From Octopus sinensis (taxonomy: Eukaryota), in NCBI RefSeq assembly GCF_006345805.1, contig NC_043008.1, positions 2,294,001 through 2,358,000 on the forward strand: a stretch of 64,000 nucleotides of DNA, given 5' to 3'. Made by a program: the position numbers and the translations under genes. A model generated the notes under the pieces. That model was not told the DNA's origin. It saw only the letters and a program-made list of their open reading frames with translations, and did no database searches. Of the stretch, positions 1 through 64,000 are shown piece by piece. Positions within the stretch are counted from its first letter, which is position 1. Each line of letters opens with the position of its first letter.

Positions 1-1
1 A

Positions 2-968
2 TTAAGCAAACATCATCTCCCATTCCTTGATCTCCTAATTATAAAAACACCTAAGAACCAAATCATAACAGACATCTACCACAAACCTACAGACTCACAA
101 CAATACCTCCTCTTTAGTTCATGCCACCCAAAACACACCAAGACAAATATCCCTTTCGATTTAGCTAAAAGGGTATGCACCATTGTCTCGGATCCAAAAA
201 CACGAGAAATACGCCTTCAAGACCTCATAAAAACACTATTACAACGTCAATATCCCTCCACCCTTATAGAGTATGGAATAAAACGCGCCAAAGAACTAGA
301 CAACACTACTCTGAAAACCACCCAACCTAACACCACACACAACCTCAAAATACTTCCATACATTTCCACCCACAACCCCAAAAATATCGAAGCATACACC
401 ACAATCATACAAAACCTCAGTCTACTGTCAACAGACCCAAAAATGAAAAACATTATAAATACACACAAAATCCTCAAATGCAAAAGGCAACACAAATCTT
501 TAAAAAAACTCTTGACAAATGCCAAACTTCACACACCACATCCACCCCCAACAGTAAAAAAAATGTGCACGCTCAAACTGTGGTACCTGCCCCTTTCTAC
601 TTGAAGGCTCTGAATTTACCTTCAAACAAGGTACGAAGTTTAAAATCAAGACTAACTTCTCCTGTTCCTCCGAGAACCTTATCTACGTTCTCACATGCGC
701 TGGTTGCCAACATAATTATGTTGGACAAACGAGTCTCCCGTTACGTAAACGTGTAACGGTGCATAAAGAACAAATAAATCTCCCGGAATACCGACAAATT
801 CCACTGAGTGACCACTTAGACTCATGTGCTAAAGACTTAAACCCCAAATTCTATATATTCCCCTTCTACCAATGTAAAGACGGGATCACCACACAGGAGA
901 GAATTAACAAGGAGAATCTTTTTATTGAATCATTCCAAACACAACTTAATATGCAAACTCCTCGTTGA
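2..968 (+). mobile_element. Penelope-like element (Neptune-type), 3' part of ORF: RT thumb + Cys linker + GIY-YIG endonuclease; one +1 frameshift
   Basis: Frame from base 2 reads HLPFLDLLII...TDIYHKPTDSQQYLLFSSCHPKHTKTNIPFDLAKR (PLE RT C-terminus). After the A8 run at 556-563 the next frame reads CARSNCGTC...NLIYVLTCAGCQHNYVGQTSLPLRKRVTVH...KENLFIESFQTQLN (GIY-YIG), stop at 968. A Cys-rich RT-EN linker is typical of Neptune-clade PLEs. The element is cut by the window start. Confidence 0.92.
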
Positions 969-1600
969 TCAAACTTCCTTTCTCTACCTCACTCTTCATG
1001 GATGGACTAACACAAATATATAAAGATACCATGCATTCATCACTTCAAGCTAAAACTTATATTCTTTAAATATCATTTTTACTATTGTTGTTATTACTAT
1101 CATTTTTATTATAAATGATATGACAATTTGAAATGCAATTGTCTATGCAGATTTATATTATTAGAAAATAATATAAATAAAGTTTTAAAATCTGAAAGTT
1201 AAGTTAACAAGCAATTATATAAAAAAGATAATGCAAATGAAGCTAAAATGTTAGTTTTATAATTTGGGTTTTATTGAAGAACTCAAAAGAGTTGTCTCCC
1301 CTTACCCACAACACAGAAACTGAAGAACCAGGACCACAATTACTACTACTTCCTGTCCTGCAACATGCTGAATTTAACAACACAACACATCACATGCTCT
1401 TAATCCCTTTGGATCTTAACACCTCAAGGTAATTTTTTGGTAAACAACCATAAAACTCAAGATACACAACGAACTCACAATGTATCGGAGAACTTATTTT
1501 TTAATTTTTGTACATTTTTATCATTATTCTTTTACAAAAAACAATGCAATTTTCTTTTTTTCCCCTTTCTAATTTTTAAAATAACTTCTTAAAACATAAA

Positions 1601-1641
1601 TATTCTTGACAAGTCATACAATGACGAAAACCGGTTGAATA
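1601..1641 (+). ncRNA. Minimal type-I hammerhead ribozyme (U3-A8 core variant) in the PLE 3' region
   Basis: tattc-TTGACAA-gtcat(aca)atgac-GAAA-accgg-TT-gaata: 5-bp stem I, 5-bp stem II, palindromic ccgg at helix III. Same strand as, and about 630 bp downstream of, the PLE ORF. Confidence 0.7.
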
Positions 1642-1780
1642 AATATATATTTATATATTTTATCATTTTCTCATTTTATTAAAATTTTCTTTCATTTGAG
1701 CATTCTGCATTTTGAAAAAAAAATTTTCCTTACTTATCATTTCTCCACGTGCGGTCAACACAACCCCACCATTTATTGAT

Positions 1781-1814
1781 CTATATATATATATATATAA
1801 AGAGAGAGAGAGAG

Positions 1815-1893
<79 letters not shown>

Positions 1894-1919
1894 CATAGAT
1901 AGATAGACAGATAGATAGA
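1781..1919. repeat. Compound (AT)n/(AG)n/(GATA)n microsatellite
   Basis: Directly visible; explains ORFs 1663-1929 and 1781-2152. Confidence 0.97.
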
Positions 1920-2058
1920 CAGCTGACAACTGATAAATGGTCTTTTTTCTGTGTTAAGTTGTCTTGATCTCCATTTTTTTCTAGTTGTTTAAGTATTTCA
2001 CCCGTTCTTGTCCTGTAATTACTATAAGTATTGTTCTCTCCTTGCTTTCTCTGTGTCC

Positions 2059-2094
2059 CTTTCTGCAGAAGAGCGTAGGCTGGAAACGTAAAAG
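2059..2094 (+). ncRNA. Degenerate hammerhead-like motif in a pLTR-type repeat
   Basis: cttt-CTGCAGA-a-gagc(gtag)gctg-GAAA-cg-TA-aaag: 4-bp stem I, but A6 is replaced by C and stem II has a mismatch. Confidence 0.45.
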
Positions 2095-2188
2095 ACTTTT
2101 TTTTTCTATTCCTGAGCGTTATAATAATACATCTGTATGTTTTGTACAGCACCTGTATTCGTCTTTTGTTTCTTTCGTAAATTCACTC

Positions 2189-2200
2189 CATATATATATA

Positions 2201-2282
<82 letters not shown>

Positions 2283-2283
2283 C
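2189..2283. repeat. (AT)n/(GT)n microsatellite
   Basis: Directly visible. Confidence 0.97.
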
Positions 2284-2824
2284 TGCCTGTACACATGTAG
2301 AATATAACTGGAGAAATGCACATGCCCCCACGCACGCTTTTCATAATCCTCATGCCTATTGCCAAATATTTTGAATCGTTTATCTAATAAGGGAAAAACA
2401 ACAAGTCTTCGTGAATACCAGCCAATGGCTTACCATCAGCCAAGCTGTCTGGTGCTGGTTAAATCTTAAATTATCTGATTGAAATAGAGGCTTAGACACT
2501 ACTAATAGGATAATTCTATGTATTGATCTGTTTTCTATATTTTTTGAAAGAATTCTCTTATATTTAATTACTTCAGGCTTCAAAAATGTTTCTAATAATT
2601 TTATATATACTTTGGTGGAATAAATTCAATAATACCGGCGACCGCCAAACGGAATGTCTCATTTGAAAATATATTAGGCATGTGATGTGAATTTAACATA
2701 ATTTGTACTTTGAATACAGCTTGTTTATCTCTACCTCCTTCACTTAGATACGTTTCACTTCGAGTCCGTAATAGGACTCATGGTGTCAAAGAAATGATAT
2801 ACAGTACATATATAGGAGACTTAC

Positions 2825-2934
2825 CGTAACAATGAACCATTTGTACATGATTGTATACTCCACGGTTTCAGTATAATAATGTTTTTCAATATTTTTTGTG
2901 CAGAGTATTCTAAAAAACCCAAGATCATATTCCT
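2825..2934 (-). CDS. Candidate internal exon of an unidentified host gene (EYDLGFFRILCTKNIEKHYYTETVEYTIMYKWFIVT)
   Basis: Pyrimidine tract ttccttccttctcttctttaaatacaag (alternative AG 2 nt downstream), open frame, donor ACG|GTAAGT. No homology recognised. Confidence 0.35.
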
Positions 2935-3370
2935 CTTGTATTTAAAGAAGAGAAGGAAGGAATTATGACAAACAACAATACCAGTAGTAGTAGTAGTAGT
3001 GGTTGTAGTAGTAGTAGTAATTGTTGATTGCTGTTTAGAACTCAATCGAACTTGAGCGTGTACACACATAATGAGATAGGACGTTGCAGACTCATGTTAC
3101 ATTTTTTTTATATAACTTTTAACACGCTGCCTAAGACGTATGTAAAGTGAAAAGATAGTCACTTTGATTAATGGAATAAATGCAGCAATGGATTAATGGA
3201 CTAAAGGAACCGATCTGCAAATTCTATTTTCTGTTGTTAATTTAGAATATGAATTTGTTGGTAATTTCAATTCTAATTATTCTCAAATTCCTTATATTAC
3301 TCGTCTAAGTAATATAGATTTTCTTTAAAATGCAACCAAGTAAGATTTCCCAGATTTGTAACATATATTA

Positions 3371-3693
3371 TTTTCTACGCTAAACTCAAGGCCCGTAGTT
3401 TAGATGGACCTCAGTGCGTAACTGGTACTTAATTTATCGACACCGAAAGAATGAAAACCAAATTCGACCACGGCGGAATTTGAACCCAGAACGTACAGAC
3501 AGACGAAATACCTATTTCTTTACTACCCACAAGGGGCTAAACACAGAGAGGACAAACAAGGACAGACAAACGGATTAAGTCGATTATATGTACCCCAGTG
3601 CGTAACTGGTACTTAATTTATCGACCCCGAAAGGATGTTTGGCAAAGTCGACCTTGGCGGAATTTGAACTCACATCGTAAAGACAGACGAAAT
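3371..3693 (-). mobile_element. tRNA-headed SINE family A, dimeric, head truncated at (TA)n
   Basis: Reverse complement matches the copies at 13257 and 28507 (core gggtcgataaattaagtaccagttacgcactggggtcgat occurs twice). Confidence 0.88.
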
Positions 3694-4143
3694 ATATATA
3701 TATATATTATATATATATATACGTGTGTGTGTACAAATATATATTCATTTTTGCATATATATACATATGCATGTATCAATATGTGTGCGCATTCTGTGTG
3801 TGTGCATTTTTCTATATTTGTACATGTGTGCATGTGTGTTAATGAGAGTAATGGTGAGTATATATGTATGTCTGTCTATTTAGAATGTGAATATATGCAT
3901 TACGATTTCAAACGGAATTCAGGCCGATTACAGAATTTAGAATTGAGAAAGAAAATGAGAGATATTTTTGTTTAATATATGTTTCCCTTATTTGTCTCTT
4001 TAACTTGTTATGTAGTGGATCTCATAATCTTATTCAACATTGAGAAAGCAAAACGAAGACAGAAATTTTGCAGAAACTCTTCCTACAACGAAGACAAACA
4101 TTCTTGTCATGTTTTGAGTTAATGTAATATATATTTTGAAATG

Positions 4144-4250
4144 CTTTCCGGGTCGATAAATTGAACACCAGTTGCGTAGCGGGGTCGATCTAATCGACTG
4201 GTTCCTTTTCCCCATATTTCGGGCCTTGTGCCTAGAGTAGGAAAGAATAT
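4144..4250 (+). mobile_element. SINE family A 3' fragment
   Basis: gggtcgataaattgaacaccagttgcgtagcggggtcgatctaatcgactgg...gagtaggaaagaat matches the 3' module of 13257-13657. Confidence 0.8.
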
Positions 4251-5853
4251 ATATTTTGAAATTATACTTTGTTGACTGTTCAAGAATTTGCCCACAATAT
4301 AATTCGGATATTGCAATTCGTTTAGGCATCGTAAGATTCTAGTAAAAAAAAAAAACTACCAACCATATTATAGAGTTTCTTTTATTCTTGTAGCGATCCA
4401 TGAGGAAAATTGTCCACTGCTGCCGCTCACAGATACGTTATCCAATGAATCTTTAGCATTTACGTCCGCTCTGTACGCTTTTCTAATGAAATGGGCGTTA
4501 TGTTTCATATTTCGATTTATACGCTGCTTCTCTAAATAGTACCTGTCTCCGTGGTAATTACTTCGTTGCCTCGCAGAGCAATATTGTTTGCTTAAACACG
4601 CACCTTTGTAGCTTCCAGAATCTCATCTTTTTACTCAGAGAGAAAACACAATATAACAACAACTATTTTTTTTTTTTTCATCAGAATTTATAATCAGAAA
4701 GTGAGGTTAAGTCAGTGCTACTTTGATTTAAATATTTTGTACGGGGTTTCTTATGGAATCATTATTTTACAAATCATTTGGCAATTGTTTAAATCATTAC
4801 AGTAAGACAATTTTATTTTAAGTCTTTTAATGTAATCCTAATACAATGTATTCTATTGCTATTGTTCATCGTGGTATTTTACAACGTGTAATCAATCACA
4901 ATTATGCAACCATTAGGAAGCCAAATCCAAACAACGCAACTTGCTGTTCCACGTTGTTCCATCTATGACTAATTATCTCTTAGGATTTTAAGAAATAGAT
5001 CGATATTTGAAGAAAATATCTATCGCGATAAACATAACAGATCTATACTTCACTACTCAGCTCATAGGCACAGTGATAGAGTAGGCCTTTAATAAATCAA
5101 ATACTGCTTTGCGCGTAAACAACAGGGACGAAATATTTGGGTAAATGGAATCTGCTGAGCATTTCGGATGGGGAACTTTTTCGTTTGAATGTCATCGCCC
5201 AAAAATCTTCAGTCATTAATCTGCATCGCAAGAAAATAACATGATCTACATGATGAAATATTCCTTTCTGTTTCTCTCTCTTTCTATCTCTCTCTCTCTT
5301 TCTCTTTCGCTCTCCTTATATAACACTAAATACACAGACATGCGCAGAGACACACATGCACTTTTTTACCTGAATATAATGATCAATCCGTGCATTACGA
5401 GGCCTTGCACAAAAGTCGTGTGTGCGAGGATTTCTTAAAAGCTGAGTAAGTCAGATTCTAATGAATAGAAGCACATTTTTGTTTCAAGTAAACAAAAAAA
5501 ATATATATCTTCTTACAAATTCTACTCGGCAACTCTTTGAAATTTACTTTTGTATGAAAAACATAGCAATATCGAAGAGAAAGTTACGAATATCTTAATG
5601 CAAAACATTACTATTAATATGAATCCTATCAATGCGTCTCTGGATCCGACTCATTAAAGATACGAAGAGCAAGCATTGTGTCCGTCATTATGCAGTATTT
5701 TCAATGTTATTCATATTAGACTGCGTTAAACAAAAATGTAAGTGCGTTTTTATGAGCTCGGGTTGGTTTGTGCGAAGTATTGGTTACGATTTCTAAAACA
5801 TCACATGGACATTTAGAGATTAGCTTACACTTGTCACTAAATTGAAGCAGTAA

Positions 5854-6243
5854 TCTCTCTATATATAAAGCTGAAGTTGTCTGTGTATGGTAGGTTTGTT
5901 CGCCTTCAACTAACACTTTCTCCTGCGAGACCCTGCGGCGCAAGTTAACCAGAATTAAGAGTATGATAGAAAAAGGCTTCCTCCTCCTTCCATAGAAGAA
6001 AATGTTCAAATCGGACCATGTTAACACCAATAATTATTTATATCAAAAAGGTGCTTTTTTTCTATGAAAATCTCTATTTTGTACGATTTTTGATAGCTGT
6101 GTCGCCATTTTTCGGTGTATTTCAACCAGAAAAATGTTCACTTAAAGAGAATAACAAGCTACATAATGCAACATTTATACTTTTCGAAAATTCAATTCTA
6201 AATGGTCGAAACAAACACGAGCAACGCCGGGCGATACTGCTAG
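5854..6243 (+). mobile_element. Complete non-autonomous Helitron (about 390 bp)
   Basis: Starts A|TC (tctctctatatataaagctgaagttgtc). Ends with a GC-rich hairpin gcaacgccgggcgatactgc followed by CTAG|T. The A-T target dinucleotide and no TSD are canonical Helitron termini. Confidence 0.85.
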
Positions 6244-7541
6244 TTATTGATAATGGCTTTAGTTCGGTTGAATGCAGATTGTATATAAATTATATTGTTT
6301 CAACAAGGAACTTTACATACAGCTCTTGTTGCCACGTCGTATTCTTATATAGTTTTTTAGTCCTCTTGTGTTTTTAGTTATATACAAAAACTATAATTTC
6401 GCATATATTTAGGGGGATAAATTTTATTATATTCGCGTCGCTCTAATCTTTTGGATGTTGGAGCAAAGTAATCCGAAAGCAAAAATAAATAAATAAATCT
6501 GGAACTTTGCAACATTTAGTCACCAGGAATATCACAGCTATGAAAGCGATAACTGTAGATTATTTCTTCAAGGCTCTCATTTATTTATCAAGAACATGAT
6601 AGGAAACATGTATATAATAAAATAAGTAACATTTTGTTCATATTTTCTCTCATTTGTTTTTTATTCCTGTGTTTACTTTCAGTTTTCGTATGGAATATTT
6701 CTTTGTCCCTGAGGTGTCTTAGTTTCGAGATAGAAAAAAAAAACAATGTACCTAATCTTCCAACGAATTATTTATAACACTTCGAACGACATCCCGACAA
6801 TACACAGAAGAAAATATAGATAACAAAAACGTTTAATATTTACACTGATTTATATAAACATACAACCAACTTCTACAAAAAAAAAAAAAAAAATCATCCC
6901 TGTTGGCGTTTCCTCATATTTATTTTGACAGTGTAAAAGAAAAATATACCAAACGTTATAAAAAAATAATGCGTGCCCTCCGAAGCAGTGTAAAGCAAAA
7001 TAAAAATCATACGACTCTCTTCTTATGACACCAAAATAACAATCTTTATTGCATTTGAAATCGAAATGGCAAAATTAATCAATAACAGTGATGCCAGCAT
7101 GACTCAGAGTGTGAAAGGAATAGAAATAATTTCTTTACTCTATATTTTGCTTTGCTTGTATTTTTTTCTATTTTCTTATAAAATATTCTAAATTTTTCTG
7201 GCATGTTTTTCTAAAAGTATTCTGATAAAATTATCAACAAATTACTAAGAAAATATAAGAAACGTGGCGAAGTGAAGAAATTTATTTACATTGACATATG
7301 TGGGTATATATGTGTGTGTGCGTGTGTGTGTGTGTATGTGTTTCTGTGTGTCTGTGTGTTTTGTACATATTTACATTTCCGTGAATACATGTATTATGAT
7401 CATAGGTCATCTAAATAAGATATTTAATCACGGTGAGTGCACATTTCAATGTGTCACACCATTTTAGCTTTATATGTAGGTGATTTAAACAAACAAACAT
7501 ACATACAAAATATACCACATGAATTGAATAGTGTTTATAAG

Positions 7542-8148
7542 GAGCTCGCGAGAATGGAGAGAAGAGTAGATATCAACTCTGGATTTACGGTTGCTTTCGG
7601 ACAATTCTTGAGGCACCCATTTTCCAAGTTTAGGAAACTTTCCAAGTCATTGGAGATGATGATGAACAGTTGTATGGTTTGAACTAAGCTTTATTGCCAA
7701 TTCTTCAACTGATAATGAGGGATTTACTTCAAGTAATGCCTCAAGGAGTTTATCATCAAACTCAGCTGGATGTCCTGGTCGATCTTCATTTTCAAGGCTG
7801 AAAACTTCACTTCTGAATTTTGCAAACCATCTAGTTCTTTCATTCCAGCATTCTTTCCTATAAACTGAGTGTATGTTTCGAGTCACTTCGCCTGCAGAGT
7901 TTCCTTTTCTCTACTTATAAATCACTATGTGCCTTAAATGCTCTTTAGGTACTTCCATGTTAGGGAGGGTTTTTAATCAAAGACATTTTAATACTATTAT
8001 TCTGTAAAATAATAGTTAATTAGTTTACATGTACACAAATACATAACAGTGATGTTTAATTCCATTAGACATTCTAAAATACTATTAAATTTCATTCAAT
8101 TTTTTAAAGAAAGGTAAAGTCGGACAGAACTTATGGGATGGCCTAATA
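7542..8148 (-). mobile_element. Mariner transposon, 5' half (TIR + HTH domains of a decayed transposase)
   Basis: TA + TIR ttaggccatcccataagttctgtccgac at 8148. ATG at 7958 reads MEVPKEHLRH...RWFAKFRSEVFSLENEDRPGHP...GKWVPQELS (WVPHEL motif) with stops. The catalytic domain is missing. Confidence 0.9.
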
Positions 8149-8559
8149 GAATGACATGATGTGGCTGAATACCAAAGTTATAAATGAGGAAATTATTTAT
8201 ATTTATGTGTATTGCTTATGTATTCGCTTTTAGAAAATATAATTTTTGTAGAAGAATATAGATTGTCCCTTTCTTTTTCACTTGAGTTTATCAAGAATTT
8301 ACAAAAGCACCAGCCTTTCCAATTACTATAAGACATATAATTCAAAAGCAAGCTATTTCTTAAATTGATATAGTTAGAAACGAAATAATATATATATATA
8401 ACCTTTTACCATGGTTTAGATAATTTATATAGTATATTTATTGTAATTTCCTTTTTTAAAATAATATTGTAGGAGGCAAATACCCTTAAATAACAAGTCC
8501 TTAAATGCGCGACGTACATTTTGTAAAATATTATCCTGTTCTTTTAGTTCTTCACTCAC

Positions 8560-8573
8560 ATGTAAACAAAGGC
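8560..8573 (-). CDS. Candidate 14-nt micro-exon
   Basis: tattattctgtccctgtAG|gcctttgtttacat|GTGAGT; strong acceptor and donor. Confidence 0.3.
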
Positions 8574-8972
8574 CTACAGGGACAGAATAATATACCAACA
8601 CCTTTTTATATAAAGTAGACTGCCTTTATCAAGATTGTTTTACGAAATAACAGTAAATAATGACTAGCAGCGCCTCCATTTTACACCTATTGGGAAAGGA
8701 AATACAAGCCATTGATATTCATAGAAGCAACCCCGCAAAATCTGTAATAACGCAACGCTGCAAACGCAGGAGACACTGGAGATTTTCAAATTGTTTCAAA
8801 TAATTCATCCACGATATATCTTGTGCACGGAATCTTATGAAATATTCTCAATGAATATATTGTAGAGTTACAGTAGGAAAATTCAGTCAACATTTAAAAG
8901 ATGAATTCATTTGCCACGTAGCATTGGATTTTTCTTTGTCGTTGATAGGTCTGAAACAGGAATATCACTTAC

Positions 8973-9051
8973 GCCATTAATGAAGACGTTTCGAGAGAAA
9001 TAAGGATTTTCAGATTCGTTTCTTATCGTATTTATGCAGAAATAATTATTG
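8973..9051 (-). CDS. Candidate exon (NNYFCINTIRNESENPYFSRNVFING)
   Basis: NAGNAG acceptor with a weak pyrimidine tract, open frame phase 2 to 0, donor GGC|GTAAGT. Phase-compatible with the neighbouring candidates. Confidence 0.25.
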
Positions 9052-10251
9052 CTGCTTGGCATTTTGTTTCAAATAAAAACATAACAATAGTGCCTTATAT
9101 TTCCGATCTACTGCAATTATGGTAACTCTGTTGATTTATAATCCGTGCTTAATTTTATTTTCATAGTATCTTAGGGAATACGTTGATCAGCACTTGTGAT
9201 TTTATAGCTGATTTACATCACTTTTAAGATGCTATCTGCACGAGGATGTAGAACATTTAGTCCTTCCAAATAAAATTCTATTTGCAATCAGAGGAAACAT
9301 TTGACATATATTAATGTAAAACCTACTTAATTTAGCTTGAGGTATAACATATTTATACGTATAACATGGAGGTCGTTGGCGATAGCGATTATGTTAAAGA
9401 TAATTGGGAAATAGGATTATCAAAGCAGGTTGATTTTAAAGATGCGAAATAAAATAACGACGTTTCTCTAGATCAGCGCTAATTCTAGAATCAATAATAG
9501 ATTTAAAAGCAATGAAATGAATTGACCTCAGGTTATTGCTGAGGTTTGCACTGACTGGCAAATGTCCACTCTTTTCGAAGTTTAATTCGAAAATAAGTAG
9601 ATCATTATGATAAAAACTCTCATAGAGATCAATACAAACGCAATAAATATTGATAGCATGAGAGCTCTATGTAACATAAAAGTGACGAATACTTTTAGAA
9701 ATGTATGTACAACACTCTGAAATAAGCGAATTTCTAATTGCGATTTCAACAAGAACAAACATTAATTGCTTAGCTTTTATCTGAACAGTAGTTTCGTTTG
9801 TGATATTGAAGGTAACCTTTGAGGAAGATAGTGATTACTCATTGTAATCTCAGAAAGTGAGAAGCTACCTCGAACAAAGTACATTTACAATGTGAATTTT
9901 CAGCTGCCAAACAATGTCAAAAATATCATAATAATGCAACTTCATCAATAATGTGAGACTGTTACTGACCATAATGTTTATATTACAAATCACACCAATA
10001 TCTATATCGAACCGTCTTGACATTTATAGTAGATATGAAAACGGATGAAACTTATTAAACCATGGCGCTAAAGCTGATGTCTCTCGACGGAACTCTTTAC
10101 TGAACTAATACAAAATATCATTAAAGATGACTTAAAATGCGCCATAGCGACACAAATATTTGACCGAGCTAATTTATAATATATAAATATAATGAACGTT
10201 GTTTGTTAATTACATATGCCTCCTTATGAGTAGACTATATTGAGATCTTAC

Positions 10252-10332
10252 CGTTTTGTAGTACATCTGAAGCTACGAGTCGAAATAGCATCAATTTGGA
10301 ATGTGTACTCATCCTGATCAATCTGGGTTAAT
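10252..10332 (-). CDS. Candidate 81-nt symmetric exon (LTQIDQDEYTFQIDAISTRSFRCTTK)
   Basis: ttctgtttctatAG acceptor, only one open frame (phase 2-2), donor ACG|GTAAGA. Confidence 0.35.
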
Positions 10333-10893
10333 CTATAGAAACAGAATTTGTGCATGTTAATGCTATTATTCCTTATTTGACAACCAACGTCTATTTAATC
10401 ATTATAATCTTTATTCAGTGAGTGATATTACTGATTCAAACCATGTGAAGTAGAAAAGATTTGTTTGAATTTGAATGTGATTTAAACAGTGGAAGAGTGA
10501 GCTGAAAAATATTCATTCATCAATTGATTAAATGATAAATATAGATCATCCAATAATAGAAAATTTTTTGCCAATGTTGTTGTCAAATTAATTTTGTTTT
10601 CAAATTAATCGTATAGATCAATTAATCTTCTACGTATTTTTTTTGCTGCTCAAGTATGTGTGTATGTCGATGAAATCTAAATTAACAATTCCAAATGGAA
10701 GAAGTCAACATGTTTGTTATCATTCAGTTAGAAGGCATTTTAGAGAGAGGGGAAAAAAGTTGTGATTACTGTAATGCCTGAATATTATTTAATTTTTCAG
10801 TCCCAATCTGTCAATCATGTACGGAAACACACATACAAACACACACACACACACAGAGAAATCACGCATTAAACAGCAGCCCATGCACCACCA

Positions 10894-11156
<263 letters not shown>

Positions 11157-11160
<4 letters not shown>

Positions 11161-11470
11161 CACATGACCACGTGACCGACCTGGCTATCAGATGTTGCTA
11201 CACATCGCTGGTCACAAAGCGCTTCGCATTGTTTTACCCTTCAAATGATGCCACCCCGCTGGCTAAGCGAACAGGGCAACAGAAGAGTGAGAGAAAGTTG
11301 TGGCGAAAGAGTACAGCAGGGATCGACGCCTCCCCCTTCCGGAGCATCGTGGAACTTTATGTGTTTTCTTTCAAGTGTAGAGGGAATTTTTTTTCAAAGC
11401 ATTTCCCAAGACAGAGATTACTCGGATGGTTCAGTCAATCCACCCACTCACAATGCCCGGTCTGGGAATC
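11157..11470 (-). mobile_element. tRNA-headed SINE family B, with an internal insertion of about 69 bp
   Basis: Reverse complement aligns with 24958-25248 (gatccctgctgtactctttcgccacaac...tgtgaccagcgatgt...acatctgatagcc). Confidence 0.85.
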
Positions 11471-11839
11471 GAATATCTTAGACGATGATACAGAGAATGT
11501 TAATGACAAAAATGTCAGATTCTCACTGCTCCATATACTGGAACTCCAGGCAAGAGACACGCAAGCTTTATTCATTTCCCCTCTAATGTATCCGATAGAC
11601 TCGCAACCTCCATCAATGTCTATAATTAAACGATCTATTTTATGATTAATAGGACAGATCGTATGACCAAATCTTGGTATTGACCCCGGTGACTCCAATT
11701 CCAGTAGAGTGACTGCTACTTCATTAGTTCAAATATAAGTTGGGTGTAAAACATGACCCTCTCCAATCTGTCTGCAGTTGCATTGGAATAGCAGCATAAA
11801 CAACAATGGTCAGTGTTTCGTACCCTCTGTGGTATATTT

Positions 11840-12200
11840 CATCCATATTCCATATGTCCCTAATATATCCAAAAACACTGAGAAAGTTTGTATCTGTGTT
11901 CATAAATCGATTCTCCCAGAGTACAGACTACAAGATCAGATAACAAGCAAAGAGGATGTACCATCTTGGCAAGCAGAAATTTCCTTGCAGCACGCTTAGA
12001 GAAAGATTGGCATATGAGACGAGATACACTAAGTGGTCCCTTTGAAGGAAGACGCATAGGACTTTCAGACAGAAACGGTGCAACAAATGGGATTGATTTA
12101 AGGCAGTTCGGGAAGATCAGTGCCAGCAACGAAGCAGGTCGGGTTACACAACAAGGCAACATTGCAAATGCTGTGAGCACCAAGATTTAATGCGATGGAA
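11840..12200 (+). mobile_element. Decayed RTE-clade LINE, ORF C-terminus
   Basis: Frameshifted segments RLQDQI..., W...GPFEGRRI and GKISASNEAG.VT...HCK resemble the RTE C-terminal region and terminal C2H2-like motif. Confidence 0.5.
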
Positions 12201-12509
12201 ACAAGGTATTGTGCAAATATCGATTAGCTTCAAATTTACAGAGTTATTCAATCATTATTTAACCTATACAACGTTCATGGTGTATAAGCGACATAATCAA
12301 GGTCTACTGATCAACCTTGAGCAAAGCAGCGCCATTCCATACGTAAGAACTGACAAGATCAAAGACAAATGCGAAGCTGTTGGTTAGATGCAGTGTAATC
12401 ACTACCAATGAAATTACTTACGTACCAACCAAGTCAATATTTAAGTTTTAAGTGGCTTCCTGTTGAGAAGATGCCGGAAATTTGCGTTGTATTTCTTCTA
12501 CAAATACTA

Positions 12510-12960
12510 ATGAATTGTCGAGTAAATATTTTCCAGAGAAAATATATTACTAAGATAAATCGCTTGAGTATTTAAAAGGTCTTCCATGTTCTTAATTACC
12601 CTTCTCCTTCCTTTCACACAGTTTGTAATTAAAATGAATACGGAGGAGGGGATTCGGATCGCCAAGGGTCTTTTTTGATCTGACGTCCTAAAGGCAATAT
12701 GTTTTTTCCACATACGACCAAGCTAAGTTGCCAAGCACACTTCTGTTAATAATCCTCCCAAAGGCAAAAAGGATGGGCATATACGATTCTCTCGCGTAGA
12801 AACCTACAAATGTGTTCAGTAACATCAAAAGACGAAAGTCACAATATCCAAACCTGACCAGGCTAAGAGTATTAGCCTGTAGGCTGGAAACGTTAAGGCT
12901 ACCCACGATTTCTTTCCATACACCGTAGAGAAAGAGCTTCTTTTGACATGAAGACATTTC
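12510..12960 (-). mobile_element. Highly decayed Tx1/L1-like ORF2 C-terminus
   Basis: KKLFLYG, LAWSYVE and FILITNC...LLNTQAIYLS align loosely with the 26217-26793 copy (DKLYRHG, LWAYVE, FIILVAM...LETNTFLS). Confidence 0.4.
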
Positions 12961-13256
12961 TAAAAGAATATCCATATGATTTTTTTATATCACACACTGA
13001 ACAAATAATTAGGGAACCTCGGGTTCTACGCGCTACACCGTGTAGGGTCCCTTGAGGATGATTATGTGATGAAAAGATGTAACAATTCTACAAAGTAATC
13101 CTACGCCCATTAATGTTGATTGCATGGAAGCGATTCAAACATGTGACAGGACTTCACAGTCTAAGTGACACTCTACTTGGTCTGCATATTTAAAACTACA
13201 TTTTCCTGTTCCACACTAAAAAGAAACAACTGCATGTAGTATCATCCGAACGTGAA

Positions 13257-13657
13257 TGCGGCGAGCTGGCAGAATCGCTAGCACGCCGGGCGAAATGCGT
13301 AGCCGTATTTCGTCTGCCGTTACGTTCTGAGTTCAAAATCCGCCGAAGTCGACTTTGCTTTTCATCCTTTCAGGGTCGACTAAATAAGTACCAGTTACGC
13401 ACTGGGGTCGATATAATCGACTTAATCCGTTTGTCTGTCCTTGTTTGTCCCCTCTGTGTTTAGCCCCTTGCGGGTAGTAAAGAAATAGGTATTTCGTCTG
13501 CCGCTACGTTCTGAGTTCAAATTCCGCCGAGGTTAATTTTGCCTTTTATCCTTTCGGGATAAAATAAATTAAGTACAAGTTACGACAGATGTCGATCTAA
13601 TCGACTGGCCCCCTTTCCCCCAAATTTCGAGCCTTGAGCATAGAGTAGAAAAGAATA
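13257..13657 (+). mobile_element. Full-length tRNA-headed SINE family A (dimeric body)
   Basis: Head gcggcgagctggcagaatcgctagcacgccggg; B-box-like gagttcaaaatcc repeated as gagttcaaattcc; 3' end gagtagaaaagaat. Confidence 0.9.
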
Positions 13658-14184
13658 TCATCTGTACATTACACGTGATTCAAATTACAAGAATAAGTAA
13701 GAATACATAGCAATCGGTTGTCTTATAAGAAATAAAGCATTGGTACATTTGTACACACAGCTCATGCACATACACACACATACACTGACATGCAAATATA
13801 CATATATATAAACACATACACATATATATGTGTGTCTATGTAAATATCTATGACTAGGTATTTATGCGTGAACTGCCATGTGATCATGTTGAGAGTCGGA
13901 CAATCGGTTTTGAACGATAATACAAATCTAATCCGAATGTTCTCTTTAACATCAAGGAATTGAGTTGCAGTTCGAAAATTTATATTTCCTTCTTTCTCAA
14001 CTGATAACAGATTCAAAGAGCCACCTATGTATGTATATATGCATATGTGTTATCTGTATATATATATATATATACACACACGTACACATATATATATATA
14101 TATGACTATACATGTATCATGTTTATGTGTCTGTTTGACTGTATGTGTATCAGTGTATCTTAATTGAATTGCAAATAATTACAG

Positions 14185-14223
<39 letters not shown>

Positions 14224-14752
14224 TGCGTGCATGTGTGTGTATAAATTGCATGTATGCATGTGTTTACATTTATATATGTGTGCGTTAGATGGGCCTATAT
14301 CAGGAGATAGTGAATGCGAGTGTTTTGCAATTTAAATTTTGATGAATTAATTAATAAACTTCAGATTTAATATTTGACCTTAGGCTATTTTAACTTTACA
14401 GTGAATTTAATTTTTAATTAATTTCTATCTTAATTATATTACTTGGGCAGTTATCAACATAAATGGTTCTTATCGGAATGTATTAGTGCACATGTTATTT
14501 TCCCATTCACCAATATCTGTAATTGCCAAGATATTAAAACATGCATGTCTGATTGGTATCATTCAATATGATGTCTTCGAGTTTAATGGAAAAATCTCCA
14601 GATAAAAACTACATATTTCATCATAATTTTCTCTTTAATTCTCTTTATTATTAATTCTGAGAGATTTCTCCCTGATTGAAAATTTTAAAATAATATGGCG
14701 TCACCTAACATTCCATTAGCGATGGAGATTTGTATATAACCCGTGGTTTTAC

Positions 14753-14762
14753 AGGTGTGTGT

Positions 14763-14827
<65 letters not shown>

Positions 14828-14836
14828 TGTGTGTGT
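14753..14836. repeat. (GT)n microsatellite
   Basis: Directly visible. Confidence 0.97.
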
Positions 14837-16426
14837 GATTTTGTTACTGAAATTGTTTTTGTCCCTGTTATATGTTCTTTCAGTTTATTATAAGAAATCC
14901 GATACATTTCTTGGCACAAATGAGGAATAGCATATCATGGTATCATTCACTTCAACTAAAATACGAATCCTTATGTTTGTGTAAAGGAATATAATATAAT
15001 CAATTCATACCTGTGAGCAGAATGAATGCAAAGTGAAAGGTTTTGAAAAAAAAACATTAGGGTTATTGTATTGTATACGTGCATCGTTACATTTTCAGTG
15101 TCTACAGGACGATATGCCAGCATTGCACGCATGGCTAAGTTTATATATATATAGTAATAATAACAATGATCTTTGGATGGAATATATAAACATTTAATGC
15201 ATCGCTACGCGGCTTTCCGCAAATCACACGCGTGTTAAGATAACAGCCCCTGTTTTAGGTTAAATTACAGTGTGGACTGTAATATCGAAGGGCATCAGGT
15301 AGATCATCTTCGTGATTCATTTGTTCAGGAGATATGACATTTGTAAGAACGATGGAATTCATAAACAATTAATGCCATGCCTTAAATCTTTATAAATTCA
15401 TTCAAGGGTTATTGTTATTATTACTATATTTATCCTACATTATCAGGGTATAATACGATGCAACCCCCAAAATCTGGTTCCCTGGTGAGGTTCATTAGAA
15501 TGTGTCCGGCATAAGTGAATAGGGGTTTTATATGCATATTCAAAACGTTACACGTAAACAAATTGAAAAGACATGTGTGTGTTTGTGTGGGGGTGAGTGT
15601 GCATACATACTCATGCTTGCACATATTCACTCATACATACATATACACCCATGTATATATGTTTGTGTGCGTGTGTTTATGTGTATGTGTGTGCGTGTTT
15701 GAGTGTGTGTGTGTGCGTGCGTGTGTGTGTGTGTGTGTGTAAATAGAGAATACACAAAGCATTTTTCATCAGTTGACCTAAACTAAAATATATACTCAAT
15801 GCGATTGCTCAGTTTGTTTTACCAACAAAACATTGTCTGAACTATAACAAAACTCCAGTGTATTGTTGAGAGTGCTTGTGAGAAGTGGTTAGAAGTGGAT
15901 TTACCTGGAGTCGGTCGATAAAAATGAAAGGAATAAAAAAACAATTGATTCGGACAAAAAATTATAAACTTATAGTCTTTAACGTCAGTTTCCACAGCAG
16001 CCAAGCATATGCATCATCATATTGAGTAAGGATTCCATGTCTGGAGTATTTCAGTATCAGAGAGGAATGTAGACATGAGCTAATGCACCTAGTCCAGGAT
16101 AACAGTATCTTCTAGTTTGTAAAAAATATGGGAAAGATCAAAGTAAAATAATTATTCGCTCAGTAGTGCCATAATCGAATAAATGATACAGTTACAGGTA
16201 ATGCTCGTTAGCAGTTTCAAATGGGAATGTTCGATTATAATACATGGTACGTTATAGTTCCAGTTATGAATAGAAAAGAAGTGTTTTGTACATGTATATT
16301 ATACTATTGTGTCGAGGGAGGAATGGCAAAGATTTAGATCAGTAAAGTAGATATATACAGGTGTGTTTAATGTGTGATAATATTTGTCGAATGTTCAATA
16401 TACAGGTGCTCAATTAACGTACGTAC

Positions 16427-16584
16427 CGCGGAGGTCCAGTGAAACATACGGTAGAATATAGTTCGGAATTTGTATTAGAGATGGAAACTAACTGTGCCAT
16501 TTCCAACCCACTTTTACAAAATTTTTCTAACAAATTTCGATTAAATTTATGTTGTCGAGAATAGCACTGTATCAAGATGTGACA
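16427..16584 (-). CDS. Candidate exon (CHILIQCYSRQ...LYSTVCFTGPP)
   Basis: gttcgctttcgcAG acceptor, open frame inside ORF 16414-16635, donor GCG|GTACGT. Ends in phase 2, matching the 10332 candidate. Confidence 0.2.
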
Positions 16585-17962
16585 CTGCGAAAGCGAACTC
16601 AGAACCATCGGATTGCAAAGCCGTATTTTAACCATTTAACATCTTCTAGCTGCTGTATACTTTTGTTATTTATTTTTGTTTTAGTTATTTTATGGCACGC
16701 AGAAAAACATTTGTCTTATTACAGTGTGTTTTCTAAGTATAAATCCGTGTTCAATATATACAAATGATCAATATAGGATAAGGATATTTGTCTCTGAAGT
16801 GCCATAAACAATTGTCATTACACTTTCAGTAACTACAGTAACTGCATTATTTAGCGTATTCTAACTAGTGAACTATAACAATATTTCATTGCAATGTCAG
16901 AGAGATATTTGCATATTTCCTTAACCTATTCTGTTGATTTTGAGGTGAATGAATCTTACCAAGAGATATGTAAGGCATGTTAAATGAAATGATGTATAGA
17001 AGAGAGTATTGACTATATTTTACAAAACCACCAAAAGTGTCCTACATATCTTTGTTTCCAACATCTACAGCTACGGTGAAGATATATTGTATGTAATTTG
17101 CGGTCTTCCTTTATATACTGATTAATGGCGACTGCTCTCAGAGGGTGTTGGAAGGAAAGCAGAATATTAGATATGTTGGTAGATACGAGTTGTTCAATGC
17201 AATGTTCTTAATATATTCAGATAATGACATATATTAGTATCAAATCTACACTGATGTAACCAAATTTCATTTCCCTCTGAGTAATCCCCATGCGCACTTA
17301 ATTTCCCATGAATTGTTATCGATTCAGCGTTAATTTATTGCACCCTTACATTAGATCTGTGCATATGATATCTCATATGTGGGTAGTTATATATAAATTG
17401 TTTATCAAATTATATAGAGTCTGTTTGAAGCAGATATTTTACTTTGAAGAAATAGTGTTAAATTTCAATTTGAACATAACTATTTGCTTAATGATTTATT
17501 TTAAATATGTTGGCAGAGTTCAAATCTCCGGGGTCTGTGTTTATTTATTGCCCTCCAGATGTCAATATTTGTTGGACATTCCCATTTGGAAGAAATTCAA
17601 ATGAATTCTCATGTTGAGAATTACTAACATAATGATTACAATAAATAATTGTTTGAACATTATTTTTTCTTCTTACATTTAGAATTGTTTAGTTCACAGG
17701 CTGCGTCTCAGCGAAAGTATCACGAGAATCCTTCCTGTTTCCTCACATCTTTCTTTTTTGTTTACTAAATTTCTGAATTTCAGATGAAAACGTATTTAAT
17801 GAGAGGATAATGATTATTGGTTAATTTGGCAAATAAACGTATATCGCCACCGTAACTACTGATAGCATTACTATAAATATTAATGCTAATATTACAAATT
17901 GCTATGCTTATAATAATAATAATAATAATAATAATCAAAATAATAATAATAATAATAATAAT

Positions 17963-18437
17963 GTGTTGGTATAAAAGATGGGCTACAGCAAATATTCTGC
18001 TCAATAGTACAGATTTGCTTGTCAGTTGTTTGACCTTAACCAGTGGAGCATGTCTCTTAGTGGCTGACAATATGTGCATCTCTGATCACGAGCAGAAGTA
18101 GTGGGGGAGCATCATAGCCTTGTGTTGAGAGGGATTCTTTAGGGTGTGAATAATTCATCTCTAGAAACATGGGTGTTTCGTTCAACATCCTTAAACAACC
18201 CTTATTCAGAGACCTTTTGAGCGGGATGGGTTAATCGACCAGAAGAATATTCTAACTGGGCCCAACCTGCACGGTCATGCGCTGTTTATCTTGATATGAG
18301 ATCATTATGTCGCGCACCTATTGTTGTGATGCATGTGCCTAGTGTACCTTTATCAGACGTGTAGTCATGATGGGTATATTGGGTTTCGTATATTTTACCT
18401 CAGTGTCACTTTGATGGCATGCACTGCTCTCTCACTC
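17963..18437 (+). mobile_element. About 475-bp structured SINE-like element embedded in (AAT)n
   Basis: A non-coding block of higher GC, flanked by (AAT)n at 17908-17962 and 18438-18642. Contains nested stems (ttctgctc/gagcagaa, ttgtcag/ctgacaa). Orientation inferred from the longer tail. Confidence 0.6.
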
Positions 18438-18642
<205 letters not shown>

Positions 18643-18789
18643 GTTTCTGTCAACTGGGCACAAGTGCCGAAACAAAATGGGAAAGGAGAATGCAACAGAA
18701 GTGGCAAGCGCGGCTTGGCACAAGCATTCGTGTATAAAAATTAAACAAAAAGAATTAACAAAAAATTTCTTCAATAAAATATTCTAAAT

Positions 18790-19480
18790 AATGTGGTGGG
18801 ATGTTCTATCCTGGCTCAACCAAAGAACACCGCACAGATTTGTTACCCCGAAAGCGAGGGGCACCGCAGCAAGTGCCACTCTTTTTCTCTGTTCCTCAAT
18901 GTTCAGAGTTGACCGATCCACACAAGTCATCTTCAGCATAATCACCCATCATTCAACAAAACTGATGGACGAAGTATCTTCCTCTCCAAACTTGATTTCC
19001 TCTTTAAGTGAAACTAGAAAACAATCGTTTAGGGCAGAGCTGAAGGGGAAAGTATCAGTCTTCACTGCTTTCAACCTCGCTCACCACACTACCGCATTGG
19101 GCAGAGCCAGTAGACTTAGGAAAAACTGCCTTCTTTTCACAGCCAGAAAATTGGCAATCTTTCTCGTGACTATGCTGATAACCGGATCCGTCCTACACGC
19201 ATCAAAAGCTGTTCGACAAATCTGCACAAGTTAGCAACGCCCAACTATTGCTATCTTGTTTGTTTCTGTCGATCACATGCTGTCAAATGTGGGGCGGTTA
19301 TGGCCATCGGCTGTGTCCATTGTGAAGGTAATCTCGCCTACTTCCTTTCGCCTGAAAGAGCAGGCAGTATTTCATTGTCTGGTGCCTTAGCTAAAGAGGT
19401 TGATTTGGATCAGATTGAAAGGGTTGAAAACAAGCGCTCTGTTAGACATGTGGGGTCTCCACGAGCAACCCTAGGAAGAT
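18790..19480 (-). mobile_element. Decayed Tx1/L1-like LINE ORF2 C-terminus
   Basis: Minus-strand frames LCRFVEQLLMRVGRIRLSA* and FFLSLLALPNAVVW*ARLKAVKTDTF...SFVE*W align with the 26217-26793 copy. Confidence 0.75.
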
Positions 19481-20859
19481 TCCCTGTTTTGGGAGAATTA
19501 ATAATTCCTATACTTCTATATTGTTACAGAGTCTTACATTTTACTCGCCTTTTTATGTAACCCTACATTGCATTGTCCTATACTCTCCCCGATGTTTTTT
19601 TTCTTTTCATTGTGGTAAATACTATTATTATTGCTGTTGTAGTTGTTGCTGTTGAGTGTTCACTGTTTTTGAATTACTGCTTTCTTTTTCGCTGCTGTTG
19701 CTCTTTAATGTACACTTTATTATTGCTATTACTAAAAATGTCATAATTGCTAGTGAGACTGAAGAAAATATCGTCGATATTTTAAGTGGAAATTTAGGCG
19801 AAACTTTATCACTTCAAACGTTGCTCTCACAAACATGAAGACATTCTGGAAACTTCCTACAAGTAGATTAAGTAGTTTTCAAAGAATCAATGAAGTCGGA
19901 TCTCAATTTGCTGCTAATGTTTCATTTAGATTTCATTGCTTTAATTTTCAGCCATACGATACTTTATTACATACGACTCTTAAAAAAGCGAGTTAGAATG
20001 TCTGCATTAAAGATCTTATCAAGATATTTCACAGTTCAGTGTTCAATATTTGATTATAAAGTCAGCAATGTAATCAAAGATTTGACACTGGATTAAATTG
20101 CTTGACAGTTCGTTGTAGATAGGTTGTTACTATAACCAACACAATTCTCTTAAGATGGTATCTATTGAGAAGCTCATTGGTATCAGGCAAAATAAATAAA
20201 ATGCAACATTCATTTTAGTCACTCTTTCGGAGTTACAGGAGACTAGAAAAACATTTATTCAAAATATTATAGTACGTAAAACTATTTTGCTTATACGAAT
20301 AGAGTTTCTGATAACATTACTGATAAAATTTATGTAAATTTTAAAGAAATATAAGTGAGTCTTTAGTTCGGTTATTTTGACTACAGAGGCCTCCAAAATA
20401 TTCTCTATTCTGAAAAATGTTGAACTTGAAATTTAGCCTTTTGATACAAAATCTTAAAATTACATTTAAGTATTACCGTTACCGTCATGTGAAGAGTTCA
20501 AAATACCATCAAATTTCTTTGTGTTTTTAAAAAAACAGCTCATTGGGAACAAAGTATGAAACGCAAGCACCCATCAAAATTGGTTTTCTTCAAAACCGAA
20601 GCGTTTTCTTTAAAATCTACTGAAAACCCGGGGAAGAATCTGTAAATGTCGAGTGACAACTTGCATCATTATTTATGTTCAATTTCCGACAAATCTGGGT
20701 CTGGATGGTCTTCGGCAGTGCGTTACCTCAGGAAAATCATCAGTCAATTTTCAGCGATACTCCGCCAACGGAAGTTTCATCTGCCTTGACACCTTTGCTC
20801 CATTGACTTTATGACAAGCTGCAAAGATTCTCTCTGCTCATCACTTCTGTCACCATTAG

Positions 20860-21280
20860 GCAGCAAAACATATTTCAAACGTCATTTTCTGCTCTCAATA
20901 AACAAAGGTACCAATTCTGCTCAGACCAATCCTCAGGCGAAGTCTTTCAAAGCTATTTTAATTCAATAATGTGAGTTTTGTTCGTACTTTAAAAAGGCTT
21001 TTTTCCACTTTATTGTAGATTTTCTTGATGAATGTAAGACCCCTACCAAGTCACTGAGTTCATTTGGATGAAACAGATGAGGATCTGACTTGCTAGTGCC
21101 AAAGTATCCATGATCATCGGTAAACTCTTCCGTGGTTGATACTTCTTAGTGATCAAGCTCGCCAAATATTTTCCTAAATTTCACAGATAAAAAATTCATT
21201 TTTCTGAAAAATGATTAAAATTTCGAAAATAGATGGGATTGTGTATCTCGAAATGTAGAAGTGATGGTAAAAAGACCATT
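20860..21280 (-). mobile_element. Decayed DNA transposase fragment, probably Chapaev3/CMC-like
   Basis: Frameshifted motifs HPNELSDLV and LFIESRE..LKYVLLPNG resemble the ELNDLVRDL and WRLFIDSSKRSLKxVLLHNG motifs I recall for that family. The family name is from memory. Confidence 0.45.
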
Positions 21281-21979
21281 TTTGGACCCAGCATATAAAA
21301 ACGGAATTCTTTAAACTAACAAAAACGTCGAGACAACAAGATACATGACAGCAAACTTGTTCCATATACAGATCGACCCACTCATTTAGTTACCGTGAAC
21401 GTGGCTATTTTTCTGTAGACACCTGTTACATTAAACAACTGGCTTCCAAACAACAGTTTCTGTCTACCCAATTTCATTTACGATAATTGAGTTGACCTGT
21501 AACAACTAGAAGACAATCTTGCATTAATGCCTCCGAACAAACTATCGTGGTATAATTTTGTCCATAATATCAAATTAATGAATAAATATGAATATTGCCA
21601 ATGTTTGGTAGACACATAATAGAAATAGCATATTCACCTGATAATCGTATCTAAACAGACAGTGTTTAATAGCGACTAAAGTACACTGTATTGTAACAAA
21701 TTTTCGTTTACATGAATATTAGATCATATAGAGAATTCAATCTACAGTCAAGCAACATTGACTTTCTGGCTATATTGAGACGTAAACTTTGTTGTTACTT
21801 TTTATATTTTAATCTGGGAGGATACAAAGCGCTTAAAACACAAACTGTTTTGCTGGCTGCAAAAGACAAACATGTCCCAATGCTTACATCAGGAAGAATG
21901 TCACGGAGGTGATGTTGCACGTATTTCTCTGATACTCGTAGCCAATGTTAGCATTGACCTACCCTCCAAATGATAATCA

Positions 21980-22660
21980 GAAGTAATACAGAATAAAAAT
22001 TGAAATGCTCGTTTGAAAAGAGAATATTTCTCCATCGATGTGGGTTTTGACGCGTCTGTGGAGTGAGTAAGTGGATTAAATCGACCTCAGGATCAAATGG
22101 TACATTAACGAATGAGACCATGACACCAGAAACAGAAACGCTAATCATAACAGTTCAGGTATAAGCGCTTAGAACAAATCTTATAAAGGCATAGGAGGAA
22201 AAAACTCAGACAGCAAAAAAGAACCAGGGAAAGAGGGGAAACTATCAACGGCATTATTTATTGATTGCCATATTGTAGTACAAAACATGTATAAGACCAG
22301 ATATGAGTGCATTGGCAAACGGATGCATTGGGCTGTTGGGTGAGCGCATGACTTCAGAATAACAGAAACATTATATAAATAAAAATAGAGGCAGTGACAG
22401 AAAATGATACTTTTACAAAATCTGAAGTGGATTCACCGTGTAAATTAGTGCAATTGGCACAGCACACGAAATACTAACTAAAACGGTGGAAGAAAATGGA
22501 GTTGAGAATTGAAGCATTGACATGCAGATAAGTACCATCCTATATTCTGCAAGAATATTAAGAGAGATTCTTCACATTTGAGGAGATTTGTTATCACCGA
22601 GCCTCAAGAAATAATATCAAATTAATTGGTTACCTGAGCTGACTCACAGCACCCCATAGT
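21980..22660 (+). mobile_element. Decayed R4/Dong-like (restriction-like endonuclease) LINE 3' region
   Basis: ETETLIITVQV*ALRTNLIKA (cf. ETExLLIAAQDQALRT), ETINGII, and terminal SARILREIL; many stops. Confidence 0.7.
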
Positions 22661-22834
22661 AATGTTGAAATAGTGAGGCTTCTCAGTTTTATTAAGTACT
22701 TTCCATCGTATTCACTTATGGTTTTCCTGGTCATGATTATTATAATGATTTCATGGTTGGATAACAAAATTCTTTATAACGAAAATTACGGTTTTAATCA
22801 GTTGCATAGGGTGAACAGGTGAGTTGTAATGGTA

Positions 22835-22933
<99 letters not shown>

Positions 22934-23494
22934 GTGTGCATGTGTGTGTGTGTGTGTGTAAAAATGATATTCTTCACAGCTAAGTAGAGTAGACATTGTA
23001 ATGTTACATTGTTGAGTGCAATATCCGTTTCTAATCACAGTTAGTATTTGTAAACAATTCATCACCGATATTTGCTTGTTGTATTGCCGCAGGATTTTGA
23101 ACATATAATCACACAGAAGTTATCTATCATTTTTAGTTTTAAAAAATGTATCTAGTGATCTTTTGTTTACGAACTACACCGAACAACATTTTATTATTTT
23201 CCAGCACACTTAGAGTTTATATTTCATAGAACGACGTTACGGTAATAACACTGCAATTGACACTGCAGAACAGTTTGTGAATTCAGATTTCAATGGACAA
23301 TGGTTCAGTATCACGTTTTAATATATCTTTATGGATTCATCTTCTATTCGGTGGTAGTAATTTTGTTTAGAATATATGAGGAACAAAAAATCAAACCATG
23401 CACAATTATGTACATTTCACACAAATATGTGTGTACGCATCAATTGTGCTCTTGTATATACTTACCTATATATATATATATATATATAACTAAT

Positions 23495-23712
23495 GTAGGA
23501 TAAAATGTTTTTCTGGAAAAAAATGTTATCAATGGCCAGCATATCAAAAAATACCTTTAATGGTTAAATTTATAAATAATTTACAAGATAAGGGCAAAAG
23601 AACAATTCTAATGCCAAATATGCCGTAAAAAGACAATATTTTGTCTTTTATTGTCTTTTATTCGGCATATTTGGCATTCGAATTTTTCTTTTGCCCTTAT
23701 GTGGTAAATTAT
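23495..23712. mobile_element. Fold-back element family X, internally deleted copy
   Basis: 38-bp arms at 23588-23625 and 23663-23700 with 2 mismatches, plus a left-only extension of about 95 bp that matches 60005-60100 in reverse complement. Confidence 0.8.
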
Positions 23713-23724
23713 ATATTTATATAT

Positions 23725-23851
<127 letters not shown>

Positions 23852-23885
23852 AACACACACACGTATATATATGTATATATATGTA

Positions 23886-23934
<49 letters not shown>

Positions 23935-23936
<2 letters not shown>

Positions 23937-24560
23937 GAAGTACATATTCACATGAAATTCATATAGATATTTTCATTTTTATTATTATGAGCGGTAAATT
24001 AAAATTATTGATATAAATAACAACAAAAATATACGAGATAGTAAGTAATAAAAGTTATAAATAATTATAATTATAATGAACTATATTTACAATAGAGGGC
24101 ACACCGGCTAGAAAAAGGAGCAACATCTTCAAGGAAACAAACTAATTACACCGAAGTACACAATGGATCAATAACAATCTTGCGAGTGAGTAACGATTAT
24201 CAAAATCAACACAGATCAAGCAGTAGAATGAACCAGCGGATATACTTGAAGTTCTGCCGATCGCGTCAACTCTCCAGAGTAAGCATTACTGTGTAAAAGA
24301 CGAAATGACCTCGTTGAAATCCTTAGCATTCTGAATTGCCCCGCGCAAATTCATTACGACTTTAGTTTATAATATAAATATTTATAAGTAAATATTCAAA
24401 TGAATATTTACATATGTATTTTTATTGTTATATAGGTATTGTTATTGTTATCGGTAAATTTAAATAATTGATGATAATAACAACCAAAATATAGGGGGTA
24501 GTAAGTAATAATAGCGTTAAATAGCTAGAGAATAAAAAAAACAAATTCATATATATAATT
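23935..24560. repeat. Diverged direct repeat (about 150-bp units, period about 460 bp)
   Basis: cggtaaatt...ataacaac.aaaatata...tagtaagtaata occurs at about 23992 and again at about 24452. Confidence 0.6.
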
Positions 24561-24957
24561 CATTATTTCACCGAGATTTCAAGGAAGAGTGTTGAAGCAC
24601 TTCCCAGAATTCGAAATCATGATCCAAATATGTCAAGTTTTTCATTCTACAGATTTGATCTGTGGTGATTTTTATTATCGTTACTCAAGTCCCCACTTTC
24701 TGTTGACCCGATGTGTATCTCAGTGTAGTTCGGTGGATTACTTTACTATCTAGCTCCTCTTTCTAGGATATAGGCGCCTTGTGTGCCTTCTATTGAATTA
24801 CAGTTAAGTATGATTATAAATATTATATATATATATACACTACTTACGTAACAGAACCTCGGATATAGTAATTACGCAAACGATGGATAATCGCTAGCTT
24901 GTCATTTGTCAAATATAACGTAATCAAAGATATATACGTACATACGTACAAATATAT

Positions 24958-25243
24958 ATGGTCCAGTGGTTACGACAGCGGACTCGAGATTGTAGAATCG
25001 CGGTTTCGATCCAGTCCGGGCGTTGTGTGTGTTTCTTGAGCGAAAACACCTAAAGCACCCGGCTGAGGGTGGTGCCGATCCCTGCTGTACTCTTTCGCCA
25101 CAACTTACTCTCACTTTTTCTTCTGTTGGCCTGCTCGCTTAGCCAGCGGGGTGGCGTCCTTTGAAGGCTAAAACAATGTGAAGCGCATTGTGACCAGCGA
25201 TGTCTAGCAACATCTGATAGCCTGGTTGGTCACGGTGATCACG

Positions 25244-25248
<5 letters not shown>
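24958..25248 (+). mobile_element. Full-length tRNA-headed SINE family B
   Basis: A-box-like tggtccagtgg, B-box-like ggtttcgatcc, and a 3' tandem cacggtgat-cacggtgat running into (AT)n. Confidence 0.88.
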
Positions 25249-25278
<30 letters not shown>

Positions 25279-25316
25279 TTATTTATATATAATATAAATA
25301 ATATATAAATATGTGT

Positions 25317-25353
<37 letters not shown>

Positions 25354-25969
25354 CATATATATATATATATGCACAATGTATACAAATAATTGTTTATGGC
25401 CATACCTCTATGGGTTACACAATTTCACAAAAATCTCTTTGTCGAAATATTTATCCTTACAGAAATATCAGATATTTTCCCTTTTCTACCCCGAGAGTTC
25501 ATATATCTATTGTAACCTCTCTTTCCCCGTTTGTTTCCTGGTTTTTAATCATGTCTACTGTCCATTGTTTCGCCGCGCAGTCATTACGTTATTTATTTAT
25601 TTATATATTTACCCGTTATCTACTTACTTTCCTTGTTTTTGTATTCTTACAATTATCTGTCTTACACATCAAATGTTTCTCATTATCACCGCCAACGTCA
25701 ATGTAACAACTATGACAACCGCCATCACCATCATCATCATCGTTATCATCTTCGTCATTGTCTTCAGTGTAATGATGACAGTGATGATCAACACCGTCTT
25801 TTCTTGTTGTACATTTCCAGGTTTCCCTCTCTTTCTCTCTCTCCCCCTCTCCCTCTCTCTCCCTCTCTCTCTATATATATATACTCTTTACTCTTTTACT
25901 CTTTAACTTGCTTTAGTTATTTGACCGCGGCCATGCTGGATCACTCCCTTTATATATTTACACACCTAT

Positions 25970-26064
25970 ATAGATACATAGATAGATAAATAGAATGATA
26001 GCTAGATAGATAAATAGATACAAAGATAGATAGAAAGATAGATATATAGATAGATAGATAGATT

Positions 26065-26127
<63 letters not shown>

Positions 26128-26128
26128 G

Positions 26129-26159
<31 letters not shown>

Positions 26160-26216
26160 GGATAGATAGATAGATAGAAAGATAGATAGATAGATATATA
26201 GATAGATAGATAGATA
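25970..26216. repeat. (GATA)n microsatellite
   Basis: Directly visible; flanks the Tx1-like element. Confidence 0.97.
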
Positions 26217-26793
26217 TGTTTCTTTATTAGCCACACAGGGCTGCACACAGACAGAACAAATTACAAGGTAGAGCTTTTCTTTTGAAGGTATAAAAAAAAA
26301 GTGGTGGCTTCGTCATTCATACGTGCCATTCTTGCTACATTCACCCATCTTTTTTTAAAACATTCGCTAGACAAAACTTGCCTCTCTACTCTCACTTTCC
26401 TTTTCAAGTGGTACTTGAAGAAGTTGATGAGAGATTGACCAGAGAGGAAAGTGTTTGTCTCCAATCCTTTCAGACGCGTCCACCAGATACATTCTTTCGC
26501 CATAGCCACAAGGATGATGAAAATATCTCTTCCTTCCCGTTTGAAGGAAGGAGGCGTGACAATATTGACGATAGACTCAGCTGATAAACCGACTCGTCCC
26601 ACACGTGACAGCAGTTGTTCGACATAAGCCCACAGGTCGGAAATTGTTGGACACTGAACGAGTGCGTGCAGAACGGTTTCGTCGCTCTGACCGCATCTCG
26701 GGCAGGTCGGCCCCGTGTTTCTCGAGCCGTGTCTGTAGAGCTTATCCCGAACGGGTAGCGCTTCTCGGTAGCACTGCCAGGCCAGGGATCTCT
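26217..26793 (-). mobile_element. 5'-truncated Tx1/L1-clade LINE (zf-RVT/CCHC C-terminus + 3' UTR) inserted in (GATA)n
   Basis: Uninterrupted frame SLAWQCYREALPVRDKL...TCPRCGQSDETVLHALVQC...LWAYVE...IWWTR...KKRW. AATAAA at 26228-26223 is followed directly by (TATC)n. Confidence 0.9.
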
Positions 26794-26812
26794 GATAGAT
26801 AGATAGATAGAT

Positions 26813-26859
<47 letters not shown>
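26794..26859. repeat. (GATA)n microsatellite
   Basis: Directly visible; same orientation as 25970-26216. Confidence 0.97.
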
Positions 26860-26861
<2 letters not shown>

Positions 26862-28506
26862 AAAAACATCTATTTATCTGTCTACTTAACAATCTCTTCA
26901 AAAGTCTATTTGCAAGTCAACCACAAAATTGTTAATCAATTAATTCGTTTCGCATTTCGAGCTTTTCTTGCTTTATTCTTTCTACTCTCTCCCTCAGGCT
27001 ATCCATACATCCACTTCTCTCTCTTCGCTTCGTTTTTCTTTCTCTCTCTCCTTTATTCACTTACCCAGTCTTTCTCTCCACTTTTCGTTATTTTCGTCTG
27101 ATTTCTTTTTCTTCATCTGTCCCTCTTTTCTTTGTCCTGTATTTCAGCTTTTACTTTACTTAGCAAATGAAAATCACTGCGTTGAAGTCTACACACTTCT
27201 CATTCCTACTGTCCGGTCTCTCTCCTAACCCCACACTTGAGCAAATGCAAACTGCCCCTTGAAGCTATAAGTTTCTCTCGCATACTATCACACTAATACA
27301 GTTCTCTAAAGTTACAATTCCAGATGACAAAAGCATTTGTGACGATGCTCCATCATATAAAAAGTTCATGATTTCGACCGAAATACCACGACTAGTTAAA
27401 GATTATTTTGTCGCATATGACCTTTACTTGTAACTTACTTTCTTGACATAGTAAATGTGGACGATTGAGAATATATCGAACAGAATTCTATCAATAACTC
27501 TAGCTGATAAATCATGTACAGATGAACAATAAGACCATTCCAGTCGCAGAATCCTTATTCCTGGACGTAGATGTGTCAATATTTCTATTCACATTAAGAA
27601 TATCTACTCGCATGGGTGTCTGCATTTGAGAGAAGGATTGCGGTCATTTAATGATACCAGGACAGTATAAACAGTAATATATCGTTTCATTTTTCTGTGA
27701 AAATAGTACAATTAAAAAATTTCATTATAAACAGAGCACTGTTAAATTAGCGGTGCAAATAATACGTTACGAATACTAACGCATAAATAGTTCCTTTACA
27801 GAATCTCTGTATAATTAGTGCAATGTAAACAGTTTGAATGGTTGCTATTCATTATAAACAGCACAGATAGGTCCTCATTATGCAACACATTTTTAAATAA
27901 ATATTCAGTGTTGTTATGTGGACACTTTATTCATTTTAAATACAAAAAATGCTAGATATTTAGAGTAATCGTAACATGCGTAGTTGGTCACTGTAACTTG
28001 TGTAGATTGAATAAGGCAGAAACGTAGCAGCATTCAAAACATGAGAAAGTAGACAATAGAATGAGAGTTTATCAGTATAATCTGTGTATTAAACATCCAT
28101 CACCGTATATTATAAAATGTGCAGTGATGGGGGGTCAAGGAAGCAGTAGAGAGATGGCTAGTGTCTATATTAAGACGTCAGATTCTAGATATACGCAGAT
28201 TTATATTTCAATGGTAAATATATATGGCGCCTATGTTTATGGTGAACATTTCTTACTTGATATAACCAATGTTAACAGGGATTGATGCCATCGATAAAAT
28301 AAATTCTACCCCCGAATTCCATCCGTGTTCAAAGGTTCAAAGGAATGATATCGGGGGTATTTGCCTTTTTTAAAGATTGCCGTCTGTGGTTTCCAAGAGA
28401 ATGCAAAGATGAAGGAGATTCCTCATTCATTCTTGATGACGAAGGTGTTACCGACTCTCCTCTCTGATTTGAAAGAATGTATACTATTACTATGTTTATA
28501 TATATA

Positions 28507-28735
28507 TTTCTTTATTGCCCAAAGGGGCTAAACACAGAGGGGACAAACAAGGACAGACAAAGGGATTAAGTCGATTACATCGACCCCGGTGCGCAACAGG
28601 TACTTTATTTATCGACCCCGAAAGGATGAAAGGCAAAGTCGACCTCGGCGGAATTTGAACTCACAACGTAACGACAGACGAAATGCGGCTACGCATTTCG
28701 CCTGGCGTGCTAACGTTTCTGCCAGCTCGCCGCCT
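28507..28735 (-). mobile_element. SINE family A, monomeric with intact head
   Basis: Reverse complement begins aggcggcgagctggcagaaacgttagcacgccaggcgaaatgcg, matching 13257. Confidence 0.9.
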
Positions 28736-28795
28736 ATGTTTATATATATTCATCCATATACGTATACCTATATCTGTGTATGTGAATGTGTGTGT

Positions 28796-28843
<48 letters not shown>

Positions 28844-29885
28844 CGTGCGTGCGCACACGCATGTATTCATATTCATATATATATATAACAAGTTAGAAAG
28901 AATTTCTCTGCAACCTGGGGCACAAAAATCTATGTAGTTCGAGGAAGTCGCTTTGGGTCTGTTAATGTGAGGTTTCTTGTTGAAGAAGAAGCTAAGAAAA
29001 GAAGCAACTCCAAAAAGCGATGAGCTTTATGAGCACGTGAAAGCAGTTTGGAAAGACTAGCAGGAATGGATTGTCCTGAAGGACAGAAGAAAAATAATAA
29101 AAGAAAAATATGAGGCGTGACGTTAGATTAAAACGAAAAGACGAGAGGGAGAATTTATATGAACCGACACAGAAACAATCTCACCGTCAGACACCAAATA
29201 ACAAAACCACACAAACACTAAAATACACCATCCACTTTAGAAATACCGAAACAAACAACACATATCAATCCACACCAAAAGCTTGAAAAAGTCTCAGACC
29301 ACAAATGAATATTTTCAATTTCCTTCCATCTATTTAGATTAGGTATTACGAAAGCCTGGTGTTGCCATAGAAGCAGTATCTAGTACTTAGTATGTTCAGA
29401 TCATTAGATACAAACGCGAGAACAATCAGAAGAAGCAGTAATTGTAATCAAGCCGAATACACATTTACAGTAAGTACTAAATTTACTCATCATCATGTCG
29501 ATAGGGAATGTAAGGAAAACCACGGCATAATAAACTGTAGAAAAGTATTAATATTAATGTACTATGCATGACATTACATCTAATGTAATTGCCTTAAAAT
29601 CACAAGCAAAAAAAAACAATATGCAATGACATGATCATCACATGACCGTGCCTGACACAAAGATAATTAAATAGGTAGGATTTGTTAAAACGATATGACG
29701 ATAGTTCATCCGCTAGAATGTACCTCGTTTGTAAATTGAAACCATTGAAAAGATTAAATATTAGGTCGCGCAAATAATTATTAAAAAGAAAACTATACTT
29801 AATGACCATTCCGAAATATAACAATATAATTAATGCATAATAAACTATTCGGTGTAATTCTCTTCAGAAATCTTACAACTTAAAT

Positions 29886-29955
<70 letters not shown>

Positions 29956-29980
29956 GTGTGTGTGTATGTATGTATATATT

Positions 29981-30023
<43 letters not shown>

Positions 30024-30038
30024 GTGTGTGTGTATGTA

Positions 30039-30109
<71 letters not shown>

Positions 30110-30319
30110 TAAACATATACATACATATATATACACGCACACATATATATATATATGTTCATATATTATATTTTACCTGCTTCAGTCACCCGATTACGTT
30201 GATGCTCCAGCAAGATCTTGAAGGGTTTTAGTGGTTTTAGTGGAACACATCACCACCACCCGACACACACTACCACCACCACTACCATGACTTGATTTTT
30301 AAAGCAAGGTAATTATTCT

Positions 30320-30400
30320 ATCATCTATTTTGCCGAAATGCTAAGTTATATAGATTTAAACACACCAAAATCTGCTGTCATGCGGGGATGGGTTACGCAT
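30320..30400 (-). mobile_element. SINE family C 3' fragment
   Basis: ttttgccgaaatgctaagttat...taaacacacca is the reverse complement of the motif seen at 37700 (ggtgtttacgtcccagtaac...ttcggc). Confidence 0.55.
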
Positions 30401-30754
30401 ACATAAATATATACAATAATATACATATTTTCATGTGCGCACATACGCACACACACACACATACATACACACAGTGAAAGAGAGCTGTAGTGAGAAGTTT
30501 GACTAAAGCCACCAGTTGTTTAATCACAATACTAATAACGCCATGCATGCGGCTTCTATACTTTTAATACCAATAAACCCCGCCTGGAATGTCTTTCTGC
30601 TCTAGAGAAAAATGGAAATATATATATATATATATATAAATTTTAAAATAGGATTAAATCTTCACAAGAAATTATCAAGTAGTTAGCGTGAAAAAACCTC
30701 GTAAGAGAAAAAATCTGTAAATTTTTTTCAACTTGAAAATATTTAATTTATATT

Positions 30755-30901
30755 ATATAGAGGGCTCTATTACACATTGATTCTTTTTTTAAATGACTCG
30801 CTTCGAAGATTGCATTCGGCACACTTTGTTTATTTTGGTAGTTTTGGCTTTAAAAGTCCCTCCTAGCGTGCGACATCTATGTGTAATAGTGCCCTCTATA
30901 T
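30755..30901. mobile_element. MITE with 23-bp inverted ends
   Basis: atatagagggctctattacacat ... atgtgtaatagtgccctctatat (1 mismatch), in a TA/TATA context. Confidence 0.8.
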
Positions 30902-30928
30902 AATAGTGCTCTCTATATATATATATAT

Positions 30929-30964
<36 letters not shown>

Positions 30965-30969
30965 TATAT

Positions 30970-31034
<65 letters not shown>

Positions 31035-32146
31035 ATATATGTATATAAGCGTATATGAATATATACATGTCGAAGTGAATCGTGTGTGTATAATATATAG
31101 AAGTATCTGTCCATGTATATGTAGCTACTTTTCTCACAATTACTTACGTAATTTATTTTCAGTGTTAGAAACGTGTTACATAATTTCCCCGCGTGTGTGT
31201 GTGGTTGTTTGTGTTTTTTGTTCTATTTTCACGTATGTATTTGTGTGTGCATGTGCGCTTGTATGTATGTGTGTGTGTGTGATTGTGTATGTGTATATGT
31301 TCGTGTATATGCGTTTGCGTGTTTGTTTCTCTAAGTGTGTGTATATATCATTACGTGATATATTGAAGAGCATTGTTCGATTTCTGAATTCAGAAATTGC
31401 TTTACGAACGGGTTGTTCTGTTTTTATTTGGAGGAGATATTACCGATAAATATTTACTTGTTTTCTACTTTTCTCTTTAATCTTCTCTCGAATTCTTCAT
31501 CATTTCTTTCGTTAGTCTTTTGATGTGTCGTCTCGTCTGGTTTGTATGACAATGGTTTGTTGTGTATGACATTGACACACAGCTGGAATTTGTCTTGGTC
31601 CTTTAATGATCCTATCAATATCCTCGGGTTACTCAATAATAAATAACGCACCTGACATTTCCTTTCCATTAAAGAAAAGACAAAATAAACAGCTGGATAT
31701 ATTTTCTTGTTTTAGCAAATAATTTAATTTTCTCACAAATTACGAGAGTTTTTGTTCTATAGCCACAATGTCTAGCGAAATAACATGATAGTGAGATGAG
31801 AATAGTTCGCCGCTGGGTGCTCTTTCAAAACGCCATAATTACAAGCTATTACTCTTTTCAAATATACCGTCGTCAAAATATAATGATAACTTTGATGAAG
31901 TCAATGGATAAATCTCTCACATTCATGATATATTTCGTTATCTAAGGATACATAATTTTTTTTTTATTTATAAATTGAACACACACTAATTACAGCACAC
32001 CAGCATTTTACATGTTCAGCTTATTTCGCATATATTTCTTCTGTATATATATATGATAATTGTGTATGTATACGTATGTGTATATATGTATTTAAATACA
32101 TGTATATATTTATATATGCATGCATATGTGTATATACATACATATA

Positions 32147-32190
<44 letters not shown>

Positions 32191-32624
32191 TAGATAGATA
32201 TATAGATAGATAGATAGATAGATAGATAAATAAATAGATAAATAGATAGATAAATAGATAGATGGATATATATATATAGATATATAGTTAGATAAATAGA
32301 TAAATAGATAGATAGATAGAGACATGGATACCTATATGCATATATATGTATGTTTGAGTGCATACAAGCATATATATGTATGTATACACGTGTATAATTA
32401 TAGTGATGATATTTCCAGTGCTTCGACGATTGAGCGTTTCTTTTCAGCTTATAGGTAAATATTTTTTTCTGCGCTCTTAATTATAATGGTATTTCTGATT
32501 TGACCGTAACAGCTATATTCTCATTTGCTTGCCCTTCATAAAATGTTTAGCAATTCTGTCTCTCTCTGTATGTGATTATATATCTTTTCAATTTATTTAC
32601 GGTAGAGAAGCAAGTAAAACTCAT

Positions 32625-32765
32625 ATTGATGCATTACCTCTGGATATCCTTGTTGCTTATTTTGATTTTAATCCCCTTACTTTGAAATTGTATGGATTAT
32701 ACCGTACTAAATCCCGGAGCCTCAACATAAGTACCCTATTCCTCGGAATCTAATTTTTTGCTGAA
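32625..32765. repeat. Interspersed repeat fragment shared with 54930-55070
   Basis: gcattac.tctggatatccttgttgcttattttgat...aaattgtatgga...aatctaattttt is present at both loci. Confidence 0.75.
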
Positions 32766-32779
32766 CATATCTACCATAC

Positions 32780-32934
<155 letters not shown>

Positions 32935-33699
32935 TATATATATATATATACACCATACACACACAAATCTATATATGTATGTGTATATGTCTATATATAT
33001 ATATATATAGAATGCTATAGCCACCTAAAATTTATCGGAGAGCCTGGTGATGGTTCTGCTGGCCTAAACTTCGAAGTCGCTCTCAATGATATTCTTGATT
33101 AAGCAGAATATTTTAGTACTCAACTAATTCTATTGAGCAATCCTTCAGTTTAATGTAATATTGTTTTTATTCTAAAATAGAATACAGATTAATATGCATA
33201 TATACTTACACACACACACACACACACATACATACACACACACAGTTATATATATATAATTATATAATATGCATACATATATATCCCCCCACCTATATAT
33301 ATATATATACATGTGTATGTATGCACGTGTGTGTGTATGAATGCATGTAACGATGTATGTGTCTATGTGTCTATGCATATACATATGGATATCAGCAGTG
33401 TGTAAGTTTATTTTGACGAATAAATCTTTGCAAACAAATGCACTCTTCCATACTGCAAATTTGGTACGTCTCCAACAGTTTTAAACCATGCCACTGCGTT
33501 ATTAATAAATTTGCCATTACAGAACCGAACGCTATCCATGAGAGATTGTGAGCGTTAGTTTGTGAACTATTGTCATTAGTTGAGAAAATATATAAGTATT
33601 TTCAAGCATGAAATCACGCAATAAACTATTTCTGTCTACCATTAGAATCACCACTGACAGTTACGATTCATACTTTATAATGCATAAAATAAATCAACG

Positions 33700-34118
33700 T
33701 AAGTGTATAACTGGCTTTAGCGTGGAATAGTATCGTGTAGAGAATGTTGTGTTGTAGCCTGTTCGATAACCAACGAAAGCGCGTGTCGGGAACCTTCGAT
33801 ATGGTCACGTTACTTACAGTGTTTAATATTTGTTGAAGTAAAGAATCCCTTCGGTCATGAATGACCCTGGGATTGCTCCAAGAAAAAGTACTTTCCGAGG
33901 CACAAATCCGGGTTAGGTTATTTATGGAAGACCAACAGTTGCCCACGCATGAGGATGTTATTCGAGGGAAAGGCAAACATCGAAACAGCTTGGCTCCAGT
34001 GATGACGCAAGTGGAAGAGCGTGAAATGTCTTGCTCAATAGCACAACGCACAGCCAGGTCCTGGAACCGAACTTAACACTTCATGATTGTGAGCCCGACG
34101 CTCTAACAACTGAGACAT
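33700..34118 (-). mobile_element. tRNA-headed SINE family D
   Basis: Reverse complement starts tgtctcagttgttagagcgtcgggctcacaatcatgaagtgttaagttcggttccaggacctggctg...ttgagcaagaca; related to 48070-48435. Confidence 0.75.
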
Positions 34119-34721
34119 TATACAATAACAAGTAATTTGTGCTTTACACTACAGTTTATACAACCATATATTCTTGTAGAATTACACACAGAGACATTGA
34201 AATATATATCTGTTGAAGGAAAACAGGAAAATGTGATAAAGGATGAAGAATTTGTGGAATTAACAACAAAGATGTCACCCACGTCATACGCTATTTTCCA
34301 AAACTATCGTCGCAGTATTGTCTACCGATGAGATATGATGTTGACCTAAGACACTATAATGAAACCTGTGGAAAGGATAAGCCTGAAGCAAAAGAAACAA
34401 GAACCTGCAGTGAGTTAGCCTCATAAAATACGAAGGAATACTGTCGTAATGTCTCTATAAAAAAACTCAATAAAATGTAAACACAGTAGACCTGACATAA
34501 TGATTTAAGTTAGAGAAGAGACTTAGTGTACAGTTGTGAATATTCGCTAACCAGCGGCTGCAAATATAGAGCTAGAGATCAGTAAAAAAGAAAATACGTA
34601 CGCTTAACTAGTCAGAAATCTAAAGCTACTCTACTGAGATAGAAAGAAATTGACGTAGCTGGTATTTGAAATCTGTATCAAAACAAATAATATACGTGTC
34701 TCAAGTTCTTAGAAAAGAATA

Positions 34722-35706
34722 CACCTTTGCTGGAAGATGGTATTGGTGATGAGGAGCTGATGCTCGGTGCAGAACTCAAGCAAGAAGCGCCCGTTGTCGT
34801 TGCAGTTTTTCCGATGACTCCTTGCCACATTCTCGACCCACGGCCCACACTGGCATTGAATTCTCCTACGATTATGACATTATCATCGACAGATTTTCCC
34901 TCGAGTAGTCTGCACAGTCTGAGTAGAACTTGTACTTGTCTGCTAGGACTCTTTCGAGGATCGGGTAGTAAATGCTGAAGCTAGTGGCATGCTGCTTGTC
35001 TTTAAAAAGAGGGCGCATGAAGCTGAACCGGTCGCCATGAACTGCTGGTAGGGTTTCCAGTCTGGAGGCGATGACGTTTTTTACCATGAAACCGACACCT
35101 GAAAGGTGTCTTTCTGATGGGTTTTTTGCCTGACTAATATAGGGTGTATCAGATACAATATTCTTTCAGAGTGCTCTACTTAGGGAGCCGGACTTCATTA
35201 AGGGCTGCGATTTCAATATCTAGCCTGGATAGTTCGTGACCATCGAGAGCGCATCATCGTCCGGGAAGAGCTCTGTTTCTCGAGTCAAGAATGGTTTGTG
35301 GAGTTGTGGTCGGGGTTGTGGATGTGGACAGGTTCCTCGGTCAACGTGTTGGTGTTTTAAGATGAAGTACTGTCTCCACAGAACAGGCCTCGCCCTTTAC
35401 ACTCGGGCTTTATCTTATCTGACTTAGCAAGCTAGAACGATGATAGAGAGGTTTTCGTGTAGCAGGTTTTATAAAGGTGTCTCCTTGAGAGGTTGCCCAC
35501 CTCGGCTAATGAGACCCATTTGCCCGGAGAGACCTGGTTATACTGCGCCAAACACACGGATTTGTCCTCACCTGTTGGATTATATCCGGGTTGTACCACG
35601 AGGAGGTCAGATTAGGACTTGGGGTTTGCATCATTCTGTGGAAGATTTAGCCCAATATGGTGCTCGCCCAAACCAGCAAACGCTATGAGGACCCCCTATA
35701 CCACCC
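34722..35706 (-). mobile_element. RTE-clade (BovB-like) LINE: intact 5' UTR + decayed APE endonuclease, 3'-truncated
   Basis: ELSRLDIEIAALNEVRL, SGKKPSERHLSGVGFMVKN, DKFYSD, IIVGEFNASVG, WQGVIGK and EFCTEHQLLITNTIFQQ are RTE APE motifs; stops and frameshifts present. Confidence 0.9.
35564..35706 (-). ncRNA. HDV-like self-cleaving ribozyme at the RTE 5' terminus
   Basis: P1 gggtggt/acaaccc (6 of 7 pairs); P2 gtcctaatctg/caggtgaggac (10 of 11); P3 acc/ggt; L3 UCCUCGU; GG for P1.1; short P4; J4/2 uCcAA with candidate catalytic C at 35578. Confidence 0.8.
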
Positions 35707-35708
35707 TC

Positions 35709-35726
35709 TACTACCACTACTACTAT

Positions 35727-35808
<82 letters not shown>
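35709..35808. repeat. (TAC)n/(GTA)n microsatellite
   Basis: Directly visible; abuts the RTE 5' end. Confidence 0.97.
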
Positions 35809-35809
<1 letters not shown>

Positions 35810-36369
35810 GACTTCTCATTAGATAAACATAATGGAATGTTGCAGAAATATTGGTTATCTTGAAGTTCAGAGTTTTCCCTTTACATTACGTTTATCATTG
35901 CAGTTTGTGCTAGTAGTGGTGGTGTTGGTAATGATGTTCTTAGTGTTGGTGTTGCTTATGGAGATGCAGGTGTGGTCTTTGTTTTTGCTTTTTATGTTTC
36001 ATTATACTCATAATATTACTAAAATCTATATCATTGTTGTTGCTGCTGATGTAGTTGATTCACTTTATAATACAAGCTTTCAAATTTATTTCTAATTTCA
36101 GTTTACAGCATGGATATACAAGGAAAAAAAACCAAATGAGAAAGACATCAGGAGAATCGAAAACCAAAAAAAGAAACGAAAAATATTTCATATTTGCTTG
36201 TTTATTTGCCACATACGGTTTCAGCTCGTGTCTCAGTCATATACATATGTTTGAAAGTAAGCAATATCCGGTGCACTGAGCTCAAAGAAGTCATGGAAGT
36301 AAGAAAAAATTAATAACAAATTTAAAATACTAATTCACAAGAACGATCTTTCATGCATAAAAACGAACA

Positions 36370-37347
<978 letters not shown>

Positions 37348-37699
37348 CGTGTTGGGATTTGTTCTGCAAGCTTTTTTTCACGTCACTTCATGTGTTGAAC
37401 CTAATTTCGTTGTGTGTGGGGAGAGTCATTCTCTTTTTTTGTTCCTTATTATTTAACACACACAATATATCATCTCTGCAATATATGTCGCTCTGTACAT
37501 CTTAAACTATAAACCACGTTCGTAGATTTACAATGTATTTGTAGATTTATTCTACGAACAATATACTTATTACCCGTAAGCGTGGATCATGGTTTTTATG
37601 GAGGTCCGTTGTCTTTCGACAACTTTAATCTGTAGAATCATGTTATCTAATATTTTCCCTAAAGGCATTGACGGACATGACACTATAGTATTTATTAGT

Positions 37700-37826
37700 T
37701 TTTGGTGTTTACGTCCCAGTAACCTTTCGTTTCGGCCACAGATAGGAAATAATAAGTGGCAGGCTTTAAAAGTAAGTTCTGGGGCCGATTCATCCGATAT
37801 GAATTGTTGAAGGACGTGCCTAATCT
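37700..37826 (+). mobile_element. SINE family C 3' fragment
   Basis: ggtgtttacgtcccagtaac...aataagt...aagttctggggccgattc resembles 61620-61700. Confidence 0.6.
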
Positions 37827-37843
37827 TGACTTATGATGGAAAC

Positions 37844-37889
<46 letters not shown>

Positions 37890-38502
37890 GATGGGGCGTA
37901 AACATGCAGCGGTAACAAACCAGCAAGCATAGACACGAATAGTCACACAAACACACGCGCACGCAACTCACACAAAAACTTTATATAGAAATATGCATGC
38001 AACTTTATTTGTATGTCTCTTTATGTTTATAGAGTCGAAGATATATAAAACTTTCGCTATATGCATAAATATTTGCATACAATCATACGTACCTAATGCT
38101 TGAATGTAAATTATAAATGCTGTACAGAAAAATAAAAGCAAATTCTTAATAACTCATTCGGAATATATTTCTAAGTGAATTATATTTACTTTATTATTTC
38201 GTAATTTTATATATACATCGGTAAACGCACGTGAACACCTGCGTAATTATCCAACACTACTCACCCACACAACTTACAATCCTGTGACATGTAGCTATAA
38301 GAAAAATATACTCACATACACATGTGCGCAATATATATATATATAATATATATATATATATGTATATAGTATATATATGTATATATGTATATGTACATAT
38401 ATATATATATATGTATACACACACACACAACACACACATATATATATTACATATATACATATATATACATATATATATGTACATATATATATATATACAC
38501 AT

Positions 38503-38561
<59 letters not shown>

Positions 38562-39659
38562 TATAATATATATATATATATATGCACACGCTCACACATA
38601 GATATACAGTGTGCCCCTAAAATGTTTTTACATATCTGATGTTTATTAAGCCCGTGATAATTTAGCTGTATCTCATTTTCAAACTGTAATAGTTTATACA
38701 AAGAGAATGTAACATTATTATCGTCTAATTTCGAAGTGATGAGCATTGTTGTGCAACAACTAGTCTTAATACAAGCAATGAAATCCTAAACATCACAGTA
38801 TACATTGTAAATTGTTTTTCTCACTCTTCTGTTTAACGGCTGCCCTTGGTTTGTCTTCTGTCGCCGCTTTATAGCTGTAAAAATGTCTGTTGGAATTACT
38901 CCTGGGAATTATGTCTTCTAATGTGCGTTCCGTTGAAACCGGTTTGTCTTCCATCGAACGTCTTCTTCCACTCCAAATTTTCTCTTGTTGTTCTTAAAAC
39001 GCCTTTAATGTACGCGTTTAGATTATTATGACTTTGTATTAAGGTACACCTTTTCGCTGGAAATAAATTGGGCATATTCAAATTCTACATCAATTCTTGT
39101 CATGGTAGATTATGACAGACACTTCAAGTGATAGAGACAAATATCTCTATTGCTTAAATAGAATGGTCAATTTAACCCACTGTGTTCTAAGTCGTACTGT
39201 TCTGCAAATCTTGTTAAATTAATACGATATTTCGCTGGAATATGCAGTTTCTCGGGTCACAATTTGTATCAAATAAATCGGTTATTTGAAAATTTTCATA
39301 TGGCCACAGCTCGTGAGCTGAAACTAGAATCAATCAATCAATCATATATCCTTATCTGTCGCAAAACTACATTTCTCCGGTAATGCATTCAAGAATGGGC
39401 TTAAATTGAAACACTCGTATATACACATACATACATACTTACATACGTACATCCATGCATACATACATACACATATATACACACACGCACACATACATAC
39501 ATATATATATAATATATATATATCAGAAAAGTGCCGCCTGAGTAGGCAAAGTAAGAAGTGGCTACTTTAAAGAATATAGATCGATATTAACGTTATTCCT
39601 TTTATGGAAAAATATGCACTTAAGACTATGAAGGTTACTCTCGATTATTATGCAAATAT

Positions 39660-39696
<37 letters not shown>

Positions 39697-40604
39697 TATA
39701 TATATATATATATTGTATACCAGGCACGCATAATTCACCCCTGCTTTTCAATCTCAGTATCTAAGCAAAGCATAGTATTGATGTAGTACACGTGCTGCGT
39801 ACACTCCTACAACACCGTTATCTTTACGTGCTATAAAGTTAGAAGTAAATCTGCATTGAACTCAGTGGCGCGCCTGCTTTGCTTAATTTTTGAGTGTTTT
39901 ACTACAAAAGCGTCACCAATTGCCTGATGAAGTATATTCGCACGCAAGAAAGCATATAGGAGAATTTATTTTGGAGATTGAAAATGCACCCGTATCTCGG
40001 TACGTGTAGTCGTTTTAAATTCTGTGATACATTTTATTCAACTACGACAATTTTTATCTTATCAATGGTAGAAATAAATGAAGGGCTTAATAGAGGTTAA
40101 AGTTACAATTAAGAGTCGGAAAACATGTTTTAACGAGCAAATGCTCAAATATTCGTAGACATTTCAATGAGTTTTACAGGGACAAATAATAAGATACGCG
40201 TAAGGATTCGCTGGAAATCAAAAGAAATATACGATATTGAAAGTTAAGTGATAATGAAATTCCGGTGCCATTTCAAACTCCAACATAAATTCTGGTATAC
40301 GAGGCAGCATATATATAGATAGACATATATTTAAGCCTACATGCATCTTCACATATTCACATCCATAAATTCCGACGTATGTATGTGTATATATATTCAT
40401 ACGCATGACCGTGTCCACGAATATGTTTATAGTTGTTGCTTTGTTCGTTTGTGAATATAGTGGATAGATCAGCAACTGTCTTTTCGTGTATCTTTTATAT
40501 ATTTTATTGTTTTATTTCTGCATGTTTGATTTGCCTCGTTTCGGATATGAAACATATTTTTTTCTTTAGAAATCGTCTGTCTAAATAAATAAATTTCAAA
40601 TAAA

Positions 40605-40659
40605 GTATATTATATATATATATATATATTATATATATATATATATATATTATAATATA

Positions 40660-40736
<77 letters not shown>

Positions 40737-40755
40737 TATATAATATATATATATA
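40605..40755. repeat. (AT)n microsatellite
   Basis: Directly visible. Confidence 0.97.
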
Positions 40756-43569
40756 ACACGAATAAAATATTTATATAAAGAATATAAAAATCAAATATGA
40801 ACCACACATTAGTCTGTTTCCAATTAAATTACATGAAATCTATTTTAATACTTACGCTAAAAGTGGCAACGTTGTCCATGAGATGTATGCTTAGCATAAC
40901 AATAACGGTATGAATAATAACAATTATTTTAATGACATTAGCAATAATATAAATACTAACTGCATCAATAAATCGGAAAAGAGGGAATAATTTTGACTCG
41001 ACAACAACGGTAATTTAAAAAAGTATTTGTAGATTAATAATGGTTTTCAATTGTTACAAATCTCTCTATATATAATACGCTTAAATCCTTGGAATATTAA
41101 TAGATTTCAACCAGAATAACGATATTTAAATCGATGAGAAGCTGTAAATCCGAAGAATGTTATGTTACCGTGATCAGTAAATATCCTGTGTCCTAAATAT
41201 TCCGAGAAACTGTTATTTACTTGATGCATAATACCAAGGCTGAAGAGAATAATAGAAGTGTGGAAACTGTTGTTGCAAGAAGGGTAAAGCCAAAGCAAAT
41301 ATTGAAACAAGCTTTCAGGGCTCTCCTCTTTAAATTCGAGAGTTATATACATGTGTTTTTCTTTTTCTTTTTCTTACACACACGCCAAACATTTGCAAGT
41401 TTAATTGCAGCATCTTAAGATGTTAACAAAAGTCTAAATTCAATGAGTACATAATTAATATTATCAACAACTATATAATTAACACCAACTTATAAGGAAG
41501 TGTTAATGACTGAAACCGCCTTCAATAGTGCGTAAAATGTATAGCTGTTTGATGAACCGCAAAATTCCTCGGACTTTAATTTTGGAACATAAACATTAAT
41601 GTAGTTGCACAGTTTACGCTTCCTTATCGTTGTTATTAACATTATTATTAAGCGTTTATTCGGGCTTTACGTTTTGAAATTCACCATTTAGCGTTTAGAT
41701 TATTCTGTCAAATGTAATATATATATGATGAAATCGTTTTGAATTAGCCATGCACAGCATGGAATCTTTGAAATCATGTTGATGTGATTGTTTATTTTGT
41801 TTATTAGGATGATATGAGTGTTTATATTGACATTGTTGCGTAGGTGTGTGAAACCACATCTGACCAGTTTGATGATAAAACTGGTACAATATATAGCCCT
41901 GATATGACCGGTTTAAATGCTTATGGGTTAAATTCCTTTTATGTTTTCAGGGTCGATAAAATAAGTAGCAGTTTACAGCTGAGATCCATAGAATCGGCTT
42001 AGCCAACATATAAAATTTCAGGGTTTCTCAATATGATACAAATTATTATAACTATTATGTGACATCAATATAGCGTTAATTGATCATAAATATAACAAGC
42101 TATTTTTTTCGTTTTCTAATGCATTTAAGCCAGTACTTTATCGATGTCTATTAATTATCAAAGTTTTCCAACAGAGGAGAAAAGACACGAATTGCTGTCA
42201 TCACGAATATTGGATTGTACTTCTAGAACGCTTCTCCCTTTAAAAAATATGCATCCTCACCCAATTTCTCTTAGCCACTTATGACTTTCTCCTCTCATCA
42301 TCTATATACTCAAATTTAACAATCTCAGCTTCCATATAAGAAGGCACACGCTACTCTAGGCCAATACGATCATCATCATCACCACCACCGCCATCATCAT
42401 CATAGTCGTCATCGTCGTCGTCGTCGTCATCACTTACCCAATATATTCGCCCCCTGCATTTCATCAGCTTAAAATTATTATCGTGTTTGGTAGTTTTTGT
42501 GAACTAACGCGTTTTTCTTCATGGCAGCTCTATGTACTCAAGGATAATTGTTAAACAAGATTTTCAAAATTTAAATAATATCCGTGATTTGTCCGTTTTA
42601 TTTTATCGTAGAAAAACAAGGGTGATTATTTTATTTGTTTCTATTTTTTCGGCTTCACGTCGACGCTGTTAACTATCTTTTTCGCTTTGTATATTAACAC
42701 CTGTTTACCAGAAAATACTTTGGTGTTTTCGTTTAGTCGTTCTACTCTAAAACATAAGTGTTATTATTTCAAATGCTCTGCGACTGTGTTTGTTACGATT
42801 ATATATGCAAGCGCATGGCGTCAGCAATAAAATAATAAATCTTTCCTTACAACAGAAAAAGGAAAACAAACAATTCTGCTAACACGAAACGGAAAAAGTA
42901 GTAACACGATTTCTTTTCAACAAGTGCTATAATTTCGGAAAATGAAATCTTGTACTTATATTATGCGCAACAACAATAAAAATATTTTTGTTACATTAGC
43001 AGACACATAAGTTTCACCGAATGGGAAAATAAACGAGGAGAAAATTTTATCCGTGAAGCCTTCCGTAACAAAGTTATATGGAAAGAAAGCACAGTCTGAG
43101 AATTAATTGCGGCAAAACTGGATTACAAGAACTGAAAGTGCTTGAAGGGAATTTGGATATACATAAAAATGGAGAAGGCTAATGCTTCATTTTCAGGAAT
43201 GAAGGGAATGATGCTTTTCATATAAACTCCGTGGATTAAAATACAGAAAACCTGGCAGTTGATTTGTCATCAATGAATTACTTATTGATGGATAGCTAAC
43301 AGGCCCATTAGTCTACACTTCAAAATCTTTTATGCGTTTCGCACAAAAAAATCTTGAAGAAGGACACCAAGCACTGACATTATCATGTAACCCCCACCCA
43401 CCATACGGTCGAAAAATGCAGGGTAGCCCTACGTTTTGATGGCATTTTGCTAAAAAACAGGAGCGCGCAGCGAGATAACTACGAACAATTGCAAATAATT
43501 ATGATCTGCAAGATTCGAAACTCTGTGCATGATTTTGTCCCTACTACTCTATCAATAATATTTGTATTT

Positions 43570-43750
43570 GAGGGCAGTCAGCTGGCAGAATAGTAAGCAT
43601 GCCGGAAGTAATGCTTAACGGCATTTTGTCCACCTGCAGGTTCTGAGTTCTAATTCCGCTGAGGTCGGCTTTGGCTTTCACTATTTCGTGGTGGATAAAA
43701 TAGGTACAAGTTAAACACTGTTGTCCATGTAATCGATTCATCCCCGCCGT
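43570..43750 (+). mobile_element. Diverged SINE family A copy
   Basis: gcagtcagctggcagaatagtaagcatgccgg...gttctgagttctaattccgctgaggtcggctttg matches the family A head and body. Confidence 0.8.
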
Positions 43751-45257
43751 TGTCCTTGTTCATAAACTTTCAGACCGATATTATTATCATTTGTAGTTGT
43801 TGTCATCGTAATAGTATTCGTCGTTGGAGTTATAATAGTAAAAATAATTGATTAGTTTCACTGACGCATACGAACATGGGTGAGTAAGTTGAGTTTCTCG
43901 CTTTCAATGACAACCCTGTAAAATAGGAACACTACAGCGACTATCGATGCCGCTGATATGCGAAAGACTGCATTGATTGTTGTGAAGAGAGAAAAACAAA
44001 TTGGAGAAATGATAATTACATATTCGTTTTACTTGTCATTCTCCTGAAACATGCACGACGCTAATTTCATTTTCAATTTTCTTTGAGTATTTTCAGAATA
44101 TTAATCTCAAGCGAAATGCTGGAAGATAAACATCTGAAAAAATACTAAAGATTATCACTCATCAACAAGAAGATCTTGTTCAAAGTTCGAGAAGCCATTC
44201 TCCCAGACATGACAAATTAGCAAAGTTATAAACAGGATTGTCGAGAATTTCATAAATCCTTTGAAAGGGAATATTTTTTTATTTAAATTTTCAGTAATTA
44301 TAGGCACGTGTTCCCTCTTGGGCGAATATACAGCACGCAACAACTGCAAAATTGTGTTTGCATTTCATCTTCAATGCTTACTCAGTAAAATTTTATCAAC
44401 AGTTTGAAATCTTGTATTTGATGTGTCTGTGTGTTTATATTTATCCCTATGTGCGAGCATTCGATTGCATTAGCACGGTCTGAACGATTTGCTTTTCCTC
44501 ATCGTTTCGTGCATGTGTTGTGAGTTAGGAGCACATTGTAAAGATGACATTGAATTCCCAGGCTTAATAATAAACTTCTGCGGTGATCCACGTAGTTACA
44601 AGTTAAATTCTAATATAAATTGCCAATAAACAGTGAGTGTAATGAAATGTCATGTATGTGTACACCTTGGCGAGAGAGCTGAAATATTTAAATTAAAATG
44701 ATGCAGGATATGCTGATTGAAATATATCATTGACAGGGATTCTGTCACTGTCACTACGTTATTCATTTCACCCAATACACATGTATTTGGATACATCGAA
44801 ATAGATAAAAGAAAAAAAAAAAGAAAAATTGCCAGAACTTATATTGGAAAGATTCTGATAAAATGTCTCAACCCCAGAAATAGAGCCTTTCCTCTTCGAA
44901 ATATCTAATTCCATGAAGGAATTCTCACTGATCGACAGATTTTCATGGCAAAATAGGTATTATGGAAAACTAAAGCTGGATTCGAAATGGCCAACGTTTG
45001 GGCCACATCATATTTCCTTCACAATATATCTATACCACATCTATACAGAAATCATTTTCATTTTCACAATACCACTGATTGAGCACCATGGTGTAATGTT
45101 CAAACTAATGCAGAATGCTTCGGAAATTTTATATTCCATTTTTAATTTACTTCAGTTCTCTTTATTTTATGCAGCAGTAAACATGGCAAAGGGGAATTGA
45201 AGTTTCTATACAATATTACTGTGGTCAAAGTATTTTCGAATTTCGGTGACGGAAAAA

Positions 45258-45293
<36 letters not shown>

Positions 45294-45421
45294 TGACAGA
45301 GAAATATATTTAATCATTACGAAAATATATCACAATTATGTGGTTGCTATTCTTAAGAGTATACATTGGAACCCTAGCATTGAAGTCATATTTCCTGGCA
45401 GAGATTATATGAAATACTCAC

Positions 45422-45457
45422 TAAATAGTCACAGCCTGTGGCGAAGTAGGTGTAAGT
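45422..45457 (-). CDS. Candidate 36-nt symmetric exon (LTPTSPQAVTI in phase 2, or TYTYFATGCDYL in phase 0)
   Basis: gttttccttttgcAG acceptor and GTGAGT donor. Confidence 0.35.
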
Positions 45458-45555
45458 CTGCAAAAGGAAAACTCAAACTACCATACAGGACGGAGAATGT
45501 TATATAAATTGAAACTTAAATCTCCATTCGTTACACATGCACATGTAAATATGGG

Positions 45556-45586
<31 letters not shown>

Positions 45587-46141
45587 GATATAGATATGAT
45601 AACATACATGTATACATGTGTCTGTGTATGTTCATGGGAATATGTGTTAGTGTTTGTATATGTGTTAGTGTGTGTGTGAGTGTATGTATGTGTGTCTGAG
45701 AGTATAGAAGTATATTTGGGTTTGCAGCAAACTAATTCAAAAGCACTTGTTGCCATATTTCTTTATGCTAAATATGTGTTACTGCATTACCGGTTCACCT
45801 GCATAGTCTTGCACTATATGTGCAGTTCTGTTTATGAAACCATGGGGGAAAAAACACATTTTGGATTACATGTATTTATGCACAGACGTGTCTTTCCACA
45901 CTGTATCTAAAAATCTATTAAAACAGTTTCATATTTTTATGCATATTTAATATACATCTACGTGTATTTGTTTATATGGTTCAATAAATGTCTTTATTGT
46001 AATGAAGGATAAAGAAAACATACGTCATAACTTCACCCCTTCCCGCAACGAAAGATAACAATACAAGCAACACGCATAAATAAAATGAATTCGTGTAAAT
46101 AACACAACAAATAAAATGAATATATTCAATTGCACTCTTAC

Positions 46142-46195
46142 GTTGTCACGTTGCTCGTGTTATGAACATCAACGAAATATTGTTCATATCGCACA
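46142..46195 (-). CDS. Candidate 54-nt symmetric exon (VRYEQYFVDVHNTSNVT)
   Basis: Only phase 2 is open; donor GTAAGA; weak pyrimidine tract; two N-x-S/T sequons. Confidence 0.25.
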
Positions 46196-48069
46196 CTGTT
46201 ATACATTATTTGTAGACATAATATTGAGTGATTTGAAAGTGGAATTATTTTCTATTACTTTTTTATTGACGTACAATTAAGAATTACATATAAAGCAAAA
46301 CAAAAAATAAAAGAACATTATAGCAATGATCCCCATTTTTAGAGTAGTCAGAAACCTGTTCCAAAAAGGCTCGAAAAGATTACGTAGACAATGGTAATAT
46401 AGATGTATGTATTTCACAAACATTGGACAGAGGTAAATGTGAAGTGAGGATTATAGGAATGAAAATTCGTGTAAAGGAACGCATATCTTGAGATTGTTTT
46501 CATCATTCGTTTCTTCAAACATTCACACAATATAAATACAAAAAAAATGTGTTAATTATATTCTTACGAACTCCCAGATTTCCGCAACATAAAACGTTAT
46601 GTTTTATACAGGCATCATAAACATTGCATTAATATTATTGATAGCCATAATTGCAATCACTTTAAAAATACGCACAAATCACGAATTATAAATGATTCAA
46701 TTTATTTATACAGTGACAAATGTCATGAGTCTAGAATAAGTCGGCATATTTCTACAGAGAATGATTGCTGAATATCCTGCTAATTGGCAACGGTCTTATA
46801 AAAGATCAGATGGTAAATGTAGTGTAAGATATCTCTATTCACTTTGAAAATCTCCTGCGAAATCGTATGACATCAAATCTCTACGACGGTGTATACAATA
46901 ATAGCACACACAGAAACGCTGTATTGGGCAAATGCTTTTACTTCATTGAATCGACCTAGATAATTAACTGATTATCGAACCACTCTCAGTTACAAAGCTA
47001 CTTTTACCTCTAATAGAATGCTAATGAATGAAGCAGAAAATCTTTTCACACGATCATTATCATGCCGGTTCAATGGCATATATATACAATATTACTAAGA
47101 TACTATTTCCATATTTTTACGATTCGAATGATGTGTCCTGTGTGTAAAAAGTCTCCAATGTTGGTAGTTAAAATTTGCCTTGAAATCACAGCAAAATGAA
47201 ACAGCATAAAGGAGTTTATATATTCCTGTTCGAAGAGTTGAAATCTTTGAACGAAACACCGTATGAAGTCCTACGATATTTCTCACATTTCTCAGATTTG
47301 TAATATATTGTCAGCTTCTGCGTTTAGCAATTCGTGTTTACATAATAACATCCATAATGATTAAAAAGGCATTTAAAATATAAAATGTTAGGTCAATATC
47401 ACGGCACCTTGTCGTAAGGATGAACAATAACCACAAACTTAGATGTCACTTGAGCGAGAGATAATGATGTTCCCATGATGGTCTCTACATTACTGAGATT
47501 GAGGGTGATGCAAAAGAGAGAGGGAAAAAGTTTCAATTGTGAAACATTGATAATCATTTAGATGAAGCACTGAATAGAACGTTAAAAGTGTATTCAATTA
47601 AATCGACCGCAGTACATATGGTTACTATATTTTAATATAGTATGAAGATTAACGAGAAATGTGCTTTTTGTGTTACGTACACTCATTCCCGACAAATGCT
47701 ACCTATGGCTAAAGAATATGTAGGAGCAATGCAGGATAGAGAATAAAAGTAGTCTATTAAAGGGGTGACAGATTTATGACTTTTAAATAGCTTTCGCCGA
47801 ATGAAAAACTACGTCCAGTTCGGCGGGGAATGAATACAGATTCAAATACACTGTAATTTAACAATTACATCTCACCGATCACAGTTCTCAACTGGTACCT
47901 CTATAATCGGTAAAGTCTATCTCAGATGTATTTGTACTGAAAACTTAAAGGGTTAAAAGAAATGCCAACGTTTATATCAAATTAAAATGTGTGTGCATAT
48001 TCTGTGACCTAATATTCATAATGTATGCGTTCACAGACACACACACATGTGCGCTCAAAGAATCACAGG

Positions 48070-48435
48070 CACGCACATACATATATGTATATGTATGCAT
48101 ATGCAGAGGTAAAGAACATTTCGGCCATGAACGAGCGCGAGATTAAACCTAGAAAGTTCCCCTCTGAGGCCCGGGTAAGTTTGTAAATGGAAACCCAGAG
48201 CTGTCGATGCATAATCATCTTCCCCCTCCACACCACTGATGCTATCCAAGCAAAAAGCAAAGGGGCCGATACAGCTTGGAACCTGTGACTTTGCAACATA
48301 TTTCTACAGCTGAGTTCACCGCCACAACGTGGAATAAAGAGTGTGGCTGAAGAACACTATAACACACATTCCGGTCCAGGAACCGAAGAAACTATCTCAT
48401 GGATGTGCGCCGGAATCTTTATCCGCTGAGGCATT
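48070..48435 (-). mobile_element. Diverged SINE family D copy
   Basis: aaggggccgatacagcttgg and the head cggttcctggaccggaatgtgtg resemble 33700-34118. Confidence 0.65.
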
Positions 48436-48776
48436 TGACTTCACTATAAATGCATAAAGGAACGTATTTCGAAAGAAAAGAAAAGAAGAGAGAGAAGTCG
48501 AAAATAAGGTTTATGTAATAATATCTATTGGATTGAACCTAATATCCATGAACGAAATACCCGGGTTTGAGTCACGTTGCACGTAACACATATGTGTATG
48601 AGGTAGGTTTGCATGAATGTACACGTATTGTGTACATGGGTATATGCAAAGTTCGCGCATATATAGTAATAAATGTATTCAATTTGAATACATACGCATG
48701 TAAGAGTGCCTGTGTATAACATTATACTGGCACAGCTGTCGAAATATCTATAAACGTATTGATGTATGACACAAAC

Positions 48777-48816
<40 letters not shown>

Positions 48817-48847
48817 TATATAATATATATATATTATATATTATATA

Positions 48848-48895
<48 letters not shown>

Positions 48896-49486
48896 GCATT
48901 TATATTTATATATTTATAATATATGTGTGTGTGTGTTTGTATGTGAGAATATCCATTCACACAAGCATGTGAACTCGTGTGTATATAGTCATGGGGCTGT
49001 ATATAAACTTGCGCTTGTTTCTACACTTATATGAGTGCGGTTATGTATATCTACATGTAAAACAGAATAAAGAGCAAAGTGTAAAAATGTACGAATTGAC
49101 AAACATAGCTAATTGAATTAGTTACAACATTACTCCTGAATGGAATCAGATGAAAGGAAGAGAATTTATTGAAATATAAATGTGAGGAGACCATAAGCAC
49201 CAGTAAAATTTATAGTGGAGAATATAAGGAAGGAATGCTTTCTTTAATAATGTAATGGAAAATTAAATTTTAGTAAATTGAATAGTGTTTTTTTTTTTCA
49301 AATTACTATTGAATAATGAAGCATAGAATGTGAATGCGTAACCTATGCCATGTTATCTATATGCAAGAAAGATGTAAGCTATAAAGTATTTAGTTTTGTA
49401 TTTTCATGAAATTAACTTTGATACGTCTTTTGTTGATTTACACATTGATCGTTTAGGATAGGATTTAACTCCTCCTTCTGACTTAC

Positions 49487-49498
49487 CTGTGGAAGATG
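49487..49498 (-). CDS. Candidate 12-nt micro-exon
   Basis: cattttatttaaaattgtAG|catcttccacag|GTAAGTC; the donor is a perfect consensus CAG|GTAAGT. Confidence 0.35.
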
Positions 49499-49524
49499 CT
49501 ACAATTTTAAATAAAATGTATATA

Positions 49525-49573
<49 letters not shown>

Positions 49574-50309
49574 AGTATATTAAGTAATCAACTTATGTAT
49601 TTTGATGTGGAATCAGGAAACATGGCACTCGCATTGCAGAAAATTTCATGAGAAATATATGCGTATTGCAGTTTGCATGTACTCACGTGACTTCGGATTT
49701 AATTTAGTTCAAATAAATGAGAAGCATATGTCATTTTCTCCATCTCTGATTTGAATAGAAGAACGTAAAGTTATATTTGCAAAGAGCAGCGTGACCGAAC
49801 GCAGCCCTTCACTCATTTGACACTCCATAACTAATTTCACCTTCTTACGCCTTATAGAGGTATAAAGCAAACGTGCAGAAACACGCATGCGCACATGCGT
49901 GTATGCATGCGGCTCGAGCACTCTCTCTCCACACAGTCACATGCACACCCACACACATTCACATATACGCATATGTATGGGTGTGTGTGTGTGTGTATCG
50001 CTAAACTGGGGATTTTGTGGTTGTGACCGACACATTGGAACGGGAATTGCCATATCACGTTTTCTGAGTAATATTATTCAAAAGCATTTCACATTTCTCC
50101 CGAAATGTGAAAGCAGTACATCGTGCTGCATATGCGGGAGCAGCCAGAAACAATGAACCACAGAATCCCTTGATGCAGCAGAGTAGCACCAGCAGAAGCC
50201 TTGCAAAGGTGTGACAGAGTCGCTCAGTATACACACCTGTCTATTCATTTTGAATAGACACCTGTCTATTCATTTTGCATATTTTTTAAAGCGTACCATA
50301 ACGACACTC

Positions 50310-51205
50310 GTCTTTGTGAGTTTTATCATTTGAGCTAAACAAAAACAAATTGTTAAGGTTTAGAATTTGCTTTTAGGCGTTACCATAGTTTTTGGTACAT
50401 TTGTCCTCAGTAGTTCTTTATCAGTAGTTCTTTATATATAAATAGCATCATGGGATTCTTGTAGTTAAATTTAAAATGAGTTTTCTTTTGAATAATATTT
50501 GGACTCAAAGTTGATTTGAGGCGTTAATCTCCCGTTTGTGACCTCACATATTTGCTACTTAACCGATTTTCTAAGTTTTTATATCGAATTGTAACTTAAG
50601 ATGTCAACAATCTCAAAATATAAACATGATCTAATTTGGTTTTAAAATGATTTAATGAGAAGCTTAGAAATGGTTGTGTATGAGTAAAGATTGACCTTAA
50701 GAATATTATCCACGCTCTACCGTGTGTGGATGATATTTTTTGAAAAGATAAGCGCAACGACACTCAATTTTATTAGTTCACTCGTATGAGGTAAACAATT
50801 TTGGGGGGGGGGGGGATTTCAATTTGATTTTAAGCGTTAACACTTTTTTTCGGCACATTTGTCCCCAGTATTTTATTTTTCTACAAAATGGCATCATTGG
50901 ATTCCACTAGTGGAGATCTATCAGAAACGTTGAATTTAAATATGGATTTCTTTTGAAGCAAGAATAATATTTGGAGTCAAAATGGATTTCATGCGTTAAT
51001 CTCCTTTTATCCTCCGTTTTTTTTTCTGACTATTTTTGCAAATAAATAATAGGGATAGATTCCTCTCGCTGAAATTTATCATATAATTTAAAGCATCTAA
51101 TTTCGTTAAAATCTGAGTTAGTTACAGAGCCTAAAAAGTGGTTGTGTATGAGTAAATGTTGACCTTGAGAATATTATTCACGGATTACAGTGTGTGAATG
51201 ATATT
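50310..51205. repeat. Diverged two-unit tandem repeat, period about 455-470 bp
   Basis: Collinear blocks: aacgacactc; gg.acatttgtcc.cagta; gcatcat.ggattc; aataatatttgga.tcaaa; gcgttaatctcc; tggttgtgtatgagtaaa..ttgacctt.agaatattat.cacg. Confidence 0.85.
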
Positions 51206-51239
51206 CATATGCCAGATGAGTTTCAATTTCTATTTTGTA

Positions 51240-51373
51240 AATCCACTCACAAAGCTTTTGTTGGTACGAGGCTATAATAGAGGACATTTGTTCAAGGTAT
51301 CACTCAGTGAGACTGAACGCGGAACTATGTGGTTGAGAAGTAAGTGTCTTACCACTCAGCCACGTCTGCACCT
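51240..51373 (-). mobile_element. SINE family C, 5' part
   Basis: Reverse complement aggtgcagacgtggctgagtggtaag...aaccacatagttccgcgttcagtc...tatagcctcg...gtggatt matches the head at 61300. Confidence 0.75.
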
Positions 51374-53250
51374 ATATTGACTGTGGAAAGCAAGGATGAA
51401 AGTACTTCTTGAAGACATTTGTATGCCGGTAACATCTATGAGATTTTTAGCGAAGACATTTCAGGAATATTGTAATTGAAATAAATATTGCCCACTGATA
51501 AATATTACAAATTCGGTTTACGGAATATATTCAAAGAGAAACACATTAGATTTGAGGAGAATATTCGTGAGGAAAAGTCAGCATGAAATGTCTGTCCTTT
51601 TGATTATCGTCTAATATTTGTGGACAGCAGGAAGTGCTAATTGTAGGTGAAGTGGATAGTAAGGACAAAAATCACCCACCAAACGGATTACATGTGTGTC
51701 TGTATATATTTTCATAAATTTTATTCCGAGCTAATTTCTCATTCGTGACTTATGAATTTTAAACTGCTTAAATGTGATTGATTCACCTCAAGAACAATGC
51801 TATTTCACATTCCCATGTTTTGGTGGGGGAAGGAAGTGTTTTAAATAAATAAATATATATATATATATATAATATATATATATATTATATATATATATAT
51901 AATATATATATATATTCAGAAAACCTGATTTAGAAATAATCTATTTACATACCGAATTCCGTAGTTAGTGCATTACATTCACTTATAATGCAATATATTA
52001 AATTCATATAACGTTTTATATTCTCAATCTTTCAAAGTAATAGCCAGATGACGAAACTGTTTATTTAGAAGGTTTAAAGATACCGAAATATATCATGTGC
52101 GTTCAACTTTAGTACTTTACTATTATATATTCACATTTCAGCGTCTTTTACTTTGCTCAGCCGCAATCTTTGTGGTTTTTGACGATGCATTTTCTCCTAA
52201 TTACAAAAAAGAATATGAAATAACAGAAATGATTCATTTCGTATTACGTATTATTCGTCACAATTAAATCTTTATTTTTGAGCGGAAGTATTCCAAAGTA
52301 TTTTCTGTAATACCAATATAGGAATAGTTATTTATCGAATATCTCTCTATTAAAAAGATGAACTAAAGTTTTGAAGTTCTCTGATCTATTTGGTAAAAAA
52401 CATTGTTGGATGTTTAAAAAAATGCACTTCCATACAACGTTTTGTGTATGCGCTTATCCATTTCTGATTCTAGTTGCGTATTTAGGAACTTCAGTTTGTC
52501 CACGTGTGCGTGCGTGTGGACATGTGTGTATAGATGTCGATTTCAATGATTACATCTGTGCTATTTTTTTGCTTTCTTGCATTGGTTTGTGTGGATAAAT
52601 CCACGTTTTGCGAATATACATCGCTTTGTTTAATTTGTGATGTTTGTTTTTATGCTTTAGCACATTTTTTCACGGATATGTTTGATACTTTGAGAAAATA
52701 TTTGTATCTTTCATTTCTATGATTCCGGTGTGGTATTATTTTATTATATCTGACTGTCCACGCACGATTTCGTGTTTATTTTGTAGTGCGATTGTATATA
52801 TGCTAGCATCTTCTTACGGTTTCCGAGCTTGGGATATAATATGTCATATCAGTAGGACGGTAATCTTCTACGATGTTACAACTCGCATTGCAGAACAGAA
52901 ATAAGATCTCGTTACAGAGGTGAACCCACAACAGCAAAATACAATTTTATTAATCAGGAATCTAACGGATGTAATTCGTTACATCAGACGAAACTTATTT
53001 CAGAATTAGTTTGAAGCATGTCATATAAAGATATACCTGTCTATAACAAAAATATTAAAAAAAACAATTAAACCGGTATCATATTCACAAGAAAAAGAGA
53101 AAACCAATCATATGGGAAAATGGAAAGAAAACTCAGAGATTTAAAATCGTTATATATTAGACTTTACATTTCGTGTCAGTAGATTGGGAGGAGGGGCTTA
53201 TGTAAAAAAATCAGTACCTTGTAAACTAAATACGCCCGAGAATACCTGCA

Positions 53251-53302
<52 letters not shown>

Positions 53303-54497
53303 TACACACACGTACACACTCTCACACACACAAACGCACGGACACACACGTATTTCTATAATTATAATTTCTTATATCTTAAACATATAACGTATGTCTA
53401 AAGCATTGGAAAATAGATGTTAAACTAAATTAAATAGTAGCTGTGGCAGGCAGAGTGACACATTCGATGATATCTTTGCATCATGAACAGCAAAGTTGAT
53501 TAGGATCTATAGGCAATTTATGTTTAGACGAATGCCGTGATTCCACAGCATAAAATATTGACGCAAGCGTAGAAACACTGAAGTAATTAATGCATTATTG
53601 TTTTTTCTCAGTCAAAATGTGTATTTCTTTTCTATTTTCTGTTTAGTGATTAATCATTCAATATGCTTCTACAATCAGTGCCAACCCCATTCCGCATTCA
53701 ATGACATTCATGTAACTTCCAGGATTCATATATACACATTTATATATTTTTCTTTGCTGTTCTTAAACTTCTTAAAAATTTTTCTTTTTCTATCATAATC
53801 TGGTTTCAAAGAAAATCACTTGTGTAGTGATATTTTGTTTCCCTGATGGAAGATTCCTTGCTTTATAACATACGAAGTATTTTTATAACATTCTCTAACA
53901 TCGGCAGTCCGTGTCAAATATTTGGCACATATACTATTAAGATTATAACAAGGACGCAGATATTTCCGGCAAGACTATTGTGCGAATTAGTGCTCAAAGA
54001 TAAAATCACACAGAATATTCAGCATTCAGAATAAATATTAGAAGAAGAAATAAGGAACAACGACATTATTAAATGAAGGAAAAGGTTATGATATATCCAT
54101 GGAGCATAATACAATGTTTGCACTGGTTGTGGGTTGCGGAAATACAACACGAACAACACATGTTGCTACATACGAGAACTGAATGTAAGTGATTGAGCTG
54201 GTATAGGATGCAATGCCTGAAATTGAATATAAGTAATGAAGGAATATATGTGCATCATATCTCTGTGACGGGGAATACAAGAGTTTACTGAGGTTGTCGG
54301 GGGAGACAGCTCACTCTTGCATATAGAAATATGATGGTTTTTATGAGTTTATATTAACGACACTTTTTCTTACGCCGCCTTTGTCTTCATATATATATAT
54401 ATATATATGTATGTATAAGGGTGAAAAGGAACACACGAGTTGATATATATGAAAAAACAAGTCAAAATAGAAAATGCTAAAATAATTTTATAAAGAA

Positions 54498-54545
54498 CAT
54501 TTCAGTACCGGTTTCGGTCATTTTGAGACCTTTTCAACTGTAATG
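54498..54545 (-). ncRNA. Minimal type-I hammerhead ribozyme (U3-A8 variant) in a solo pLTR-like fragment
   Basis: cattacag-TTGAAAA-ggtc(tcaaaat)gacc-GAAA-ccgg-TA-ctgaaatg: stem I 7 of 8 pairs, stem II 4 bp, GUA cleavage triplet. Confidence 0.8.
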
Positions 54546-54657
54546 ATTAAATAATTAAATTTAGAAAAATTAAAAGAAAAGTTTTTTTAAAGGAATATTT
54601 GTATAGTGTTCAAATACAAGTGGCATTATGCCTTTCTCTGTCTCCCTTGTTTGCACT

Positions 54658-54747
<90 letters not shown>

Positions 54748-54761
54748 CACATACACACACA

Positions 54762-54813
<52 letters not shown>

Positions 54814-54818
54814 CAATG

Positions 54819-55074
54819 TAAGCAACAAGGATATACAGGATTAATGCAGTACGATCGTTTCAGACCACTCCATTTAATTGAACAATATAATGATTGCATT
54901 GTTGAATTGAATGGAGTTGCGTGAAACGATCATACAGCATTACTTCTGGATATCCTTGTTGCTTATTTTGATTCTAATTACCTTATTTTAAAATTGTATG
55001 GATAATATTCTTCTAATTCTGGTGCCTCAACTTAAGTAACTTATTCATCTGAAATCTAATTTTTGCCCGCCTAT
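54819..55074. mobile_element. Asymmetric fold-back element (about 68-bp arms + one-sided tail)
   Basis: taagcaacaaggatat...ttgaacaat (from 54819) versus attgttgaa...atatccttgttgctta (to 54965); the tail is shared with 32625-32765; (TA)n on both sides. Confidence 0.75.
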
Positions 55075-55120
55075 ATATATATATATATATATAGATATAT
55101 ATATATATATATATATAATA

Positions 55121-55185
<65 letters not shown>

Positions 55186-55214
55186 ATGAAAAACAGATTT
55201 TTTTACGGGAAATA

Positions 55215-56380
55215 AGAGTATATTAGAGCCATGATAATATAGATATACAATTTTGTACAAAATAAGGCTTTGTTCTTAAACATAATTAAAGTAATCGCCG
55301 GTTTCGCATTGCTCATAAAACTGAGGATTGAAAGAGATAAATTCCTAGGGGAGATAATTGTCCACTCATTTATTTTGCAGTAAAGGGGAGGTAAATCTGT
55401 AACTTTTATTTTTCGTTTTTTTCTGTTCTCTGCTGTATTCTGGCTTGCATCTTCCATTAGATAGGGTAAATCCTTTATTTAATTCTGGATAAATGAGGCC
55501 TCTTTATTCAGTCTTACTTGCGTTAAGTTTCAGAACGCAAGTTGATAAAATGGGAAAATTTAACATTTTGGTTGTTATCGTTCTGTAATTTGTCAGTGTG
55601 TTGCGATATTGTGGCGAGGAATTGTTCTGTCTGTGTACTGTATATCTCTTACAGGACGAGTTTCCTATTGAGTCAATATTATTTCGATAGCAGTCCGAAC
55701 ATCTGATTACGTAAATCATGTTTTGGGAGCAGCAAGTGAAGTTACATCTTGTTTTGAATATTTATCCTTGTCGGAAATAGAATTCCGAAACTTCGAAAAA
55801 ATTGGGACACTTTCCGCTATTAGGGCGACCACACTTTACGACTCTAGTGTGCCTTGTTCTAGAGAATGTTTTGCCATTGGTGAGAATTTTCTTCAATCTC
55901 TTGGTTATAATCGCTCTTAATGATTTTATGGTTACGTAGAATCTCCTTAAGTTTGGAGTATGTATGGAGTATTGGAATATTTTGCACGATGATATTGAAT
56001 GCTTCTTTGTTCCTGGGGTTCTATGTGGAGATATAAGTTAGTGTTTTGTGGGTAGATGTGTTGTTGTGTTTGGCTTTTCTTGTTGCTTTTAATATTAATC
56101 GATTTAACACGTTTAATTCCTTTATATATGAGTTGAGTTGTGTAATGCCTTATATGGAGTACACTTTTAAGCTCTTACAATCTTAGATCTCTGGTATTTT
56201 TCGCGTGGTATTGTGCAAATCCTCCTAGCAAGTTTGAATGGGATATTTGTTTTGGTATGTCTTGGGTGACATGAGCTAAATAGTAGATATCATTTAGCGT
56301 TTGTGGTTTTGCAAAAAAATGTCTTTTTTTATATTTGCTTATCTTTTTAATCAGTATGTCTAGGAATGGGAGTCCCTCGT
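55215..56380 (-). mobile_element. Decayed Penelope-like element (RT thumb, GIY-YIG, 3' UTR/pLTR)
   Basis: LPFLDILIK, YLLFSSCHPRHTKTNIPFKLARRICTI and MIYVIRCSDC are homologous to the element at 2-968; many stops. Confidence 0.88.
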
Positions 56381-56972
56381 GGTGTACAGTTCACAGACAG
56401 CAGATTCCCTCCTCCGCAGAATATCACTAAATATACATCAGTCAACACATTGACGATTGTGCACAGACATTACAACCACAATTCAAAATTTTTAACAACT
56501 CGCATCTTGGACCTCAACAAGAATAATACTGAATAACGAAACCTCATTTATCCAAAAATTAAAACCAGAATTAAATATGGACCCATATTAACAATAAAGG
56601 ACTTACCTTTTTAATGGAAGATGTAAGCCAGAATATAGCAGAGAACAAAAAAAATAAAAATTACAGATTAACCTCCCTTGTACTGCAAAATAAATGAGTG
56701 GACAATTATCTTCCCTGGCAATATCCACCCCACCCCCCATGGCAATAAATCTCTTTCAGCTCTCAGTATGATAAGCAATGCAAAACCATTCCTTACTTCA
56801 ATTATGTTGACTTGGCTTGACAACATTCACCTGGAATGGGTTGAGCTGGCTTCATTCATCCTCAATGCTGTATCTCTCACAAACGCCGACCAGGCCTGGC
56901 GATTATGTTGAAAGAACAAAACCTTATTTTGTACAAAATTATATGATATCATTTTTACCATGGCTCTAATAT
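56381..56972 (+). mobile_element. Inverted pLTR of the Penelope-like element (EN C-terminus + 3' UTR)
   Basis: TVHRQQI..EYH*IYISQHIDDCAQ...ETSFIQKLKPELNM*, then a UTR matching 55215-55510 in reverse complement (aatggaagat, ctgcaaaataaatgagtggacaattatc, ttattttgtacaaaatt). Confidence 0.85.
56811..56901 (-). mobile_element. 91-bp LINE 3'-end insertion with 10-bp TSD
   Basis: Flanked by attatgttga at 56801-56810 and 56902-56911; absent from the other pLTR copy. Reverse complement reads AFVRD...EASSTHSR* with a caagc/caagt tail (RTE-like). Confidence 0.75.
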
Positions 56973-56974
56973 AC

Positions 56975-57714
56975 AGATATATTTACCAAAATTACATAAA
57001 ACTATCTTTAAATATTAAAGATCAAATGTATTCAATTAAATCGCCATTGGCTTCAACCACAGCATCGAGATGACTTTGGAATCTCCTGCAAAACGTCTGG
57101 GCGTTGAATGATGCGATACTCCTTGCCGTCAGTTGATCTTAGGTGTTACAAGGAGTCTTGTTGGTCTCTCACTGATTTCTGCTCCACACATAATAATCAA
57201 GGGGGTTAGAGTCGGGGGATTTAGGTGGCCAGAGTTTAGTAGTGATGTGGCCACAGAAATTGTCTGAGAGACATGACTGACTTCACCTGCTTGTGTATAG
57301 TGCAGAGACTTGTTAGCAGACAGATAGGAATCTCCTGCAGCCACACCCTTCGCCCAAAGTCGCACTATATCCTCCAGGCACTTGGTGTAGGCCTCAGTGA
57401 TAAGTGTGATGCCGTCTGGGAAGATGAATAGAGGCACAACATAACCATCACTAGTGATCACTCTAAACACCATAATGTTGACTGGAGTTTTGAGTTTTAT
57501 CATTCTCTTTACATATTTTGTGGACATGGCAAGTCAACGAAGCAATACAGCATGAAGTTTCAAAATATTTGACAGAGGGAATTGCGTCATTGTGCAGCTT
57601 TTCTCACAGATGGTGCCCAACTAACCCTGCTATGCTTTGTAGTCGACAAACAAACAAACATATGCACGAAATTGAACAGATAAAACGGTGACAATTTACC
57701 CATCGGAGCCTGTA
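56975..57714 (-). mobile_element. Internally deleted Tc1/mariner (maT/DD37D-like) element
   Basis: TA + TIR caggctccgatgggtaaattgtcaccgtttt at 57714. C-terminal transposase KTPVNIMVFRVITSDG..., WPPKSPDSNPLDYYVW and CRRFQSHLDAVVEANGDLIE. Confidence 0.85.
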
Positions 57715-57916
57715 TCCATACATACAAACACACATACATACACATACGCACACACATGTATATACACACATATATATATACATATATATCTTTATATACA
57801 TATATATATATATACATATAGATATGTATATTAGTATATATATATATATATATATATACCAATATACATATCGCTATGTACATACACACACACACACATA
57901 TATATATATAAGGTAA

Positions 57917-58145
57917 AGTATACTAGCCATCTCAATATGGCTAACCACTAAGGGTGGGTGTTACTGTAGCTTTTAGCCCCAGGACATCATCGTCTCCAGC
58001 TGGCTTCAGGCACTCTTTCTGTGCAAATACCATAAGGGCACAGAAAGTGTGACTAAGGCCAGCTGGAGATGATGATCTCCTGGGGCTACAAGCTACAGTA
58101 ACACCCACCCTTAGTGGTTAGCCATATTGAGATGGCTAGTATACT
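57917..58145. mobile_element. Near-perfect fold-back MITE (about 108-bp arms)
   Basis: agtatactagccatctcaatatggctaaccactaagggtgggtgttactgtagc... and its reverse complement, about 7 mismatches, loop of about 13 nt; TA at the ends. Confidence 0.92.
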
Positions 58146-58851
58146 ATACGTTGTCGAGCGGTTACTGTTTGCATCTCGTTCAGAGATTTATTATTGCTAT
58201 ATATATATATATATATATATGTAATACATTACGTATATATATATATTTCATATACAATGACGCATACATAAACACACATACATACACATATTCATAATGC
58301 ACATACGTACATACATATATAGCTATTTATAGAGATATAGGTATAATGTATGTATACATATAAGGTTTATTTGATCTCTTTGAGATTGCCAATCTCTGAA
58401 AGAAAGCACATCTATTTGTCAGATAATCTCTGCTATGATTTATGTTTATCCAAAGAGCAACAAACAGCATGAATACTTCTTTAATATATCATATAGGAAA
58501 AATATGAAATATTAGCAAGCATAATCATGGGGGGGCATATTGAACTTATGGTCACTACAAACTTGGAAAGTGCGACAGGTTCTCATTAACATGCGCAATA
58601 TACAGCAGTTGCCACCGTGATATTTCGTTTTCATACCGTAAGAGCTTCAGAAACGATTCACTCCAGTATTAAAAAAGACAAAATAATACTGCTAAAAAGT
58701 GAAAATATAGACTTTGGATATACACAGGGTTCCTGAAGCAAAATTCAGATATTTTCTTAATGAAAATATTAAAACCATTGAGCATGATTATCGTTGAAGT
58801 CATCACCAGGACAGAGAGGGTGGTCATCATTCCCATACTATTAAGCCTATA

Positions 58852-59472
<621 letters not shown>

Positions 59473-59706
59473 GGTTCTTCTCTCCCCGATAACGTCGTCT
59501 CAATTCCGCGCCACTAATCCTCTATACATTTCTAAAGCAGAACATCCACCAATCCCATTGCTCGATTGGTAGAGGTTGTGAGCGCCTGGTGGAAGAGGAA
59601 GAAGAAATTTACGATAATAGCAAAAAATAGGAAGAAGAACTATTCTCAACTGTACTGATATCACCATGTGTGAGGCCGTTGCAGCCATCTCATCATAATA
59701 TATATA

Positions 59707-59759
<53 letters not shown>

Positions 59760-59764
<5 letters not shown>

Positions 59765-60105
59765 AACTTATAAAAAAAGGGCAAAAGAAAAAAAAGTTTC
59801 TAATGTCAAATATGCCGAAAATAGACACATCGTCCATAACCATTTAATTCATCACTCTGAAATCGGGTCCGATATTATAATAACGGAATTCTTAAGAAAT
59901 TTCTGTCGGCTTTCTTCGAGTCACGTGCTTATAGTGATGAATTATATGGTTATGGACGATGTGTCTATTTTCTGCATATTTGGAATTAGAAATTGCTTTT
60001 CTTTTGCGCTTGTTTATAAATTTAACCTTTAATGGTATTTTTTAATATGCTGGCCATTGATGACATTTTTTTCGAAAAATTTCATCCTATATCAGATGTA
60101 TATAT
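59760..60105. mobile_element. Fold-back element family X, longer copy
   Basis: Arms at 59768-59856 and 59933-60018 (aatagacacatcgtccataaccat...ttcatcact), plus a right-only extension matching 23495-23575. Confidence 0.88.
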
Positions 60106-60573
60106 AAGAATAATATTATTGAAATAAATGACTTCCGGAATTGGAAGTCAATATATCTGAATCACAGTACAACATTGGTGATTACCAGTGATTTATTGTT
60201 GAAAGTTGGAGTTGAAATATTAGATCAAATATGGAGTAAAATTAGTGAATACGTATCGGTTAGCAAAAGGCAATTTTATTCTTTCTATCGTATTACCTCT
60301 TTGTTTACTTTCGCTTTCACTTCCAAATTGTCGCAATTTACAGGTATTAAGAGATGAGAAGGGAAACTTGTAGAAAAGAAAAAAAAGAAAACCTTTGTCT
60401 TCTGCGTATATTTTAACTGTTATTGATCTTCTATTTTTCATCTACATTTCGCTGTACCTACTGTTTTCGTTAATAATGTATCCTCTTTTTTGACGCTCAT
60501 TTTATACACTCACACAGACGCAAATACATATACCTTTATATACATACATGCATACATACACACATATATATAT

Positions 60574-60604
<31 letters not shown>

Positions 60605-60635
60605 CATATATTTACACATACATATACATATATAC

Positions 60636-60685
<50 letters not shown>

Positions 60686-61299
60686 TATATATATAATGTA
60701 TAGAGATACATGCATACATAACATGTGTGTGTATAAATATGCGCATTTACATAGATGTTTATGTGTGTGTGCGAGTGTGTATGTTTGTCTGTATATATGG
60801 TTGTATATAAGTAAACCACAGGGCGCCCTCCTATTTTTGAAATGTCAAAGGTTTGCTCTGTATTTTCGCACCACTCAGGTTGAATACGCTGTGTAGAACC
60901 ATTTTGTCAAAACTCAAAGCTCTTCGTACACTTTTCAGACGGTTAAAGAAAGATTGTTTGGTAAATTTGATTGATGTTACGTTACTGATCTTCAAACTTT
61001 AGACTTTTGCTTTGCGAAACTGTTTTTTGTATTTTTTTATGAGACAAGAAAAAAGAACGTACATTCAATTATTCATTGAATAAGCTCTTATTTGAAACGT
61101 GAGACAAGTATTTCCAGTACACATGTGTTTACTTCAATATAGCTTTTACACTCAATGAGATGTTACTACAAGCACAGATACAAGACTATAAAAGCATATA
61201 CCTATTTATATATACATATATATATCCATGTATTTGCACGTAATCTCTCCAATCCCTCCTTTCTCACTCCCTCTCTCTTTCTCTTTACTTATATTAGCA

Positions 61300-61750
61300 T
61301 CAGGCGCAACTGTATGGTAAGAAAACTGCTTCCGAACCACAAGAATTGCGGTTCAAGGCTAAAACGTGGCACATTGGACAGTGTCTTTTACTATAGCCTC
61401 GGCCCGACTAAATTTTCACAGTGGATTTGATGCATGGATTCCAGAAGAAGCTCCTCTATAGGATGAGCGTTGTGTGTGTGTGTGTGTGGTGCGGTTATAG
61501 ATGAATGTGTGTGTATGTGTGTTTGCGCTATTGAATCTGAGTGTGCTCCACTGCCTCTTAAAATGATGAAGGCGTGTATGTGCCCCATTAACCTTGCGCT
61601 TCAGCAAAAGCAAAAAAAAATCCTTTAGCATAAATACCCGGCTCCGAAAAAATAAGTATGAAGGTCGATTCATTTGAATAAAAAATTCTACAACGCCGTG
61701 CCCCAGCATGGCTCACGTTTATTGACTGGAGCAACTTAAAGAAAAATAAT
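61300..61750 (+). mobile_element. Diverged full-length SINE family C with an internal (GT)n
   Basis: Head aggcgcaactgtatggtaag...aaccaca...tactatagcctcggcccgac; 3' end ggtcgattcattt...ccagcatggc. Confidence 0.75.
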
Positions 61751-61849
61751 AAATGATATACATGCATAGATACAACATACATATACATAAATACATATAC
61801 ATACGTACACGAAAGTAATGCAAGAACGTGAGATGCAAGGATCGTGAAA

Positions 61850-62232
61850 GGTTGTATGCACTAATTTCCATCTTTTTATTGACAACTGCATTTTGTTTTC
61901 AGATAAAAAAGCAGATATCAACAATAACTAGTGTCGAACTCGCTTGCAGGTGGACATAATTTGACATTATATTGTTATTTACTACTTGGAGTAAAAATGC
62001 TTTAGTCCCAAAAGCGTTCATGCTGATGTGGTTGCTATATCTAGGGGATGAAGCATCTGCTTTATGGAAAAGGGTAAAGTGGGCAGCTGTACTTAGGATG
62101 GGAAGGAAGTGTCTAGAATATAAGCAGATGTCTGGAAGTCCTGCAGCAGCCACAACTGAAGAAAGTATTGATGGTCTTCACAACATGATGACGGATAACA
62201 GGTGTTTGAACAATAAATTAAACAGCCAATAA
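61850..62232 (+). mobile_element. Mariner transposase N-terminal remnant
   Basis: PKSVHADVVA/LGDEASAL...KWAAVLRMGRKCLE...SGSPAAATTEESID matches the mariner HTH region (W...F..GR.SLED..RSGRP.TATT.ENI). Confidence 0.85.
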
Positions 62233-62379
62233 GAACAAAAAGACAAGGACGATGACAACAACGACGACGACGACGACGACGAAGAAGAAGAAGAAGAAGA
62301 GAAGAAGAAGAAGAAGGTGAGCAGCACCAATAAGACTAACACTTCGAGAGAGTATCCACAGACTCATATATGTGTGTGT

Positions 62380-62562
62380 GTACATATACATACATATGCA
62401 TATATATGTATATATATATATGTATATATATATGTATATAAATGTTCATATATATGTGTATGTGTATACATATATATATATATATGCGTATATAAATGTA
62501 CATACATATGTGTGTGTACATATATATATATATATATGTGTATATATATATACATATCTAAA

Positions 62563-62625
<63 letters not shown>

Positions 62626-62670
62626 TATATATACATATATATACATGTATATCTGTATATACATACACAC
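62380..62670. repeat. Degenerate (AT)n/(GTAT)n microsatellite
   Basis: Directly visible. Confidence 0.95.
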
Positions 62671-63295
62671 ACTCTCACACCCATATATATACCCACCGCA
62701 ATCAGGCTGTGAGTAATGTGTCAGCAGCCATTTTTAAATAGGCCAATAGTAAAATACATTTTCGACAGAGGCAGGTACATCAACAAGTGTTTGTTTTTGA
62801 TGTACACCTATATCACTGCTTGCGTGCGTAAGACTGCAATTTGTGCGCGTATGCGCCTTTTTCATATTGAAAAAATATCCTATTCTCAAGAAAAATATTT
62901 ACTGTCATATTTCTCTGCAGACATAATTGAATCATTCATATTTAAGAGAATGTGATTTTCCCCTCTTAATGTAAGTATTGAGAATTCAAAAAAGTGAACA
63001 CAAAAAATTCATACTCGCACACACACACTCACGCATACACACACATGCATGCGCACACACTATCAGATGCAAACACAGGCGCACACATGCACGCACACGC
63101 ACATAGATATGTACACATACACGCACACCCATGTATATATGTTTATATAGAGAGACATATACATATATGTATATATGTGTCTGTGTGTGCTATATAAACA
63201 GAGAGAGAAAGAAACTCATACATGTATATGCATGCATACATATATGTAGCTTCACATATATACAAACACACATATATGTATACACACACACACAT

Positions 63296-63337
<42 letters not shown>

Positions 63338-63819
63338 TTCCTTCTCTCTTATATATATATATATATACACTTAAATGCACATAAGCATTTCATATTTGTA
63401 TACACATGTGGCTATGAGAAATTTGAGATATTTTCTGTCATTAGACTGAATGGTTTAGAAATGTAACCACTTCAAATTTGAGTTATACCAAATAAAGAAC
63501 CTATTTTCAAAAGATGATTATTGTATTTTTTTTTCTTTTTCGATATGTATTTTCTATTTCGCCTTTGATTATTTTTTCTTCACGAGAAACATACGTATAT
63601 TATTTTTAAATAAGCATCATTATATTTTCTGCCAGCGACTGCAAAACAGAGAATATTCCGTAGTAGGGACATTCAGCTTCATTTAATGGAAAATATATAC
63701 TTTTCGATTTTGTCTGCTTTGTCGTATTTTTCGTTTTTTGCTTATATTGTCGTCTCATAAAGTGAATCATTTTATAAGGAATATGATTGTTGCTACTACC
63801 GTTAATACACTAATACTAT

Positions 63820-64000
<181 letters not shown>

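What the first reader, a model, noticed from the sequence alone, without database searches (positions are those of the whole stretch)
35564..35706. HDV-like ribozyme whose predicted cut site is the apparent 5' end of an RTE LINE
Seen: on the minus strand, right after (GTA)n, the sequence folds into the full HDV nested double pseudoknot. P1 is 35706-35700 with 35594-35588 (one G-A mismatch). J1/2 is about 80 nt. P2 is 35618-35608 with 35574-35564. P3 is acc/ggt, L3 is UCCUCGU, GG lies at 35587-35586, P4 is only about 7 nt, and J4/2 is UCCAA with C35578 in the catalytic position. G1 (35706) is where the unique sequence begins. Known: HDV-like ribozymes process the 5' ends of RTE, R2 and R4 retrotransposons. 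Inference: this is a cephalopod RTE family with a self-cleaving 5' end and an unusually minimal P4; I know of no description of it, but cannot check.
Basis: partly seen in the sequence, partly recalled or inferred. Interest (0 to 1): 0.78.

Follow-up and report, generated by a model that had tools for sequence, protein, structure and literature searches.

The report
HDV-like ribozyme heading an RTE fragment
A small self-cutting RNA motif of the well-known HDV-like type sits at the front of a dead, truncated RTE jumping-gene copy; this arrangement is already known from other animals, so it is a new example rather than a new kind of thing.

Summary

The catalytic core is not a chance match. It is the only non-microsatellite Rfam hit in the window: drz-agam-1, 32.5 bits, E=0.013, below the 37-bit gathering score. 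It is also the only hit of my own HDV descriptor on either strand. About 0.01 such hits are expected per window.

The core lies 39 nt upstream of a 5'-UTR module shared with RTE relatives. It is about 270 nt upstream of, and in the same orientation as, a decayed RTE-type endonuclease.

P1, and therefore the cut site at A35707/G35706, is weaker evidence. It pairs 6 of 7 with an internal G-A mismatch. It is, however, the only such complement within 480 nt, and it sits exactly at the (GTA)n boundary.

I could retrieve no other copy of the family, so covariation and shared 5' ends remain untested. Seventy-two loci of related RTEs show no HDV-like motif.

A missing P4 and a long J1/2 are both already documented: silkmoth R2, abalone, phage theta ribozymes. 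Cephalopod origin could not be checked.

Verdict: a new member of a known kind, in a dead copy that is truncated at its 3' end.

The parts
35708..35808 (-). (GTA)n microsatellite immediately 5' of the predicted cut site. It is either the target microsatellite or the tail of an earlier insertion.
   Evidence: Tandem Repeats Finder: period 3, 33.7 copies, 95% matches. RTE 3' UTRs are typically simple-sequence repeats (PMC2887409, PMC9115989).
35700..35706 (-). P1 5' strand, GGGUGGU. The predicted scissile bond is between A35707 and G35706.
   Evidence: 6 of 7 pairs with 35594-35588. It is the only complement of 6/7 or better within 480 nt upstream of P2. Duplex energy -5.3 kcal/mol.
35619..35699 (-). 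J1/2 insertion of 81 nt. It has a predicted closing stem, GGGG 35696-35693 with CCCC 35624-35621, which resembles a P1.2 helix.
   Evidence: Minimum-free-energy fold of -23.0 kcal/mol with z = -0.47, so not significant on its own. The role of a J1/2 helix in bringing P1 and P2 together is described in PMC4908430.
35608..35618 (-). P2 5' strand, GUCCUAAUCUG.
   Evidence: 10 of 11 positions pair with 35574-35564, -11.1 kcal/mol. Aligned as P2 by the drz-agam-1 covariance model.
35595..35607 (-). P3 (ACC/GGU) with L3 UCCUCGU.
   Evidence: Identical to the drz-agam-1 consensus. The same 13-mer occurs in clean minimal HDV-like ribozymes of phage contigs.
35588..35594 (-). P1 3' strand, ACAACCC.
35586..35587 (-). 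P1.1 GG, able to pair with C35603 and C35602 of L3.
   Evidence: Read directly from the sequence. Aligned to the consensus GG.
35579..35585 (-). 7-nt linker AUAUAAU where P4 normally sits.
   Evidence: Phage ribozymes have AUAACG at the same place.
35575..35578 (-). J4/2, CCAA. C35578 is in the catalytic position.
   Evidence: Aligned to the consensus 'CuaA' of drz-agam-1.
35564..35574 (-). P2 3' strand, CAGGUGAGGAC.
35313..35525 (-). 5'-UTR module shared with related RTE elements. It is probably a structured RNA.
   Evidence: blastn gives 66-75% identity to L002-L005, L033, L045 and L046. Alignments A2 and A3. Seven base pairs show compensatory changes.
34716..35298 (-). Decayed RTE-type apurinic/apyrimidinic (APE) endonuclease, residues about 1-197 only. 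It has several frameshifts and stops. The element ends here.
   Evidence: Six-frame translation. phmmer E=9e-57 to P0001. tblastn and tblastx matches stop at about 34716-34724, and there is no reverse transcriptase match anywhere in the window.

Best explanation
This is a relic of an HDV-like self-cleaving ribozyme that formed the 5' terminus of an RTE-clade non-LTR retrotransposon.

In the active ancestor, the element had no promoter of its own and was transcribed as part of a longer host or read-through RNA. The double-pseudoknot fold (P1, P2, P3, P1.1) then cut the RNA just 5' of G1, using the J4/2 cytosine (here C35578) and a Mg2+ ion held by L3. This left an RNA beginning exactly at G1, which was reverse-transcribed into a new site.

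That would explain why unique sequence starts at G35706, right after a (GTA)n tract. The tract is probably the microsatellite target or tail that RTEs use for priming.

The ribozyme is of the minimal type, with a 7-nt linker in place of P4. It carries an 81-nt J1/2 domain whose closing stem would bring P1 and P2 together.

What is shown: the core sequence and its pairings, its orientation, and its position relative to RTE-homologous sequence. What is inferred: self-cleavage, the exact cut site, and the role of the microsatellite.

This particular copy is dead. It has a P1 mismatch, a broken endonuclease and no reverse transcriptase.
For: - The core matches drz-agam-1 at 32.5 bits, with E=8e-5 locally and E=0.013 window-wide. 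It is the only non-repeat hit.
- It is the single hit of my own descriptor in 128 kb, against 0.007-0.02 expected.
- In 66.8 kb of control transposon loci, Rfam finds nothing at E<=0.5.
- The same P3/L3, a roughly 6-nt linker and a C-YAA J4/2 occur in clean phage ribozymes that have perfect P1 helices.
- The rest of the ribozyme is nearly intact, so its P1 partner should be too. The only complement of 6/7 or better within 480 nt is at 35706, on the microsatellite boundary.
- Immediately upstream of P2 there is no complementarity. The model's default placement, UGCAAAC, does not pair.
- RTE-homologous 5' UTR starts 39 nt after the ribozyme, and the endonuclease follows on the same strand.
- The distance from G1 to the conserved block is 242 nt. 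In a related family with a defined 5' end it is about 290 nt.
- The literature reports RTE ribozymes that cleave at the 5' junction (PMC3774820), functional J1/2 domains (PMC4908430), and RTE tails made of simple-sequence repeats (PMC2887409).
Against: - There is only one copy, so there is no covariation and no test of shared 5' ends.
- P1 has an internal G-A mismatch, and its chance probability is only about 0.1 within the unique stretch.
- The score is below Rfam's gathering threshold.
- No related RTE locus (72 examined) has an HDV-like motif. Some relatives appear to begin at the conserved module itself, so the ribozyme-bearing 180 nt is specific to this lineage or possibly foreign.
- A competing helix, 35698-35689 with 35608-35601 at -13.6 kcal/mol, would mask P3/L3.
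- The pseudoknot-free fold is no more stable than shuffled sequence, z = +0.22.
- A fragment truncated at its 3' end is not the usual product of LINE insertion.
Confidence: 0.62

Rival explanations
1. The HDV-like core is real, but the P1 proposed at 35706 is coincidental. The true P1 strand was lost or lies elsewhere, so G35706 is neither the cut site nor the element's 5' end.
For: - P1 is only 6/7, with a central G-A mismatch.
- In random sequence, a P1 of 6/7 or better within 250 nt accompanies most chance cores.
- GGGUGGUA resembles the neighbouring GUGGUAGUA repeat variant.
- Known minimal ribozymes have J1/2 of 2-3 nt.
Against: - For this P1' (A and C only, so no wobble pairing) the expectation is about 0.1 in the unique stretch.
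- It is the only candidate within 480 nt.
- It coincides with the repeat boundary.
- It is followed by a predicted closing stem of J1/2.
- Long J1/2 domains are well documented in retrotransposon ribozymes (PMC3774820, PMC4908430).
Confidence: 0.17
2. The ribozyme is real but belongs to something other than the RTE: another retroelement, a SINE-like unit, or a host transcript. On this reading the RTE copy starts at about 35530.
For: - Homology to relatives begins only at about 35525.
- In L002 and L004, similarity between relatives begins at that module.
- No relative carries an HDV-like motif.
Against: - The gap is only 39 nt and the strand is the same.
- HDV-like cores are rare: one in this window, and none in 222 kb of relatives' loci.
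- The ribozyme sits where RTE ribozymes are known to sit.
- The 5' UTRs of the relatives are themselves modular and of variable length, reaching -600 to -900 nt from the endonuclease start.
Confidence: 0.15
3. The whole motif is a chance resemblance with no ribozyme ancestry.
For: The score is below the Rfam gathering threshold. The fold energy is not better than shuffled sequence.
Against: - The window-wide E-value is 0.013 across all families.
- The 15-base anchor alone is expected about 1e-4 times in 128 kb. On top of that come a 10/11 P2 placed exactly against P3 and the C-CAA of J4/2.
- Position and orientation fit the known biology.
Confidence: 0.03

Closest known systems
drz-Agam-1 (Rfam RF01787), HDV-like ribozyme of Anopheles gambiae
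   Same: P3 ACC/GGU, L3 UCCUCGU, the GG of P1.1, the catalytic C followed by xAA, a P2 of 9-11 bp, and a G1-C closing pair of P1.
   Different: The model expects a P4 of about 25 nt and a J1/2 of about 5 nt. Here P4 is a 7-nt linker and J1/2 is 81 nt. The score of 32.5 bits is below the gathering score of 37.
R2 ribozymes of silkmoths (Bombyx mori and other Bombycoidea) and the abalone Haliotis discus ribozyme (PMC3774820)
   Same: They combine a very long J1/2 with no P4 stem, in a ribozyme at the 5' end of a non-LTR retrotransposon. The abalone example has 5 nt in place of P4 and comes from a mollusc.
   Different: R2 is a different LINE clade, specific for rDNA, and its J1/2 is 216-498 nt. 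Those ribozymes were shown to cleave. Here there is no activity data and the host element is RTE-type.
RTE- and baggins-associated HDV-like ribozymes (work cited in PMC3774820 and PMC6765202)
   Same: A self-cleaving HDV-like fold at the 5' junction of promoter-less RTE elements, releasing the element RNA from a co-transcript.
   Different: I could not read the original sequences, so the detailed architecture could not be compared. The RTE relatives I retrieved (40-61% identity in the endonuclease) carry no such motif.
Minimal HDV-like / theta ribozymes of phages (PMC10879173; examples L097, L103 and L115)
   Same: An identical P3/L3 13-mer, a GG-A...linker-C-YAA arrangement with a 6-7 nt linker, and a P2 of 6-8 bp.
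   Different: The phage ribozymes have a J1/2 of 2-3 nt and a perfect 7-bp P1, are about 55 nt long, and lie next to tRNAs in phage genomes. This one has an 81-nt J1/2 and lies in an animal-type retrotransposon.

Membership tests
HDV-like self-cleaving ribozymes | P3 (3 bp) capped by a 7-nt L3 of consensus UCCUCGN | tested here: met
   ACC-UCCUCGU-GGU, identical to the drz-agam-1 consensus.
HDV-like self-cleaving ribozymes | P2 pseudoknot: the segment directly 5' of P3 pairs with the segment directly 3' of J4/2 | tested here: met
   10 of 11 positions pair, -11.1 kcal/mol. Null expectation is 0.007-0.02 per window.
HDV-like self-cleaving ribozymes | P1 of about 7 bp, whose 5' strand starts at the cleavage site (G1) and whose 3' strand directly follows P3' | tested here: inconclusive
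   6 of 7 pairs with an internal G-A mismatch. It is the only candidate within 480 nt, but there is a single sequence and a chance expectation of about 0.1.
HDV-like self-cleaving ribozymes | P1.1: two G-C pairs between the GG after P1' and the CC of L3 | tested here: met
   G35587/G35586 with C35602/C35603. This is pairing potential only.
HDV-like self-cleaving ribozymes | Catalytic cytosine in J4/2, followed by purines (C-N-A-A) before P2' | tested here: met
   C35578-C-A-A, aligned to the consensus CuaA.
HDV-like self-cleaving ribozymes | P4 helix | tested here: not met
   There is only a 7-nt linker, AUAUAAU. P4 is dispensable, and natural members lack it (PMC3774820), so this does not exclude membership.
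HDV-like self-cleaving ribozymes | Score at or above the curated Rfam gathering threshold of an HDV-like family | tested here: not met
   32.5 bits against 37 for RF01787. The shortfall is explained by the missing P4 and by P1, which the model cannot score.
HDV-like self-cleaving ribozymes | Compensatory base changes in P1 and P2 among homologues | not testable with these tools
   No second copy was found in the window, in the protein-indexed assemblies or in the DNA collections.
HDV-like self-cleaving ribozymes | Mg2+-dependent site-specific self-scission | not testable with these tools
   This needs a bench assay.
RTE-clade non-LTR retrotransposon | N-terminal APE-type endonuclease related to RTE/BovB-type elements | tested here: met
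   The stitched 176 aa gives E=9e-57 to 1e-40 and 49-61% identity to proteins that sources name 'craniofacial development protein 2'. Pfam matches Exo_endo_phos_2 only weakly. The clade label rests on that naming and on my own knowledge that CFDP2 derives from BovB/RTE. No phylogeny was run.
RTE-clade non-LTR retrotransposon | Reverse transcriptase domain in the same ORF | tested here: not met
   There is no reverse transcriptase homology anywhere in the window. The copy stops at about 34716. Relatives do carry the start of a reverse transcriptase downstream.
RTE-clade non-LTR retrotransposon | Very short 3' UTR ending in a simple-sequence repeat | not testable with these tools
   The 3' end of this copy is missing. 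Only the 5'-flanking (GTA)n is present.

The most novel reading that the evidence does not exclude
An RTE lineage, possibly of an octopus-like genome, acquired a minimal HDV-like ribozyme without P4 and with an 81-nt J1/2 domain. It was added as a new 5' module in front of an older, conserved structured 5'-UTR element that its ribozyme-free relatives still use. This would be a case of modular capture of a 5'-processing ribozyme. It could explain how promoter-less RTEs reported as expressed in octopus brain obtain defined 5' ends.
Probability: 0.3. Interest if true: 0.45.

Novelty: new member of a known kind. Interest (0 to 1): 0.3.

Why it matters
If other copies confirm it, this adds another animal lineage to the list of RTE elements that define their own 5' ends by self-cleavage. 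It would also be a natural example that combines a P4-less core with a long J1/2 domain.

If the window is from an octopus, it would bear on how RTE transcripts arise without promoters. The octopus papers on RTE expression that I could read (PMC9115989, PMC13282606) do not mention ribozymes.

The principle itself, and both 'unusual' structural features, are already published. The copy in hand is non-functional.

Tried and rejected
1. A second copy inside the window: blastn of 34000-35710 against the window, and a window self-comparison, found none.

2. Family copies through proteins:
- The stitched endonuclease reached only 61% identity at best.
- The spurious 82-aa ORF on the opposite strand of the ribozyme, used as a stand-in for a DNA search, found nothing.
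- Exact core patterns in genome contigs and viral contigs gave 0 hits.

3. Ribozymes in relatives: 72 loci (L001-L072) were scanned. My descriptor found nothing upstream of any endonuclease. Rfam at E<=0.5-1 on 20 loci found no ribozyme. A loose P1/P3 scan at their inferred 5' ends gave only noise.

4. Thermodynamic support: pseudoknot-free folding gave z = +0.22 for the 143 nt and -0.47 for J1/2. This is uninformative for a double pseudoknot.

5. The general pattern ACCTCCTCGTGGTN7GG in viral contigs gave 115 hits. That is roughly the number I estimate by chance for 15 fixed bases, using my own rough guess of the collection's size. Only about 9 of the hits are real minimal ribozymes. They were useful as positive controls, not as relatives.

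6. Source organism: a window ORF is not on record. A LINE ORF in the window hits only unnamed ENA contigs, at 80% identity or less.

7. Microsatellite origin: the flanks of the three (ACT)n/(GTA)n arrays are unrelated, and no RTE 3' end lies upstream of the array.

8. The held part of the O. vulgaris transcriptome supplement has no match to the core.

9. A short-J1/2 version of P1 (UGCAAAC, as placed by the covariance model) was rejected because it has no complementarity to ACAACCC.

Full report
**What is in the sequence**

On the minus strand a (GTA)n array (window 35808-35708; 33.7 units) is followed, after two bases, by G35706.

| Element | Sequence | Coordinates |
|---|---|---|
| P1 | GGGUGGU | 35706-35700 |
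| J1/2 | 81 nt | 35699-35619 |
| P2 | GUCCUAAUCUG | 35618-35608 |
| P3 | ACC | 35607-35605 |
| L3 | UCCUCGU | 35604-35598 |
| P3' | GGU | 35597-35595 |
| P1' | ACAACCC | 35594-35588 |
| P1.1 | GG | 35587-35586 |
| linker in place of P4 | AUAUAAU | 35585-35579 |
| J4/2 | CCAA | 35578-35575 |
| P2' | CAGGUGAGGAC | 35574-35564 |

P1 pairs 6 of 7, with G35702 opposite A35592. P2 pairs 10 of 11 positions.

**Is it more than chance?**

Rfam's default scan reports nothing. With E-value reporting, the region matches the mosquito HDV-like family drz-agam-1 at 32.5 bits against a gathering score of 37. The E-value is 8e-5 for the 401-nt stretch and 0.013 for the whole window, both strands and all 4227 families. 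In the whole-window scan it is the only hit at E<=0.1 that is not a microsatellite look-alike of mir-297, mir-466 or mir-3149.

The alignment shows P3, L3, the GG, the catalytic C and the following AA identical to the consensus. The score is lost on the missing P4 and on P1, which a covariance model cannot score as a pseudoknot.

A descriptor I wrote finds exactly one locus on the two strands of the window, and it is this one. The descriptor requires:
- a 3-bp P3;
- an L3 within one change of UCCUCG, including its CC;
- P1' followed by GG;
- a spacer of 3-120 nt;
- a C plus 2-3 nt;
- a P2 of at least 6 pairs abutting P3.

Markov-chain null sequences give 0.13-0.44 cores of any quality per window. 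For cores with a P2 of at least 10 pairs they give 0.007-0.02.

As a negative control, 66.8 kb of retrotransposon-bearing loci gave no Rfam hit at E<=0.5. As a positive control, the same 13-nt P3/L3 in IMG/VR contigs includes about nine clean minimal HDV-like ribozymes. These have a perfect 7-bp P1, a J1/2 of 2-3 nt, a 6-nt AUAACG linker and a C-YAA J4/2. Examples are L097, L103 and L115. I conclude that the catalytic core is a real HDV-like core.

**P1 and the cut site**

This is the weak link. In general, a P1 of 6/7 or better within 250 nt accompanies most random cores. Here, P1' contains only A and C, so wobble pairing cannot help. About 0.1 candidates are expected in the 82 unique positions upstream of P2.

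- It is the only complement of 6/7 or better within 480 nt.
- It begins at the boundary of the microsatellite.
- The rest of the ribozyme is almost intact, so its P1 partner should also be nearly intact. The positions directly upstream of P2, where the covariance model put P1, have no complementarity at all.

J1/2 folds with a GGGG/CCCC closing stem. That leaves 3 nt after P1 and 2 nt before P2, the geometry that a P1.2 helix provides in large HDV-like ribozymes (PMC4908430). The fold is not statistically better than shuffles.

A competing helix between 35698-35689 and 35608-35601 (-13.6 kcal/mol) could mask P3/L3.

**What it is attached to**

Downstream on the same strand, 35298-34716 encodes residues of about 1-197 of an APE-type endonuclease, broken by frameshifts and stops. 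A stitched 176-aa version hits proteins that sources call 'craniofacial development protein 2', with E from 9e-57 to 1e-40 and 49-61% identity. To my knowledge, that name marks RTE/BovB-derived endonucleases.

Homology stops at about 34716. There is no reverse transcriptase anywhere in the window. The copy is therefore a dead fragment of about 985 bp, truncated at its 3' end.

Between ribozyme and endonuclease, 35525-35313 is 66-75% identical at the nucleotide level to a module in the 5' UTR of related RTEs from metagenomes and genomes: L002-L005, L033, L045 and L046. That module shows seven base pairs with compensatory changes. Relative to those elements the window lacks about 390 nt between the module and the endonuclease.

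The ribozyme thus ends 39 nt before recognisably RTE sequence, in sense orientation. G1 lies 242 nt before the conserved block. In a related family whose 5' end is defined by several copies (L005, L015, L033, L059), the distance is about 290 nt.

**What the relatives say**

None of 72 related loci has an HDV-like motif. My descriptor found none. Rfam found none on 20 of them. A loose scan at their 5' ends gave only noise. In L002 and L004, similarity between relatives begins at the conserved module.

The ribozyme-bearing 180 nt is therefore specific to the window's lineage. This is compatible with modular 5' UTRs. It also leaves room for the rival reading that the ribozyme belongs to a different unit.

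No closer relative could be reached. The best endonuclease match is 61%, a proxy search with the opposite-strand ORF found nothing, and exact core patterns are absent from the DNA collections.

**Comparison with what is known**

- HDV-like ribozymes at the 5' junction of R2, R4, L1Tc, baggins and RTE elements are established (PMC3774820, PMC6765202).
Silkmoth R2 ribozymes have J1/2 loops of 216-498 nt and no P4. An abalone ribozyme has 5 nt in place of P4 (PMC3774820).
- Minimal theta ribozymes in phages have the same core (PMC10879173).
- RTE 3' UTRs are typically microsatellites that take part in priming (PMC2887409, PMC6007223, PMC9115989). That offers an explanation for the (GTA)n flank, but the 3' end of this copy is missing, so it is only an inference.

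**Origin and literature**

I could not identify the organism.

No paper in the library combines 'HDV-like', 'ribozyme' and 'octopus'. The octopus RTE papers do not mention ribozymes.

**Verdict**

It is overstated on novelty and untested at the family level. I file it as a new member of a known kind, seen in a decayed copy. My probabilities are about 0.9 that the core is a true HDV-like ribozyme relic, about 0.75 that it belongs to the RTE, and about 0.6 that G35706 was the cleavage site and 5' end.

Noticed in passing
window 35313-35525 (-); L045:1890-2070, L004:370-550, L003:2440-2625, L002:1225-1400, L005:1920-2100: A non-coding module of about 140-170 nt in the 5' UTR is conserved at 66-90% identity between the window and RTE relatives from unrelated samples. 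RNAalifold predicts helices with 7 compensatory pairs, including a CCNAGC-UU-GCUNGG hairpin. Rfam finds no match. Its function is unknown; candidates are an RT-binding site, an IRES or a 5'-processing element.
   Followed up: partly
window 35298-35340 (-) compared with L045:2060-2495: The window copy has about 42 nt where relatives have about 435 nt between the conserved module and the endonuclease. That stretch includes the relatives' likely start codon (L045 ORF from 2279). It is probably an internal deletion in this copy.
   Followed up: partly
window 34716-34724 (-): RTE homology ends abruptly after '...NTIFQQ', and G+C content drops. No remainder of the element is found in the 34.7 kb downstream. 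How a 5'-only LINE fragment arose is unexplained.
   Followed up: partly
window 35689-35698 with 35601-35608 (-): A strong alternative helix, UAGGGGGUC with GACCUCCU at -13.6 kcal/mol, forms between the start of J1/2 and P2/P3/L3. It dominates the pseudoknot-free minimum-free-energy fold and would compete with the active fold.
   Followed up: no
L097, L103, L105, L109, L115, L142, L153, L156 (IMG/VR contigs): These are clean minimal HDV-like (theta-type) ribozymes with the same ACC-UCCUCGU-GGU core, a perfect 7-bp P1 and 6-31 nt in place of P4. They turned up among 115 otherwise mostly chance matches to a 15-base pattern.
   Followed up: partly
proteins P0001-P0013 (alignment A1): RTE endonucleases from a sea slug (Plakobranchus), a coral (Acropora), a bird (Myiozetetes) and several metagenomes are 69-83% identical to one another. 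This fits the reported horizontal spread of RTE elements, or contamination.
   Followed up: no
window 26261-26869 (-): A 202-aa ORF encodes the C-terminal zf-RVT part of another LINE, flanked by (GATA)n/(ATAG)n arrays. Its best relatives, at 72-80% identity, are unnamed contigs of ENA assembly ERZ4233750, presumably host DNA of a related species.
   Followed up: partly
window 58855-58903 and 63845-64000: Two more (ACT)n arrays have the same unit as the (GTA)n next to the ribozyme, read on the other strand. Their flanks are unrelated to each other and to the RTE. One abuts a (TAA)n array at 58902-58959.
   Followed up: yes
whole window, e.g. 29884-29975, 38378-38447, 11109-11178: More than 100 sub-threshold Rfam 'miRNA' matches (mir-297, mir-466, mir-3149, mir-1277 and others) all lie on AT/TG microsatellites. 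They are low-complexity artefacts.
   Followed up: yes
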